Assembly (NCBI GenBank): GCA_046538375.1
Contig: JBKHJA010000003.1
Coordinates: 1 to 54,328 of the forward strand
From: Candidatus Aminicenantes bacterium
GTDB taxonomy: Bacteria; Acidobacteriota; Aminicenantia; Aminicenantales; Aminicenantaceae
Reading direction: 5' to 3'
Length of the DNA stretch: 54,328 nucleotides
The notes under the pieces are model-generated. The model made no database searches, was not told where the DNA came from, and worked only from the letters and a program-made list of their open reading frames with translations. The translations under genes and the position numbers were made by a program. How positions within the stretch are numbered: position 1 is the first letter of the stretch; each line of letters begins with the position of its first letter. Shown one piece after another: positions 1 to 54,328 of the stretch.

Positions 1-21
1 GATAATGCAGGATAACTGACA

Positions 22-86
22 TGCGCAGTTACGCAGGCGCTGAGATGGACGGTGAGGGAACGGCGTGAAAAACCTGGACGGGAGCG
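22..86. repeat. Degenerate copy of the internal segment of the 4432-4769 element
   Basis: 22-86 aligns to the reverse complement of 4491-4554 at about 48/65 identical positions (hand alignment). Confidence 0.65.
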
Positions 87-282
87 AAGCCATTCCCAAA
101 TACATGTTCTTAGTATCTCACCCCGGAAAAAAAGATGCTTCCGATATTTAGTAAGCGTCTCTATTTGCGTTTTAGATTTGAAATAATAATTTCCAATGTG
201 ATACAGTTTTGGAGATGCTCCCAGATATTTGTAATTGCAATAAAATCAGATAATTATAGCGAAATAAATGAGTTGTCCCTTG

Positions 283-310
283 TTGACAAAGTAAGGCAGG
301 ATGGTATAAT
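283..310 (+). promoter_or_regulatory. Sigma70-type promoter of the yceD-rpmF-plsX-fab operon
   Basis: TTGACA (283-288), 16 nt spacer, TATAAT (305-310) preceded by TGn (extended -10). Confidence 0.85.
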
Positions 311-335
311 AGTTAAACTTATCCGGGAGAAAGAA

Positions 336-854
336 ATGATTATTGATGTAGATCGACTGCCTAAAAATGGATTAAAAATCTGCAGAGATTTTGAGTTTTT
401 CAGCACGGACCTGGTAGAGGAAAGTGCTGTTTTTCTGGAACCTGTCTATGCGGAACTCACCGTAAAGAAAGTGGACGAAGAGATTTCCGTAAAGGGACGG
501 ATCAAGATCCGCCTCAGCTTTATCTGCAGCCGCTGCTTGGTCCCCTATGAATTTCCTGTCGATTCCAGCTTTGACCTGGTTTATCTTCCCGAGGAGTTTG
601 ATGAAATTAAAGAGGAACTGGACAGCGAGGATATAAACAGGCTGTTCTATTACAGCCGAAAAATAGACATCCACAGGGTGGTTTTGGAACAAATGAACTT
701 GACTTTTCCGGTCAAGCCTCTCTGCTCAAAAGACTGCCCAGGGATATGTCCGGTGTGCGGAAAAATCATCAAAAATGGCCAATGTTCCTGCGTGAGGAGC
801 GATTCAGATCCTCGCCTGGAGAAGTTGAAAATATTCATAAGAGATAAGAGATAA
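336..854 (+). CDS. yceD: YceD/DUF177 family protein (large-subunit rRNA accumulation)
   Basis: CSRCL and PLCSKDCPGICPVCG motifs, DPRLEKL end, directly upstream of rpmF; start moved to ATG 336 (after promoter and GGGAG). Confidence 0.9.
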   Translation: MIIDVDRLPKNGLKICRDFEFFSTDLVEESAVFLEPVYAELTVKKVDEEISVKGRIKIRLSFICSRCLVPYEFPVDSSFDLVYLPEEFDEIKEELDSEDINRLFYYSRKIDIHRVVLEQMNLTFPVKPLCSKDCPGICPVCGKIIKNGQCSCVRSDSDPRLEKLKIFIRDKR

Positions 855-855
855 A

Positions 856-1038
856 ATGGCGAACCCCAAAAGAAAACATTCTCATTCTCGAAAAATGAAA
901 AAGAGGACCCATCAGTCCCTCAAAGTCCCCCCCTTATCTCTATGTTCCAACTGCGGCAATCCTAAGCTTCCTCACCGGGCTTGTCCGGAGTGTGGATATT
1001 ACAAAGGGAGACCTGTGATTGAAGGAGTTGAAGAGTAA
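856..1038 (+). CDS. rpmF: 50S ribosomal protein L32 (Zn-ribbon type)
   Basis: MANPKRKHS...CSNCG...PHRACPECGYYKGR. Confidence 0.97.
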   Translation: MANPKRKHSHSRKMKKRTHQSLKVPPLSLCSNCGNPKLPHRACPECGYYKGRPVIEGVEE

Positions 1039-1055
1039 CCATAAGTGAGGGCTAA

Positions 1056-2069
1056 ATGAGGGTCGCTGTTGATGCCATGGGAGGAGATTTTGGACCCCGG
1101 GTTATTGTGGAAGGAGCGGTTAAGGCCTCCCAGGAACTTCAGATTGAAACCCTCCTGGTGGGAGGAGAGGAGCTCATAAAGAAAGAGTTCGAGAAAATCT
1201 CTCCTTCTGGAGCCAAAATCACCATCGTCAATGCTTCTGAAACCATCGGTATGGCTGAAGGTCTTTTTTCCTTCCGTAAAAAAAAGATGTCCTCCATCCG
1301 CATCGGGACTCAACTGGTTAAAGATGGCCAGGCGGATGCTTTTGTGAGCACCGGAAATACGGCGGCCATCGTTTATATTTCAAGAAAGGTCTTAGGCGCT
1401 TTAAAGGGAGTGGAGAGACCTGCTTTATCCCTTCTTGTCCCCACTTTAAAAGGAATGAGTCTGCTGATTGATGTGGGAGCTAATGTGAACTGCAGCCCCC
1501 ACCACTTGGAGCAGTTTGCCATCATGGGCCAAATTTTTATGGAAACCGTGTTGGGATTAAAAAATCCTCAAATTGCCCTGATGAGTATAGGAGAAGAGGA
1601 TACCAAAGGAAATGACCTGACCAGGGAAACTTTGGAGAGACTCTACGCCTCTCCTTTGAACTTTATCGGCAACATGGAGGGCAAAGATATCTATTCCGGG
1701 AAAGCCGATGTCATCGTCTGTGACGGGTTTACCGGAAATGTCGCTTTGAAGGTCAGCGAAGGAGTTATAGAGACTTTCTTTAACATGGCCCGCCATGAGC
1801 TCATGAAGAATATTTTCTCTAAAATTGGTTTTTTTCTCATGAAGAGAAATTTGAAGAGGCTTTATAAGAGGGTGGATTATTCAGAATACGGCGGTGCTCA
1901 TCTTCTGGGATTGAGGGGCGTTTGTATCATCGGCCACGGACGCTCTACCCCTAATGCTGTGAAGAATGCCATCAAATTAGCCAAATATTTTGTGGTCAAC
2001 AAGGTTCAAGAGAAGATTCAGAAAGAAATAATCCGTTTATCGCCTGGTTTTGACGGGGTAAAAGGTTAG
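1056..2069 (+). CDS. plsX: Phosphate acyltransferase PlsX
   Basis: VDAMGGDFGP, STGNT, DVGAN, VCDGFTGNVALK, GHGRS. Confidence 0.97.
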   Translation: MRVAVDAMGGDFGPRVIVEGAVKASQELQIETLLVGGEELIKKEFEKISPSGAKITIVNASETIGMAEGLFSFRKKKMSSIRIGTQLVKDGQADAFVSTGNTAAIVYISRKVLGALKGVERPALSLLVPTLKGMSLLIDVGANVNCSPHHLEQFAIMGQIFMETVLGLKNPQIALMSIGEEDTKGNDLTRETLERLYASPLNFIGNMEGKDIYSGKADVIVCDGFTGNVALKVSEGVIETFFNMARHELMKNIFSKIGFFLMKRNLKRLYKRVDYSEYGGAHLLGLRGVCIIGHGRSTPNAVKNAIKLAKYFVVNKVQEKIQKEIIRLSPGFDGVKG

Positions 2070-2070
2070 G

Positions 2071-2811
2071 ATGCTTTTTTCTGACCGGGTTTCCGTTGTT
2101 ACCGGAGCTTCTCAAGGTATCGGCGAAGCCATAGCCCTCCATCTTGCTGAGGAAGGAGCAGAGATCATCCTGGTTGATATCCAAGAGGACAAACTGGAAC
2201 AGCTGGCTCAGAGAATAAAGGATAGAAAAGGGAAAGCCCACCCTTTGGCTGCAGATGTTTCCAGGATGGAAGAGGCCGCCAAGGCCGCAGAGAAGGTGTT
2301 GACAGATCACCACAAGATAGATCATCTCGTCAACAACGCAGGGATAACTCGAGACAACCTGTTTTTGCGGATGAAAGAGGAAGAGTGGGATGCGGTTTTA
2401 GCCGTCAATCTGAAAGGCGTATTCAATTTTTGTAAGGCCGTTATCAGGGCCATGATTTCCCGCCGTTACGGACGCATTATCAACCTCTCTTCGGTAGTGG
2501 GACTGATGGGAAACGTGGGGCAGACCAATTATTCCGCCTCCAAGGCAGGGGTGGTGGGATTCACCAAATCTTTGGCCAGGGAAGTGGCTTCCCGGGGAAT
2601 CACGGTGAACGCTGTTGCTCCAGGTTATGTGGACACGGCCATGACCCAGAAGCTTCCTGATTCAGCGAAAAAAGCTTTTCTAGAGCTTATTCCCATGCGG
2701 AGGTTCGCCGCTCCTGAAGAGGTGGCTCACCTGGTGAAATTTCTTCTGTCTGATGAGGCTGCTTATATAACAGGTCAAGTGATAAATATAAACGGCGGGT
2801 TGCTTATGTAG
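2071..2811 (+). CDS. fabG: 3-oxoacyl-ACP reductase
   Basis: SDR motifs TGASQGIG, NNAGITRD, YSASKAG; upstream of acpP. Confidence 0.95.
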   Translation: MLFSDRVSVVTGASQGIGEAIALHLAEEGAEIILVDIQEDKLEQLAQRIKDRKGKAHPLAADVSRMEEAAKAAEKVLTDHHKIDHLVNNAGITRDNLFLRMKEEEWDAVLAVNLKGVFNFCKAVIRAMISRRYGRIINLSSVVGLMGNVGQTNYSASKAGVVGFTKSLAREVASRGITVNAVAPGYVDTAMTQKLPDSAKKAFLELIPMRRFAAPEEVAHLVKFLLSDEAAYITGQVININGGLLM

Positions 2812-2860
2812 ATTTGACCTCATATTTTAGGGACTAATCTTATCAAAGAGGAGGAAAAAC

Positions 2861-3115
2861 ATGGAAAGAGAAGAACTCCTGAAAAAAGTCAAAGCTATCG
2901 TCTCCGATAAACTGAGCATCAGCGAGGACCAGGTTACTGAAGAAGCTTCATTCATCGATGATTTAGGGGCGGATTCGTTAGATACAGTGGAACTGGTCAT
3001 GGCACTAGAGGATGAATTCAACATGGACATTCCTGATGAGGAAGCAGAGAAACTGACCACTGTTGGGAAAGCCATAGACTACGTGCTGGAGCACCTATCA
3101 AAACAATCCAGTTAA
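2861..3115 (+). CDS. acpP: Acyl carrier protein
   Basis: [17 protein letters not shown]; GAGGAGG SD. Confidence 0.97.
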
Positions 3116-3134
3116 CCTGCCTCCCCAATTTCTG

Positions 3135-4409
3135 ATGAAAAGATCCTCTGATTCTGCTCAAAAACTGTCTCCCAGACGAGTGGTGGTGACAGGGATAGGT
3201 CTGGTTTCTCCCTTAGGGACAGGGACGGAGACAACTTGGAAGAACCTTATAGCAGGAAAAAACGGGATCAGCCTCATATCTAAATTTGATCCTTCTGATT
3301 ACTCCTCTCAAATAGCAGGGGAAGTGAAGGATTTTGATCCGCTTGACTTCATTGAAAAAAGGGAAGTCCGGAAAATGGATCCATTCATCCAGTATGCTGT
3401 GGCTGCGGCTCAACTGGCGGTTGAAGATTCAGGCATTGACCTTGAATGTTTACAGGGAGACAGGTGTGGTGTCTACATTGGCTCCGGGATCGGCGGAATC
3501 AGCTCTATCGAAGATACGCATAAGAAATTGCTGGAGAAAGGGCCAAGCAGGGTCTCTCCTTTTTTCTTAATCTCTACCATTATCAACGAGGCTTCGGGGC
3601 AAGTCTCTATCAAGTATCGAGCCAAGGGTCCCAATTCAGCCACCGCCACTGCCTGCAGCACCGGAACCCATGCGGTGGGCGATTCTTTCCGGATCATAGC
3701 CAGAGAAGAGGCAGAAATCATGATTGCTGGTGGTGCCGAGGCCCCCATAACTCCTTTAGGAGTGGCTGGATTTTGTGCTATGCGGGCTCTTTCTTTAAGA
3801 AATCACCAGCCCCAAAAAGCTTCCCGTCCTTTTGATGCCCAGCGGGATGGATTCGTGGTAGGCGAAGGTGCCGGGTTGCTTATCCTCGAAGAGCTGGAGA
3901 TGGCCCGTAAGAGGGGAGCTCGAATCTATGCTGAAGTGGTGGGCTATGGTATGAGTGGGGATGCCTATCATGTGACAGCTCCACCAGAGGACGGAGATGG
4001 AGCCTACAGGGCGATGAAAAGAGCCCTTGATGATGCCTCCCTCAATCCTCAGGAAATCCAGTACATCAACGCCCATGGCACCTCCACTCCTTTTAATGAT
4101 AAAATCGAGACTTTGGCCATCAAGAAGCTTTTCGGAGCCCATGCTTATAAGATAGGGGTCAATTCCACCAAGTCCATGATAGGACATCTTTTGGGAGCAG
4201 CCGGGGGTGTGGAAGCTGGAATTGCAGCCCTCGCTCTTAAAAACCAGATCATGCCTCCCACCATAAACCATGAATATCCTGATCCTGAATGTGACCTGGA
4301 TTATGTTCCCAACCAGGCCCGCCCGGCAGAAATCCGGTATGCTCTGAGCAATTCTTTTGGCTTTGGGGGGACCAACGGAGCTCTTGTTTTCAAGAAATAT
4401 GAAGAATAA
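3135..4409 (+). CDS. fabF: Beta-ketoacyl-ACP synthase II
   Basis: [31 protein letters not shown] (Cys-His-His triad). Confidence 0.97.
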
Positions 4410-4431
4410 GCCATATCGAGTTTTTTTATAT

Positions 4432-4769
4432 GACTTTGTGCCAAAGTGACGTGATAGAAAAAGGAGTGAAATGTTGGAGGAAAATGTCTCCGCTCTAGTT
4501 CAGATTTTTAACGCCATTTCCTCCTGGTTTTCCTCGGGCCTGCGGAACTGCGCACATTCGCTCTCTTCTCCTCATTCTGTCTACGGCTTACTCTCTCTCC
4601 GTCATGTCCTTCCAATGCTCAAACAGTCCTCGGCTCCGGCTTCGCCGGATCCCCTCAGAAAACCACTCGGAAAGGCTTGGTGGGTTGGGACGGGGTCTGA
4701 AATGCCGCTCCGACATTTACCCTCCAACATTAATCATATCTTCCAATCACGTCACTTTGGGACATCCTC
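4432..4769. mobile_element. MITE-like non-autonomous element, 338 bp
   Basis: Long imperfect TIRs (perfect 15-bp core CCAAAGTGACGTGAT 4441-4455 / 4746-4760, plus 4470-4488 / 4712-4731); flanked by direct repeat TTTTATAT (4424-4431, 4770-4777); no credible ORF. Confidence 0.75.
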
Positions 4770-4809
4770 TTTTATATAAGCATGGTATGAAGTGCGAGAG
4801 GAGGTATAA

Positions 4810-5592
4810 ATGAATATCTATGTTCTTGTTAAAAGGGTTCCTGATACAGAATCCAAAATAAGGATAAACCATGAGACAAATTCAATCATGGAGGAAGGAT
4901 TGAATTTTGTATTGAATCCTTATGATGAGTATGCGGTGGAAGAGGCTCTTCGGATAAAGGAGGGCCAAGGGGCCAAAGTGACTGTTGTTTCGGTGGGGAC
5001 AGAAGAGGCGTTAGTGGTGCTGAAAAAATGCTTAGCCATGGGAGCCGATGAAGCTGTTCTGATTAAAGATTCCACCGAAGAAGCTTATGATGGATTGAGG
5101 ACAGCCAGAATTATTGATCAAGCCTTCCGGACGAAGTTTTCTGATCACAGTTTGCTCCTGTTCGGGAAACAGTCTGTGGACGCTGACAATTCACAGATTC
5201 CCAGCATGGTGGCAGAGCTTCTAAGTTTGCCCCAGGTCAATGTGGTCACCCGTCTGAAGATAGAAGGGAATAGGGGAACAGCCCACCGGGAGATTGAAGG
5301 GGCCACGGAGAAAGTTTCTTTCCCTTTACCCGCGGTGATCAGTGCCCAGAAGGGATTGAACGAGCCCCGGTATGAAACCTTAAAGGGAATAATGATGGCC
5401 AAGAAGAAAGAAATTCCTGTGATTTCAGTACAAGAATTGGATCTCAAAGAAGAGGATCTGGCTGGGGGGCTGGAAGTGATGAACATACAAGGACCTCCTG
5501 TCAAAGAGCCAGGAAAAGTGGTGGAGAAGGAACCCGCCGAGGCTGCCAAAGAGCTGGTAGATTTCCTGCACCAGGAAGCCAAGATTATCTAA
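4810..5592 (+). CDS. etfB: Electron transfer flavoprotein beta subunit
   Basis: VKRVPDT, NPYDEYAVEEA, AMGADEA, NEPRY. Confidence 0.95.
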   Translation: MNIYVLVKRVPDTESKIRINHETNSIMEEGLNFVLNPYDEYAVEEALRIKEGQGAKVTVVSVGTEEALVVLKKCLAMGADEAVLIKDSTEEAYDGLRTARIIDQAFRTKFSDHSLLLFGKQSVDADNSQIPSMVAELLSLPQVNVVTRLKIEGNRGTAHREIEGATEKVSFPLPAVISAQKGLNEPRYETLKGIMMAKKKEIPVISVQELDLKEEDLAGGLEVMNIQGPPVKEPGKVVEKEPAEAAKELVDFLHQEAKII

Positions 5593-5740
5593 CTTGGATT
5601 ATTCATAAATTGAAGGTTTTCCCAGATGCAGTCATGAATTTCAGGGGAAATCGGGACATGAATCGAATTCTCCTGAATTCGGTATGGTGTCCCTGATTTC
5701 CTTTTTCATGGAAATCAAAAACCTATATGAATAATGCAGG
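5593..5740. mobile_element. MITE-like palindromic element, 148 bp, between etfB and etfA
   Basis: TIRs CTTGGATTATTCATA (5593-5607) / TATGAATAATGCAGG (5726-5740), 13/15 match; CTAA duplicated at 5589-5592 and 5741-5744; nested hairpin 5633-5710. Confidence 0.8.
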
Positions 5741-5758
5741 CTAAGGAGGAGGAAAAGC

Positions 5759-6730
5759 ATGATTCTGGTATTCATAGAAATCAGAGAAGGAGAAGTGAAA
5801 AAGTCTTCTTTAGAGGCGGTCTCTGAAGCAAAGAGAAGAGCGGATGAGATGGGCACCGAGGTAGCGGCCGTACTGGTGGGTCACAAATTGGAAGATTATG
5901 CCCAGAAGGTTTTCCCTTACGGGGCAGCCAAGAGCTATGTGCTGGAGAACTCTCTCTTAACTCGGTATACACCTGAAGGATTTGCTCTGGCCCTCTCCAG
6001 TTTGGTGGAGGAGCTCAACCCAGAAGTCATTTTCTTTTCAGCAACCGCTATGGGAAGGGATTTGGCTCCCAGGCTGGCGGCTAAGCTGGGAGTGAGCCTT
6101 GCATCGGACTGCACCAAGACAGCAGCCAGAGGCGGGAAATTGGAGGTTGTTCGTCCCATTTTCGCAGGCAAAGCTTTTTTAAGCTTGAGCCTCCGTTCCT
6201 CTCCCCAAATAGCCTCTCTCAGGCCCAATGTCTTCCCTCTTTTAGACCCTTCAGATAATGAGGGAGAGGTTATCCGCAAAGAAATAGTCATCGATGAGAA
6301 GCAGGTCAAGTCCCAGGTCATAGAAATATTAAGGGAAGAGGGAGCAGAGATGGATGTCACTGAAGCAGAGATTGTTATCTCTGGCGGAAGGGGGATGAAG
6401 GGACCAGAGAATTTCGACCTGCTGAGAGAACTTTCCTCACTCCTTCCCCATTCGGCCATAGGAGCTTCTCGTTCGGCTGTGGATGCAAACTGGATAGACC
6501 ATCAGCATCAAGTAGGGCAAACCGGGAAAACAGTCTCTCCCAATCTGTATATGGCCTTCGGGATATCAGGTGCCATTCAACATCTGGCCGGGATGTCTTC
6601 TTCAAAATACATCGTGGCTGTCAACAAGGATCCAGAAGCACCTATTTTCAAATTGGCTGATTTCGGTGTGGTGGGAGACCTGTTCCAGGTGATCCCTCAT
6701 TTGAAGGAAGAGTTAAAAAAGATGAAATAA
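5759..6730 (+). CDS. etfA: Electron transfer flavoprotein alpha subunit
   Basis: SGGRG, GASR, QVGQTGK, GISGAIQHLAGM, NKDPEAPIF. Confidence 0.96.
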   Translation: MILVFIEIREGEVKKSSLEAVSEAKRRADEMGTEVAAVLVGHKLEDYAQKVFPYGAAKSYVLENSLLTRYTPEGFALALSSLVEELNPEVIFFSATAMGRDLAPRLAAKLGVSLASDCTKTAARGGKLEVVRPIFAGKAFLSLSLRSSPQIASLRPNVFPLLDPSDNEGEVIRKEIVIDEKQVKSQVIEILREEGAEMDVTEAEIVISGGRGMKGPENFDLLRELSSLLPHSAIGASRSAVDANWIDHQHQVGQTGKTVSPNLYMAFGISGAIQHLAGMSSSKYIVAVNKDPEAPIFKLADFGVVGDLFQVIPHLKEELKKMK

Positions 6731-6778
6731 GCCTTTCCTCTAGGCCGCAGTTTAATCCCTATCAGCGTTCGGATGTTT

Positions 6779-8410
6779 TCAGTAAGGTTCTAGAATATCC
6801 AAAAGCACTCTGTTTTTCTCTGAACGGCTTTCTCCTACACTGGTGACATAAATAGCCGGTTCATCCACCACTGGACATTTGGTCTCACATATCCCACAGC
6901 CGATGCAGATTTCTGTGTCCACAACCGGTGAAGCCGGAGTTGTTATGGTTCCATCCGGCCGTTTGATTTCTGTTTTTACCAGCTTGATGGCTTTTGGAGA
7001 GGTGGGACAGTGCTCCTCACACACGATACAAGGAGTGCCCATAACATAAGGAAGGCAGCGGTTCTTATTCACCCACGCCGTGCCGATGGTTACCTTGGTC
7101 TTCTCTCCCACCGTAAGTTCGTCAATAGCTCCGGTGGGGCAGACTTGAGAGCAAAGAGAACAGTAATATTCACAATAGCCGATTTTGGGGACCAGCACCG
7201 GTGTCCATAAGCCTTCAGGGCCTGCTTCCCAGAGTGCTGGCTGGAGAGCATTGGTGGGGCAGACCTTCATGCATTCCCCGCAGCGGACGCATTTCTGCAG
7301 AAACTTCTCTTCAGGGAGAGCACCGGGGGGACGAATCAGTTTGGGGGAGGCGCGGTTGGAGGCCGGAGAGAAGCGAAAAAAAGGAACAGCGAGGGTGCCC
7401 AGGATGGAAGTAAAGATGAGTTTCCTCCTGGAGAGATTCACCTCGGGCAGGGGTTCTGAAGCAGATTTTGCCGGAAATTGGATGGCGCTGGTGGGACAGA
7501 TGGCACTGCAGGTGTAACAATAATCGCATTCTGAGCTTTTCCATTCTTCATCTGGAAAGGGGTGGGCCTCGGTTTGACAGTGAATATTGCACAGGTCGCA
7601 TTCTATGCATTTTTGGGGATCTATCCGAAGCTTGAACACATTCCATCTTGAAACCAATCCCAGAAATGCTCCCAACGGACAAAGATAGCGGCACCAGAAT
7701 CTTTCTCTGGCCAGGTTGAGAAGGACCAAGCCAGCAAAGACAAGCCCGATGAAGAATCCTTGAACAAAGGTGGCGTTGAGAGCCAGATTTTGGATGAATT
7801 GAACCAAACTGTCTCCCAGGGAGTAAACCTTGATCTGGTAAAGAAGATCGAGGAAGACCGAGGAGAGGTAGCTCAGCACTGGGAGAAGGCTTACCGTAAA
7901 AGAACGATAGAGAAGGGAGAGGGGGTCAAGGATGCCCACCAGATTCAGGGTGAAAATCGAGCTAACCAACAAGAATATCAGCAGATAATATTTCCAGGAT
8001 AAAGGCCCTGGGGATTTCTTCTGGGGGGATAGGAGTTTAGTTTTTTTGAAGAGGAAAGAGAAGAACTGATGGATGGATCCAAGGGGACAGACCCATCCGC
8101 ACACTACCCGGCCTAACACCAAGGTGAAGAGGATGGTCAGCGCGGAAAATACGAAAGTAAGGAAAACCGTCCTGGCAGCCAGAAGGGTAGCCACAGCCAG
8201 GAGAGGGTCGAAATGGAAAAAAATTTCTACCTGACCGATGTAATCTTCTCCTGGAAATCGGGTGTTCAGTAAAAGGTAAAAAAACAGAGAGAAAAAAATG
8301 GTTTGGCTGAGGATTCGGAGAGCCTGAATGATGCGGTATTTTCTAGATCGTTCTCTCTTCAATATGGAGTTTCTCCAGGTTGATTTCTCCGAACCCTCTT
8401 TGATGGGCAA
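6779..8410 (-). CDS. Membrane polyferredoxin (NapH/MauN-like membrane part fused to NapG/MauM-like ferredoxin)
   Basis: TM segments with CGWVCPLG and WCRYLCPLG; multiple CxxCxxCxxxCP; IRPPGALPE...CVRCGECMKVCP; start uncertain. Confidence 0.85.
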   Translation of the reverse strand: MPIKEGSEKSTWRNSILKRERSRKYRIIQALRILSQTIFFSLFFYLLLNTRFPGEDYIGQVEIFFHFDPLLAVATLLAARTVFLTFVFSALTILFTLVLGRVVCGWVCPLGSIHQFFSFLFKKTKLLSPQKKSPGPLSWKYYLLIFLLVSSIFTLNLVGILDPLSLLYRSFTVSLLPVLSYLSSVFLDLLYQIKVYSLGDSLVQFIQNLALNATFVQGFFIGLVFAGLVLLNLARERFWCRYLCPLGAFLGLVSRWNVFKLRIDPQKCIECDLCNIHCQTEAHPFPDEEWKSSECDYCYTCSAICPTSAIQFPAKSASEPLPEVNLSRRKLIFTSILGTLAVPFFRFSPASNRASPKLIRPPGALPEEKFLQKCVRCGECMKVCPTNALQPALWEAGPEGLWTPVLVPKIGYCEYYCSLCSQVCPTGAIDELTVGEKTKVTIGTAWVNKNRCLPYVMGTPCIVCEEHCPTSPKAIKLVKTEIKRPDGTITTPASPVVDTEICIGCGICETKCPVVDEPAIYVTSVGESRSEKNRVLLDILEPY

Positions 8411-9230
8411 GCTTCAGAAAAGGCAGCTCAGAAGGTTTTATGTTGAAAAATGTCGCTCCCGCGGCATCCACAGCCACATAATCCTTTCCCCCAGCCACTG
8501 TTTTGAATAATTTGGCATCAGAAAGCCTTCCTCCTTGCGGTCCATTCCTGATGAGAATCCGGAAGCCGTCCAGTAGAGTCAGGCAGGGGTTGAAGAAAGC
8601 GGAGAGATCAATCATAGCCTGGTCAATTTTCTGATGGAGCTGGTTGCGGTTGCCTCCCAGAGCTCCCAGCCAGTTTTTCATGCCCATGGTCAGCCGGGAA
8701 AGACTGTGGGTTTTAGCGATAGGAAGGTTGATGATTTTGTCGCATTCTATAAAGTCTGTATACACTTCCCATTCTTTGAGCCATTCTCCTTCAAGAGAGA
8801 TGGTTTTTAGTCGATGAGGATTGGGGAAGAGAACTTTGGCGCCTGCTCGTTTAGCGGCTTCAGCAATACCTGATCGGGCGTAAGTCCGGCGGGCTGGATT
8901 GCAGGGATGATCCATCACTTTGACTTCCTTGGCTCCGCCCTCAAGGCAGAGCCGGACCACAGACTTGACCACTTCCGGATTGGTGCAGGCCGCCTGCTGA
9001 GGAGTCCTGTCCCAGCCGATATTTGGCTTGACCATCACCACATCACCTTTGGAGATAAAGCGGCGGATTCCTCCCAGAAGTGAAATGGCTTTTTCAGTTA
9101 TCAGGGCCGGCGAGTCGCCGTGAACAAGGGCCAAGTGAGGATAGCTTTTTTGCTGGGCTAAAACGGAAGAAGGGAAATGGAGGAGTAAGCTGCCCAGGCT
9201 CAACTGTTTAATAAACTCTCTTCTTTTCAT
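8343..9230 (-). CDS. Tat-exported DUF362 family protein
   Basis: MKRREFIK twin-arginine signal at 9230 (ATGA overlap with amidase stop); VMVKPNIGW, CTNPEVV, INLPIAKTH, TMGMKN. Confidence 0.85.
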   Translation of the reverse strand: MKRREFIKQLSLGSLLLHFPSSVLAQQKSYPHLALVHGDSPALITEKAISLLGGIRRFISKGDVVMVKPNIGWDRTPQQAACTNPEVVKSVVRLCLEGGAKEVKVMDHPCNPARRTYARSGIAEAAKRAGAKVLFPNPHRLKTISLEGEWLKEWEVYTDFIECDKIINLPIAKTHSLSRLTMGMKNWLGALGGNRNQLHQKIDQAMIDLSAFFNPCLTLLDGFRILIRNGPQGGRLSDAKLFKTVAGGKDYVAVDAAGATFFNIKPSELPFLKLAHQRGFGEINLEKLHIEERTI

Positions 9231-10411
9231 GGTTGTCCTTTGCCTAAGGAGTGCAGGTAGTCTAGAATGCCTTGATAGATTCCCTGAGCGACCTGTTGGC
9301 GGTAGTGAGGGTCCTTTAATTGCTCCTCTTCTTGTGAATTGCTCAGATGAGATATCTCCACCAGAACAGAGGGCATTTCCCCTCCGATGAGAACCCAAAA
9401 AGGGCCGCCTTTGACTCCCAAATCTTTGACCTCTCTGTATTTCTGGGAGAGACATTTGACCAGGTTTTTTTGTATTTTTTCTGCCAGATCTTTGGATTCC
9501 ACGATTTTGCTGTTCTGGACAATTTTTTTGATGATTTCTTTCATCTCACTGATGTTTTTGGTGGAGGTGGCATTTTCGCGGGCGGCAATTTCATTGACCG
9601 AAGGATCTTGGCTGAAATTGAGAAAGAATGTCTCCACGCCGCGGCGCTTCTTGCTGGGATGAGCATTGGCGTGAATGGATATGTATAAATCTGCCATTTT
9701 TTGATTGGCGATCACTGTCCGATTTTCAAGGGGGATAAAGATGTCCGATTCTCTGGTCAATACCACCTCCAGGCCCATATTTTGGCTCAGCAGTTTTTCC
9801 AGCCGACGGGAGACATCCAGGACAATGTTTTTTTCTTGAAGGCCCTTCCTGCTGATGCACCCTGGATCCTGGCCGCCGTGGCCGGGGTCTATGACCACCC
9901 TTTGGATTCCCAATCCCAACTGACGGGCGATACTGTATCCTGAGCTGGATGGTTCTGGAGGCTGGGGAGTCTTTGACGAAGAGGGCTCAACATCTGTGGC
10001 TTGAGGGTAGATATCGAAGACTACCCTGAAGGGGTCGAAGAGATGCCAGACGCGGTATTTCTTAACCTTTTGGAAGTCGAGATCAGCCACTACCCTCACC
10101 GTGGTCCTTGTTTTTTGGGCAATGCGTATCTGGTGGAGATAGGCATTTTTGACCAGAAATGTTTTTCCGTGGAGAATAGGATTCAGTTTGGCCTGATAGA
10201 TATCCACATACACCCGGTCAGGATTTTGCAGTTGATTGTAGCTGTACTCCCGAAGAGTCCCGATATCCACCACAATCCGGGTATAAGTAGGATGAGTGTA
10301 GGAACGAAGATCATAGATTTCTACGCGGGTGTCCTGTTTGGCAGAGGAAAGCCACTGCCAGGAAAGGGTCAGCAGAAGAAAGAGGATAGGTCGCAGATGT
10401 TGATGCTTCAT
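9227..10411 (-). CDS. amiC: N-acetylmuramoyl-L-alanine amidase (AMIN + Amidase_3)
   Basis: Signal peptide; TRIVVD/PDRVYVD AMIN repeats; DPGHGG, EK, SIHAN, LVE Zn/catalytic motifs. Confidence 0.9.
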   Translation of the reverse strand: MKHQHLRPILFLLLTLSWQWLSSAKQDTRVEIYDLRSYTHPTYTRIVVDIGTLREYSYNQLQNPDRVYVDIYQAKLNPILHGKTFLVKNAYLHQIRIAQKTRTTVRVVADLDFQKVKKYRVWHLFDPFRVVFDIYPQATDVEPSSSKTPQPPEPSSSGYSIARQLGLGIQRVVIDPGHGGQDPGCISRKGLQEKNIVLDVSRRLEKLLSQNMGLEVVLTRESDIFIPLENRTVIANQKMADLYISIHANAHPSKKRRGVETFFLNFSQDPSVNEIAARENATSTKNISEMKEIIKKIVQNSKIVESKDLAEKIQKNLVKCLSQKYREVKDLGVKGGPFWVLIGGEMPSVLVEISHLSNSQEEEQLKDPHYRQQVAQGIYQGILDYLHSLGKGQP

Positions 10412-10454
10412 GATTGACTATGATATGTGGACTTTACTCTGCACTACCTTATAA

Positions 10455-10483
10455 ATTCTATATAAATTATAGATTACTATCAA
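10455..10483 (-). promoter_or_regulatory. Putative sigma70 promoter of the amidase operon
   Basis: Minus strand TTGATA-17nt-TAGAAT. Confidence 0.55.
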
Positions 10484-10496
10484 TGCCACTCTTCCC

Positions 10497-11699
10497 TCAC
10501 GCCCCGAATTTTTTCAGCTTTCCGGCATGAGCCAGCATCAAAGACATGGCGTAGACAGCCGGAAATCGGCCCAGATGACCACGGCCGCACTCTATTTCAG
10601 AGAAGAATTTCACTTGATCGGTGCGGACATTTTGGGAGTAAAGGAGGAACGGGTTAGGATGCCAGGAATGGGATTTCAGGGAACAGGGGGTGGAATGATC
10701 AGAAGTCACCACCATCACATCCGGTTTCAGGGCTAAAAGGCGAGGAAGCAGGCGGTCGACTTCTTCGATGACTTCTTTTTTGGCCTCAAAATTCCCGTCT
10801 TCACCAGCGGAATCTGTCTTTTTGACATGGATGTAGAAAAAATCATAACGGCTGTAGTTTTTCTCAACTGACTGGAAAAGAGGATTCAGGCCCTCTTCAG
10901 GGTGGACGATATCCATCCCTATCAGCTTGGCCAGGCCCTTATACATGGGATAATGAGCGACGGCCACAGGTTTCAATTTGAAGAGTTCTCTCATGGTGGG
11001 AATAGAGGGATGTTTGGAAAATCCCCGCAGAAGGATAGTGTTGGCCGGGGAAGAATGGCTCAGCACAGCGGTCGCTTCATCCAGAAAATCGTTGACTTTT
11101 TTGGCTGTCTCCTCTGCCTCTGAGGCGAGAGGACGGACATGAGCCCTGGGCATTCCTTCTTTTTGAGGGTCCGCATCGGTGAGGGAGTCAGAGAGCCCTT
11201 GGCCTGTGAATTTGGCCACAAAACGGTGCTCTTTCCCTGGGAAAACGGCGATCTTCGTTTCTTCTCGCTTTTTCAGGGAACTGTTGAGTTTTTGGCAGAG
11301 CGTCTGGTTCTTGCTGGTAGGAATTCTCCCAGCTCTGCGGTCAACAATAAGGCCGTCTTTCAGAGTGGCAAAGTTTCCTCTGGCTACCAGATCGTTTTTT
11401 CCCACCTCCACTCCTATTCCCAGTGCTTCTAGAATGCCGCGGCCCAGCATGTACTTTGTAGGAGAGTACCCAAACAGGGCAAGATGGGCGGGCCCGCTTC
11501 CAGGAGTGATGCCCATAAAAACAGGATCTGTCAGGCCACAGGCGCTTTTAGCTGCCAGATCATCCAGGTGAGGGGTAGCGGCAGCTTCCAGAGCTGTTTT
11601 TCCCTCAACAGGAAGATCGCCCAGGCCATCCATGACCAGCAGGAGAATTTTTGAGGGTGTTTCCAATGATAATTCTCTTGCCATATCTTCCCAGTCCAT
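10497..11699 (-). CDS. apgM: 2,3-BPG-independent phosphoglycerate mutase (archaeal ApgM type)
   Basis: DGLGD, TPGSGPAHL, RGILEALG, DRRAGRI, TSDHSTP. Confidence 0.92.
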   Translation of the reverse strand: MDWEDMARELSLETPSKILLLVMDGLGDLPVEGKTALEAAATPHLDDLAAKSACGLTDPVFMGITPGSGPAHLALFGYSPTKYMLGRGILEALGIGVEVGKNDLVARGNFATLKDGLIVDRRAGRIPTSKNQTLCQKLNSSLKKREETKIAVFPGKEHRFVAKFTGQGLSDSLTDADPQKEGMPRAHVRPLASEAEETAKKVNDFLDEATAVLSHSSPANTILLRGFSKHPSIPTMRELFKLKPVAVAHYPMYKGLAKLIGMDIVHPEEGLNPLFQSVEKNYSRYDFFYIHVKKTDSAGEDGNFEAKKEVIEEVDRLLPRLLALKPDVMVVTSDHSTPCSLKSHSWHPNPFLLYSQNVRTDQVKFFSEIECGRGHLGRFPAVYAMSLMLAHAGKLKKFGA

Positions 11700-11710
11700 C
11701 TTAGGAAAAA

Positions 11711-11739
11711 ACTATAAGAGATTATGCCCATGAAGTCAA
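11711..11739 (-). promoter_or_regulatory. Putative sigma70 promoter of apgM
   Basis: Minus strand TTGACT-17nt-TATAGT, 11 nt before ATG. Confidence 0.65.
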
Positions 11740-11865
11740 TCATTACAAAAACTTGAGCCTTTCCATTTTTTGGTCTGCGGCTGTCGGAAATGACGGGGAT
11801 GTGCCGTGAAAGAACCCATACCACCCACCAGAAAAAATGCAATCCTTACCTGAAAACATCTCCAA

Positions 11866-11917
11866 AAGCGTGCTGACGACCCCCCATCCCTCACCTCCTA
11901 TTACGAAAATTGAAATG
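11866..11917 (+). repeat. Dispersed intergenic repeat copy
   Basis: AAGCGTGCTGACGACCCCCCATCCCTCACCTCCTATTACGAAAATTGAAATG, about 6 differences from 47808-47858. Confidence 0.85.
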
Positions 11918-11961
11918 TTTACACCTTTTTTACTTTTTTGTTTTTGTGATAAAATCGATAC

Positions 11962-13494
11962 ATGGATAAGGTCCTCATCCTCGACTTCGGCTCTCAATAC
12001 ACCCAGTTGATTGCCAGGAAGATAAGGGAACTGGGTGTTTATTCTGAGATTGTTCCTTCCCATTTTTCCTTATCTCGAATAAAGCATGAAAAACCAGCGG
12101 CCGTGGTTTTTTCTGGCGGTCCCAGGAGTGTTTACCAAAAGAACGCCCCTCTTCTTTCCCCAGAAATTTTCAACATGAAAATTCCTGTGTTGGGTATTTG
12201 TTATGGACTTCAGCTCATGGCCTATCTCTTAGGAGGCAAGGTTCACACATCGATAAAGGGGGAGTACGGATTGGCGCAGTTAAAAGTTCTGAACAGGAGA
12301 GGATTGCTTGCCGGGATAAATGACAATACCCAGGTGTGGATGAGCCATGGAGATAGAGTGGAAACCGTTCCTGCTGGTTTTGCGGTTTCGGGAATGACTG
12401 AAAATTCCACTGCGGCGGTGATGGAATGGCCGCAGAGGAAAATGTTCGGAGTCCAGTTTCATCCCGAGGTTATCCACACCGAACAGGGGGATGAGATCCT
12501 CTCCAATTTTCTCTTCTCCCAGGCAGGCTTGAAAGCCGAATGGAAGATCAGCTCTTTTCTCCCCAGAAAAATTGCCCAGATTAGAAGCCAGGTGAAGGAA
12601 GATAAAGTTATCTGTGGTCTCAGCGGAGGAGTGGATTCTCTGGTCACAGCATTGATCATGCGCAAGGCTGTTAAGGAGAACCTGACCTGCATCTTGGTCG
12701 ACAATGGTCTGCTGAGAAAGGGGCAGTACCAGGCATTGATGAGGAAATTCAGAGACCGGTTTGACCTGAATGTCATCGGCGTGGATTCTTCGCAGATGTT
12801 TTTGGAAAAACTGAAGGGAGTCACTTCTCCGGAAAAAAAGAGGAGGACAATCGGCCAACTGTTCATCCATATATTCGAAAAGGAAGCAGAAAAGATAGGA
12901 GATATCGAATATCTGGCTCAAGGAACCATTTATCCTGATGTGATCGAGAGCAATCCAGTCAAAGGGCCTTCTTCTTCCATCAAATCTCATCATAATGTGG
13001 GAGGTTTACCTTCTTCTCTGCCCTTCAAATTGATTGAGCCGTTAAGAGAGCTGTTCAAGGATGAAGTCAGGAAGCTGGCTGAGGAGCTGGGTCTAGAAAG
13101 AAATTTCGTCTTACAGCATCCTTTTCCCGGCCCCGGATTGGCTGTGCGGATGGTGGGGGAAGTCACTCCAGAGAAGATTGATCTTTTGAGGAAAGCCGAT
13201 GATATTCTCCTGCAGGAAGTGAAACGGGAGGGTTTGTACGAGAAGTTATGGCAGGCTTTTGCGGTTTTGCTTCCGGTAAAAACAGTGGGAGTGATGGGCG
13301 ATAGGCGGACTTATCAGAGAGTGGTGGTGATTCGCCTTGTTCGCAGCCTCGACGGGATGACCGCTGATTGGTATCCTGCTTCGCCCCAGTTTTTAGCCCG
13401 CATATCCAATCGAATAGTCAATGAAGTTGACGGAGTCAATCGTGTTGTTTATGATATTACCACCAAGCCTCCTGGCACCATAGAATGGGAGTGA
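11962..13494 (+). CDS. guaA: GMP synthase (glutamine-hydrolysing)
   Basis: LDFGSQYTQLIAR, GICYGLQ, QFHPEV, SGGVDS, IKSHHNVGGLP, KPPGTIEWE. Confidence 0.98.
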   Translation: MDKVLILDFGSQYTQLIARKIRELGVYSEIVPSHFSLSRIKHEKPAAVVFSGGPRSVYQKNAPLLSPEIFNMKIPVLGICYGLQLMAYLLGGKVHTSIKGEYGLAQLKVLNRRGLLAGINDNTQVWMSHGDRVETVPAGFAVSGMTENSTAAVMEWPQRKMFGVQFHPEVIHTEQGDEILSNFLFSQAGLKAEWKISSFLPRKIAQIRSQVKEDKVICGLSGGVDSLVTALIMRKAVKENLTCILVDNGLLRKGQYQALMRKFRDRFDLNVIGVDSSQMFLEKLKGVTSPEKKRRTIGQLFIHIFEKEAEKIGDIEYLAQGTIYPDVIESNPVKGPSSSIKSHHNVGGLPSSLPFKLIEPLRELFKDEVRKLAEELGLERNFVLQHPFPGPGLAVRMVGEVTPEKIDLLRKADDILLQEVKREGLYEKLWQAFAVLLPVKTVGVMGDRRTYQRVVVIRLVRSLDGMTADWYPASPQFLARISNRIVNEVDGVNRVVYDITTKPPGTIEWE

Positions 13495-13639
13495 GAAAGG
13501 ATCTGCAGGGCGCTTGGGATGAGACCGAAAAGTCCAATCTTTTTAGAGAGTTCAATCCGCCATTCATCGGTCGGACAAAATTTATTGAAAGGTCCAAGCC
13601 GTTCCATTCCTGCGATGGCATCCTCTCATAGAGTGATTT

Positions 13640-13663
13640 CCTATCACGGGAAAAGAAATGCTT
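13640..13663 (+). repeat. Partial copy of the dispersed repeat (3' tail)
   Basis: CCTATCACGGGAAAAGAAATGCTT vs CCTATCACGGAAAAAGAAATGCTT at 47838-47861 (1 mismatch). Confidence 0.7.
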
Positions 13664-13678
13664 GGCTGAGAGTGAGAT

Positions 13679-16600
13679 ATGGAACCTGTTTTCGTTCATC
13701 TTCATAATCATTCAGAGTTCAGCATTCTGGATGGAGCTTTAAAGATAGACTCCTTGATTGAAGCAGCCTGGAAGAGCAACATGCCGGCCTTGGCTCTCAC
13801 CGATCACGGCAACATTTTTGGAGCAGTGAATTTTTTCAGGAGGGCCGAAAAGAAAGGAATCAAACCCATCCTGGGGTGTGAACTCTATGTGGCTCCACAA
13901 AGCCGCTTCCATAAAAAGGCAGAGAAAGGGAAATCCGTTCATTTTCACCTGGTTGTTCTGGTTAAGAATGAAAAGGGATACAAAAATCTCTGTCAACTCA
14001 TCACCAAAAGTTATTTAGAGGGTTTTTACTACCGCCCCCGGATAGATAAAGAAATTTTGGCCCAGTATGGAGAGGGCCTGGTGGGACTATCAGGCTGTAT
14101 CAAAGGAGAGATCAGCCATTTTCTTTTATCAGGAGAGGAGGATAAAGCGGAGAGAGCAGCCTTGGAGTATGCTTCCATTTTTTCCAGGGGGGATTTTTAT
14201 CTTGAACTCCAGGATCATGGGCTTAAGGAAGAAAAAGAAGCGAATCCTCTCCTAGTCGCTCTCGGGAAGAGGCTGGGTCTTCCTGTAGTGGCCACCAATG
14301 ACTGCCATTATCTCCATAAAAGTGATGCAGAGACTCAGGATATCCTCATCTGCATCCAGACAAATAAAAAAGTTGGCGATCAAGATAGGATTCGATTCGG
14401 GACTGATCAGTTCTACTTTAAATCCAGTTCGGAGATGATGGATTTGTTCAAAGATGTTCCTGAGGCGGTGAAGAATACAGCCAAAATTGCTTCCCAGTGT
14501 CATTTTAAGTTTCCCACTTCAGGTCACTTCCTCCCTCAATTCAAAGCTCCGGGAGGAATCCCGCTGAGTGAGTATTTTGACCAGGTGGTTAAAGAAGGAT
14601 TTGAAATCAGCGTGGAGAAGGTTCTTAGAGAGGAAAAGGAAGACCGTGCCCTCACTCTTCAGCAGTACCATCAGAGATTGGAGAAAGAGATGGAGCTGGT
14701 CAAGGAAATGGGTTTTGAAGGGTATTTTCTTGTTGTCTGGGATCTCATTCAGAAGGCCAAGACCGAGAAAATTCCTGTGGGACCAGGCAGAGGTTCGGCT
14801 GCTGGCAGCCTGTTGGCTTACAGTTTAGGTATCACTGACCTTGATCCTTTGGAGTACAATCTTCTTTTTGAAAGATTCCTGAATCCAGAGAGAATCAGTC
14901 TTCCCGATATTGACATCGATTTCTGCGGGAGGCGAAGAGATGAGGTCCTACATTATGTGACTCAAAAATATGGCCGGGAAAACGTATGCCAGATCATCAC
15001 TTTTGGCACCATGGCAGCTCGTCAGGCCGTCCGTGATGTGGGCAGGGCTTTGGAGGTTCCGCTTCCTGAGGTGGACAGAATCGCCAAGATGATTCCTCCT
15101 TTCGGTCCGGACGCCACCATAGGAGGAGCAATCAATAATATCCCCCAGTTGAAACAACTGAGGGACAAAAACACCAAGATTGCTCACCTCCTGTCTATTG
15201 CCCAAAAATTAGAAGGTCAGGTTCGTCATCCTTCCATCCATGCTGCCGGGATTGTCATTGCTCCCCGGCCTTTGGTGGAGTTTATGCCCCTGTATCAATC
15301 GACCAGAGGCGAGATAACCACTCAATTTCCGATGCAGGATATCGAAGCCCTGGGGCTGCTGAAGATGGATCTTTTGGGGCTTCGCAACCTGACAGTGATT
15401 CAGGATACCGTTGAACTCATCAATAGAGATTCAGGGAAGAAGATCCAATTGGATGATATTCCTCTGGATGATCAAAAGACATTCGATGTGTTTAAAGCTG
15501 GAAACACGGATGGAGTTTTTCAATTTGAAAGTCCAGGCATGAAAGATCTGCTCAGAAATTTCAAGCCGGAAAGTTTCCGAGATTTGATTGCTTTGAATGC
15601 CCTTTACAGACCTGGCCCTTTGAAAAGCGGGATGACCGATGAGTTCATAAAAAGAAAAAATCATCCGGAACGAATCAGCTACGAATTTGCCGAGCTCGAA
15701 CCAATCCTGAAGGAGACCAAGGGAATTATCGTTTACCAAGAGCAGGTGATGCAGATTGCCACCGAACTGGCCGGTTTTTCACTGGCTGAGGCTGATATCC
15801 TTCGCAAAGCCATGGGGAAAAAAGAGACAGCCATGATGAAGGCTCAAAGACAGCGGTTCATCCAGGGGGCCAAGAAAAAAGGAATAAGTGCTTCCAAAGC
15901 CAGCAAGATTTTTGACCAGATAAAATACTTTGCCGGATATGGTTTCAACAAATCGCACAGTGCAGCTTATGCCCTTTTGGCCTACAGAACGGCCTATCTC
16001 AAGGCTCATTTTCCGGTCTATTTCTTAGCCGCCCTCCTCACTTCAGAAGCAGAAAGAGGAGCCACTTCCCAAGTGGTGAAATATACAACCGAATGCAAAG
16101 AAATGGGAATTAAAGTTCTGCCTCCTGATATAAACGAAAGTGAATTCAATTTTACCGTGGATCACGGGCATATCCGCTTCGGACTCTCTGCTGTTAAAAA
16201 CGTGGGAGAGGGAGCGGTGGAGGCTTTACTCAAGTCCCGCAGTTCGAGAGGGAAATTTACTTCTCCTTTTGAGATTTTCCAAGAAATCAATCCCAAAGTG
16301 GTTAACCGCAAAGTGGTTGAAAGTCTGATAAAAGCAGGAGCTTTTGATTCTTTAAAATGGAAGAGATCCCAGCTTTTCCACATGGTAGACAAGATGATAA
16401 ACTATGCCCATGACATTCAGAAAATCAAATCGTCGAAGCAGAATCTCCTGTTTGGCCGCCGAGAACTTGAACCTCCTCCCATTCCTGCGGAAATAAAGCG
16501 GATGCCGGAATGGGATGAAAGCCTTTTTCTTTCCTATGAAAAAGACGCCTTAGGTTTTTTTATCACCGGTCATCCTCTGGCTCAATTCGGCAACCTGCTG

Positions 16601-17155
16601 AAGCGGCTGGTTTCTCATTCCATAAATCAGTTGGATGACGAGAAAGATTTTGACAGCGAAATAAGAGTGGCCGGGGTCATTTCCTCTTTAAAACCCCTTA
16701 AGACCAAAAAAGAAGAAAGAATGGCCACTTTCATCCTAGAAGACCTCAGCGGTCGGATAGAGGTGGTGGTTTTTCCCGACAGTTATAAAAGGCATTATGA
16801 ATACTTGAGCGAAGATCTGATGGTATGGGTGAAGGGAAAATTCCTGGGAGAAGGCGAAAGTCGAAGAATTCATCTTATCCACCTCATGCCCCTTGAAGAG
16901 GCTTTCCGTGAGCAGGCCAAGAGAATGGTCCTGAGGATTTTTCTCCCCGGGATCGAGGAGTCGATCTTTGATAACCTGAAGGCCATGCTGGACAAGAACC
17001 GAGGCCCCTGTCCAGTTATCTTTGAGCTGGAAACACCTCATTCCTACCGGATGGTGGTTCAGTCTGTGGATATCCAAGGGGTTTCTCCTTCAGAAGAGCT
17101 CACTAAGGATATAGAACGATTGTTAGGGGATGACTCAGTCTTTATTGAATACTGA
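13679..17155 (+). CDS. dnaE: DNA polymerase III alpha subunit
   Basis: PHP domain HLHNHS/TDHGN, GRGSAAGS, PDIDIDF, GFNKSHS, OB fold. Confidence 0.98.
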   Translation: MEPVFVHLHNHSEFSILDGALKIDSLIEAAWKSNMPALALTDHGNIFGAVNFFRRAEKKGIKPILGCELYVAPQSRFHKKAEKGKSVHFHLVVLVKNEKGYKNLCQLITKSYLEGFYYRPRIDKEILAQYGEGLVGLSGCIKGEISHFLLSGEEDKAERAALEYASIFSRGDFYLELQDHGLKEEKEANPLLVALGKRLGLPVVATNDCHYLHKSDAETQDILICIQTNKKVGDQDRIRFGTDQFYFKSSSEMMDLFKDVPEAVKNTAKIASQCHFKFPTSGHFLPQFKAPGGIPLSEYFDQVVKEGFEISVEKVLREEKEDRALTLQQYHQRLEKEMELVKEMGFEGYFLVVWDLIQKAKTEKIPVGPGRGSAAGSLLAYSLGITDLDPLEYNLLFERFLNPERISLPDIDIDFCGRRRDEVLHYVTQKYGRENVCQIITFGTMAARQAVRDVGRALEVPLPEVDRIAKMIPPFGPDATIGGAINNIPQLKQLRDKNTKIAHLLSIAQKLEGQVRHPSIHAAGIVIAPRPLVEFMPLYQSTRGEITTQFPMQDIEALGLLKMDLLGLRNLTVIQDTVELINRDSGKKIQLDDIPLDDQKTFDVFKAGNTDGVFQFESPGMKDLLRNFKPESFRDLIALNALYRPGPLKSGMTDEFIKRKNHPERISYEFAELEPILKETKGIIVYQEQVMQIATELAGFSLAEADILRKAMGKKETAMMKAQRQRFIQGAKKKGISASKASKIFDQIKYFAGYGFNKSHSAAYALLAYRTAYLKAHFPVYFLAALLTSEAERGATSQVVKYTTECKEMGIKVLPPDINESEFNFTVDHGHIRFGLSAVKNVGEGAVEALLKSRSSRGKFTSPFEIFQEINPKVVNRKVVESLIKAGAFDSLKWKRSQLFHMVDKMINYAHDIQKIKSSKQNLLFGRRELEPPPIPAEIKRMPEWDESLFLSYEKDALGFFITGHPLAQFGNLLKRLVSHSINQLDDEKDFDSEIRVAGVISSLKPLKTKKEERMATFILEDLSGRIEVVVFPDSYKRHYEYLSEDLMVWVKGKFLGEGESRRIHLIHLMPLEEAFREQAKRMVLRIFLPGIEESIFDNLKAMLDKNRGPCPVIFELETPHSYRMVVQSVDIQGVSPSEELTKDIERLLGDDSVFIEY

Positions 17156-17196
17156 AAGCTTCTGTTTAGCCTATTCTAAGATTTTCGAAAATTGAG

Positions 17197-17808
17197 ATGG
17201 CTTATAAAGTGATGGTGGCTCACAGCAGCCCGGTGATTCAGAAAGCAGCCCGGATGGCTTTCTCAAGTCCAGAATTTGAAATCTATGTTTTTGATGATGG
17301 GCAGGAAGTGCTCAATCAACTTGACAAGATCGATCCCCATGTCATCCTGCTGGGGCTTTCTCTTCCCCGCAGGGATGGTTATGAAATAAGTCGGTACCTG
17401 AAGGCTCAGGAACAGTTCAAAAAAACAGCTCTTTTTCTGCTGCAGGGAGTTTTCGAGCCTATGGACAGGAAAAAGAGCGCTGAACTCGAATATGATGATA
17501 TTATTCAACTCCCGTTCGATTCTCAAAGCTTGATCCATCTGGTAAAGACTCATGTCCAGAGAAAGAATGATCCTCAAACCCTTCCCGAAGAACCCACGCC
17601 AGGAGTTTTTTTTGATCCGGAACAGGAGGAAGAGCTTGAAGCCAGAATCAAGGCCGTAGTAAAAAAAGAAAGTTTGGAAGTGGAGAGGGAACTGGAAAAG
17701 AGAATCAAAACCCAGCTTCTGGCAGAGATGGAGTCCTTCATCATGGCCAAGCTGGAAGACATAAAAAAGAAACTAAAACTGAACAAAGAAAAGAAAAACG
17801 TGAACTAA
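17197..17808 (+). CDS. Atypical (pseudo-)receiver domain protein with helical C-terminus, RomR-like
   Basis: CheY-like pattern (DGQEVL...P.VILL.LSLP..DGYEI) lacking the Asp residues; Pro/Glu linker; charged helical tail; upstream of valS. Confidence 0.65.
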   Translation: MAYKVMVAHSSPVIQKAARMAFSSPEFEIYVFDDGQEVLNQLDKIDPHVILLGLSLPRRDGYEISRYLKAQEQFKKTALFLLQGVFEPMDRKKSAELEYDDIIQLPFDSQSLIHLVKTHVQRKNDPQTLPEEPTPGVFFDPEQEEELEARIKAVVKKESLEVERELEKRIKTQLLAEMESFIMAKLEDIKKKLKLNKEKKNVN

Positions 17809-17853
17809 ATTGGTAAAATAGGGATTCCTATTTATCAGATTGTGGAGTTCAGG

Positions 17854-20496
17854 ATGAAAAGACAACGTATTCTGGAAAAGGCCTATGATCCTAAACCGGT
17901 GGAGGGGAAGTGGTCCAAATTTTGGATTGATCAAGGGCTGTTTGTGGCTGAAGCGCCTTCGCCCAGAGAAAAATTTTCCATGGTTCTTCCCCCTCCTAAT
18001 GTGACAGGGTCCCTGCATATGGGACACGCCCTTTGCTTTACCCTCCCTGATATCATTGTTCGCTGGAGGCGGATGCAGGGATACAATGTTCTTTGGCTGC
18101 CAGGAACAGATCATGCCAGTATTGCTGTCCACAATGTGATGGAACAAAAGTTAGCACAGAGAGGACAGACCAGAGAGGAAATAGGAAGAGAGGAGTTTCT
18201 CAAAATGGCATGGGAATGGAAAGAAGAGTACGGAGGGATCATCACTCGTCAGTTGAAAAGGCTGGGAGCTTCACTGGATTGGACTAGAGAAAGGTTCACC
18301 ATGGATGAAAAATTTTCTCAAGCCGTCAGGAAAGTGTTTGTGGACCTTTACCATGAAGGGCTTATCTACAGAGATTATTATCTGGTTAATCGCTGTCCCC
18401 ACTGTGGAACAGTGCTTTCAGATATAGAGATTGAGCACAAAGAACGAAAAACCAGGCTTTATTACATAAAGTATCCCCTTTTGGACAGTAAAGAACACAT
18501 TGTGGTGGCCACCACCCGGCCCGAAACCATGTTAGGAGATACTGCAGTGGCTGTTCATCCCCATGATAAGCGGTACAAGAAGTTTCATGGGAAGAGATTT
18601 CTGCTGCCAATAGTGGAAAGAATTATCCCTGTTATCACAGACCAGAAGGTGGATATGGAATTTGGGACAGGGGCAGTGAAGGTGACTCCTGCCCATGATC
18701 CAGTGGATTTCCAGTTGGGGAAAGAGCATAATCTTCCGCAGGTGATTGTTATCGATGGCTCCGGTAAGATGACAGAAGAGGCGGGGGAAGAGTTCAAAGG
18801 TTTAGACAGGTTCGAGTGCCGCCAGAAAGTCCTCTCCCAGCTTGAAAAGAAGGGACTGCTGGTGAAAACAGAAGAGTACCAACATGCTGTGGGGCACTGT
18901 TACCGTTGTAAAACCATCATTGAGCCTTATCTTTCCTGGCAGTGGTTTGTTAAAATCAAGCCTTTGGCTGAAGAGGCCATCAAAGTGGTGGAAGAAGGGA
19001 AAATTCAGTTCGTGCCCCCTAATTGGGCTAAGACCTATTTCGAGTGGATGTACAATATCCACGACTGGTGCATTTCCCGTCAACTCTGGTGGGGGCACAG
19101 GATCCCTGCCTGGTATTGCCGGGATTGTTCTCAATTGATGGTGGCTATGGTAAAGCCAGAGAAATGCCAAAAATGCCAGAGCAGAAACCTCATCCAGGAC
19201 CAGGATGTTCTGGATACATGGTTTAGCTCTGCGCTGTGGCCTTTTGCCACCATGGGGTGGCCGGAGCAGACTGAAGATTTGAAAACTTTCTACCCCACTG
19301 ATCTGATGGCCACAGGATTTGATATCATCTTTTTCTGGGTGGCCCGGATGATCATGATGGGCCTCAAGTTTACGGGAGACATCCCCTTCCGTCATGTTTT
19401 CATCAACGGGCTGGTGAGGGATTTTAAAAGGAGAAAAATGAGTAAGTCAGAGGGGAATATTATCGATCCTCTGGAAATGATGGATAAATACGGCACAGAT
19501 GCCCTTAGGTTTACCCTGGCAGCTCTGGCCATTCCCGGCATGGATATTTCCCTTTCTGAGGAAAGAATGGCCGGCTATAGTGCCTTTGCCAACAAGATCT
19601 GGAATGCTTCCCGCTTTGTGCTGATGAACTTGGATGAGCAGCTCATGGAGATAAATGAGGAAGAAATGACTCTGGCTGACAGATGGATTCGAAGCAGATT
19701 GGCCAAAATCAGCCAACAGCTTAACCAGGCCTTGGAAGAATACAAGTTCTACGAGGCAGCAGACAGGATTTATCATTTTATCTGGCATGAATTCTGTGAC
19801 TGGTATATCGAGTTGGTGAAGCCTGCCCTGACAAAGGGAAATAAAACAAGCCAGGCTGTCCTGGTGGAAGGTTTAGACCAGATAATGAGACTGCTTCATC
19901 CTTTCATGCCCTTTATCACCGAAGAAATCTGGCAGCATCTTCCTTCCACTGGAAAGTCACTGGCCGGGGCTTCATTTCCTGTGGGCCAGGATGATCGCAT
20001 AGACGAGCAGGCAGAGAAGGCCATGAAGCGCCTTCAGGAAGTTATCGTGGGAGTAAGAACCATTAGGGCTGAAAACAGGATTACTCCTAAAAAGAAAATA
20101 GGGCTTTGGCTGAAAACAAAAAAGGAAGAGGATAGAAATCTCATCCAGGACTACCAGATATACGTCCAGAGTCTGGCCGGTGTTGGAGGTGTTCAGGTTT
20201 GGGATGAGTTTCCGACGGAAAAGAGGCTTTTGAAAGGCGTGGCCGGATTATGGGAAATTGCCATCCCTCTTAAAGAAGATATGTTCGATTTAGAGCAGGA
20301 GAAAAAGAGAGTGGAGAAGGAGCTGGCTAAGGCCGAGGAAGAAATCAGGAAAATAGAAAACAGAGTCCAGAATACACGGTTTCTCAAACAAGCTCCTCCA
20401 GCAGTCATCCGCAGGAACCAGGACAGATTGAATCACCTTCAGAGAAAAAAGGGAAAACTGCAGGAAAGCCTGGACCACATTCTCTCTCTTCAATAA
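17854..20496 (+). CDS. valS: Valine--tRNA ligase
   Basis: PPNVTGSLHMGH, TTRPET, DWCISRQLWWGH, KMSKS, C-terminal coiled coil; alternative GTG start 17842. Confidence 0.98.
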   Translation: MKRQRILEKAYDPKPVEGKWSKFWIDQGLFVAEAPSPREKFSMVLPPPNVTGSLHMGHALCFTLPDIIVRWRRMQGYNVLWLPGTDHASIAVHNVMEQKLAQRGQTREEIGREEFLKMAWEWKEEYGGIITRQLKRLGASLDWTRERFTMDEKFSQAVRKVFVDLYHEGLIYRDYYLVNRCPHCGTVLSDIEIEHKERKTRLYYIKYPLLDSKEHIVVATTRPETMLGDTAVAVHPHDKRYKKFHGKRFLLPIVERIIPVITDQKVDMEFGTGAVKVTPAHDPVDFQLGKEHNLPQVIVIDGSGKMTEEAGEEFKGLDRFECRQKVLSQLEKKGLLVKTEEYQHAVGHCYRCKTIIEPYLSWQWFVKIKPLAEEAIKVVEEGKIQFVPPNWAKTYFEWMYNIHDWCISRQLWWGHRIPAWYCRDCSQLMVAMVKPEKCQKCQSRNLIQDQDVLDTWFSSALWPFATMGWPEQTEDLKTFYPTDLMATGFDIIFFWVARMIMMGLKFTGDIPFRHVFINGLVRDFKRRKMSKSEGNIIDPLEMMDKYGTDALRFTLAALAIPGMDISLSEERMAGYSAFANKIWNASRFVLMNLDEQLMEINEEEMTLADRWIRSRLAKISQQLNQALEEYKFYEAADRIYHFIWHEFCDWYIELVKPALTKGNKTSQAVLVEGLDQIMRLLHPFMPFITEEIWQHLPSTGKSLAGASFPVGQDDRIDEQAEKAMKRLQEVIVGVRTIRAENRITPKKKIGLWLKTKKEEDRNLIQDYQIYVQSLAGVGGVQVWDEFPTEKRLLKGVAGLWEIAIPLKEDMFDLEQEKKRVEKELAKAEEEIRKIENRVQNTRFLKQAPPAVIRRNQDRLNHLQRKKGKLQESLDHILSLQ

Positions 20497-20536
20497 AAGA
20501 AGCGAAGGGATATTCTTTTCATTTTTTCTGGGTAAA

Positions 20537-21286
20537 GTGATGGAGATCGGGAAAAAAATTCGATGGGTACGGAGCTGTCTTTCTACCAATGATCTGGCCA
20601 AAAAAATGGCCAGGACAGGCGAAGAAGAAGGAACGGTGGTGGTGGCAGAGGAGCAGACTGAAGGAAGAGGAACGCGGGGAAGAAAGTGGTACTCACCAAA
20701 AAACAAAGGACTTTACACTTCAGTGATTCTCCGCCCTCCCACCCCTTCTGTATCGCTTCTTCCTGTAGTGGGGGGTTTGGCAGTGAAGGACGCGGTTTTC
20801 CATGCCCTGGGAGTGAGGCTCTGTTTAAAATGGCCAAACGACCTGATCGGGGAAGGCAGGAAGGTGGGGGGAATCCTGTGTGAGAGTGGATTTTTAGGAA
20901 ATCGCCTCCATTATGTTATCATGGGCATAGGACTGAACCTCAGTCATGAAAAAAAGGATTTTCCTCCAGAAATTCGCGGTCAGGCCATTTCTTTAAAGCT
21001 TATAAAGAAAGAGCCTATAAGGATGGATGAAATTCTTCCCAGCCTGTGGACTTCCCTGGAGCACTGGTACAGTCTTTTTCTAAAAGGAGAAGAAAAGAAA
21101 GTCATCAAGGCTTTCCAGGCCGGCTCAGTCCTGCCTCTGCACAGAAGAATAACTGTGCTTACCGACCAAGGGATATTTCGAGGTGTATTTCAAGGGATCG
21201 ACACTTCGGGGAATCTGATCCTGGAGGAAAACGGGAAGAAATTAAAGTTCTTTTCTGCTCAGATAGAAACCATCGAAAGTGCGTAA
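20537..21286 (+). CDS. birA: Biotin--acetyl-CoA-carboxylase ligase (no HTH)
   Basis: STND, QTEGRGTRGRKWYSP, KWPND, KVGGILCE. Confidence 0.93.
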   Translation: MMEIGKKIRWVRSCLSTNDLAKKMARTGEEEGTVVVAEEQTEGRGTRGRKWYSPKNKGLYTSVILRPPTPSVSLLPVVGGLAVKDAVFHALGVRLCLKWPNDLIGEGRKVGGILCESGFLGNRLHYVIMGIGLNLSHEKKDFPPEIRGQAISLKLIKKEPIRMDEILPSLWTSLEHWYSLFLKGEEKKVIKAFQAGSVLPLHRRITVLTDQGIFRGVFQGIDTSGNLILEENGKKLKFFSAQIETIESA

Positions 21287-21298
21287 AGGAGGGAGGGG

Positions 21299-22087
21299 AT
21301 GCTTTTAGCTGCGGATATAGGAAATACCAATATCGTTATCGGTATTTTTAGAGGCCGGAGTTTGATCAAGAGCTGGAAGATCAGAACGGAAAGAGAAAAA
21401 ACATGCGATGAATACGGAATCACCCTGTTGAACCTCTTTTCCTCAGCAGATTTAAAAAAACAAGAAATAAGATCTGTTATTTTCTCCAGCGTGGTTCCCC
21501 CGCTGACACCCGTTTTTCAACAGCTGTCCAGGGATCTGTTTGGAGTGAAGGCATTGGTGGTGGGCCCGGGATTGAAGACCGGAATGCCCATCCTCTACGA
21601 GAATCCTCTGGAAGTGGGTGCAGATCGGGTGGTGGCAGCAGTGGCTGCCTTTGCCAAATACGGAGGACCAGCCATCGTGGTTGATTTTGGAACAGCCACC
21701 ACCTTTGATGCTGTTTCGGAAAAAGGAGAATATTTGGGAGGAGCTATTGCTCCGGGAATTCAGATTGCAGCGGAGGCGCTTTATCTCAAGACAGCGAAAC
21801 TGCCTCGTATTGAGATAAGAAAGCCCCAGAAAGCCATCGGCCGAACCACAGTGAGCAGCATGCAGTCGGGTCTTTATTATGGTTATATTGGTCTTATTTC
21901 TCGTATCATAGAAGAGATGAGGAAGGAACTGGGAGAGAAGACCAAGGTCATCTCTACGGGAGGATTCGCAGCCGTGATCAGCCGGGATATTCAGTCTATT
22001 CAATTTGGTGAGCCCTATCTTGTGCTGGAAGGCCTCAGGATCATTTTTGACAGGAACCGGGAACAAGAAACTTCACAAGCGAGGTGA
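21299..22087 (+). CDS. coaX: Type III pantothenate kinase
   Basis: DIGNTN, GADR, VDFGTATT, GGAIAPG, TGG. Confidence 0.96.
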   Translation: MLLAADIGNTNIVIGIFRGRSLIKSWKIRTEREKTCDEYGITLLNLFSSADLKKQEIRSVIFSSVVPPLTPVFQQLSRDLFGVKALVVGPGLKTGMPILYENPLEVGADRVVAAVAAFAKYGGPAIVVDFGTATTFDAVSEKGEYLGGAIAPGIQIAAEALYLKTAKLPRIEIRKPQKAIGRTTVSSMQSGLYYGYIGLISRIIEEMRKELGEKTKVISTGGFAAVISRDIQSIQFGEPYLVLEGLRIIFDRNREQETSQAR

Positions 22088-22155
22088 GTGAATATCTTTG
22101 CCCTGGATTCACTTGCTGCTCCAGAGTGAAATCAGTCAGTAAAGCTAGGGAATAA

Positions 22156-22800
22156 GTGGACGAAAAAAAAATCGGAAAAAGAAATCGGTATTTTCAGACT
22201 GTTACCCGACATTTTATCAAACAGAGGGGAACGCCTTTTTTTCTTTCATCTCAGGAGCTTGATCTCATAGACCGTTGGGAAAAAAAGGGCATTCCCCTGC
22301 GAGTGGTCTTGGAGGGGATAAAACGATCGTTTGAAGATTCCAGAACCAAAAGGAGAAAAAGGGAAAAAATCTTTTCTCTTTTGTACTGCGATTTTCAGGT
22401 GTTAAAAGCTTTTGGGCAGTACAAAGAAAGAAGAGTGGGGAAAAGAGGCTTGATTTTCGAAGGAGAGGAAAAAAGGAAGAAAGCGAGGGCAGAAGTGGTG
22501 AGATTTTTAAGGAGACTTCCCTCTCCAGTAGGCTTTCTTGGAGACCTCTATTCTGAAGCCCAAGAGATGCTTTCCAAAAGGGAATGGGAAGAGGAAGAGT
22601 TAGAACAGCTGGAAGAGAGGATTGAGGAGCTTCTGTGGGAAGACGCTCCGCAGGAAATGAAAGAAAAAGTCAGAAAAGAAGTGATGAAGGAATATGAATA
22701 CCGGGATGAATATGAATTGGATTCCATGTTAAAGATAAGACTGGTGAAGTTTATGAGAGAGAGATACAAAATTCCCCATATTTCTCTGTTTTATTATTGA
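22156..22800 (+). CDS. Conserved-looking hypothetical protein (DnaD-like N-terminal helix pattern)
   Basis: Uninterrupted 214-aa ORF in operon orientation; LSSQELDLIDRWEKKGIPLRVVLEGI; stop overlaps rnr start. Confidence 0.7.
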   Translation: MDEKKIGKRNRYFQTVTRHFIKQRGTPFFLSSQELDLIDRWEKKGIPLRVVLEGIKRSFEDSRTKRRKREKIFSLLYCDFQVLKAFGQYKERRVGKRGLIFEGEEKRKKARAEVVRFLRRLPSPVGFLGDLYSEAQEMLSKREWEEEELEQLEERIEELLWEDAPQEMKEKVRKEVMKEYEYRDEYELDSMLKIRLVKFMRERYKIPHISLFYY

Positions 22801-24878
22801 GTCAAAGGATGGTTGACCGCATCATTTCTCTGTTGAAGAGGAAAAAAGGGGGGATGAGTTTTCAAAAATTAGCCAGTCAACTTCGTCTGTCTCCTCCACA
22901 AAAACAACGGTTAAAGAAGACCCTGCGGGAATTGGAGAGCCAGGGGATTGTTTTCAGGGTAAAACGCAGGTATTTTGTTCCCGCCTCTCCTCATCTGATA
23001 ACAGGGAGATTTATCCGTTCCCGGAAAGAATACGGATTTGTGGCTGTCCAGAAGAAACCGGGGGAGGACATTTTTATTCCCCCCGGCCGTTCCGGAGGAG
23101 CCATGCACGGGGATACGGTGGAAGTTCTTTATAAGAGGAGGGGTAAAAAAGGGAAGCCGGAGGGAAGGATTCTGCGGGTCCTGGAAAAAGGAAAAGAGAG
23201 GGTGATCGGCCAGTACCGGGAATACGGAGGGCAGCCCTATTTTCTCCCCCTGGATGCTCCCTTTTCTGAGGAACTGCCGGTGGTGGTGAGCAGGGAATTT
23301 TCCCCTGTTCCAGGCATGTTGGTGGAGGTGGAGAGAAAGACCATGGGTTTGACAGATATTCTGGGAATGCCGGATGAACCAGGGGTGGATACAGAAGCGG
23401 TCATGCGCAAATATGGATTACGGTCATCCTTTTCCCCTCAGTCACTCCAAGAAGCCCAGAGTATTCCTTTTCCTGTTTCCGAGCAGGCCAAAGAGGGAAG
23501 AGTGGATCATAGAAGTTGGCTCACTGTGACTATTGACGGCGAGGAGGCTCAGGATTTTGACGATGCGGTGAGTGTGAGGAAGCTCGGAAACGGCGGATTT
23601 TTGCTGGGAGTTCATATTGCTGATGTTTCCCATTATGTCCAGCCCGGAACCCACCTTGATGAGGAGGCTTTGGAGCGAGGGACCAGTGTTTACTTTCCAG
23701 ATCGGACGCTGGCCATGCTGCCCGAGAGGCTGTCTAATAAACTGTGCAGCCTAAGACCGGCGGAGGACAAGCTTGCTTTTTCAGTGATCCTGAAAATAGA
23801 CCCTGAAGGAAATGTGGTGGACAGAGTATTCCAGCCCTCTTTGATCAGGACCGAAGCAAGGATGACCTACCGGTCTGTTTATAAAATTTTTTTAGGGGAG
23901 GAAGAAGAGAGAGCCAGATTTTCAAAACTTGTCCCGGATTTGATGATAATGAGAGATCTGGCACGGCTTTTGAAAAGGAAAAGAAAGGAGGAGGGAAGCC
24001 TGGATTTCGACATCACGGAGCCGGAGCTCATCTACAGAGAGGGAAATATCGTTTCTGTTCTCCCCTTGCAGCGGAACGAGGCTCATCAGGTTATTGAAGA
24101 GTTCATGGTCGCTTCCAATGAGGCGGTAGCTTCCTATCTTGCTGAGAAAAGAGTCCCCCTTCTTTACAGGATCCATCCCCAACCAAGAGAAAGGGATTTG
24201 GCGAAGCTTCGCAAAATATTGCCTCACTTCGGCGTTTATCTGCCCGAAAAGAAAAAGATAGAATCCAAAGATATCCAGCATGCGGTGGAACAGGCTGAAG
24301 GCAAACCTTATGAAAAGTTTGTTAACCTTCAGATTCTCAAAAGCCTCAGCCTGGCTGTCTATTCGGAGGAGAATAAAGGTCATTTCGGTCTGGCCAAAAA
24401 GATATACACTCATTTCACCTCTCCCATCCGGCGCTATCCTGATTTGGTGGTTCACCGCATCCTGAAACAGGTCCTGAAACAGGAAAAGCCACCATGGTCC
24501 TCTCTTTCTTCTGTAGCCCACCGATGTTCTGAACAGGAGCAGAGGGCAGATGAGGCAGAAAGGGAGCTTTTGGAATGGAAAATCTATCAGTTTCTCAAAC
24601 AAAAGCTGGGAGAGGAGATGGAAGGCACGGTCATTGATATTTCTAAGGCAGGTTTGGAGGTGGAGTTGGATGATTATTTAGTGAGCGGAACAGTCTTTTT
24701 TTCTGATTTGGCAGATGATCATTATGTGAAGAGGTCAGAAAAGACTGTGGTGGGAAGAAGAACGGGAAGGAAATTGGAAATGGGAGACAGGATAAAAGGG
24801 ATTTTGGCTTCAGTTGATCCTGTCTTCAGGAGATTGACCCTGACTTTGACTTCGCATAAGGGAGGAAGACGCAGGTGA
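22797..24878 (+). CDS. rnr: Ribonuclease R
   Basis: N-terminal wHTH, cold-shock domains, TIDGEEAQDFDDA, HFTSPIRRYPDL, C-terminal S1. Confidence 0.95.
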   Translation: MSQRMVDRIISLLKRKKGGMSFQKLASQLRLSPPQKQRLKKTLRELESQGIVFRVKRRYFVPASPHLITGRFIRSRKEYGFVAVQKKPGEDIFIPPGRSGGAMHGDTVEVLYKRRGKKGKPEGRILRVLEKGKERVIGQYREYGGQPYFLPLDAPFSEELPVVVSREFSPVPGMLVEVERKTMGLTDILGMPDEPGVDTEAVMRKYGLRSSFSPQSLQEAQSIPFPVSEQAKEGRVDHRSWLTVTIDGEEAQDFDDAVSVRKLGNGGFLLGVHIADVSHYVQPGTHLDEEALERGTSVYFPDRTLAMLPERLSNKLCSLRPAEDKLAFSVILKIDPEGNVVDRVFQPSLIRTEARMTYRSVYKIFLGEEEERARFSKLVPDLMIMRDLARLLKRKRKEEGSLDFDITEPELIYREGNIVSVLPLQRNEAHQVIEEFMVASNEAVASYLAEKRVPLLYRIHPQPRERDLAKLRKILPHFGVYLPEKKKIESKDIQHAVEQAEGKPYEKFVNLQILKSLSLAVYSEENKGHFGLAKKIYTHFTSPIRRYPDLVVHRILKQVLKQEKPPWSSLSSVAHRCSEQEQRADEAERELLEWKIYQFLKQKLGEEMEGTVIDISKAGLEVELDDYLVSGTVFFSDLADDHYVKRSEKTVVGRRTGRKLEMGDRIKGILASVDPVFRRLTLTLTSHKGGRRR

Positions 24879-25960
24879 TGACTTCCTGTTTCGACGCTGT
24901 GGTTGACTTCTCTCCTCAGCAGGAGAAAAAGTCATTCCAGGCCTTGATGGTGGTCAAAAATACAAGGATGCCTTGTTCTCTTTCTTTTTATCCTCAGGTT
25001 CAAAAGGGAAACCAGCCTGACTTTTTTATCCGTGTCCATACCCGCAATCTTCTGAACTTAAAATGGGATGATAGATTCGAAGTCAGAAAGTCCAGAAAGA
25101 ATGAATCCATGGGGCAAGGGAGAGTGCTTAATCCCGATTCAGGAAAAGTCACACCTAAGAAAATCAATAAAAGAATAGCTTATCTCCAGAAACTCAACGG
25201 AAATGAGAAAGAGATGCTGCTGGCCCTTCTCCAGCATACGGGGACAAGAGGGTTAAAAGAAAGAGAGATAGCCGAATTTTCTCCTTTGAGCAAACAGAAA
25301 GCCCTCCGTCTCAGCCAGGAGCTGGAGCAGGAGGGAAGAGTGAGAATTCTCTCTTTTTCTCCTCTTTTTCTTCTTTCCAGAGAAAGCCTTGATTTCCTGG
25401 GTGAGAAAATTCTTGCCGGCCTTTCCCGTTTTCATGAGAAACATCCTGGGGAAGAAGGGATGGCTTTGGAAAGGATAAAAAGAGGATTCAGATTGGACCA
25501 TAAGATTCTCTCTCTCGCCATTAACCGTCTGCTCAGGGAGGATAAAATTAAGAAAGTCCATGGAAGGATATCTCTGGGTGGTTTCAGAAGGGATCTGTTT
25601 CCTGAAGAGGAAAAAATTTTGCAGAAACTGGAAATGATGTGCTACCAGGGAGAATTCCGTTCTGTTTCATTTGACCAGTTGTGCCAGAAGTTTCATCTTT
25701 CCCCTCAGAGATTGGACATGCTGCTTTCTTTTTTAATGGAGAGAAGGAAAATAGTCCAGGGAAAAAATGGTTTTATTATTCATTCCCGATGGTTGGATGA
25801 AATCATTTCCAGGATCCGCTCAACCGGGAAAAAAGAAATCTCTGTTTCCGATTTTAAAAAAATGACTGGCCTCAGCCGTAAATATGCGATTCCTCTGCTG
25901 GAATTGTTGGATCAGATGGGAGTGACCCGCAGAAGAGGGGCGGGGAGGGAAATTTTATGA
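24875..25960 (+). CDS. SelB-like protein comprising only domain III and the winged-helix (SECIS-binding) domains
   Basis: DRFEVR...GQGRVLNP (domain III end), FHEKHPGEEGM, C-terminal SDFKKMTGLSRKYAIPLLELLD..GVTRR; no P-loop. Confidence 0.8.
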   Translation: MMTSCFDAVVDFSPQQEKKSFQALMVVKNTRMPCSLSFYPQVQKGNQPDFFIRVHTRNLLNLKWDDRFEVRKSRKNESMGQGRVLNPDSGKVTPKKINKRIAYLQKLNGNEKEMLLALLQHTGTRGLKEREIAEFSPLSKQKALRLSQELEQEGRVRILSFSPLFLLSRESLDFLGEKILAGLSRFHEKHPGEEGMALERIKRGFRLDHKILSLAINRLLREDKIKKVHGRISLGGFRRDLFPEEEKILQKLEMMCYQGEFRSVSFDQLCQKFHLSPQRLDMLLSFLMERRKIVQGKNGFIIHSRWLDEIISRIRSTGKKEISVSDFKKMTGLSRKYAIPLLELLDQMGVTRRRGAGREIL

Positions 25961-25968
25961 GGATTTTA

Positions 25969-28047
25969 TTATTTCTCTTTCTCCTCCTCCTCTTTCTTCT
26001 GTGAACCTTTTTTATCTAGGGCGGATTTAAGCTTTTCCGCAAATATGCCAAACACAGGTTCTTCTGAAACATAATGTTTATATTCTTTTTTCTTTTTGGA
26101 GGGAGGCGCTGTTTTCTCTTCTTCCTCTGTTTTTTTCTCTTTGGCTTTGACGGCGAAAAGGGCTTCCTGTTCTGATTCTTCAATCTCGATTTTTTCTTCG
26201 ATGAACCTCTTCTCTCCTTTCCTCATCCGAAGAGTCTTCTCCCTTTCTGGCCTTACTTTTTCTCTTTTTTTCTTGGGCTCCTTTTCTTTTTTTGGTGGAG
26301 GCGGCTGTTCTTCTGGAGAGGGCTCTTCTATTTCCACTTTTTGGGCCCTGGCTGGCGCTTCTGCTCTGATTTCTTCTCTTTTTTCTTGGAGGGGAGGGGG
26401 AGAGATTTCTTCAGGTGGAGCTTCAGGGGGAACTTCTTCTGCTTCTTCTTGGGGTGGAATTTCAGGTGGGGCTTCGGCTTCTTTTTCTTCTTCTTCGATT
26501 CTTATTTTTTCTTGATACAAGAATATTCCCTTCTTTTTTTCAGATTTTTTGAATTCAGGGGAGTGGGTGAGAATCTTTTCCACATCTTCTTGGGTGGTTT
26601 GTCTTAACAGGTCCACCAGATGGTAAGCCCTCAAGTAATGAAGAGAAGAGTTGTCTCTTCCTAAGCCAAAATTCTTATAGATGAGGATCAGAAGTTCTCT
26701 CAGGTCCAGCCCGTTTCTCTGGTTATACAAGGAGAAAAGCTTGGTCAATGTTTCTTTTTGGAGATGAATTATCTTGTTGGGAAGAGAAAAGGTAAACACT
26801 TCCTCGCCGGAGTCTGTGAATTTGTCTTCTTTAGGCTTGTAGTTGATCTTGGCTACGGACAGTTTCTTCTTTGATTTCTTAAGCCAGAAATTGAAGTGCA
26901 AGGCATTCTTCTTCTCCAGAGATAAGCTTGCTCCCTGAGGGACGTTATTGCTTTGGTAAAATTCCTTTAGACCGATAAATAGATGGGCGGAGGGATAATA
27001 ATAAACGGTGTGATCCTTTTCTGATTCCACATCAGTGAAAACATATTCTCTGGAGATGGAGAAGTCCTTTTTGTGGCTTTTGGGGACTTTAACTCCGCCA
27101 GAAAGAATTTCTCTCCAGGTCAGATATATTTTTAAAGGATAATCTCGGGAAGAAGTCTTTTTTCCGGTTTCCCTTTCTAGAGAGGGCAGGTTAGCTCTGG
27201 GGGCTGACAGCGGCAGACCTTTGAGGAAAGAATTGAGTATTTGCTTTAAGGTCCATTTTCCCCAGTTTTGGGGAGAGGCATACACGAAAATTTTCTTGTA
27301 TTTCTTCTCCAGGATATGGTTTAAACTGACACAGTAGAGAGGGAATTGTTCTTGGTCTGGCTTCAACCTGAAGAACTTGCTGACCAATTCTTCGGTGGGG
27401 ATTGATTGTTTTTTTTCCTGGAGATAATTTTCAATGTCTTTTATTTTCTTTTCACCGATTTTAATCTTCTTTTCCTTGAGCTGCCAGTAGTCATCCCAAT
27501 GGAAGAACTGAGATGATTTAGAGAGAGCGGATTTCAGGTTCTTCTCCAATTTTTTCATATCCCTCTCTGTCATGGGGAGATGTTCATGCCGGGGATCATC
27601 TTCTTTTTTCAGCACTTGCGGCTCTTCCCCTTTTTTCTCCAGATTGCTGGGAAGGAGAACCTGGGTCTTGGTCTTCTTCATGTAATCGATGTGTTTCCTG
27701 AAAATCCCTCCTCCTGAATAGTCCACTTCCAGCATCTCGCAGTTGAAACTCTGGTAGTCGAATTTGTTCACCACCCTGAGGACCACAGCATCATTGAAAT
27801 GTTCAGCTCCCTTGCTGCTCACAGTCAGTGATTCATCATATTCTTTGTAAATATAATCTCCGATTTCATACCTGCAGTATGGATCGTAAACTTTGACTTG
27901 TTGAGCGAGCTGGGAGGAGGTCTTCTTGTAAACCAGCTTTTTGGTCAATTCCTGGAGAGAAAGGGGGGCGGCGCTTTGGGAAAGTTCTTTCTCTACGAAA
28001 GAGAGGTCTTCTTGTTCGATTTTTATGTTTTCTTGTTCTTTAGCCAT
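25969..28047 (-). CDS. Hypothetical protein, 692 aa, with low-complexity Glu/Pro/Lys tail
   Basis: Long uninterrupted ORF overlapping the OTC stop by 8 nt. Confidence 0.8.
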   Translation of the reverse strand: MAKEQENIKIEQEDLSFVEKELSQSAAPLSLQELTKKLVYKKTSSQLAQQVKVYDPYCRYEIGDYIYKEYDESLTVSSKGAEHFNDAVVLRVVNKFDYQSFNCEMLEVDYSGGGIFRKHIDYMKKTKTQVLLPSNLEKKGEEPQVLKKEDDPRHEHLPMTERDMKKLEKNLKSALSKSSQFFHWDDYWQLKEKKIKIGEKKIKDIENYLQEKKQSIPTEELVSKFFRLKPDQEQFPLYCVSLNHILEKKYKKIFVYASPQNWGKWTLKQILNSFLKGLPLSAPRANLPSLERETGKKTSSRDYPLKIYLTWREILSGGVKVPKSHKKDFSISREYVFTDVESEKDHTVYYYPSAHLFIGLKEFYQSNNVPQGASLSLEKKNALHFNFWLKKSKKKLSVAKINYKPKEDKFTDSGEEVFTFSLPNKIIHLQKETLTKLFSLYNQRNGLDLRELLILIYKNFGLGRDNSSLHYLRAYHLVDLLRQTTQEDVEKILTHSPEFKKSEKKKGIFLYQEKIRIEEEEKEAEAPPEIPPQEEAEEVPPEAPPEEISPPPLQEKREEIRAEAPARAQKVEIEEPSPEEQPPPPKKEKEPKKKREKVRPEREKTLRMRKGEKRFIEEKIEIEESEQEALFAVKAKEKKTEEEEKTAPPSKKKKEYKHYVSEEPVFGIFAEKLKSALDKKGSQKKEEEEKEK

Positions 28048-28972
28048 TTTTTTTCTTCTTACCTAACAATAATAACATAATAATTTTCTGTACGTGAAGT
28101 CTATTTTCGGCTTGGTCATAAACAATGGATTGGGCAGAATCGATGACTTCGCCTGTGACTTCTTCTCCTCTATGAGCCGGGAGGCAGTGCATAAAAACGG
28201 CATCCGCTTTGGCTTTGGCCATCACTTCCCTGTTGACTTGAAAGGGAGCGAATACAGCGGCCCTTTCTTCTCGTTCTTCTTCTTGACCCATGGAGGCCCA
28301 TACATCAGTGTAAACAGCATCCGCCTCCTGAGCAGCTTGGTGAGGATCTTTGAACAGATGAACACGCCATCCTGTTTCTTTTCCGTCTTGTTCTGCTTGT
28401 TTAACAATCTCTGGACTGGGCTCATAGCCATCAGGAGTGGCCACGCTCATGGCGCTTCCCGCTTTTGCGGCAGCAAACATGAGGCTGTGACACAGATTAT
28501 TGCCGTCTCCGATATAAGCCAATTTGAGATTGGCCAGGCCTCCTTTTTTTTCCCTTAGAGTGAAAAAATCTCCCATGGCCTGACAGGGATGGAGAAGGTC
28601 GGTTAAGGCGTTAATCACAGGGATGCTGGCAGCACCAGCCAGGTCCATCACAATCTGATGGCCGAAGGTTCTGATCATGATGGCATCCACCCAGCGTTCC
28701 AGGTTTTTGCCCACATCACAGACATTTTCTCTTTTTCCCAGTTGGATATCAGAAGGGCTCAAGTAGATGGCTTCTCCTCCCAGCTCCAGCATGCCCACTT
28801 CAAAGGTCATCCTGGTGCGGAGAGATGGCTTTTCAAATATCATGGCTAATATTCTGTTTTTTAGACTGCTCCGGTGGCTGCGGGGATGAGCTTTGATTTC
28901 CTCAGTCAGGTCTAATATTTGGTTGAATTCATAAAGAGAAAGATCATGAATGGAGATAAAGTCTTCCATCAT
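28040..28972 (-). CDS. argF: Ornithine carbamoyltransferase
   Basis: FEKPSLRTR, HPCQ, GDGNN, TDVWASMG, HCLP, QAENR; context suggests a catabolic (ArcB) role. Confidence 0.95.
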   Translation of the reverse strand: MMEDFISIHDLSLYEFNQILDLTEEIKAHPRSHRSSLKNRILAMIFEKPSLRTRMTFEVGMLELGGEAIYLSPSDIQLGKRENVCDVGKNLERWVDAIMIRTFGHQIVMDLAGAASIPVINALTDLLHPCQAMGDFFTLREKKGGLANLKLAYIGDGNNLCHSLMFAAAKAGSAMSVATPDGYEPSPEIVKQAEQDGKETGWRVHLFKDPHQAAQEADAVYTDVWASMGQEEEREERAAVFAPFQVNREVMAKAKADAVFMHCLPAHRGEEVTGEVIDSAQSIVYDQAENRLHVQKIIMLLLLGKKKKNG

Positions 28973-28981
28973 CTTTTCCTC

Positions 28982-29932
28982 CTAAAGTGTGGCTTTGATC
29001 TTTGTTCCCGAACGGTTGACCAGCGAAGCCCTCAGATAATTGGCGGAGGTGATCAGCACCTCTTTTCCGCCGCTTTGGATGTAAGAAATGGCTGCTTTGA
29101 TTTTAGGTCCCATGGAGCCAGGGGGGAACTGGCCCTCAGATAGATAGGTTTGAGCTTGATCTATGCTCATGGCATCAATGGGTTTTTCTTCAGGAGTCCC
29201 GAAGTTCAAGCAAACCCGTTCCACATTGGTCAAAATGATGAAAAGGTCCACTTTGGCTTCCCTGGCAATGAGGCTGGCAGCATAGTCTTTGTCGATAACC
29301 GCTTCCACTCCTCGAAAGAGGCCGTTGCCGTTGATGATAACCGGAATACCGCCCCCACCAGCGGCAATAACGATTTTTCCTGAACGGACCAGATTGCTGA
29401 TGATCCTTTTGGGAACGATATCTATAGGCTGAGGTGAGGGAACCACTTTGCGGTAGCCGCGGCCGGCATCCTCTATCATTTTCCATTTTTTTTGACGGGT
29501 CAGCATTTGGGCTCTGTATTTGGAATAGAAGGGGCCGATGGGTTTGGTGGGATTTTCAAAAGCTGGATCATTCCTGTCCACCACCACCTGTGTAACCAGG
29601 GTGGCCACTTCCTTGTCCAAGGAGCTTTTGCGCAGTTCGTTGATCAGGGCTCTCTCCAGCATGAAACCCATGCTTCCCTCGGTCATGGCATCACAGACTT
29701 CTAAGGAAAAAGGAGGAATCTTGTTGATAGCCTCTTCCATCTGGATGAGGAGATTCCCCACTTGGGGGCCATTTCCGTGGACCAGGATGAGATCATAGCC
29801 CTTTTTGACCACATGGATCATCAGGCGGGCTGCTTTTTGGGCATTTTTCATCTGCTCAGACTGCAGTCCTCTTTGGTTTTCAGGGAGGATGGCATTCCCC
29901 CCAAAAGCGATTAAGGCGATTTTTCTTTTCAT
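28982..29932 (-). CDS. arcC: Carbamate kinase
   Basis: FGGNA, HGNGPQVG, PTKPIGP, GGGGIPV, VIDKD, GSMGPK. Confidence 0.96.
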   Translation of the reverse strand: MKRKIALIAFGGNAILPENQRGLQSEQMKNAQKAARLMIHVVKKGYDLILVHGNGPQVGNLLIQMEEAINKIPPFSLEVCDAMTEGSMGFMLERALINELRKSSLDKEVATLVTQVVVDRNDPAFENPTKPIGPFYSKYRAQMLTRQKKWKMIEDAGRGYRKVVPSPQPIDIVPKRIISNLVRSGKIVIAAGGGGIPVIINGNGLFRGVEAVIDKDYAASLIAREAKVDLFIILTNVERVCLNFGTPEEKPIDAMSIDQAQTYLSEGQFPPGSMGPKIKAAISYIQSGGKEVLITSANYLRASLVNRSGTKIKATL

Positions 29933-31236
29933 CAGATATCCTTAAGCACCTCATTGAGATTGGGGGAGCCTATTTCTTCCAATTCATAGGTCACCCGCAG
30001 GATTCGTTTTTTGGTCTTGATCAATCGGGCGAGGTCAATAGGAGTGGCTCCGACCACCAGATCACAATCCACTTTGGCGATGGTTTGAGCAAGTTCTTCC
30101 ATTTGGTCTTTTCCGTAGCCCATGGCAGGAAGCACTCTGTCCAGATGGGAATATTTTTGGAAAGTCTCTTGAATACTGCCTACCGCGAACGGACGGGGGT
30201 CCACGATTTGGGAAGCACCATATTTGGTGGCGGCAATAACGCCGGCCCCATAAGGCATTTCGCCGTGAGTCAGGGTGGGACCGTCTTCGATAACCAAAAC
30301 CTTTTTCCCTCTGATGTCCGCTCCATGCTCAACGAAGATGGCAGAATTGGCCCGGATAATGACGGCCCGGGGATTGAATTTTTCGATGTTCTTGATCACC
30401 TGCTCCACATTTTCTTTTTTGGCACTGTCTATTTTGTTGATGACAATAACCTGAGCTCTTCTGAAATTCATCTCTCCGGGATGATACAGGAGTTCATGGC
30501 CGGGCCGGTGGGGATCAGCGACCACCACTTCCATGTGGGCCTTGTAGAAAGGAAAATCATTGTTTCCCCCATCCCAGAGGATGACATCAGCTTCTTGTTG
30601 AGCCTGGTCGAGAATGGCTTGGTAGTCCACACCGGCGTAAACGATGATACCGTTTTTGAGGTGTGGTTCATATTCTTCCATTTCTTCGATGGTGCATTCC
30701 TGGCTGATCATGTCATCGTAGCTGGCGAACCGCTGCACCTTCTGTTTGACCAGGTCTCCGTAAGGCATAGGATGGCGAATCACCACCACCTTTCTTCCCT
30801 TTTCCTTGAGCTGCAGGGCGATTTTTCTGCTGGTCTGGCTTTTTCCGCTTCCTGTTCTTACAGCACAGACAGATATCAACGGGAGTTTGCTTTCAATCAT
30901 GGTTTCCTGAGGTCCCAGAAGGACAAAACTGGCTCCAGAAGCTAACACCTCCGAAGCCTTGTGCATGACATACTGATGAGAGACATCGCTGTAGGAGAAG
31001 TAAACCTGATCAATCTCCTTATCCTTGATTAAGGAGGGGAGCTCTTCTTCAGGATGGATGGGAATTCCTTGAGGATAGAGTTTCCCGGCGAGTTCAGCAG
31101 GGTATTTCCTCTCTTCGATATCAGGAATTTGGGTTGCAGTGAAGGCAGTGACCCGAAACTGCTGGTTGTCTCGGAAAAAAACATTGAAATTATGAAAATC
31201 TCTTCCTGCTGCACCCATGATAATGACTTTTTTCAT
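29932..31236 (-). CDS. arcE: COG2403 P-loop protein, probable arginine synthetase (ArcE-type; often annotated as GTPase or cyclic 2,3-DPG synthase)
   Basis: GAAGRDFHNFN, AVRTGSGKSQT, RHPMPYGDL, IEEMEEYEPH, WDGGNND, EDGPTLTHG; adjacent to arcC and OTC. Confidence 0.8.
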   Translation of the reverse strand: MKKVIIMGAAGRDFHNFNVFFRDNQQFRVTAFTATQIPDIEERKYPAELAGKLYPQGIPIHPEEELPSLIKDKEIDQVYFSYSDVSHQYVMHKASEVLASGASFVLLGPQETMIESKLPLISVCAVRTGSGKSQTSRKIALQLKEKGRKVVVIRHPMPYGDLVKQKVQRFASYDDMISQECTIEEMEEYEPHLKNGIIVYAGVDYQAILDQAQQEADVILWDGGNNDFPFYKAHMEVVVADPHRPGHELLYHPGEMNFRRAQVIVINKIDSAKKENVEQVIKNIEKFNPRAVIIRANSAIFVEHGADIRGKKVLVIEDGPTLTHGEMPYGAGVIAATKYGASQIVDPRPFAVGSIQETFQKYSHLDRVLPAMGYGKDQMEELAQTIAKVDCDLVVGATPIDLARLIKTKKRILRVTYELEEIGSPNLNEVLKDI

Positions 31237-31317
31237 GGTTTTGACTCCTTTAACAAAGTTCCATTTTGTTTGTTTTGTTTAAAATAATAAACAATTGGTG
31301 TTAGAAAAAGAAAATTA

Positions 31318-31346
31318 AGTATACCAGATTGGGGATTACCTCTCAA
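31318..31346 (-). promoter_or_regulatory. Putative sigma70 promoter of the arginine operon
   Basis: Minus strand TTGAGA-17nt-TATACT with TGn extended -10. Confidence 0.7.
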
Positions 31347-31374
31347 TATTTGGATTGTCCAGGAAGAATCCTTA

Positions 31375-31404
31375 TTTCCGTGATAGGGGTGAGGGATGGG
31401 GGGT
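31375..31404 (-). repeat. Dispersed intergenic repeat copy
   Basis: Reverse complement ACCCCCCATCCCTCACCCCTATCACGGAAA matches 11879-11909 and 47821-47850. Confidence 0.85.
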
Positions 31405-31420
31405 TCTGGAGGGCTTTTTT

Positions 31421-31912
31421 CTATAAATTCACAATTTCAGAATTCGGTGTCTTGCAGTCTAAAAGGGCCACAGTGCTTTTTCCCGAAAGCCAGCCTCCGG
31501 CCTCACCAGGATTCACCAGCAATGTCTTTTCCATCCTCCTTATCTCCGGTTTGTGGGTGTGGCCAAAAACGATGACATCGTATTTACCGGAAGAGATATA
31601 CGAGGAGAGAGAAGTATGGAGATGAGTGACCAAGAAACTAAGACCGCATTGATGGAACATAAAAGGGGCTTCTCTTATGGTTCCCCAGGAGCGGAAGGCT
31701 TTTTTTAATCCTTTTTTTTCGCCATCGCAGTTCCCAAACACAGCTTTCACCGGACAGGCCAGTGCTTCCAGTTCTCGGGCCGAAAAAGGGGCCACCAGGT
31801 CTCCAGCATGGATCACCAGCTCGCACTTGGTGTGGTTAAAGAAACGGACGGCTTTTTTGATTGCGGGCACATTGTCGTGGGAATCTGCCATGATGCCAAT
31901 CATCGGAGTCAA
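31421..31912 (-). CDS. YfcE/MJ0936 family metallophosphoesterase
   Basis: DSHDN, HAGD, GNCD, GHTH, NPGE; alternative ATG start 31903. Confidence 0.92.
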   Translation of the reverse strand: MTPMIGIMADSHDNVPAIKKAVRFFNHTKCELVIHAGDLVAPFSARELEALACPVKAVFGNCDGEKKGLKKAFRSWGTIREAPFMFHQCGLSFLVTHLHTSLSSYISSGKYDVIVFGHTHKPEIRRMEKTLLVNPGEAGGWLSGKSTVALLDCKTPNSEIVNL

Positions 31913-31965
31913 GCCTTCTTGAATTTTATAATGGTTTTTTGTTCATAATTCAAGGTTTTGGGTTG

Positions 31966-31994
31966 TTGACAGTCATAGCGTAAATTATTAATAT
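31966..31994 (+). promoter_or_regulatory. Putative promoter of the tRNA-Val/thrS operon
   Basis: TTGACA-17nt-TAATAT. Confidence 0.65.
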
Positions 31995-32011
31995 ATGTGC
32001 TGAATAGAGGA

Positions 32012-32083
32012 AGGCGCGTAGCTCAGTGGTAGAGTGCTTCCTTGACGCGGAAGAGGTCGAGGGTTCGATACCCTCCGCGCCTA
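32012..32083 (+). tRNA. tRNA-Val (GAC), CCA not encoded
   Basis: Acceptor stem AGGCGCG/CGCGCCT, D-arm TAGCTCAGTGGTAGAG, anticodon arm CTTCC-TTGACGC-GGAAG, T-arm GAGGG-TTCGATA-CCCTC. Confidence 0.97.
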
Positions 32084-32163
32084 TTATTTTAATGATCGAG
32101 TATTCAAGAGGAAGCATAGAGCAAAAATTGATTTGCCTACCCTGTTGAATACATAAAAAATAA

Positions 32164-34086
32164 ATGGCAGAATCGGTTAAAATAAAGACAGAGGGGTCTA
32201 TTTATTCCTTAAAGAAAGGATCGTCCCTTTCTGACTTTGTTCGGAGATTGAATCTTACCCAGGATCCTTTGTTTGCCAAGATTGATGGAAGGATTGTTGA
32301 TCTGGAGACTCCGGTGGTCAAAGATATAGAGATCCAATGGGTCTATCCTTATTCTGAAGATGCTGTGGATATACTGCGGCACAGTGCTTCCCATCTGCTG
32401 GCGCATGCTGTTTTAGAACTCTTTCCGGGAACAAAAACCGGGGTAGGGCCAGCGGTGGAGAATGGCTTTTATTATGATTTCTTGAGAGGCGAACCATTTA
32501 CGGTGGAAGATTTGGCTTCTATTGAGAAAAAAATGAGTGAACTTACCAAAAAGGACATCCCCATCCAGAGGATTGTTCTTTCCAAACAGGAAGCCATCCG
32601 GCTGTTCAAGGAATTGGGACAGGAGCTGAAAGTGGAGCTTATTGAGGAAAAAGCAGCACATGAGGTCACCTGTTACCAGCAGGGAAGTTTTATCGATTTT
32701 TGTTTAGGGCCTCATGTTCCTTCCACCAGGTACATCAAGCATTTCAAACTTCTTTCTGTGTCCGGGGCATACTGGAAAGGCGATGAACAGGGAAAACAGC
32801 TTCAGAGAATCTATGGAACAGCCTTTTTTGAGGCTGAGGATTTGAAGAATCATCTCTTTCTTCTTGAGGAAGCCAAGAGAAGAGACCACAGAAAGCTGGG
32901 TGCCGAACTAGACCTGTTCAGCTTTAACCAGGATTTGGGAGCAGGATTGATCCTCTGGCATCCTAACGGAGCTGCGGTCAGGCGTATTATCGAGGATTAC
33001 TGGTATGAAGAGCATATAAAAGACGGGTATGATTTCCTTTACTCTCCCCATGTGGCCAAGCTGGATGTATGGCGCCGGAGCGGCCATACCGAATTTTACA
33101 GCGCCATGTACCCCCCGTTCAACATCGAAGAAACAGAATATGAACTGAAGCCCATGAACTGTCCTTTCCATATCATGGTTTACAATTCTGGACAAAGAAG
33201 CTATCGTGATCTTCCCCTGCGCTGGGCTGAACTGGGCACAGTCTACCGCTACGAACGCAGCGGTGTTCTTCATGGACTTATGCGGGTGAGAGGATTCACT
33301 CAAGATGATGCGCATATTTTCTGCACGCCCGGTCAGTTGGGAGAGGAAATCAGGAAAGTCATTTCTTTGGCCGTAAGGATCTTAAGGACCTTTGGTTTCA
33401 CTGAATACCATGTTTTCCTCTCCACTCGGCCAGAAAAATATGTGGGGAAGGTTTCAGATTGGGAGAAAGCCACCCAAGCTCTCAGGCAAGCCCTGTTGGA
33501 TATCAACCTTGATTTTGAGGTGGATAAAGGAGAGGGAGTTTTTTACGGGCCCAAGATAGACATAAAAATAAAGGATGCTCTGGGAAGATCATGGCAGTGC
33601 ACCACCATTCAGCTCGATTTTAACCTGGCGGAGAGGTTTGATGTCCATTATGTGGGTCAGGACGGCTCATTCCACAAACCATTTCTCATCCACAGGGCTC
33701 TTTTGGGCTCTTTAGAAAGATTCTTCGGGATATTGATCGAACATTACAACGGAAATTTTCCGGTATGGCTTGCCCCTGTGCAGGTGGTCATCATTCCCAT
33801 AGCCTCCAGACATAATGACTATGCTGATTCTTTACATAAGAAATTTAAGGAAAACGGCCTCAGATCTAAGGTGGATCTCCGTCGAGAGAAAATGGGCTAT
33901 AAAGTGAGAGAGGCGGAAAACCGTAAAATTCCTCTTATTCTGGTGGTGGGTGATAAAGAAATGTCCCGAGGGACCGCCTCTCTGAGGATTCATACCAAGG
34001 GCCACAGAGGAGAGATTCATACAGATAAATTCCTTGAAAAAACTAAGGAAATAGTGAAAACTAAATCTCTATCATTTCATTTTTAA
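32164..34086 (+). CDS. thrS: Threonine--tRNA ligase
   Basis: LRHSASH, RDHRKLG, KPMNCP, RVRGFTQDDAH, FYGPKID. Confidence 0.98.
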   Translation: MAESVKIKTEGSIYSLKKGSSLSDFVRRLNLTQDPLFAKIDGRIVDLETPVVKDIEIQWVYPYSEDAVDILRHSASHLLAHAVLELFPGTKTGVGPAVENGFYYDFLRGEPFTVEDLASIEKKMSELTKKDIPIQRIVLSKQEAIRLFKELGQELKVELIEEKAAHEVTCYQQGSFIDFCLGPHVPSTRYIKHFKLLSVSGAYWKGDEQGKQLQRIYGTAFFEAEDLKNHLFLLEEAKRRDHRKLGAELDLFSFNQDLGAGLILWHPNGAAVRRIIEDYWYEEHIKDGYDFLYSPHVAKLDVWRRSGHTEFYSAMYPPFNIEETEYELKPMNCPFHIMVYNSGQRSYRDLPLRWAELGTVYRYERSGVLHGLMRVRGFTQDDAHIFCTPGQLGEEIRKVISLAVRILRTFGFTEYHVFLSTRPEKYVGKVSDWEKATQALRQALLDINLDFEVDKGEGVFYGPKIDIKIKDALGRSWQCTTIQLDFNLAERFDVHYVGQDGSFHKPFLIHRALLGSLERFFGILIEHYNGNFPVWLAPVQVVIIPIASRHNDYADSLHKKFKENGLRSKVDLRREKMGYKVREAENRKIPLILVVGDKEMSRGTASLRIHTKGHRGEIHTDKFLEKTKEIVKTKSLSFHF

Positions 34087-34098
34087 AGGAGGTTAACC

Positions 34099-34734
34099 AT
34101 CGGAAGAAGACGAAGATATTATCCCGGGAAAGCAAAAAAGACCAAGCCCCATAGGATAAATGAAAAAATAAGAGCAAGGGAAGTGAGGATTGTAGACGAA
34201 AACAAGAAACAGCTGGGGATTTTGCCTTTAGCAGAAGCGCTATCCTTGGCCAGAGAAAAAGACCTGGACCTGGTGGAGGTCGCACCTAAAGCCAATCCCC
34301 CGGTTTGTCGAGTCCTGGATTATGGCAAATATCTGTATGGCTTGCATAAGAGAGCTCAAGAAGCAAAGAAGCATCAGAAGCAGATTCAGGTTAAAGAGAT
34401 CAAATTCAGGCCAAAGATAAGCATTCACGATTACAACTTTAAAATTCGCCATGTCCAAAGGTTTCTCCACGATGGCAACAAAGTGAAAATCACAGTGATG
34501 CTCCGAGGAAGGGAAAAGGCAAAACCAGAACTGGCGCATCAGATTTTAGACAGAGTGTTTGAGGATGTGAAAGAACTGGGTCATCAAGATGGAAATATTC
34601 ATTCTCGACCGTGGGCCGTTTCTGCTCTGGTGAGTCCCGCAAAATCAGGAGGGAAAGATGCCAAAACTAAAGACACACAGGGGAGCCAAAAAGAGGTTCA
34701 AGGTCACAAAAAAGAAGAAAATCATTCACCATAA
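34099..34734 (+). CDS. infC: Translation initiation factor IF-3 (non-canonical ATC start)
   Basis: In-frame upstream extension encodes [11 protein letters not shown]; AAGGAGGT SD 5 nt before ATC 34099; DLVEVAP..PPVC, KEIKFRP. Confidence 0.92.
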
Positions 34735-34858
34735 AGCTTACAAAAGCCATATACTTACCAAAAAAACAGCAAAAAGAAAGAGGGGGTTGAGAAAAAAGAA
34801 AGCGGTAAAGCCTCCTGATAAGAACAAGATAAGGAAGATGCTTCCCTACGATCACTAG
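34658..34858 (+). CDS. rpmI: 50S ribosomal protein L35
   Basis: [24 protein letters not shown]. Confidence 0.96.
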
Positions 34859-34904
34859 AAGAAGGATTTGAACGAAACAGCGCTTTAACCTTAAGGAGAA
34901 GAAA

Positions 34905-35261
34905 ATGTCAAGAGTCAAGAGAGGAACAAGGAAAAGGAAGAGAAGGACAAAGATATTAAAACAGGCCAAAGGCTACTGGGGAGCCAGGAGCCGCAATTAC
35001 CGCACAGCCAAAGAAGCGGTGGAACGATCTCTCCTTTATGCTTACAGAGACCGCAGGGCGCGCAAGCGGGAGTTTAGAAAGCTGTGGATCATAAGGGTCA
35101 AGGCAGCGGCTGAAAACAACGGTCTCTCATATAACCGTTTTATCCACGGATTAAAGGAGCTGAACATCCAAATCGACAGAAAGATCTTGGCTGATTTGGC
35201 TGTCAATTCGCCCCAGACCTTTACGCGGATCGCAGAGAGGATAAAGCAAGCTGTCTGTTGA
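34905..35261 (+). CDS. rplT: 50S ribosomal protein L20
   Basis: [29 protein letters not shown]. Confidence 0.97.
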
Positions 35262-35314
35262 GAGAAGGTCTGGAGTGAAGAGTTATCATCTACAGGAAGA
35301 AGGAAAATAACATC

Positions 35315-36349
35315 ATGGGCGGTCTCAAAGAGAAAATAGAGGAGTACTGGCACGCTTTTGATGAAGATGTGGCTGGAGTGAAGGATGAAAAATCTCTCCA
35401 GGAAATCCGCAATCTCTATTTGAGCCGAAAAAGAGGCTATATCACTCTTCTTTTTGAAGAGCTCAAGTCATTAAAGCCAGAAGATCGTCCCCGGGCCGGC
35501 AAAAGGCTCAATGAATTGAAAGCCCATGTGCAGAAAAGAATTCAGAAACTCGCAGCAGAAATGGCCAGTCCAGAAAAAACCAGGAAGAAAGTGGACCTCA
35601 CCCTCCCTGGAAGAGAGAGATACTGGGGTTCTCCTCATCCCATCATCCTGTTTAAGGAAGAGATCGAAAATATATTTCTGGGGATGGGCTTTTCCATACA
35701 GGAAGGTCCTGAGATTGAGACGGATTATTATAACTTCGAGGCTCTCAATTTCCCTCCTCATCATCCTGCTCGTGATGATTGGGATACTCTTTATGTAAAA
35801 GACGATTTGCTCCTTCGAACTCATACTTCTCCTGTCCAGATACGAATTATGGAGAAACGAAAGCCTCCCATCAGGATCATCATTCCTGGCATAGTCTTCC
35901 GGAAGGAAACGCCGGATCCCACTCACCTTCCCATGTTTTACCAGGTGGAAGGCCTGGTGGTGGACCGGGGTATAACTTTTGCCCATTTGAAAGGGACCTT
36001 GGAATACTTCCTCAAGACTTTGTTCTTTGAGAGAATCAATATCAGATTTCGACCCAGTTTCTTTCCTTTTACCGAACCTTCGGCTGAAGTGGATATTGAG
36101 TGCACTGTGTGCGGCGGGAAAAATGAGAAATGCCGGGTCTGCGGAGGAGGGGGATGGATAGAGATTTTGGGTGCAGGGATGGTGGATCCTCAAGTTTTCA
36201 AGAATGTCAACATTGATCCTGAGAGATATTCAGGCTTTGCTTTCGGTCTGGGAATCGACAGGACGGCTATGTTTGCTTACCAGATTCCAGATATGAGATA
36301 TTTCTATGAGAATGATTTAAGATTCATAAGACAGTTTGCGAGAAAATGA
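35315..36349 (+). CDS. pheS: Phenylalanine--tRNA ligase alpha subunit
   Basis: HPARD, LRTHTSPVQ, FPFTEPSAE, GFAFGLG. Confidence 0.97.
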   Translation: MGGLKEKIEEYWHAFDEDVAGVKDEKSLQEIRNLYLSRKRGYITLLFEELKSLKPEDRPRAGKRLNELKAHVQKRIQKLAAEMASPEKTRKKVDLTLPGRERYWGSPHPIILFKEEIENIFLGMGFSIQEGPEIETDYYNFEALNFPPHHPARDDWDTLYVKDDLLLRTHTSPVQIRIMEKRKPPIRIIIPGIVFRKETPDPTHLPMFYQVEGLVVDRGITFAHLKGTLEYFLKTLFFERINIRFRPSFFPFTEPSAEVDIECTVCGGKNEKCRVCGGGGWIEILGAGMVDPQVFKNVNIDPERYSGFAFGLGIDRTAMFAYQIPDMRYFYENDLRFIRQFARK

Positions 36350-38406
36350 AAATAAGTCTGGATTGGATCAAAGATTATGTCGATGTCCAGGTTCCTCTCC
36401 CTGAGTTGATGGAGAAGCTGAATATGATCGGGATGCTGGTGGAGGATTGGGAGGAAAAACAGGAAGATGTGATTCTTGACATTGAGACCTATGCCAATCG
36501 GCCTGATACCCTTGGACATTTGGGTGTTGCCCGAGAAATAGCAGCGGCTTTGGGCCTCAATCTAAAAAAACAGGAGTGGCCAGTTGCCGAATCGGATAAA
36601 AGGACTTCTGACCTGGTCAGTATTCAAATCAAGGACCGAGATCTTTGCCCTCGTTACTGTGGAATCATGGTCAGGGGTATAAAGGTCAGTCCTTCCCCCC
36701 GGTGGCTGCAGAGCAGGATAGAAGCCATGGGTTTGAAGCCTGTCAATAATGTGGTGGATGTGACCAATTATGTGCTTTTTTCCACCTCTCAGCCTATCCA
36801 TGCCTTTGATTATGACAAAATCGGGGGAAAAAAGATTATCATAAGGAGAGCCCAGAGGGGAGAGATGTTGAAGAGTCTGGAGGAACAAGACATTTCTCTA
36901 TCTGAGGAGATGCTGGTGATTGCTGATGAGGAGAAACCGATGGCCTTGGCCGGCATCATAGGAGGCGGAGCTTCGGCTGTATCAGAGGATACCAGAGATG
37001 TTTTTATAGAAAGTGCCTATTTCAATCCTGTCTCTGTCCGAAAAACGAGCAAAAAAACAGGGGTATCCACAGAGGCGTCTTACCGTTTCGAAAGAGAAGC
37101 TGACATTTCTTTTCCTCCCCAAGCGGCCATAATGGCGGCCTCCCTGTTAACACAAATAGGTGGCAAAGCCACTCAACAGGTGTTGGATGTTTATCCCCGT
37201 CCAAAGAAAGACAAAACAGTGATCCTCCGCAGCCACCGTGTCTCAGAGCTTCTGGGTCTGGAAATCGAGAAAAGCTTCATTCCAAAGATACTTCACCCTC
37301 TTGGTTTCGGAGTTAGAGAGCAGAACAAAGGGATCTGGCAGGTTAAGATTCCCACCTACCGCGTGGATATAGAAAGAGAAGCAGATTTGATCGAAGAAAT
37401 AGCTCGTTTCTACGGTTATGACAAGATCCCCCCCCAAATTCCCCCTCTTCGGAAATTGGAACCCACCTTCAGCCGCCTGAAGAATAAAAAGAATAAACTC
37501 CGCCAGTTGCTTTTCCATCAGGGATTTGATGAATTTATCAATTTCAGTTTTTTTGATCCCCAAAAGAAAACCCTGTTTGAAAATTCTCTTGAACCCATCG
37601 AGATCAGAAATCCAGTCTCATCCAAAGCCTCTCTGATGCGGACAACTCTGCTGGCTGGATTGATGGAGAATGTGGCCTGGAACAAGAACAGGGGAGCCGA
37701 GAGTGTACATGCCTTTGAAATGGGAAATATTTACTTCTGGGATCAGGGAAGACATAAGGAACAGGTTTTCTTAGCCATGGTCAGTACTGGTTATCTTGGT
37801 TATCATCATTGGCAGGGGAAAAGAGAAGAGGCTGATTTTTTCCATCTCAAGGGGACTTGTGAGCTTTTGATGTTTCACCTCAGGTATGTTCCTTTTTCTT
37901 TTCAGGAGAAGGATCACCCCTATTTTCAGCCTGGATACTCTCTCGCCCTGCTGTTCAAGGGGGAAACAGCAGGTCATATAGGATTACTGAACAGAGACAT
38001 TGTTGAGTTTTACTCTCTGAAGGATGATGTGTGGGCCGCAGAGCTGGATCTTGCCATTTTATTCGGAAAGCAGCCTCAGAGTTTTCAGTATATTCCTGTT
38101 GCCAAATATCCGAGTATCACCCGGGATATCTCTTTTCTTGCTGACCGAGATATCTGCTACCAAGATATTTATGATGAGGTGGAGAAGCTTTCTCTTCCTT
38201 TTTTAGAGAAGTTCGAACTCTATGACCTATTTTCTGGGTCATCCGTTCCCAAGGGGAAAGTGAGTCTGTCCCTGCGTTTTATCTTTCGTCATCCTGAGAG
38301 GACTTTGCGAACCGAAGAAGTGGATAAGCCTCAGGAAAAAATCATAAAATTTTTAGGGGATAAGTTTAATTTTCAATTGAGGGAAGGAGGAAAAATTGAC
38401 AACTGA
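36346..38406 (+). CDS. pheT: Phenylalanine--tRNA ligase beta subunit (short form)
   Basis: NRPD, NNVVDVTNYV, ESAYFNP, READLIEEIARFYGYD, FDX-ACB end. Confidence 0.96.
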   Translation: MKISLDWIKDYVDVQVPLPELMEKLNMIGMLVEDWEEKQEDVILDIETYANRPDTLGHLGVAREIAAALGLNLKKQEWPVAESDKRTSDLVSIQIKDRDLCPRYCGIMVRGIKVSPSPRWLQSRIEAMGLKPVNNVVDVTNYVLFSTSQPIHAFDYDKIGGKKIIIRRAQRGEMLKSLEEQDISLSEEMLVIADEEKPMALAGIIGGGASAVSEDTRDVFIESAYFNPVSVRKTSKKTGVSTEASYRFEREADISFPPQAAIMAASLLTQIGGKATQQVLDVYPRPKKDKTVILRSHRVSELLGLEIEKSFIPKILHPLGFGVREQNKGIWQVKIPTYRVDIEREADLIEEIARFYGYDKIPPQIPPLRKLEPTFSRLKNKKNKLRQLLFHQGFDEFINFSFFDPQKKTLFENSLEPIEIRNPVSSKASLMRTTLLAGLMENVAWNKNRGAESVHAFEMGNIYFWDQGRHKEQVFLAMVSTGYLGYHHWQGKREEADFFHLKGTCELLMFHLRYVPFSFQEKDHPYFQPGYSLALLFKGETAGHIGLLNRDIVEFYSLKDDVWAAELDLAILFGKQPQSFQYIPVAKYPSITRDISFLADRDICYQDIYDEVEKLSLPFLEKFELYDLFSGSSVPKGKVSLSLRFIFRHPERTLRTEEVDKPQEKIIKFLGDKFNFQLREGGKIDN

Positions 38407-38659
38407 GTTAGAAAGAATTAAAATTCTGGAAGGGAAGATCACTCAAGTTGTGGATTTTATAAACAAGGTTTTAAGCGAGAACCAGAAGTTAAAGGAACAG
38501 ATGAAGGAATTGAAGGCAGAGAGAAAGAAATTCGAGGGGCAGGCTAAACAGTCTTCAAAGCTTGATGAAAGCTTAAAGAGATACGAAAAAGAAAGAGAAG
38601 TCATAAAAGCGAAGATTGAAGGCATAATCAGCCAGATTGATCAAATCGGAATAATATGA
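38396..38659 (+). CDS. zapB: ZapB-like coiled-coil cell division protein
   Basis: Heptad coiled coil, TTG start after GGAGG, between pheT and zapA. Confidence 0.65.
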   Translation: MTTELERIKILEGKITQVVDFINKVLSENQKLKEQMKELKAERKKFEGQAKQSSKLDESLKRYEKEREVIKAKIEGIISQIDQIGII

Positions 38660-38982
38660 TGGACAGAGTTATGGAAATCGAAATATACGGACAAAAATAC
38701 AGGATTAGAGTCAAAGGAGAAGAGGATGAAAAATACATAAGCCATCTCACTTCGTACGTTGATCAAAAGATGCGTGAGGTCGCCGTAAAATCGAAATCAG
38801 TGGACAGCTTGAAGATAGCCGTACTGGCTGCTTTAAACATCGCCGATGAATATTTTTTGTCACAGAAAAAGTTGGATCAACTCAGCGAAGTGATCGGGCG
38901 TATGGAGAATGAAGTAGAAAGTTTGGAGGTCAGCCTTTTGAAAGATGAGAATACATACAAAAAAATTGAGGGAACATCTTGA
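38656..38982 (+). CDS. zapA: Cell division protein ZapA
   Basis: IEIYGQKY, YVDQKM, AVLAALNIADE. Confidence 0.93.
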   Translation: MMDRVMEIEIYGQKYRIRVKGEEDEKYISHLTSYVDQKMREVAVKSKSVDSLKIAVLAALNIADEYFLSQKKLDQLSEVIGRMENEVESLEVSLLKDENTYKKIEGTS

Positions 38983-38984
38983 AA

Positions 38985-39160
38985 TAAACAAGATTATAAA
39001 TGGGATGAAGGGGAATCAAAGTATTTGTCAGCAAACAGAGAAAAGGCCCATTTGCAAACTCAACAGCTCTGAGCGTACTTCCAGTGAAATTTTGTGTAGG
39101 AAGTGATGTAAGTCATTTTTTAAGGCCCTCCTGCTTTCCTCTCCTTTGACACACCTGATA
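38985..39160 (+). ncRNA. Possible 6S RNA or structured rny leader
   Basis: About 180-nt gap at the usual zapA-6S-rny position, with local hairpins; no recognisable 6S consensus. Confidence 0.3.
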
Positions 39161-39174
39161 AGGAGGTGGTCAAA

Positions 39175-40737
39175 GTGAATACAGCAATTTTGATTGGTCT
39201 TGCCTCAGCCGTTTTATTGGCGGGGTTCGCTGTTTTTATACTGATCAAGAAGGCCTCTGGAACTCGTTCCCTTTTTAGGGCTCAGCAGGAGGCCAGGGAG
39301 ATTTTGGATAGGGCCAGGCAGGATGCCGAAAAAATAAAGCGGGAGGCCTCCATTGAAGCAAAAGAAAAACATATCAATCTTAAGGCCGAATTCGAGAGGC
39401 AGACTCGGGACAGGCGGCGCAAACTCAGCCAGATGGAGAGAAGAATGGTCCATAAAGAAGAAAATCTGGAGCACAAGTTCCAGGCCCTGGAGAGAAAAGA
39501 ACGGGATTTTTCAGCAAAAGAGCGGAGGCTGTATGACAGAGAAAAAGAGATCAGCAATAAAGAGAAAAAACACCATGAACTGATCCAGAAGGCAGTGGAG
39601 GAGCTGGAGAGAATTTCATGTATGACTGGAGAGGAAGCCAGGAACATGCTGGCCAAAAGGATGGAAGACGAAGCCAAAAACCAGGCTGCCCAAGCCATTC
39701 GCCGCCTGGAAGAAGAGACAAAGGAGAAAAGCAACGCTCTTGCCCGTCAGATCCTCAGCCAGGCCATCCAGAGATCAGCCGCTGAACATGTGGTGGAGAC
39801 AACAGTGTCTGTGGTTGATCTCCCTTCCGATGACATGAAAGGCCGAATCATCGGCAGGGAGGGACGAAACATTCGTGCCCTGGAGATGGCTACAGGTGTA
39901 GATATCATCGTTGATGATACACCGGAAGCTGTTATTCTTTCCAGCTTTGATCCTCTGCGCCGGGAGATGGCCCGCTTAGCCATTGAAAAGCTGGTCATCG
40001 ACGGGAGGATTCATCCAGCCCGGATTGAAGAAGTGGTGGAATCGATCAAACAAGAACTGGAGGAGAAGATCAAACAGGAAGGAGAGTCGCTGGTTCTCGA
40101 ACTCAGACTTCAAGACATTCATCCTGAACTGATCAAACTCCTGGGGAAATTGAGATACCGGACAAGTTACGGCCAGAATGTCTTCCAGCATGCCAAGGAG
40201 GTTTCCTATTTGGCTGCGCTTATGGCCAGAGAACTGGGGGCTAAAGTGGATGTGGCTATGAGGGCAGGACTTCTTCATGATATAGGCAAAGCAGTGGATA
40301 AAGAGGTAGAGGGGACTCATACGGAATTGAGTGTGGAACTGACTAAAAAATACGGAGAGTCTGAGGAAGTCATCCAAGCCATTGCCTCTCACCATCATGA
40401 TGTTGATTTTCCTTCTGTAGAGGCGGTGTTGGTTCAGGCTGCCGATACTCTTTCCGCTGCCCGGCCGGGCGCTCGACGTGAGCTTCTGGAGACTTATATC
40501 AAGAGATTGGAAAAGCTGGAAGAAATAGCCAATTCCTATGAAGGAGTGGCCAAGGCCTACGCTCTTCAGGCCGGAAGGGAGATCAGGATTATCGTGGAGA
40601 GCCAGAAGATTTCGGATGAGAAGGCTGTGGTGGCTTCTAAAGAGATCGCCCAAAAAATAAAGGAAGAGCTCGATTATCCGGGACAGATAAAAGTGACTGT
40701 GATCAGGGAAATGAGGGCTGTGGAATATGCCCGATAA
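39175..40737 (+). CDS. rny: Ribonuclease Y
   Basis: N-terminal TM, coiled coil, KH ([13 protein letters not shown]), HD (LLHDIGK), ARPGAR; GTG 39175 fits the AGGAGG SD. Confidence 0.97.
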
Positions 40738-41533
40738 GATAGGAGTTCTTTTCCTAGGGGATATTATCGGCCGGCCGGGGCGAAGAGCCTTAAGAGAATA
40801 TCTTCCTGAAATTCAGCAGAAATACACGCCTTCCCTCATTATCGCCAACGCGGAGAATGCGGCTGGAGGCATCGGTATCACCAGAAAGGTCTGCCAGGAG
40901 CTTCTGACCCAAGTTCATGTGCTGACTTCTGGAAATCACATCTGGGATAAAAAAGAAGGCGTGGCTCATCTGGATGAAGAGCCCCGGCTTCTGCGGCCAG
41001 CCAATTATCCTCCTGAGAACCCTGGCAGGGGGCGTTATATCTTCCAGGATGGGGAAGGGAGGAAAGTGGGCATCTTGAATCTTCAAGGGAGAGTGTTTAT
41101 GGAACCCATTGACTGCCCGTTCAGGATAGCTGATCAGGAATTGGAGAGGCTCATGGCATCCACTTCTGTGGTGGTGGTCGATTTCCATGCTGAAGCCACT
41201 TCCGAAAAGCAAGCTATGGGGTGGTATCTTGACGGCCGGGTTTCAGCGGTGGTGGGGACTCATACCCATGTGCCCACCGCTGATGAAAGGATTCTTCCTC
41301 AGGGAACAGCCTTTATCACTGATGTGGGCATGGTAGGGGGGTATCATTCGGTGATAGGCATAAAAAAGGACCAGGCCATCAAGAGATTCCTCACAGCCAG
41401 GCCCCATCGTTTTGAGCCGGGCAAAAAAGGCACTTTTTTTTCAGCAGCAGTGGTGGAGGTGGATGCAGACAGCGGAAAAGCTCTCTCCATACGCAAAGAA
41501 ATCATAACAGGAGCCGAAATTGGGAAACCGTAG
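40727..41533 (+). CDS. ymdB: YmdB/TIGR00282 metallophosphoesterase
   Basis: [35 protein letters not shown]. Confidence 0.94.
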
Positions 41534-42854
41534 TCCTGCCAAACCGGATAAAATATATACTGTATCTGAGATCACTCGACTGATCAAAATGGAATTGGAG
41601 TCGGCTTTCCCTGTGGTTTGGGTGGGAGGAGAGATTTCCAATTTTCATGCTCATCATTCCGGTCATCTCTATTTCACTTTAAGGGACCAGATGAGTCAGC
41701 TTCGAGCTGTCATGTTCCGTTCCCAGGCCCAACAGGTTCCCTTTGAGGTAAAGGATGGCCTGGCGGTGATTTGCCAGGGAAGGATCAATGTCTATGAACC
41801 AAGGGGAGAATACCAGCTTATCGCAGAGGTGATGGAGCCTAAAGGCAAAGGGGCTCTTCAGCTGGCTTTTGAGCAGCTCAAGGAGAAATTGAAAAAAGAA
41901 GGGCTTTTCGATGCAGGTATAAAGAAAAAACTGCCCCTCTTTCCAAAAAAAGTGGGGATTGTCACCTCCCCTCGGGGGGCAGCTATCGTGGATATTCTCA
42001 GGACCCTGGAACGGAGATTTGCCCGGCTTCATCTGCTGATTTATCCGGTCAGAGTCCAGGGAGAAGGGGCAGCAGAGGAGATTGTGGAAGGAATAGAATA
42101 TTTGGGGAAGCTCCCCCATATTGATGTCATCATTATCGGGCGGGGGGGAGGTTCTATAGAAGATTTATGGGCTTTTAACGAGGAGAAAGTGGCCCGAGCT
42201 GTGTTCCGCTGTCCCATACCCGTTATTTCTGCGGTAGGACATGAGATTGACTTCACCATTTCCGATTTTGCGGCGGATATCCGGGCCTCCACCCCTTCTG
42301 CGGCAGCGGAGATGGTGGTGGAGAAGGAACAAGCGTTTGTGGAGAGAATAGAGAATCTGGAAAGAAGACTGATTCATCATCAGAAGTATTTCCTGCAGGG
42401 AGAGACCCACAGGGTTTTCAGTCTCATTCATCACCGGGCTTTCCAAAATTTTAAGGTTAAACTCCTCAATCTTCACCAGAAAGTGGATGATCTGGAAACC
42501 AGAGCCTGGGACACCATGAAAGCAAAACAGCAGATGATAGCGGAGAGTCAATCTCAGGTTATTCTTTTAGAAGAAAAGATGAGCGGGGCCTTTAAGGCAA
42601 AGCTCCAAAATTTATCAGGCCTGTGGGAGAGATTTTCTGCCCAGTTGCATGCCTTCAGCCCTCTGAATATACTGAAAAAAGGGTACACCATTTGCTGGCA
42701 GGATGACGGGTCCCGTCTTGTTCAGAATGTAGAGCAGGTGAAAGAGAAGGAAAAATTGACAGTTTCTTTTTATAAAGGAGAATTGACCTGTCTGATCAAG
42801 GGTATCGACCCAGCCAGGCCCATCCAGTCACGCCTGGCAAAGGAGAAAAAATGA
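41520..42854 (+). CDS. xseA: Exodeoxyribonuclease VII large subunit
   Basis: GEISNF..SGHLYFTL, RGGGSIEDLWAFN, SAVGHEID, TPSAAAE. Confidence 0.96.
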   Translation: MGNRSPAKPDKIYTVSEITRLIKMELESAFPVVWVGGEISNFHAHHSGHLYFTLRDQMSQLRAVMFRSQAQQVPFEVKDGLAVICQGRINVYEPRGEYQLIAEVMEPKGKGALQLAFEQLKEKLKKEGLFDAGIKKKLPLFPKKVGIVTSPRGAAIVDILRTLERRFARLHLLIYPVRVQGEGAAEEIVEGIEYLGKLPHIDVIIIGRGGGSIEDLWAFNEEKVARAVFRCPIPVISAVGHEIDFTISDFAADIRASTPSAAAEMVVEKEQAFVERIENLERRLIHHQKYFLQGETHRVFSLIHHRAFQNFKVKLLNLHQKVDDLETRAWDTMKAKQQMIAESQSQVILLEEKMSGAFKAKLQNLSGLWERFSAQLHAFSPLNILKKGYTICWQDDGSRLVQNVEQVKEKEKLTVSFYKGELTCLIKGIDPARPIQSRLAKEKK

Positions 42855-43144
42855 GTGAGCTTAGTTTTGAAAAAGCCTTGGAAGAGTTGGAGAGAATCGT
42901 AGAAAAATTGGAAAAGGGAGGTCTTTCCCTGGATCAATCTTTGTCTCTGTTTGAGAAAGGAGTGAAGCTGGCTAGATTCCTGAGAACAGAGTTAGAAAAA
43001 GCTGAGAAGAAAGTAGAGATTCTGCTCAAGGATGAAAAAGGAGAGGTCAAGGAAAAGCCGTTCAAGCTGGAGGCTGAAGAGGAGACCGAACCGGAGAAGG
43101 AAGGGGAAACAGATTCAGGCGGGGATGAAAATCTGCCTTTTTAG
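42851..43144 (+). CDS. xseB: Exodeoxyribonuclease VII small subunit
   Basis: SFEKALEELERIVEKLE...FEKG. Confidence 0.95.
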   Translation: MSELSFEKALEELERIVEKLEKGGLSLDQSLSLFEKGVKLARFLRTELEKAEKKVEILLKDEKGEVKEKPFKLEAEEETEPEKEGETDSGGDENLPF

Positions 43145-43154
43145 CCAAATTTTC

Positions 43155-44003
43155 ATGAAAATTGAAGAAAAAATTTCGCGCCAAAAAGAGGCCATCGACC
43201 AGCAGTTGAAACTCATCCTCTCTGGGAAAGAATCGCTCCTTTTTCAGGCCATGAGGCATACGGTTTTTTCCGGCGGGAAGAGATTCAGGCCTCTGCTGGT
43301 TCTTGCTTCTGGAGAATGCTTTGGGGTCAAACAGCAGACATTGCTTCCTTTTGCCTGTGCTCTGGAGCTTATCCATAATTATTCTCTTATCCATGATGAC
43401 CTGCCTTCCATGGATGATGATGATTGGCGCCGGGGCCAGCCCTCCTGTCATAAAGCTTACGGAGAGGACATGGCTCTGCTGGCTGGGGATAGTCTGTTAA
43501 CCCTGGCTTTTGAAGTGATGAGTCAAGCCCCGCTGGAGGAGGGACTGAAGCCTGCCAGAGAGAAGATTATCCGGGAGATAAGTCAGCGGGCAGGGATGGA
43601 AGGGATGATCGGAGGGCAGTTTATGGATATCACTCTCCATCCGGAGAAAATGACAGAAGAGGACTACTACCAGCTCATCTTTAAAAAGACCGGGTCTCTC
43701 ATTCTCGCTTCCTTAAAAACAGGCGCTATCCTGGGCGGTGCTTCTTCTTCTCAGATGAATGCTCTGGAGGAGTACGGAAGATATATGGGTTTCGCTTTTC
43801 AGCTCCGGGATGACATTATCGATTCCCTGAAGGAAGAAAAATCTGTAAAGCCCCCCCGTCCGAATGCGGTCACCCTGTTTGGCCTGGAAGAAGCCAAGCG
43901 GAAATTGAACACTTTTGTGGCTGAGGCGCGAGGGGTGCTGGAAAGGGCTGGTTTGGATTCCGACGAACTGTGCCATTTGACTTCAATGCTGGTTGAGACT
44001 TAA
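43155..44003 (+). CDS. ispA: Polyprenyl (farnesyl/geranylgeranyl) diphosphate synthase
   Basis: GGKRFRP, SLIHDDLPSMDDDDWRRGQP, KTG, FQLRDDIID; start set to ATG 43155. Confidence 0.92.
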   Translation: MKIEEKISRQKEAIDQQLKLILSGKESLLFQAMRHTVFSGGKRFRPLLVLASGECFGVKQQTLLPFACALELIHNYSLIHDDLPSMDDDDWRRGQPSCHKAYGEDMALLAGDSLLTLAFEVMSQAPLEEGLKPAREKIIREISQRAGMEGMIGGQFMDITLHPEKMTEEDYYQLIFKKTGSLILASLKTGAILGGASSSQMNALEEYGRYMGFAFQLRDDIIDSLKEEKSVKPPRPNAVTLFGLEEAKRKLNTFVAEARGVLERAGLDSDELCHLTSMLVET

Positions 44004-44017
44004 ATTAATAAAAGACC

Positions 44018-45898
44018 ATGAGCAAAATTTTGGATAAAATTGAAAATCCTCAACACCTAAAATCCCTTCCTGTCAAGGATCTTTCCCGCTTAGCCAGGGA
44101 AATCAGAGCCTTCATCCTGGAAGTGGTGTCCAAAAATGGAGGCCACCTCTCTCCCAATTTAGGGGTAGTGGAGCTCACCCTGGCTCTCCACTATGTGTTT
44201 GATGCACCCCGGGATAAGATCATATGGGATGTGGGGCATCAGTGTTACACCCATAAGATACTCACCGGAAGAAAAAACAAATTTGTCTCCCTTCGTCAGT
44301 ATGAAGGACTTTCCGGGTTTCCTTCCCGTGAGGAAAGCGAGTATGACGTGTATAATACGGGGCATGCTTCCACCGCCCTTTCTGCTGCTTTAGGTATGAG
44401 TGTGGCTCGTCAGAAAAACAAACAAAATCACCATGTGATTGCAGTGGTGGGAGACGGCAGTTTAACCGGAGGCATGGCTTGGGAGGCCTTGAACCAGATT
44501 GGCCATCTCCGGGAGAAGCTGATCATTGTTCTCAATTACAATGAGATGTCCATCTCCCAGAATGTGGGCGCTCTATCCAAATATCTTTCCTACATCGTAT
44601 CCGGGCAGCATTATCTGAGGATGAAGGATCATGCCAAGGCCGTACTTAGAGCCATTCCTGCAGTGGGGGTGCCTATGATCAAGGTAGCCCGGGCGGTAGA
44701 AGAAGCTATCAAGAAAACATTTTTTCCTGGATTGGTGTTTGAAGAGCTGGGCATAAAATATATCGGCCCTGTTCAGGGACACAGCCTTTCCTCCTTGATC
44801 GAGGTGTTCGAGGAGGCCAAAACATCACCTGGGCCGGTTCTCATCCATTGTGTCACTCAGAAAGGAAGAGGATACCTTCCTGCCCAAAAAAATCCTTCTC
44901 TGTATCACAGCATCTCTCCTTTTGACCTTAAAACAGGGCAGGTCATATCTGAGGATCACAGGCCCACCTATTCTTCTGTTTTTGGTCAGACAGTGGCGGA
45001 GTTGGCCAGGAAGGATAAAAAGGTGGTGGCCATAACAGCAGCCATGCCGGAGGGGACAGGTTTGAGGTCATTTGCCAAGGAGTTCCCGGATAGATTTTTT
45101 GATGTGGGCATTGCTGAGCAGCATGCTGTTGACTTTGCCACCGGATTGGCCCTCAGCGGTTTTAAACCGGTGGTAGCCATCTACTCTACCTTTCTTCAGA
45201 GAGCTTATGACCAGCTCTACCATGATGTGTGCCTGATGGATATACCCATTGTCTTTGTTCTCGACCGTTCCGGGATTGTTCCTGATGATGGACCTACCCA
45301 TCAAGGTGTAAACGATATCATCTACCTCAGACATATGCCTCGTATGATTATTATGGCTCCCAAGGACGAGAACGAACTGCAGCTTATGGTCAGATCCGCC
45401 TTTTCTTTTTCTCATCCGGTGGCTGTTCGATTTCCTAAAGGCAAGGGCTTTGGTGTTCCTTTGGAGAAGAATTTTAAGCCCATCCCTCTGGCTCAGAGTG
45501 AACTGCTTAGAGAGGGCCATGATCTGCTCATCGCTTTGGGAAGCATGGTGCATCCCTGCCTGGAAGCCGCCCGGAGGCTGGAAAAAGAAGGGATAAGTAT
45601 GGCGGTGGTCAACGCCAGGTTTGCTAAGCCTTTGGATGAGCAGATGATTCTTGGTTATGCTGAACCTGGAAAGGTGATAGTCACAGTTGAGGAAGGAGTG
45701 ATGGAAGGGGGTTTTGGAAGTGCTGTACGAGAGCTTCTGGACAGAGAAAAAAGGTTCAGTGTGAAGTTTAAAAGGATAGGTCTTCCTTCAGAGGTTTATC
45801 CCTTAGGCAAAGTCAGCAGGATCAAGAATAAATACCTTTTAGACCAGGAAGGAATTTTCCGTCAAATCCAAGATTTTTATAAGCAAGACAGGAAGTGA
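44018..45898 (+). CDS. dxs: 1-deoxy-D-xylulose-5-phosphate synthase
   Basis: GGHL, WDVGHQ, GDGSLTGG, GIAEQHAV, DGPTHQG. Confidence 0.97.
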   Translation: MSKILDKIENPQHLKSLPVKDLSRLAREIRAFILEVVSKNGGHLSPNLGVVELTLALHYVFDAPRDKIIWDVGHQCYTHKILTGRKNKFVSLRQYEGLSGFPSREESEYDVYNTGHASTALSAALGMSVARQKNKQNHHVIAVVGDGSLTGGMAWEALNQIGHLREKLIIVLNYNEMSISQNVGALSKYLSYIVSGQHYLRMKDHAKAVLRAIPAVGVPMIKVARAVEEAIKKTFFPGLVFEELGIKYIGPVQGHSLSSLIEVFEEAKTSPGPVLIHCVTQKGRGYLPAQKNPSLYHSISPFDLKTGQVISEDHRPTYSSVFGQTVAELARKDKKVVAITAAMPEGTGLRSFAKEFPDRFFDVGIAEQHAVDFATGLALSGFKPVVAIYSTFLQRAYDQLYHDVCLMDIPIVFVLDRSGIVPDDGPTHQGVNDIIYLRHMPRMIIMAPKDENELQLMVRSAFSFSHPVAVRFPKGKGFGVPLEKNFKPIPLAQSELLREGHDLLIALGSMVHPCLEAARRLEKEGISMAVVNARFAKPLDEQMILGYAEPGKVIVTVEEGVMEGGFGSAVRELLDREKRFSVKFKRIGLPSEVYPLGKVSRIKNKYLLDQEGIFRQIQDFYKQDRK

Positions 45899-45984
45899 TA
45901 CAGGCTTTAAGCCAGACAGGCTGCATTCCCATCCACCTGATAGATAGAAGGTAAATAATAACCAAGATGAGGGAATGATTCCCG

Positions 45985-46788
45985 GTGATGGATAAGAATA
46001 AAAAAGAAAGAGCAGATGAGGTTCTCATCCGTCGAGGTCTGGCTCAAAATCCCCATAAAGCTCAGGCGCTGATTATGGCTGGACTTGTTTTTTCCAAACA
46101 GAAAAGGATCGAAAAGCCAGGAGAGAAGGTGGGAACAGATGAACCCATTTCAGTGAAGGAGCCCATGCCTTATAAGAGCCGCGGGGGCCTGAAGCTTAAG
46201 CAGGCGCTCAAGACTTTTCAGGTTTCCGTGAAGGGAAAAGTGGCAGCGGACTTAGGTGCTTCAACGGGGGGATTTACCGATTGTCTCCTCCAGGAAGGGG
46301 CCAGGCGGGTATATGCTGTGGACGTGGAAACCAGACAGCTTGACTGGCGTCTGAGGGAAGACCCCCGTGTCATCCTGATAAATAAGAATGCCCGTTATTT
46401 AAAAAAAGCAGATTTTCCAGATAGTTTGGGAGTAGTGACCATGGATCTATCCTTCATTTCTGTCCTTAAAGTTCTGCCTGCGGTGAGGAAATTCCTGGGA
46501 AAGGGCCATCTCCTTTCGCTTATCAAACCCCAGTTTGAAGTGGGTAAAGGAGAAGTGGGCAGGGGAGGTATTGTCAGAGATCTGCATTTGCATCAGAGGG
46601 TGTTGGAGGAGATGGTGGAGAAGGCCTCTCTGATGGATTTTATGCTCAAAGGATTGTCCAGGTCATCCCTTCGAGGACAGAAAGGAAACCGGGAGTATTT
46701 TATCTATTGGTCTTTGGAAAAACAGAATCTAGATGTTGCCCGGATTAAGAGATCAATCAAGGAGGTGGTGTGGGATGAGAAAGATTAA
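45985..46788 (+). CDS. tlyA: TlyA family rRNA 2'-O-methyltransferase
   Basis: S4 domain, SRGGLKL, DLGASTGGFTD, DLSFIS, KPQFE, GNRE. Confidence 0.94.
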   Translation: MMDKNKKERADEVLIRRGLAQNPHKAQALIMAGLVFSKQKRIEKPGEKVGTDEPISVKEPMPYKSRGGLKLKQALKTFQVSVKGKVAADLGASTGGFTDCLLQEGARRVYAVDVETRQLDWRLREDPRVILINKNARYLKKADFPDSLGVVTMDLSFISVLKVLPAVRKFLGKGHLLSLIKPQFEVGKGEVGRGGIVRDLHLHQRVLEEMVEKASLMDFMLKGLSRSSLRGQKGNREYFIYWSLEKQNLDVARIKRSIKEVVWDEKD

Positions 46789-47626
46789 CGGAGTTGGCTT
46801 TGTGATTAAGCCTCATGCTCCCCAGGTGGAGAAGATTTTGAAAGAGCTTGTTGGTTATTTTGAGAGAAAAGGAATAGAGTGTTTTTTAGAGGAGTCTGCT
46901 TCCAGAAAGCTTCATATTAAAAAAGGATGGTCGAGAGAAGAACTCCCCCAGCATGTTGATTTGGTGGTGGTGTTGGGAGGGGATGGGACTTTGCTCAGTA
47001 TTGCTCATCTGGCCGCTCAAAAAGATGTTCCAGTTCTGGGAATAAATTTAGGGAAACTTGGCTTTTTGACTGAAGTTCCTCAGGATGAGATGTATTTGAC
47101 ACTGGATTCTTACTTAGAAGGCAATGATAAAATGGTAAGTCCAAGAGGTATGCTGGAGGCTTCTAACAGAGGAAAAACCTATTACTGCCTGAACGATGTG
47201 GTGATAAACAAAGGAGCCTTGGCCAGAATGATTCAGTGTGACATTTGGATCGAGGATAAAGAAATAGCCACATTAAGAGCCGATGGTTTGATCATCTCCA
47301 CTCCCACCGGTTCTACAGCCTATTCCTTAGCTGCCGGCGGGCCTATCATTCAGCCTCATATTTCCGCTATCATCCTGGCGCCCATTTGTCCTCATACCCT
47401 GTCATTCCGACCTATGGTTATCTCTTCAGATTTAAAGGTAAAGGTGCAGCTTCTTACAGGAGGAGAGGAAGTCTACCTTACTCTTGATGGGCAGCGGGGC
47501 AATACGTTGGTGAAGAACGATGAGGTTGAGATCAGACCCAGCGGCCATGTCCTCCGGCTCATTTCCTCACCCCAGAGGAACTACTTTGATTTGCTCAAGG
47601 AAAAGCTGGGTTGGGCTGAAAGATAA
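46775..47626 (+). CDS. nadK: NAD kinase
   Basis: GGDGTLL, GKLGFL, LNDVV, TPTGSTAYSLAAGGP; ATG 46775 follows AAGGAGG. Confidence 0.96.
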   Translation: MRKINGVGFVIKPHAPQVEKILKELVGYFERKGIECFLEESASRKLHIKKGWSREELPQHVDLVVVLGGDGTLLSIAHLAAQKDVPVLGINLGKLGFLTEVPQDEMYLTLDSYLEGNDKMVSPRGMLEASNRGKTYYCLNDVVINKGALARMIQCDIWIEDKEIATLRADGLIISTPTGSTAYSLAAGGPIIQPHISAIILAPICPHTLSFRPMVISSDLKVKVQLLTGGEEVYLTLDGQRGNTLVKNDEVEIRPSGHVLRLISSPQRNYFDLLKEKLGWAER

Positions 47627-47690
47627 GAGCTGCCTGTTTATTGGAGGCATCCCCAAAACTGTGCTGAGTATAATATATATGTTGATTGAA

Positions 47691-47861
47691 AGGGGTGAGG
47701 GATGGGGGGTGAGGAAGCCCCTATGAGGACTGAGCGGGCATGGTTCCTCTCCGAAGGAGAGGAGAGCGAAGTCCGAATGGGAGCTAATTTTCCTCGCTGG
47801 GGAAAATAAGCGTGCTGACGACCCCCCACCCTCACCCCCTATCACGGAAAAAGAAATGCTT
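47691..47861. repeat. Inverted-repeat-bounded intergenic element (most complete copy of the dispersed repeat)
   Basis: AGGGGTGAGGGATGGGGGGT (47691-47710) pairs with ACCCCCCACCCTCACCCCCT (47821-47840); internal hairpins; right part matches 11866-11917. Confidence 0.8.
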
Positions 47862-47871
47862 TTATGTTGAT

Positions 47872-47900
47872 TTGACATTTTGAAGAGCTGTCTTTATCAT
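47872..47900 (+). promoter_or_regulatory. Putative sigma70 promoter of glgA-trxA-trxB
   Basis: TTGACA-17nt-TATCAT. Confidence 0.7.
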
Positions 47901-47911
47901 AATTTTTTACC

Positions 47912-49411
47912 ATGAACCAGAAATTGAGAGTGATCTACGTCTCAGCAGAAGTTTCTCCTTTTGCCAAGTCCGGAGAATTGGCTGATGTGGCTTCATCTCT
48001 GCCCAAATACTTGGCTTCCTTGGGAATGGAAGTGGCGGTGTTCATGCCCAAATACAGGAAGCCGGAAATTGAATCTTTGCCCAAAGAATTGGTCAACCAG
48101 GATGTGCTGGTTCCCATGGGGGAAAAGAAAGCTAAGGTCCGTATTTATAAGAGCGAATTAGGTAAATATGACCTTTATTTGGTGGATAATCCCCAGTATT
48201 TTTGGAGGGAGAATATCTACGGTACCGGTAAAGGGGAATACCTGGACAATGATGAACGATTCATTTTTTTCAACCGGGCTGTCCTTGAATTTTTGCTGAA
48301 AACAAAGATGCCCGTAGATGTGATCCATTGTAACAACTGGCCCACAGCCCTTATTCCTGTTTTTTTAAAAACCAATTATGCCCATAAAAATCATTTTAAG
48401 AAGGTGGCCACCGTATTCACTCTTCATAACATAGCTTACCAGGGTGAATTCCCAGCAGAAACTCTGAGTCTGGCTGGATTGAACTGGAACAATCTGGACC
48501 ACACACAGTTATCCTACAACGGCAAATTCAATTTTCTAAAGACAGGGCTGATTTACTCTGATGTTCTCAACACTGTAAGCTCTTCTTACAGGAGAGAAAG
48601 CCTCACCAAAAAATACTGCTTTGGGTTGAAAGATGTACTGGAGAACAGGAGGAAAATTTTCTTCAGCATCAGAAATGGTGTGGATTATGACATCTGGAAT
48701 CCAGAAACCGACCCTTATATCGCTGCCAATTACACTCCCTCTAACCTTAATCCCAAGAAAAAATGTAAGCTTGATTTGATCGAGGAATTTGGACTATCCC
48801 TTCCTCCTCAGACTCCTCTGGTAGGGATTGTCTCTTATCTGAGTGCCCAGAAAGGCTTTGATATTTTGATAGAAGCCATGGATGAGATAGTCAGCATGGA
48901 TATGGGGCTGGTGATACTAGGCAGGGGAGACGAAAAGTATGAGAAACGAATGCAGGAAATACAGAAGCAGAACCCTCAAAAAGTTGGCCTTAGGCTGGAG
49001 ATGAATCCTGCTTTGGCCCATAAGACAGCCGCGGGAGCGGATATTTTTCTCATTCCTTCCCTGTATGAACCCTGCGGCCTGAATCAGCTTTACAGCTTCC
49101 GCTACGGAACGGTTCCGGTGGTGAGAGCAACTGGCGGTTTAGGGGAGACAGTGAAGCCGTTTGATGCTAAAAATCAAAAAGGAAACGGGTTTATTTTTAG
49201 AGAATACACAGCCCCAGCTCTGATTGAAGCGCTGAGAGAAGCACTGAGCTTTTACGCGCGGCCCAGGCTCTGGCAGAAGATCATCAAACAGGGATTCCAG
49301 GAGGATTATTCTTGGCAGAAAGCAGCTAAAAAGTATGCCAAACTCTACCGGAATGCCCTGCAAATGAGGAAAGGAGGTTCAATTGGCCGAAGACATCATC
49401 AGCGTTTCTGA
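47912..49411 (+). CDS. glgA: Glycogen synthase family (GT5) protein with atypical active-site motifs
   Basis: EVSPFAKSGELADV, DNDERF, TLHN, NGVDYDIWNP, EPCGLNQ, RATGGL. Confidence 0.85.
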   Translation: MNQKLRVIYVSAEVSPFAKSGELADVASSLPKYLASLGMEVAVFMPKYRKPEIESLPKELVNQDVLVPMGEKKAKVRIYKSELGKYDLYLVDNPQYFWRENIYGTGKGEYLDNDERFIFFNRAVLEFLLKTKMPVDVIHCNNWPTALIPVFLKTNYAHKNHFKKVATVFTLHNIAYQGEFPAETLSLAGLNWNNLDHTQLSYNGKFNFLKTGLIYSDVLNTVSSSYRRESLTKKYCFGLKDVLENRRKIFFSIRNGVDYDIWNPETDPYIAANYTPSNLNPKKKCKLDLIEEFGLSLPPQTPLVGIVSYLSAQKGFDILIEAMDEIVSMDMGLVILGRGDEKYEKRMQEIQKQNPQKVGLRLEMNPALAHKTAAGADIFLIPSLYEPCGLNQLYSFRYGTVPVVRATGGLGETVKPFDAKNQKGNGFIFREYTAPALIEALREALSFYARPRLWQKIIKQGFQEDYSWQKAAKKYAKLYRNALQMRKGGSIGRRHHQRF

Positions 49412-49709
49412 TGGGACTTTCGAAGATGAAGTGATAAAAAGTGAGCTGCCGGTTCTGGTCGATTTTTGGGCGGTTTGGTGCGCTCCGTGCCAGCTGGTTG
49501 TTCCCGCCCTAGAGCACCTTGTGGAAAATTACAAAGACAGGATAAAGGTGGCAAAGTTGAATGTGGATGAGAATCCCAAAATCTCCTCAAAATACGGCAT
49601 CATGAGTATTCCCTCTCTTCTCCTTTTCAAGAACGGAGAAGTTAAAGAGACCATGGTGGGTGCTTTGCCCAAAGAGAAGATTGTAGAGGTGGTATCTAAA
49701 CACCTATGA
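49383..49709 (+). CDS. trxA: Thioredoxin
   Basis: VLVDFWAVWCAPC, SIP; TTG start after GGAGG. Confidence 0.95.
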   Translation: MAEDIISVSDGTFEDEVIKSELPVLVDFWAVWCAPCQLVVPALEHLVENYKDRIKVAKLNVDENPKISSKYGIMSIPSLLLFKNGEVKETMVGALPKEKIVEVVSKHL

Positions 49710-50629
49710 ACGGCATCTTCGATGTGGTGATCATCGGTGCTGGTCCGGCCGGGCTTTCTGCTGCTGTTTATGCGGGACGAGCCAGGCTTGAGACCCTGGT
49801 ACTGGAAAAAGGCTTACCCGGAGGACAAGTCCTGCTTGCCGATTTTATCGAGAATTATCCCGGCTTTCCTGAGGGAGTGAAGCCTTCTCAGCTTATGGAG
49901 AATTTCCGCAGGCATGCTCAAAAGTTCGGAGCCAAGATGGAGACAGATGAAGCCAAACAGGTTCAGAAAAAAGGCCGCAACTGGGTGGTGGCAGGGAATA
50001 AAGGAGAATACCGGAGCCGGGCCGTCATCGTGGCCACAGGTTCTGTCTACCGGAAACTGGGTCTGGAGAAGGAAGCATCCTTTACAGGAAGAGGGGTTTC
50101 CTATTGTGCCACTTGTGACGGGGCTTTTTTTAAGAATAAAGACGTGGTGGTGGTGGGAGGAGGAGATCATGCTCTGAGCGAGGCCCTGTTCCTTACGAAG
50201 TTCTGCCGTTCGGTTAAGGTTATTCACCGCCGCCAAAAATTTCGTGCTGAGAAGATTCTGCAGGAAAGAATCATGGCCAATGAAAAAATTGATGTGATAT
50301 GGGATTCTGTGGTGGAGGACATCGGAGGCGGAGATAAGGTGGAGTGGATAGCCTTAAGAAATGTTAAGACCAACACCTCCTCCAGACTGAAACTGGACGG
50401 AGTTTTTGTCTCTATCGGCATGGATCCCAACAGCAGTATGGTGAAAGATGTTGTGGATTTGGATAAGAATGGTCAGATCAAGGTCAATTTTTCGATGAGC
50501 ACTTCTCAGCCTGGAATCTTTGCCGCCGGTGATGTCACCGACGCCTGTCCCCAGCAGATAGCAACGGCTGCGGCCACTGGAGTAACCGCTTCTCTCTCTG
50601 TGAATGATTATTTAGAGAATTTAAAATAG
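49706..50629 (+). CDS. trxB: Thioredoxin reductase
   Basis: GAGPAG, ENYPGF, GVSYCATCDG, HRR, FAAGD. Confidence 0.96.
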   Translation: MNGIFDVVIIGAGPAGLSAAVYAGRARLETLVLEKGLPGGQVLLADFIENYPGFPEGVKPSQLMENFRRHAQKFGAKMETDEAKQVQKKGRNWVVAGNKGEYRSRAVIVATGSVYRKLGLEKEASFTGRGVSYCATCDGAFFKNKDVVVVGGGDHALSEALFLTKFCRSVKVIHRRQKFRAEKILQERIMANEKIDVIWDSVVEDIGGGDKVEWIALRNVKTNTSSRLKLDGVFVSIGMDPNSSMVKDVVDLDKNGQIKVNFSMSTSQPGIFAAGDVTDACPQQIATAAATGVTASLSVNDYLENLK

Positions 50630-50651
50630 ATCCTTAAATTTGGAAGCATCC

Positions 50652-51701
50652 TTATTTTTCTAACTGCTCCACTTTTTTCTTCAATTTCTTTATGTCTTTG
50701 ACCAGATCATACAGTTTGGGCAGGAGCACCCATACTTTTCGCCAGTCCCTGATGTCAAGATGAGGACTTCCAGACACCATGGCGCCCGGAGGGATGCTTT
50801 TGGTGATCCCGCTTTTGGCTGCCGCCACCACATTGTCACCGATAGTCACATGGTCGCTCACTCCAACCTGGCCGCCCATGATAACATTTCTGCCAATTTT
50901 GGTGCTGCCGGCAATTCCTGTCTGGGCGGCAAGAATACTGTTTTCTCCAATTTCTACATTATGGGCGATCTGGACAAGGTTATCGATTTTGGTCCCCTTT
51001 CTGATGACTGTTTCTCCTAACGAAGCGCGGTCTATGGTGGTGTTGGCACCCACTTCCACATCATCTTCGATGACCACCGTTCCTTTTTGAGGTATTTTGA
51101 CATGGGAGCCGTCCTCTGCCTTGATGTAGCCAAAACCATCCGAGCCCACCACAACGCCGTCGTGGATAATGACCCGGTTTCCGATTATGACATCTTCCCT
51201 TATAGAGACCCGGGAGTGGATGACAGATTCTTTGCCGATTTTTGCCCGTGACAGGATGCACACATGGGGAAAAATTTGGGTTTTTTCTCCGATTTCCACA
51301 TCATCTCCGATGTAAGAGAAAGCCCCTACCGCCGCTCCCTTGCCTATTTTGGCTGAAGGAGAGATGAAGGCTTGTGGATGGAAGCCAGGCTTCATCTGGT
51401 AAGGAGTGTAGAAGAGTTCTACCGCCTTGATAAAGGTCAGGTAAGGATTTTCTGATTTGATAACCGGTACTTTTTCATGTTCTTCATCGGCGGGTATGAT
51501 GGCTGCTGATGCTTTGCTTTTTTCCAGGAGAGGGCGGTACTTGCGGTGAGCAAGGAAGACCAGATCCCCTGGCTTAGCCTTCTCCAGATCGGAGACACCG
51601 TATATTCTGGTGCTTCCCTTCCCCGCATAAGGACAGCGGAGTCGTCGGGAAAGCTCCTTTACGGTAAGATGATGGGAAGAGGAGTCAGGCGGTTTTTTCA
51701 T
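50652..51701 (-). CDS. lpxD: UDP-3-O-acylglucosamine N-acyltransferase
   Basis: Hexapeptide repeats, [25 protein letters not shown]. Confidence 0.96.
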
Positions 51702-52554
51702 CGATCCTCTCGTTTAAAACTGAAGCGAGTTCTGCTCCCCACAGCAAAATCATCATGGAAAAAGATATCCACAGCAGAAAGAAGATGAGCGAAGTTAAGG
51801 CCCCCTGAAGAAATCTGGAAAGGACGATTCCTATGGCAGAGAAATGGGCTACATAAAAGGCAAACAGCCTCTTGAAGGCTTCCCAGAGAAGGGCGCAGAT
51901 GCCGGCTGCTATCATAGCTGCTCTGGTGTGGACTTTGACTTCAGGGATGAATTTATACAAGGAAAAGAGGACCAGGAAAGTCAGAGTGAAAGGGATGAGA
52001 TACTGGATCAAAGCATTGTCCACAAGGGAGACGGTTTTAGGATTGATGTATTTGGCCACCACTTCGCTTTCTCTTATGCTCCGGTGCACCGCAGTCCAGA
52101 TGGCTGTTATAGAAAGTGAGATCAGCATGATGATACCGATGATGAACATGATCAGGTATTCCATCAGCCGGTTATAAAAGAAGGATTTCTGGTAGTTGGC
52201 TTTGAATATGAAATTTATGGAATAGATGAGGTTGGAAAACAGGAAGCTGGCAGCGATGAAAGAGCCGGCTAGACCGAACCAGCCCAGGTTGGTGATGTTT
52301 CGAGCGAGCTCCCGGATCCTGAAGAAAAAATTAGGATCGAGCTGAGCAAAGAATTCTTCAGAGAAAATGTTGAGACTGCGGAAAGCGATCTCAGATCCTC
52401 CGAAGATTCTGGTGGTCACAAAGGCGAACAGAGCCACCAGGGGGATGGCGCAGAGAACAGCAAAATAGGAGATGGTTATGGCGAAGTTCCCACATCTATC
52501 CTCTATAAATCTTTTTATAGTGGTCTTGATGATCTCAAAGACTGGAAACTTCAT
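51685..52554 (-). CDS. YihY/virulence factor BrkB family membrane protein
   Basis: Six TM segments, LYKFIP, LLWEAFK, LLWI...ILLWGAEL. Confidence 0.88.
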
Positions 52555-52576
52555 GGAGTTTTAAGGGCTGCCTTTC

Positions 52577-52921
52577 TCAGGCGTAATTCCCCCAAAGGAC
52601 CATCAGAATGATAATAGTAATGAGCAAGGCATATATCACAAGGGTTTCGATTAAAACCAATCCAAAAATAACAATAAAGCGAATGGCGGGCGCTCCTCCT
52701 GGATTTCTAGAAATTCCCTCGCAGGCACTGCTGATGGATTTGGCCTGGCAGAAAGCTCCTGCAGCCGAAGCAAGAGTGATGATGGCTCCGCCGACGATGA
52801 TGGAAAGCTTAAACAGGGGAGCTTTGGTAGCATTAAAAGTTTCTTCTTGGGCCAGAAGCGGGACGGCTGTAAATGCGACAAAAAAGATCAGTAAAGACAG
52901 AGGTTTTAGAATCTTTCTCAT
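52577..52921 (-). CDS. atpE: ATP synthase F0 subunit c with N-terminal signal-like extension
   Basis: EGISRNP loop, IETLVIY carboxylate motif; AAGGAGG SD. Confidence 0.93.
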   Translation of the reverse strand: MRKILKPLSLLIFFVAFTAVPLLAQEETFNATKAPLFKLSIIVGGAIITLASAAGAFCQAKSISSACEGISRNPGGAPAIRFIVIFGLVLIETLVIYALLITIIILMVLWGNYA

Positions 52922-52938
52922 TCTTCCTCCTTTTTAAA

Positions 52939-53685
52939 TTAGCGTTCTTCTTCATGGGCCACGGCTCCCGCTATGTAGATACAGGAGAGAAGGACAAAGA
53001 CAAAGGCTTGAATGAGGGCGGTGAAAATGGCCACGGCCATGAACGGCAGGGGAAGGAAAAAAGGGATGATGGAGGCGATGACCAGGATGAGCAGTTCTTC
53101 GGCGAAGATGTTGCCAAAGAGACGAATAGAAAGTGAGACAGGGCGGGAAAAATGGCTGATGATTTCGATAGGCAGGAGAAGTGGAGCCAGAAGCGGGATG
53201 GGGCCTGTGAAGTGTTTTAAGTATCTGAATAATCCTTGGGATTTTATTCCCTGCCAGTTATAGTAAACAAAGACCACCAGAGCACAGCCGGCAGTAACAT
53301 TGAGTTTGCTGGTGGGGGACATGAATCCTGGAACAAGGCCCAGGAGATTGCAGAAGAGGATGAATAACCCGATGGTGGCAATCATAGGCAGATATTTCTT
53401 TCCTTGTTCTCCGATAATATCCACCAGAAGATTCTCGAAGTACTCGATGATGAGCTCCAGGATGCCCTGCCGTTTGGAAGGAACAATACGGAGCCGCCTG
53501 GATGAGAGACCCAGAAAAAGGATCAGAAACAAAGCCGCAAAGATGCTCATCACCATGTAGTCAGGGAAGAGATGTTCTGGATTGTGGACTTCGATTCCCA
53601 CCAAGGCAAGGAGGGCGGCCAGAGGTTCCCCAAAAATTTTATTGAAAAGTTCAACCAGGAACAGACTGTGTTCTAACTCTTCCAT
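52939..53685 (-). CDS. atpB: ATP synthase F0 subunit a
   Basis: NLLGLVPG, SRPVSLSIRLFGNI, IQAFVF. Confidence 0.96.
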   Translation of the reverse strand: MEELEHSLFLVELFNKIFGEPLAALLALVGIEVHNPEHLFPDYMVMSIFAALFLILFLGLSSRRLRIVPSKRQGILELIIEYFENLLVDIIGEQGKKYLPMIATIGLFILFCNLLGLVPGFMSPTSKLNVTAGCALVVFVYYNWQGIKSQGLFRYLKHFTGPIPLLAPLLLPIEIISHFSRPVSLSIRLFGNIFAEELLILVIASIIPFFLPLPFMAVAIFTALIQAFVFVLLSCIYIAGAVAHEEER

Positions 53686-54056
53686 TTCTTTATGTTAACC
53701 AGTGCTAACCCAGATTCTACTCCTGTGATCAGTATGAGTGTGGAGAAGCCGGCCACAAAAGCCAAAATTTGTTGTGAAAAGAAAAAAATTATAATAGAAA
53801 AGATAACAAGAATCAACAGAAGCCGGAGGGTGTAAAAAGCCAAGGCAGATTTCAGGGCTTTCTTCTTGTCAGGGACAAGAAACTTCAAAAGAGATTTCTT
53901 AAGCCAGATGAAACTCAGGGCCGAGAATACCCCTCCTGCGAAAACGAAAAGAGAGGTTAGAGGATAAAAAAAGATCAGGGATAGAAGGGCTAAGAGGAGG
54001 GAGAGGAGGATGATTTCTGCGGGTATCCGCCGCAGTATCTTTTCTTCTTCATTCAT
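53673..54056 (-). CDS. atpI: ATP synthase protein I
   Basis: 4-TM hydrophobic protein immediately upstream of atpB. Confidence 0.75.
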   Translation of the reverse strand: MNEEEKILRRIPAEIILLSLLLALLSLIFFYPLTSLFVFAGGVFSALSFIWLKKSLLKFLVPDKKKALKSALAFYTLRLLLILVIFSIIIFFFSQQILAFVAGFSTLILITGVESGLALVNIKKWKS

Positions 54057-54273
54057 CTTTATATCTGCTTATTCCTCTTATCAAGCTGTAAAATCCAGAA
54101 GCCACACCCAGCAGGGTGAAAAGAAGAAGCAGCCAGGGGTGGGTTCCAAAGAGTTTATCCAGCAGGTAGCCAAGGAAAAGGCCCACCGCAATAGAAGAGG
54201 GAAGGATGAGCACCACGGAACTCAGCTCGGCGATCTTCTTGTAATTGATCTTGGGGAAGAGGTCAGGCGGCAT
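54049..54273 (-). CDS. atpZ: AtpZ/AtpI-family (gene 1) small membrane protein
   Basis: GLFLGYLLDKLFGTHPW...LGVASGF. Confidence 0.85.
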   Translation of the reverse strand: MPPDLFPKINYKKIAELSSVVLILPSSIAVGLFLGYLLDKLFGTHPWLLLLFTLLGVASGFYSLIRGISRYKDE

Positions 54274-54328
54274 TCTTCACTCATCATACCACAAATTCCC
54301 TTTTTACTGAAAAATGGACAAATCAAGG

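Follow-up and report, generated by a model that had tools for sequence, protein, structure and literature searches.

A stand-alone SelB C-terminal paralogue, selBC, encoded after rnr in Aminicenantales

Bioinformatic and comparative genomic analyses of the window, the whole 54,328-nucleotide stretch of Candidatus Aminicenantes DNA under study, identified selBC, an old paralogue of the bacterial elongation factor SelB that has no GTPase domain, is under purifying selection and, within the order Aminicenantales, is independent of the selenocysteine (Sec) trait. We propose that selBC encodes a Sec-independent, autonomous RNA-hairpin binder that is co-expressed with RNase R, a reading to which we give a probability of about 0.5. 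The winged-helix arm of SelB is the textbook example of mRNA hairpin recognition by a protein on the ribosome. In all Aminicenantales genomes sampled, Sec-negative ones among them, this arm occurs alone and is maintained by purifying selection, which shows that the module has a second use.

The selBC gene and its junction with rnr

The selBC gene lies on the forward strand at positions 24875..25960 (stop codon included) and was delimited by the ORF list, Pfam and NCBIfam searches, a profile match, an AlphaFold2 model and Foldseek. It encodes a protein of 361 amino acids when read from the GTG codon at 24875, or of 360 amino acids when read from the ATG codon at 24878; the record P0001, which is the protein encoded by the window itself, has 360 amino acids, as from the latter start. 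In the operon, selBC is preceded by rnr (22797..24878, forward strand), which encodes RNase R, a protein of 693 amino acids that matches TIGR02063 with 660 bits (cut-off of 598) and harbors RNB, CSD2, OB_RNB and S1 domains. Further upstream, the stop codon of a conserved 214 amino acid ORF identified from the ORF list and by synteny (up214; 22156..22800, forward strand) overlaps the rnr start. This ORF has no family match in Pfam or NCBIfam.

Direct reading of the GTGATG junction (24875..24880, forward strand) showed that rnr ends with a TGA codon at 24876-24878 and that the selBC start therefore overlaps the rnr stop, by 4 nt (GTGA) with the GTG start and by 1 nt with the ATG start. Both this overlap and the 361 amino acid ORF had been described in an earlier reading of the sequence alone (hereafter, the sequence-only reading), which had also assigned to selBC a Shine-Dalgarno site of its own; a GGGAGG is indeed present within the 3' end of rnr (24860..24865, forward strand), 9 nt upstream of the GTG. 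We rejected this site as a conserved feature of selBC loci, since a GGAG/GAGG core is found 4-20 nt before the start in only 14 of the 31 orthologous loci.

The rnr/selBC junction in the window is genuine. It recurs in 29 relatives, each of them assembled independently, and a Logan contig of run X2, which is possibly the source sample, covers positions 24539-26400 with no differences. Among the 4 runs retrieved, all belonging to one study, there was no RNA run. Because of this agreement the junction is no assembly artifact, and the misassembly at about 24870 that the sequence-only reading had raised against itself can be set aside.

Our analysis of regulatory elements around the junction gave results at the level expected by chance. 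The RNA fold of positions 24760-24960 had a z-score of -1.09, with 32 of 200 shuffled sequences folding equally well, which is no evidence of a regulatory hairpin, and a scan for promoters and terminators between 17000 and 28500 found 12 and 17 sites, compared with 10.7 and 15.8 expected. An Rfam search across the whole window returned a single match, a tRNA at 32012-32083, and no RNA target.

Architecture, conservation and descent of selBC

The selBC product corresponds to the back half of SelB, namely domain 3, the spacer and the winged helices WH1 to WH4; both the G domain and domain 2 are missing. Pfam searches detected SelB-wing_2 (PF09106) at residues 181-234 (2e-8; 34.5 bits, cut-off of 22.3) and SelB-wing_3 (PF09107) at residues 319-358 (5e-17; 61.6 bits, cut-off of 23.2), and returned no match to GTP_EFTU (PF00009). 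The alignment with the SelB model TIGR00475 covers only model positions 313-577 of 581 and, at 62.1 bits, stays below its cut-off of 242.25. Domain 2, with its aminoacyl (Sec) pocket, is absent from both the alignments and the AlphaFold2 model. Compared with SelB, selBC is thus without the GTPase domain and domain 2, and hence has no tRNA-Sec or Sec pocket.

The AlphaFold2 model of the protein (pLDDT 90.9, pTM 0.75) opens with the domain 3 barrel, followed by a spacer helix and WH1-4. The features that mark a SelB C-terminal half (the barrel of domain 3, the N-C spacer and all four winged helices) are therefore present, in the same order as in bacterial SelB (TIGR00475; 4ZU9, 5LZB-D, 1LVA, 1WSU, 2UWM, and 2PLY) and following the domain scheme of Aquifex SelB (PMC4605307). 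All of the following elements are on the forward strand. A six-strand β-barrel (residues 2-86; 24878..25132), defined by DSSP and Foldseek, is a homolog of domain 3 in SelB and in EF-Tu; its Foldseek alignment with that domain of EF-Tu (1eft among others) extends over about 92 columns. The helix between the barrel and WH1 (residues 94-107; 25154..25195), seen in the AlphaFold2 model, resembles the SelB N-C spacer. WH1 and WH2 (residues 111-234; 25205..25576) were assigned by profile match, AlphaFold2 and Foldseek, and WH3 and WH4 (residues 243-360; 25601..25954) by Foldseek comparison with 1wsu, column conservation and charge.

Each of the best eleven Foldseek matches of the model is a SelB. 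The whole chain aligns with full-length SelB (5lzb_z and 4zu9) over about 365 columns, with residues 62-358 of selBC pairing with chain residues 317-578 in the 4zu9 alignment, and 1wsu, the SelB WH3/4 module with SECIS RNA, fits with a TM-score of 0.85 by target and an rmsd of 2.2 Å. In addition, a profile of 48 selBC family members matches WH1-4 of Moorella SelB (1lva) at positions 112-361 with an E-value of 9e-38. Profile and structure searches therefore all point to the SelB C-terminal half, and they bear out what had been read from the sequence: the ORF begins in SelB domain III, has no P-loop, and ends in a well-preserved WH4 motif, GLSRKYAIPLLELLDQMGVTRR, which we located at residues 332-353.

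We then compared 17 selBC family members with 44 true SelBs, taking as conserved each column that is conserved at 70% or more in the latter. In WH4, the 12 conserved SelB columns are all identical in the selBC family; they form the signature SRKYA..LE..D....T.R.G preceded by a lysine (K328, SRKYA 334-338, LE 342-343, D346, T351, R353, and G355; 25856-25939, forward strand). In contrast, the domain 3 signature is mostly lost, with 5 of 29 conserved columns kept. A new motif has appeared in WH1, E151..G154...ILSFSPL (residues 151-164; 25325-25366, forward strand), which is at least 80% conserved in the selBC family and less than 40% conserved in the 44 SelBs. The retention of the WH4 columns and the loss of the domain 3 columns suggest that the selBC family kept hairpin-RNA binding and lost the link to tRNA and the GTPase. 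Charge was also analyzed: the isoelectric point of the protein is 10.07 (family median of 9.6), and the net charge of WH4, which ranges from +1 to +6, is positive in all 48 aligned family members. Taken with the fold match to 1wsu, the conservation of WH4 across SelBs points to selBC as a putative RNA-binding protein.

Tandem wHTH and winged-helix domains are mostly DNA binders, and selBC could accordingly be a winged-helix transcription regulator of SelB ancestry that binds DNA. The basic character of the protein is consistent with such a role, as are Foldseek matches to TFIIIC tauB and RNA polymerase III subunit chains (E-values of 5e-5 to 1e-3), precomputed PF05158, PF12802 and PF02082 assignments on 3 of the 120 homologs listed, and sub-threshold matches to DUF2582 (0.0026) in selBC and to HTH_69 and MCM4_WHD in one ortholog; no DNA-binding wHTH family exceeds the threshold on selBC. 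Nevertheless, we regard a DNA-binding role as unlikely, given that every strong sequence and fold match is SelB, that the most conserved stretch of the protein is the SelB-wide WH4 signature, and that WH3/4 of SelB binds RNA (PMC4605307). Furthermore, no conserved intergenic operator region or site adjoins selBC, because the genes overlap.

The selBC family forms one clade (SH-aLRT of 98) that is apart from all 44 sampled SelBs, 12 of which are from Aminicenantales. Orthologs were detected in all 41 of the Aminicenantales genomes sampled; these span 9 families, with 36-63% identity and no internal stop codons. Of the 14 sampled genomes from other orders of the class, 13 gave a match. For the closest pair, the dN/dS of selBC is 0.14 (0.17 for rnr), indicating purifying selection. 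In the 18 genomes that hold both proteins, selBC and full SelB share 18-26% identity.

Relation to selenocysteine use and to rnr

Both selA and full-length selB were searched across the 41 genomes of the order, and they are present over cut-off in the same 18, whereas selBC is present in all. The 23 genomes that carry selBC without selA or full-length selB over cut-off include one in a single contig (G039) and one that is 95% complete (G014). Since selBC is kept with or without Sec use, it has probably been put to a new use as a stand-alone RNA binder. None of the 31 selBC loci examined has sel genes beside it. One contig end of the genome G035 may carry a partial SelB.

The window's own genome (87.5% complete) was searched for the same genes and was the only one searched for selD and tRNA-Sec. 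We found in it no selA, no SelB N-terminal half and no full-length selB; no selD was over cut-off, and no tRNA-Sec was detected, the best Rfam matches being tRNA-Leu and tRNA-Ser. These results bear directly on the proposal of the sequence-only reading that selBC is one half of a split SelB. This proposal, and the related one that selBC is what is left of a selB that was truncated recently and is now decaying, could draw on the fact that the protein stops exactly at the boundary between domains 2 and 3 and on the occurrence of truncation by deletion elsewhere, as in the protein P0193 described below. Even so, both are hardly credible and were rejected: a G-domain-only SelB is missing from the window's own genome along with selA, selD and tRNA-Sec, many carriers of selBC are Sec-negative, full SelB and selBC coexist in 18 genomes with the low identity given above, and the separate clade, the dN/dS of 0.14 and the intact frames in 41 genomes contradict a fresh deletion of a full-length selB at this locus.

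A second proposal was that selBC is a SECIS-binding regulator. Isolated C-terminal fragments of SelB bind SECIS, and in E. coli the selAB leader contains a SECIS-like element to which SelB binds; as the WH3/4 fold and WH4 signature of selBC are the same as those of SelB, selBC could compete with SelB for SECIS hairpins or control sel genes through SECIS-like elements. One part of this proposal, hairpin-RNA binding, is made plausible by the complete retention of the SelB WH4 signature. A SECIS or Sec role is very unlikely, because selBC is found in 41 of 41 genomes while selA and selB are found in only 18 and are missing from the window's own genome, and the lack of adjoining sel genes also argues against it. 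The JGI/IMG name for selBC proteins, "selenocysteine-specific elongation factor," would falsely flag Sec-negative genomes as Sec-using.

Regarding its neighbors, selBC is directly preceded by rnr in 29 of 31 Aminicenantales loci, and its start overlaps the rnr stop in 19 of these 29; in eight of the remaining rnr-adjacent loci the two genes are separated by at most 30 nt, and in the last two by 137 and 241 nt. The coupling to rnr noted from the sequence was thus read correctly, and the adjacency extends to relatives. In other orders, the gene string is rnr-pgi-selBC in 6 of 6 loci (L048-L053; families f10, f11, and f13), with the phosphoglucose isomerase gene, pgi, separating rnr from selBC. 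A divergent stand-alone lineage (L097 and L098) has pgi-selBC with no rnr nearby, and there is no rnr at locus L054. Within Aminicenantales, rnr is gone from the locus in two genomes (G010 and G018) in which selBC is intact, and up214 is the neighbor of selBC at both rnr-less loci (L019 and L044). RNase R is over cut-off in none of five genomes that are 88-97% complete, namely these two and three of family f12 with a weak homolog, and selBC or its weak homolog is therefore kept where no RNase R over cut-off was found. The linkage of selBC to rnr is real within the order, but it is not obligatory, and the operon gives no firm functional clue because the neighbors vary (rnr, pgi, and up214). G018 encodes a divergent RNB protein elsewhere in its genome.

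This pattern is relevant to a third proposal, in which selBC is a dedicated RNase R adaptor that physically binds the enzyme and either recruits it to certain stem-loops or bars it from them. The adjacency and stop/start overlap in the order, the co-occurrence of rnr and selBC in one gene string in three further families of the class, and the retained WH4 hairpin-binding signature all fit an adaptor. This proposal is weakened, however, by the intervening pgi, by the pgi-selBC lineage without rnr and by the genomes that keep selBC or a weak homolog without RNase R over cut-off, and we consider it rather improbable. A gene for an RNA-binding protein directly after rnr also occurs in Bacillus, as the rnr-smpB pair. 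SmpB, whose known RNA partner is tmRNA, shows no relation to selBC in either sequence or fold.

Relative to SelB, selBC has kept the WH3/4 hairpin module and lost all the parts that carry tRNA-Sec and GTP. Under our preferred reading, it would be an autonomous, structure-specific RNA-hairpin binder that is most likely unrelated to Sec. Its gene is the last of a housekeeping operon, valS-birA-coaX-up214-rnr-selBC, and would be translated by termination-reinitiation at the rnr stop codon. Through WH4, the protein may hold a stem-loop in the way that SelB holds SECIS. It may at the same time sit close to the mRNA entrance, on the shoulder of the 30S subunit, like the C-terminal arm of SelB, which touches 16S helix 16 and S4, and may affect how the bound RNA is translated or degraded in the 3'-to-5' direction. 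Counting against this reading are the search for an RNA target, which returned none, the chance-level results at the junction, the preference of most winged helices for DNA and the varied neighbors of selBC. A more specific version, which we put forward tentatively and hold to be possible rather than probable, is that the exapted SelB arm serves as a free-standing factor for a stem-loop of an mRNA or stable RNA at or near the ribosomal mRNA entrance, where it would stall or recode translation or pass the RNA to RNase R. If true, this would represent a new class of bacterial post-transcriptional regulator, derived from the Sec machinery and universal in one bacterial class. The selBC protein also offers a defined, soluble-looking handle of 361 amino acids toward a new RNA ligand.

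Other proteins resembling parts of SelB

Our literature search found no paper on a stand-alone bacterial SelB C-terminal protein. In the NCBI database, "SelB C-terminal domain-containing protein" is the name of Aminicenantes MAG proteins that belong to the selBC family (including the homologs P0034, P0101, P0107, P0111, and P0289). The product of selBC is such a protein, with PF09106 and PF09107 over their cut-offs, about 360 amino acids and no G domain; the name is only a domain label. In eukaryotes, the GTPase and the RNA-binding parts of Sec decoding exist separately, as eEFSec and SBP2, and are not known to be linked to RNase R; the fold of SBP2 is unrelated to the SelB C-terminal half. 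Archaeal SelB-like GTPases (aSelBL; PMC3037878) are SelB homologs that occur apart from the Sec trait, but they keep the GTPase half, the opposite of selBC, and are likewise not known to be linked to RNase R.

To establish whether other short SelB-C proteins stand alone, 20 short, distant matches were examined. At least 5 of the 20 were rejected as fragments, as their clusters also hold members of 502-636 amino acids, and 10 further matches are known only from contigs of 1-3.5 kb. The apparently genuine stand-alone proteins are P0205, which belongs to the pgi-selBC lineage, P0177, which is a long form of the selBC family, P0193, which is a recent truncation, and perhaps P0268. The ESM Atlas contains GTP_EFTU-less clusters from other phyla, which are not distinguishable from fragments.

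Among these, P0193 (374-376 amino acids; locus L060) comes from a MAG labelled uncultured Thermodesulfatator. Like selBC, it has a barrel followed by WH1-4. Its gene is located after glyQ-glyS and not beside rnr, with an RNB protein encoded 4 kb away, and no full SelB was found in its genome. P0193 differs from selBC in being a recent deletion derivative that nests within the SelB clade: in its relatives, the homolog is part of frames of 638-684 amino acids in 40 of 40 genomes, with identity of up to 54%. A recent selB deletion has thus happened independently in this unrelated MAG, unlike in the selBC family.

Domain anatomy of selBC and its junction with rnr

The stand-alone SelB C-terminal ORF selBC (24875..25960, + strand) encodes a 361 amino acid protein from a GTG codon, or 360 amino acids from an ATG three bases further on, the latter being the length of P0001, the protein record encoded by the window itself. 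It lies directly downstream of rnr (22797..24878, + strand), which encodes an RNase R (TIGR02063, 660 bits versus a cut-off of 598) with RNB, CSD2, OB_RNB, and S1 domains. The TGA codon of rnr is located at 24876-24878, so that the two ORFs share 4 nt (GTGA) with the GTG start or 1 nt (TGATG) with the ATG, with a GGGAGG site read directly in the sequence at 24860-24865. Pfam analysis of selBC identified SelB-wing_2 (residues 181-234; 2e-8) and SelB-wing_3 (residues 319-358; 5e-17) and no GTPase domain, and the selB equivalog model (TIGR00475) aligned only from model position 313 to 577 of 581, with 62 bits versus a cut-off of 242. The ORF listing, the sequence itself, the Pfam search, and this partial alignment thus agree with what the sequence-only reading had described: the ORF, its overlap with the rnr stop, the GGAGG site, and the missing GTPase. 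That reading had also considered a misassembly at the junction; since the identical junction recurs in 29 independently assembled relatives, it is no assembly error. In addition, a Logan contig of sequencing run X2, possibly the source sample, spans the junction with 0 differences.

A profile built from an alignment of 48 family members (A1) matched the crystal fragment of Moorella SelB comprising winged helices WH1-4 (1lva) over positions 112-361 (E = 9e-38), and positions 62-358 paired with residues 317-578 of full-length Aquifex SelB (4zu9). The AlphaFold2 model derived from A1 (mean pLDDT 90.9; pTM 0.75) comprises a six-strand barrel (residues 2-86), a helix (residues 94-107), and four winged-helix units (residues 111-360). 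In a Foldseek search against the PDB, SelB structures filled ranks 1 to 11. Among them, chains 5lzb_z and 4zu9, both full-length, aligned over ~365 columns, and 1wsu, WH3/4 with SECIS RNA (the mRNA hairpin bound by SelB), matched with an rmsd of 2.2 Å and a TM-score of 0.85 by target. The N-terminal barrel resembled domain 3 (D3) of many EF-Tu structures over ~92 columns, and with this fold match the model barrel confirms that selBC begins in SelB domain III. By the Aquifex scheme in the available portion of PMC4605307 (D3, 266-342; spacer, 343-361; WHD1-4, 362-582), selBC consists of D3, the spacer, and WH1-4, in effect a SelB cut at the D2/D3 boundary.

Our literature search found no publication describing a free-standing SelB C-terminal protein in bacteria; the archaeal SelB-like GTPases, as presented in the accessible part of PMC3037878, are the reverse case. 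The family already carries a domain-label name at NCBI, 'SelB C-terminal domain-containing protein', and its record names place it in Aminicenantes (Aminicenantales). JGI/IMG names it 'selenocysteine-specific elongation factor', a label that is misleading given its distribution.

Distribution, phylogeny, and the selenocysteine trait

The window's own genome (156 contigs, 87.5% complete) yielded no selA, no further SelB piece (the search gave only other translational GTPases, in 710-719-aa frames), and no selD over the cut-off, the best match being an AIR-synthase-type relative with 79 bits versus a cut-off of 125. No tRNA-Sec was found in it either, as ARAGORN identified the best three Rfam RF01852 matches as tRNA-Leu and tRNA-Ser. 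Within the order Aminicenantales, a selBC ortholog without stops was present in 41 of 41 genomes from 9 families (36-63% identity), whereas selA over the cut-off was present in 18 of the 41, the same 18 that carry a full-length selB over the cut-off. The remaining 23, which include the single-contig genome G039 and G014 (95% complete), lack both over the cut-off; one of them, G035 (83% complete), could be Sec-positive, with a weak SelB-like match at the edge of a contig. We conclude that selBC is neither a split SelB, as had been proposed from the sequence, nor tied to selenocysteine. selBC co-occurs with full-length SelB in 18 genomes, where the two are 18-26% identical to each other. A role as a SECIS competitor or as a SECIS-binding regulator, the latter another early proposal, is very unlikely.

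In a phylum sample, 167 of 201 genomes gave matches with an E-value of 1e-5 or lower, a tally that takes in three genomes flagged as unpublished (G089, G192, and G064), each contributing one full-length-type row and supporting no claim. Outside the class, nearly all matches lie in ~620-830-aa frames and correspond to full-length SelB; in the other orders of the class, 13 of 14 sampled genomes had a match, with frames of 326-497 aa where a frame was listed. A rapid maximum-likelihood tree of 63 rows was inferred under LG+G4, with SH-aLRT as the sole support measure and midpoint rooting used for display; it comprised 17 of the 48 sequences in A1, P0177 (the long form), the truncated SelB P0193, 20 genome SelBs, and 24 full-length library representatives. 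A branch with an SH-aLRT of 98 set the 18 selBC-family rows apart, and the 12 Aminicenantales SelBs formed a clade (support 100) within the opposite side of the tree. For the closest pair (G000 and G024; 63% identity) dN/dS was 0.14 for selBC versus 0.17 for rnr, with dS saturated or nearly so in all pairs and not computable for 13 of 20. A whole-library search retrieved 53 representatives with E-values of 1e-30 or lower, which make up the selBC family itself; the next matches were full-length SelBs, 25-30% identical. The prevalence in the class, the separate clade, the dN/dS value, and this gap show that selBC is an old paralogue under purifying selection; a recent deletion of a full-length selB at the rnr site, a possibility raised earlier, is contradicted by the clade, the dN/dS, and the stop-free orthologs, and a split SelB or decaying remnant is highly improbable.

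Two variants were found. In family f10 of the class, selBC has a long form of 467-470 aa (L051, 5962-7374, - strand; L052, 177-1580, - strand; L053, 5311-6717, + strand), whose ~130 additional N-terminal residues match no Pfam family and could be a domain 2 remnant. P0193 (374 aa; a 376-aa ORF at L060 6001-7131, + strand) is a truncated SelB with the barrel and WH1-4, preceded by an AIR-synthase-type gene, glyQ, and glyS and followed 4 kb downstream by an RNase II-type RNB gene. Its 1.5-Mb MAG, labelled uncultured Thermodesulfatator, yielded no full SelB; in its relatives the homolog lies in 638-684-aa frames (40 of 40 genomes), and P0193 nests among SelBs in the tree. It is a recent deletion derivative, independent of the selBC family.

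Conserved and lost SelB signatures

Column conservation was tallied for 17 selBC-family sequences and for 44 full-length SelBs, of which 12 come from Aminicenantales and 8 from Acidobacteriota outside that order, with 24 being metagenomic representatives. All 12 WH4 columns conserved at 70% or more among the SelBs hold the same residue in the selBC family (K328, S334, R335, K336, Y337, A338, L342, E343, D346, T351, R353, and G355), in accordance with the well-preserved WH4 motif noted at the outset. In D3, 5 of the 29 columns conserved among SelBs are kept and 16 lost. WH1 is barely conserved among SelBs (2 columns), and the selBC family has a WH1 motif of its own, E151..G154...ILSFSPL, at 151-164. 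According to the available excerpt of PMC4605307, WH3/4 hold the SECIS hairpin and D3 contacts the T and extra arms of tRNA-Sec; the accessible part of bioRxiv 10.1101/2025.02.04.636165 describes contacts of the SelB C-terminal arm with 16S helix 16 and S4. The hairpin-binding surface thus appears to be constrained just as it is in SelB, with the tRNA-side constraints apparently gone, and the 12 conserved WH4 residues would be RNA contacts. selBC is basic (pI 10.07; family median 9.6), with a positive WH4 net charge in 48 of 48 A1 members. A role as a DNA-binding wHTH regulator is unlikely.

We favor, at roughly even odds (about 0.5), a reading in which selBC is an autonomous, Sec-independent RNA-hairpin binder. 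Its WH3/4 would engage a hairpin as those of SelB engage SECIS, possibly with the protein docked on the 30S shoulder. Translational coupling would drive its synthesis from the tail of a housekeeping operon in which RNase R is also encoded. The RNA fold at the junction was no better than chance (z = -1.09), promoter and terminator scans gave chance-level results, and the sole Rfam match in the window was a tRNA gene (32012-32083, + strand), with no candidate RNA target.

Linkage to rnr and neighboring genes

The gene order birA-coaX-up214-rnr-selBC, with a convergent 692-aa gene and then argF downstream, is syntenic within the order, where rnr lies directly upstream of selBC at 10 of 11 and 19 of 20 loci in two sets. 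A start codon overlaps the rnr stop at 19 of the 29 rnr-adjacent loci, with gaps of up to 30 nt in 8 more and of 137 and 241 nt in two, and a GGAG/GAGG core precedes the selBC start at only 14 of 31. The conserved feature therefore seems to be the overlap and not the SD, which suggests termination-reinitiation; of the proposed coupling to rnr, the overlap is conserved and the SD, though present in this window, is not.

Adjacency to rnr, first seen in the sequence alone, recurred at 29 of 31 loci in the order and is not obligatory. At 6 of 6 loci from three further families of the class (L048-L053), a tightly packed pgi (PF00342) separates rnr from selBC; a divergent stand-alone lineage on metagenome contigs (P0205 type; L097, L098) has pgi-selBC with rnr not nearby; and a weak f12 homolog (L054) adjoins neither. 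Even within the order, rnr is missing from the locus in G010 and G018, where up214 directly precedes an intact selBC. Neither these two genomes, searched throughout, nor three f12 genomes gave an RNase R over the cut-off (0 of 5; 88-97% complete). The rnr-pgi-selBC loci, the pgi-selBC loci, and the retention of selBC without such an RNase R show that the link is not obligatory. They also bear on the idea that selBC is a true RNase R adaptor: the linkage in the order fits it, but an obligate adaptor should be lost together with its partner, and selBC or a weak homolog persists in all five genomes, leaving this role doubtful.

G018 encodes a divergent 701-aa RNB-domain protein (L091, 643-2748, + strand; PF00773, 1.7e-42), far under the RNase R cut-off. 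The pgi directly before selBC in four lineages is short (402-457 aa; PF00342), with rnr upstream in three of the four; in the window's own genome, nothing but a distant PGI-like stretch was found, within a 793-aa frame of contig C99. The 214-aa product of up214 (22156-22800, + strand), whose stop overlaps the rnr start, matched nothing in Pfam or NCBIfam; up214 shows synteny throughout the order (32-56% identity) and directly precedes selBC at the rnr-less L019 and L044. The convergent 692-aa ORF (25969-28047, - strand) has no family match; its first ~512 residues are 47-71% conserved across order and class, and the C-terminal third forms a low-complexity tail rich in Lys, Glu, and Pro.
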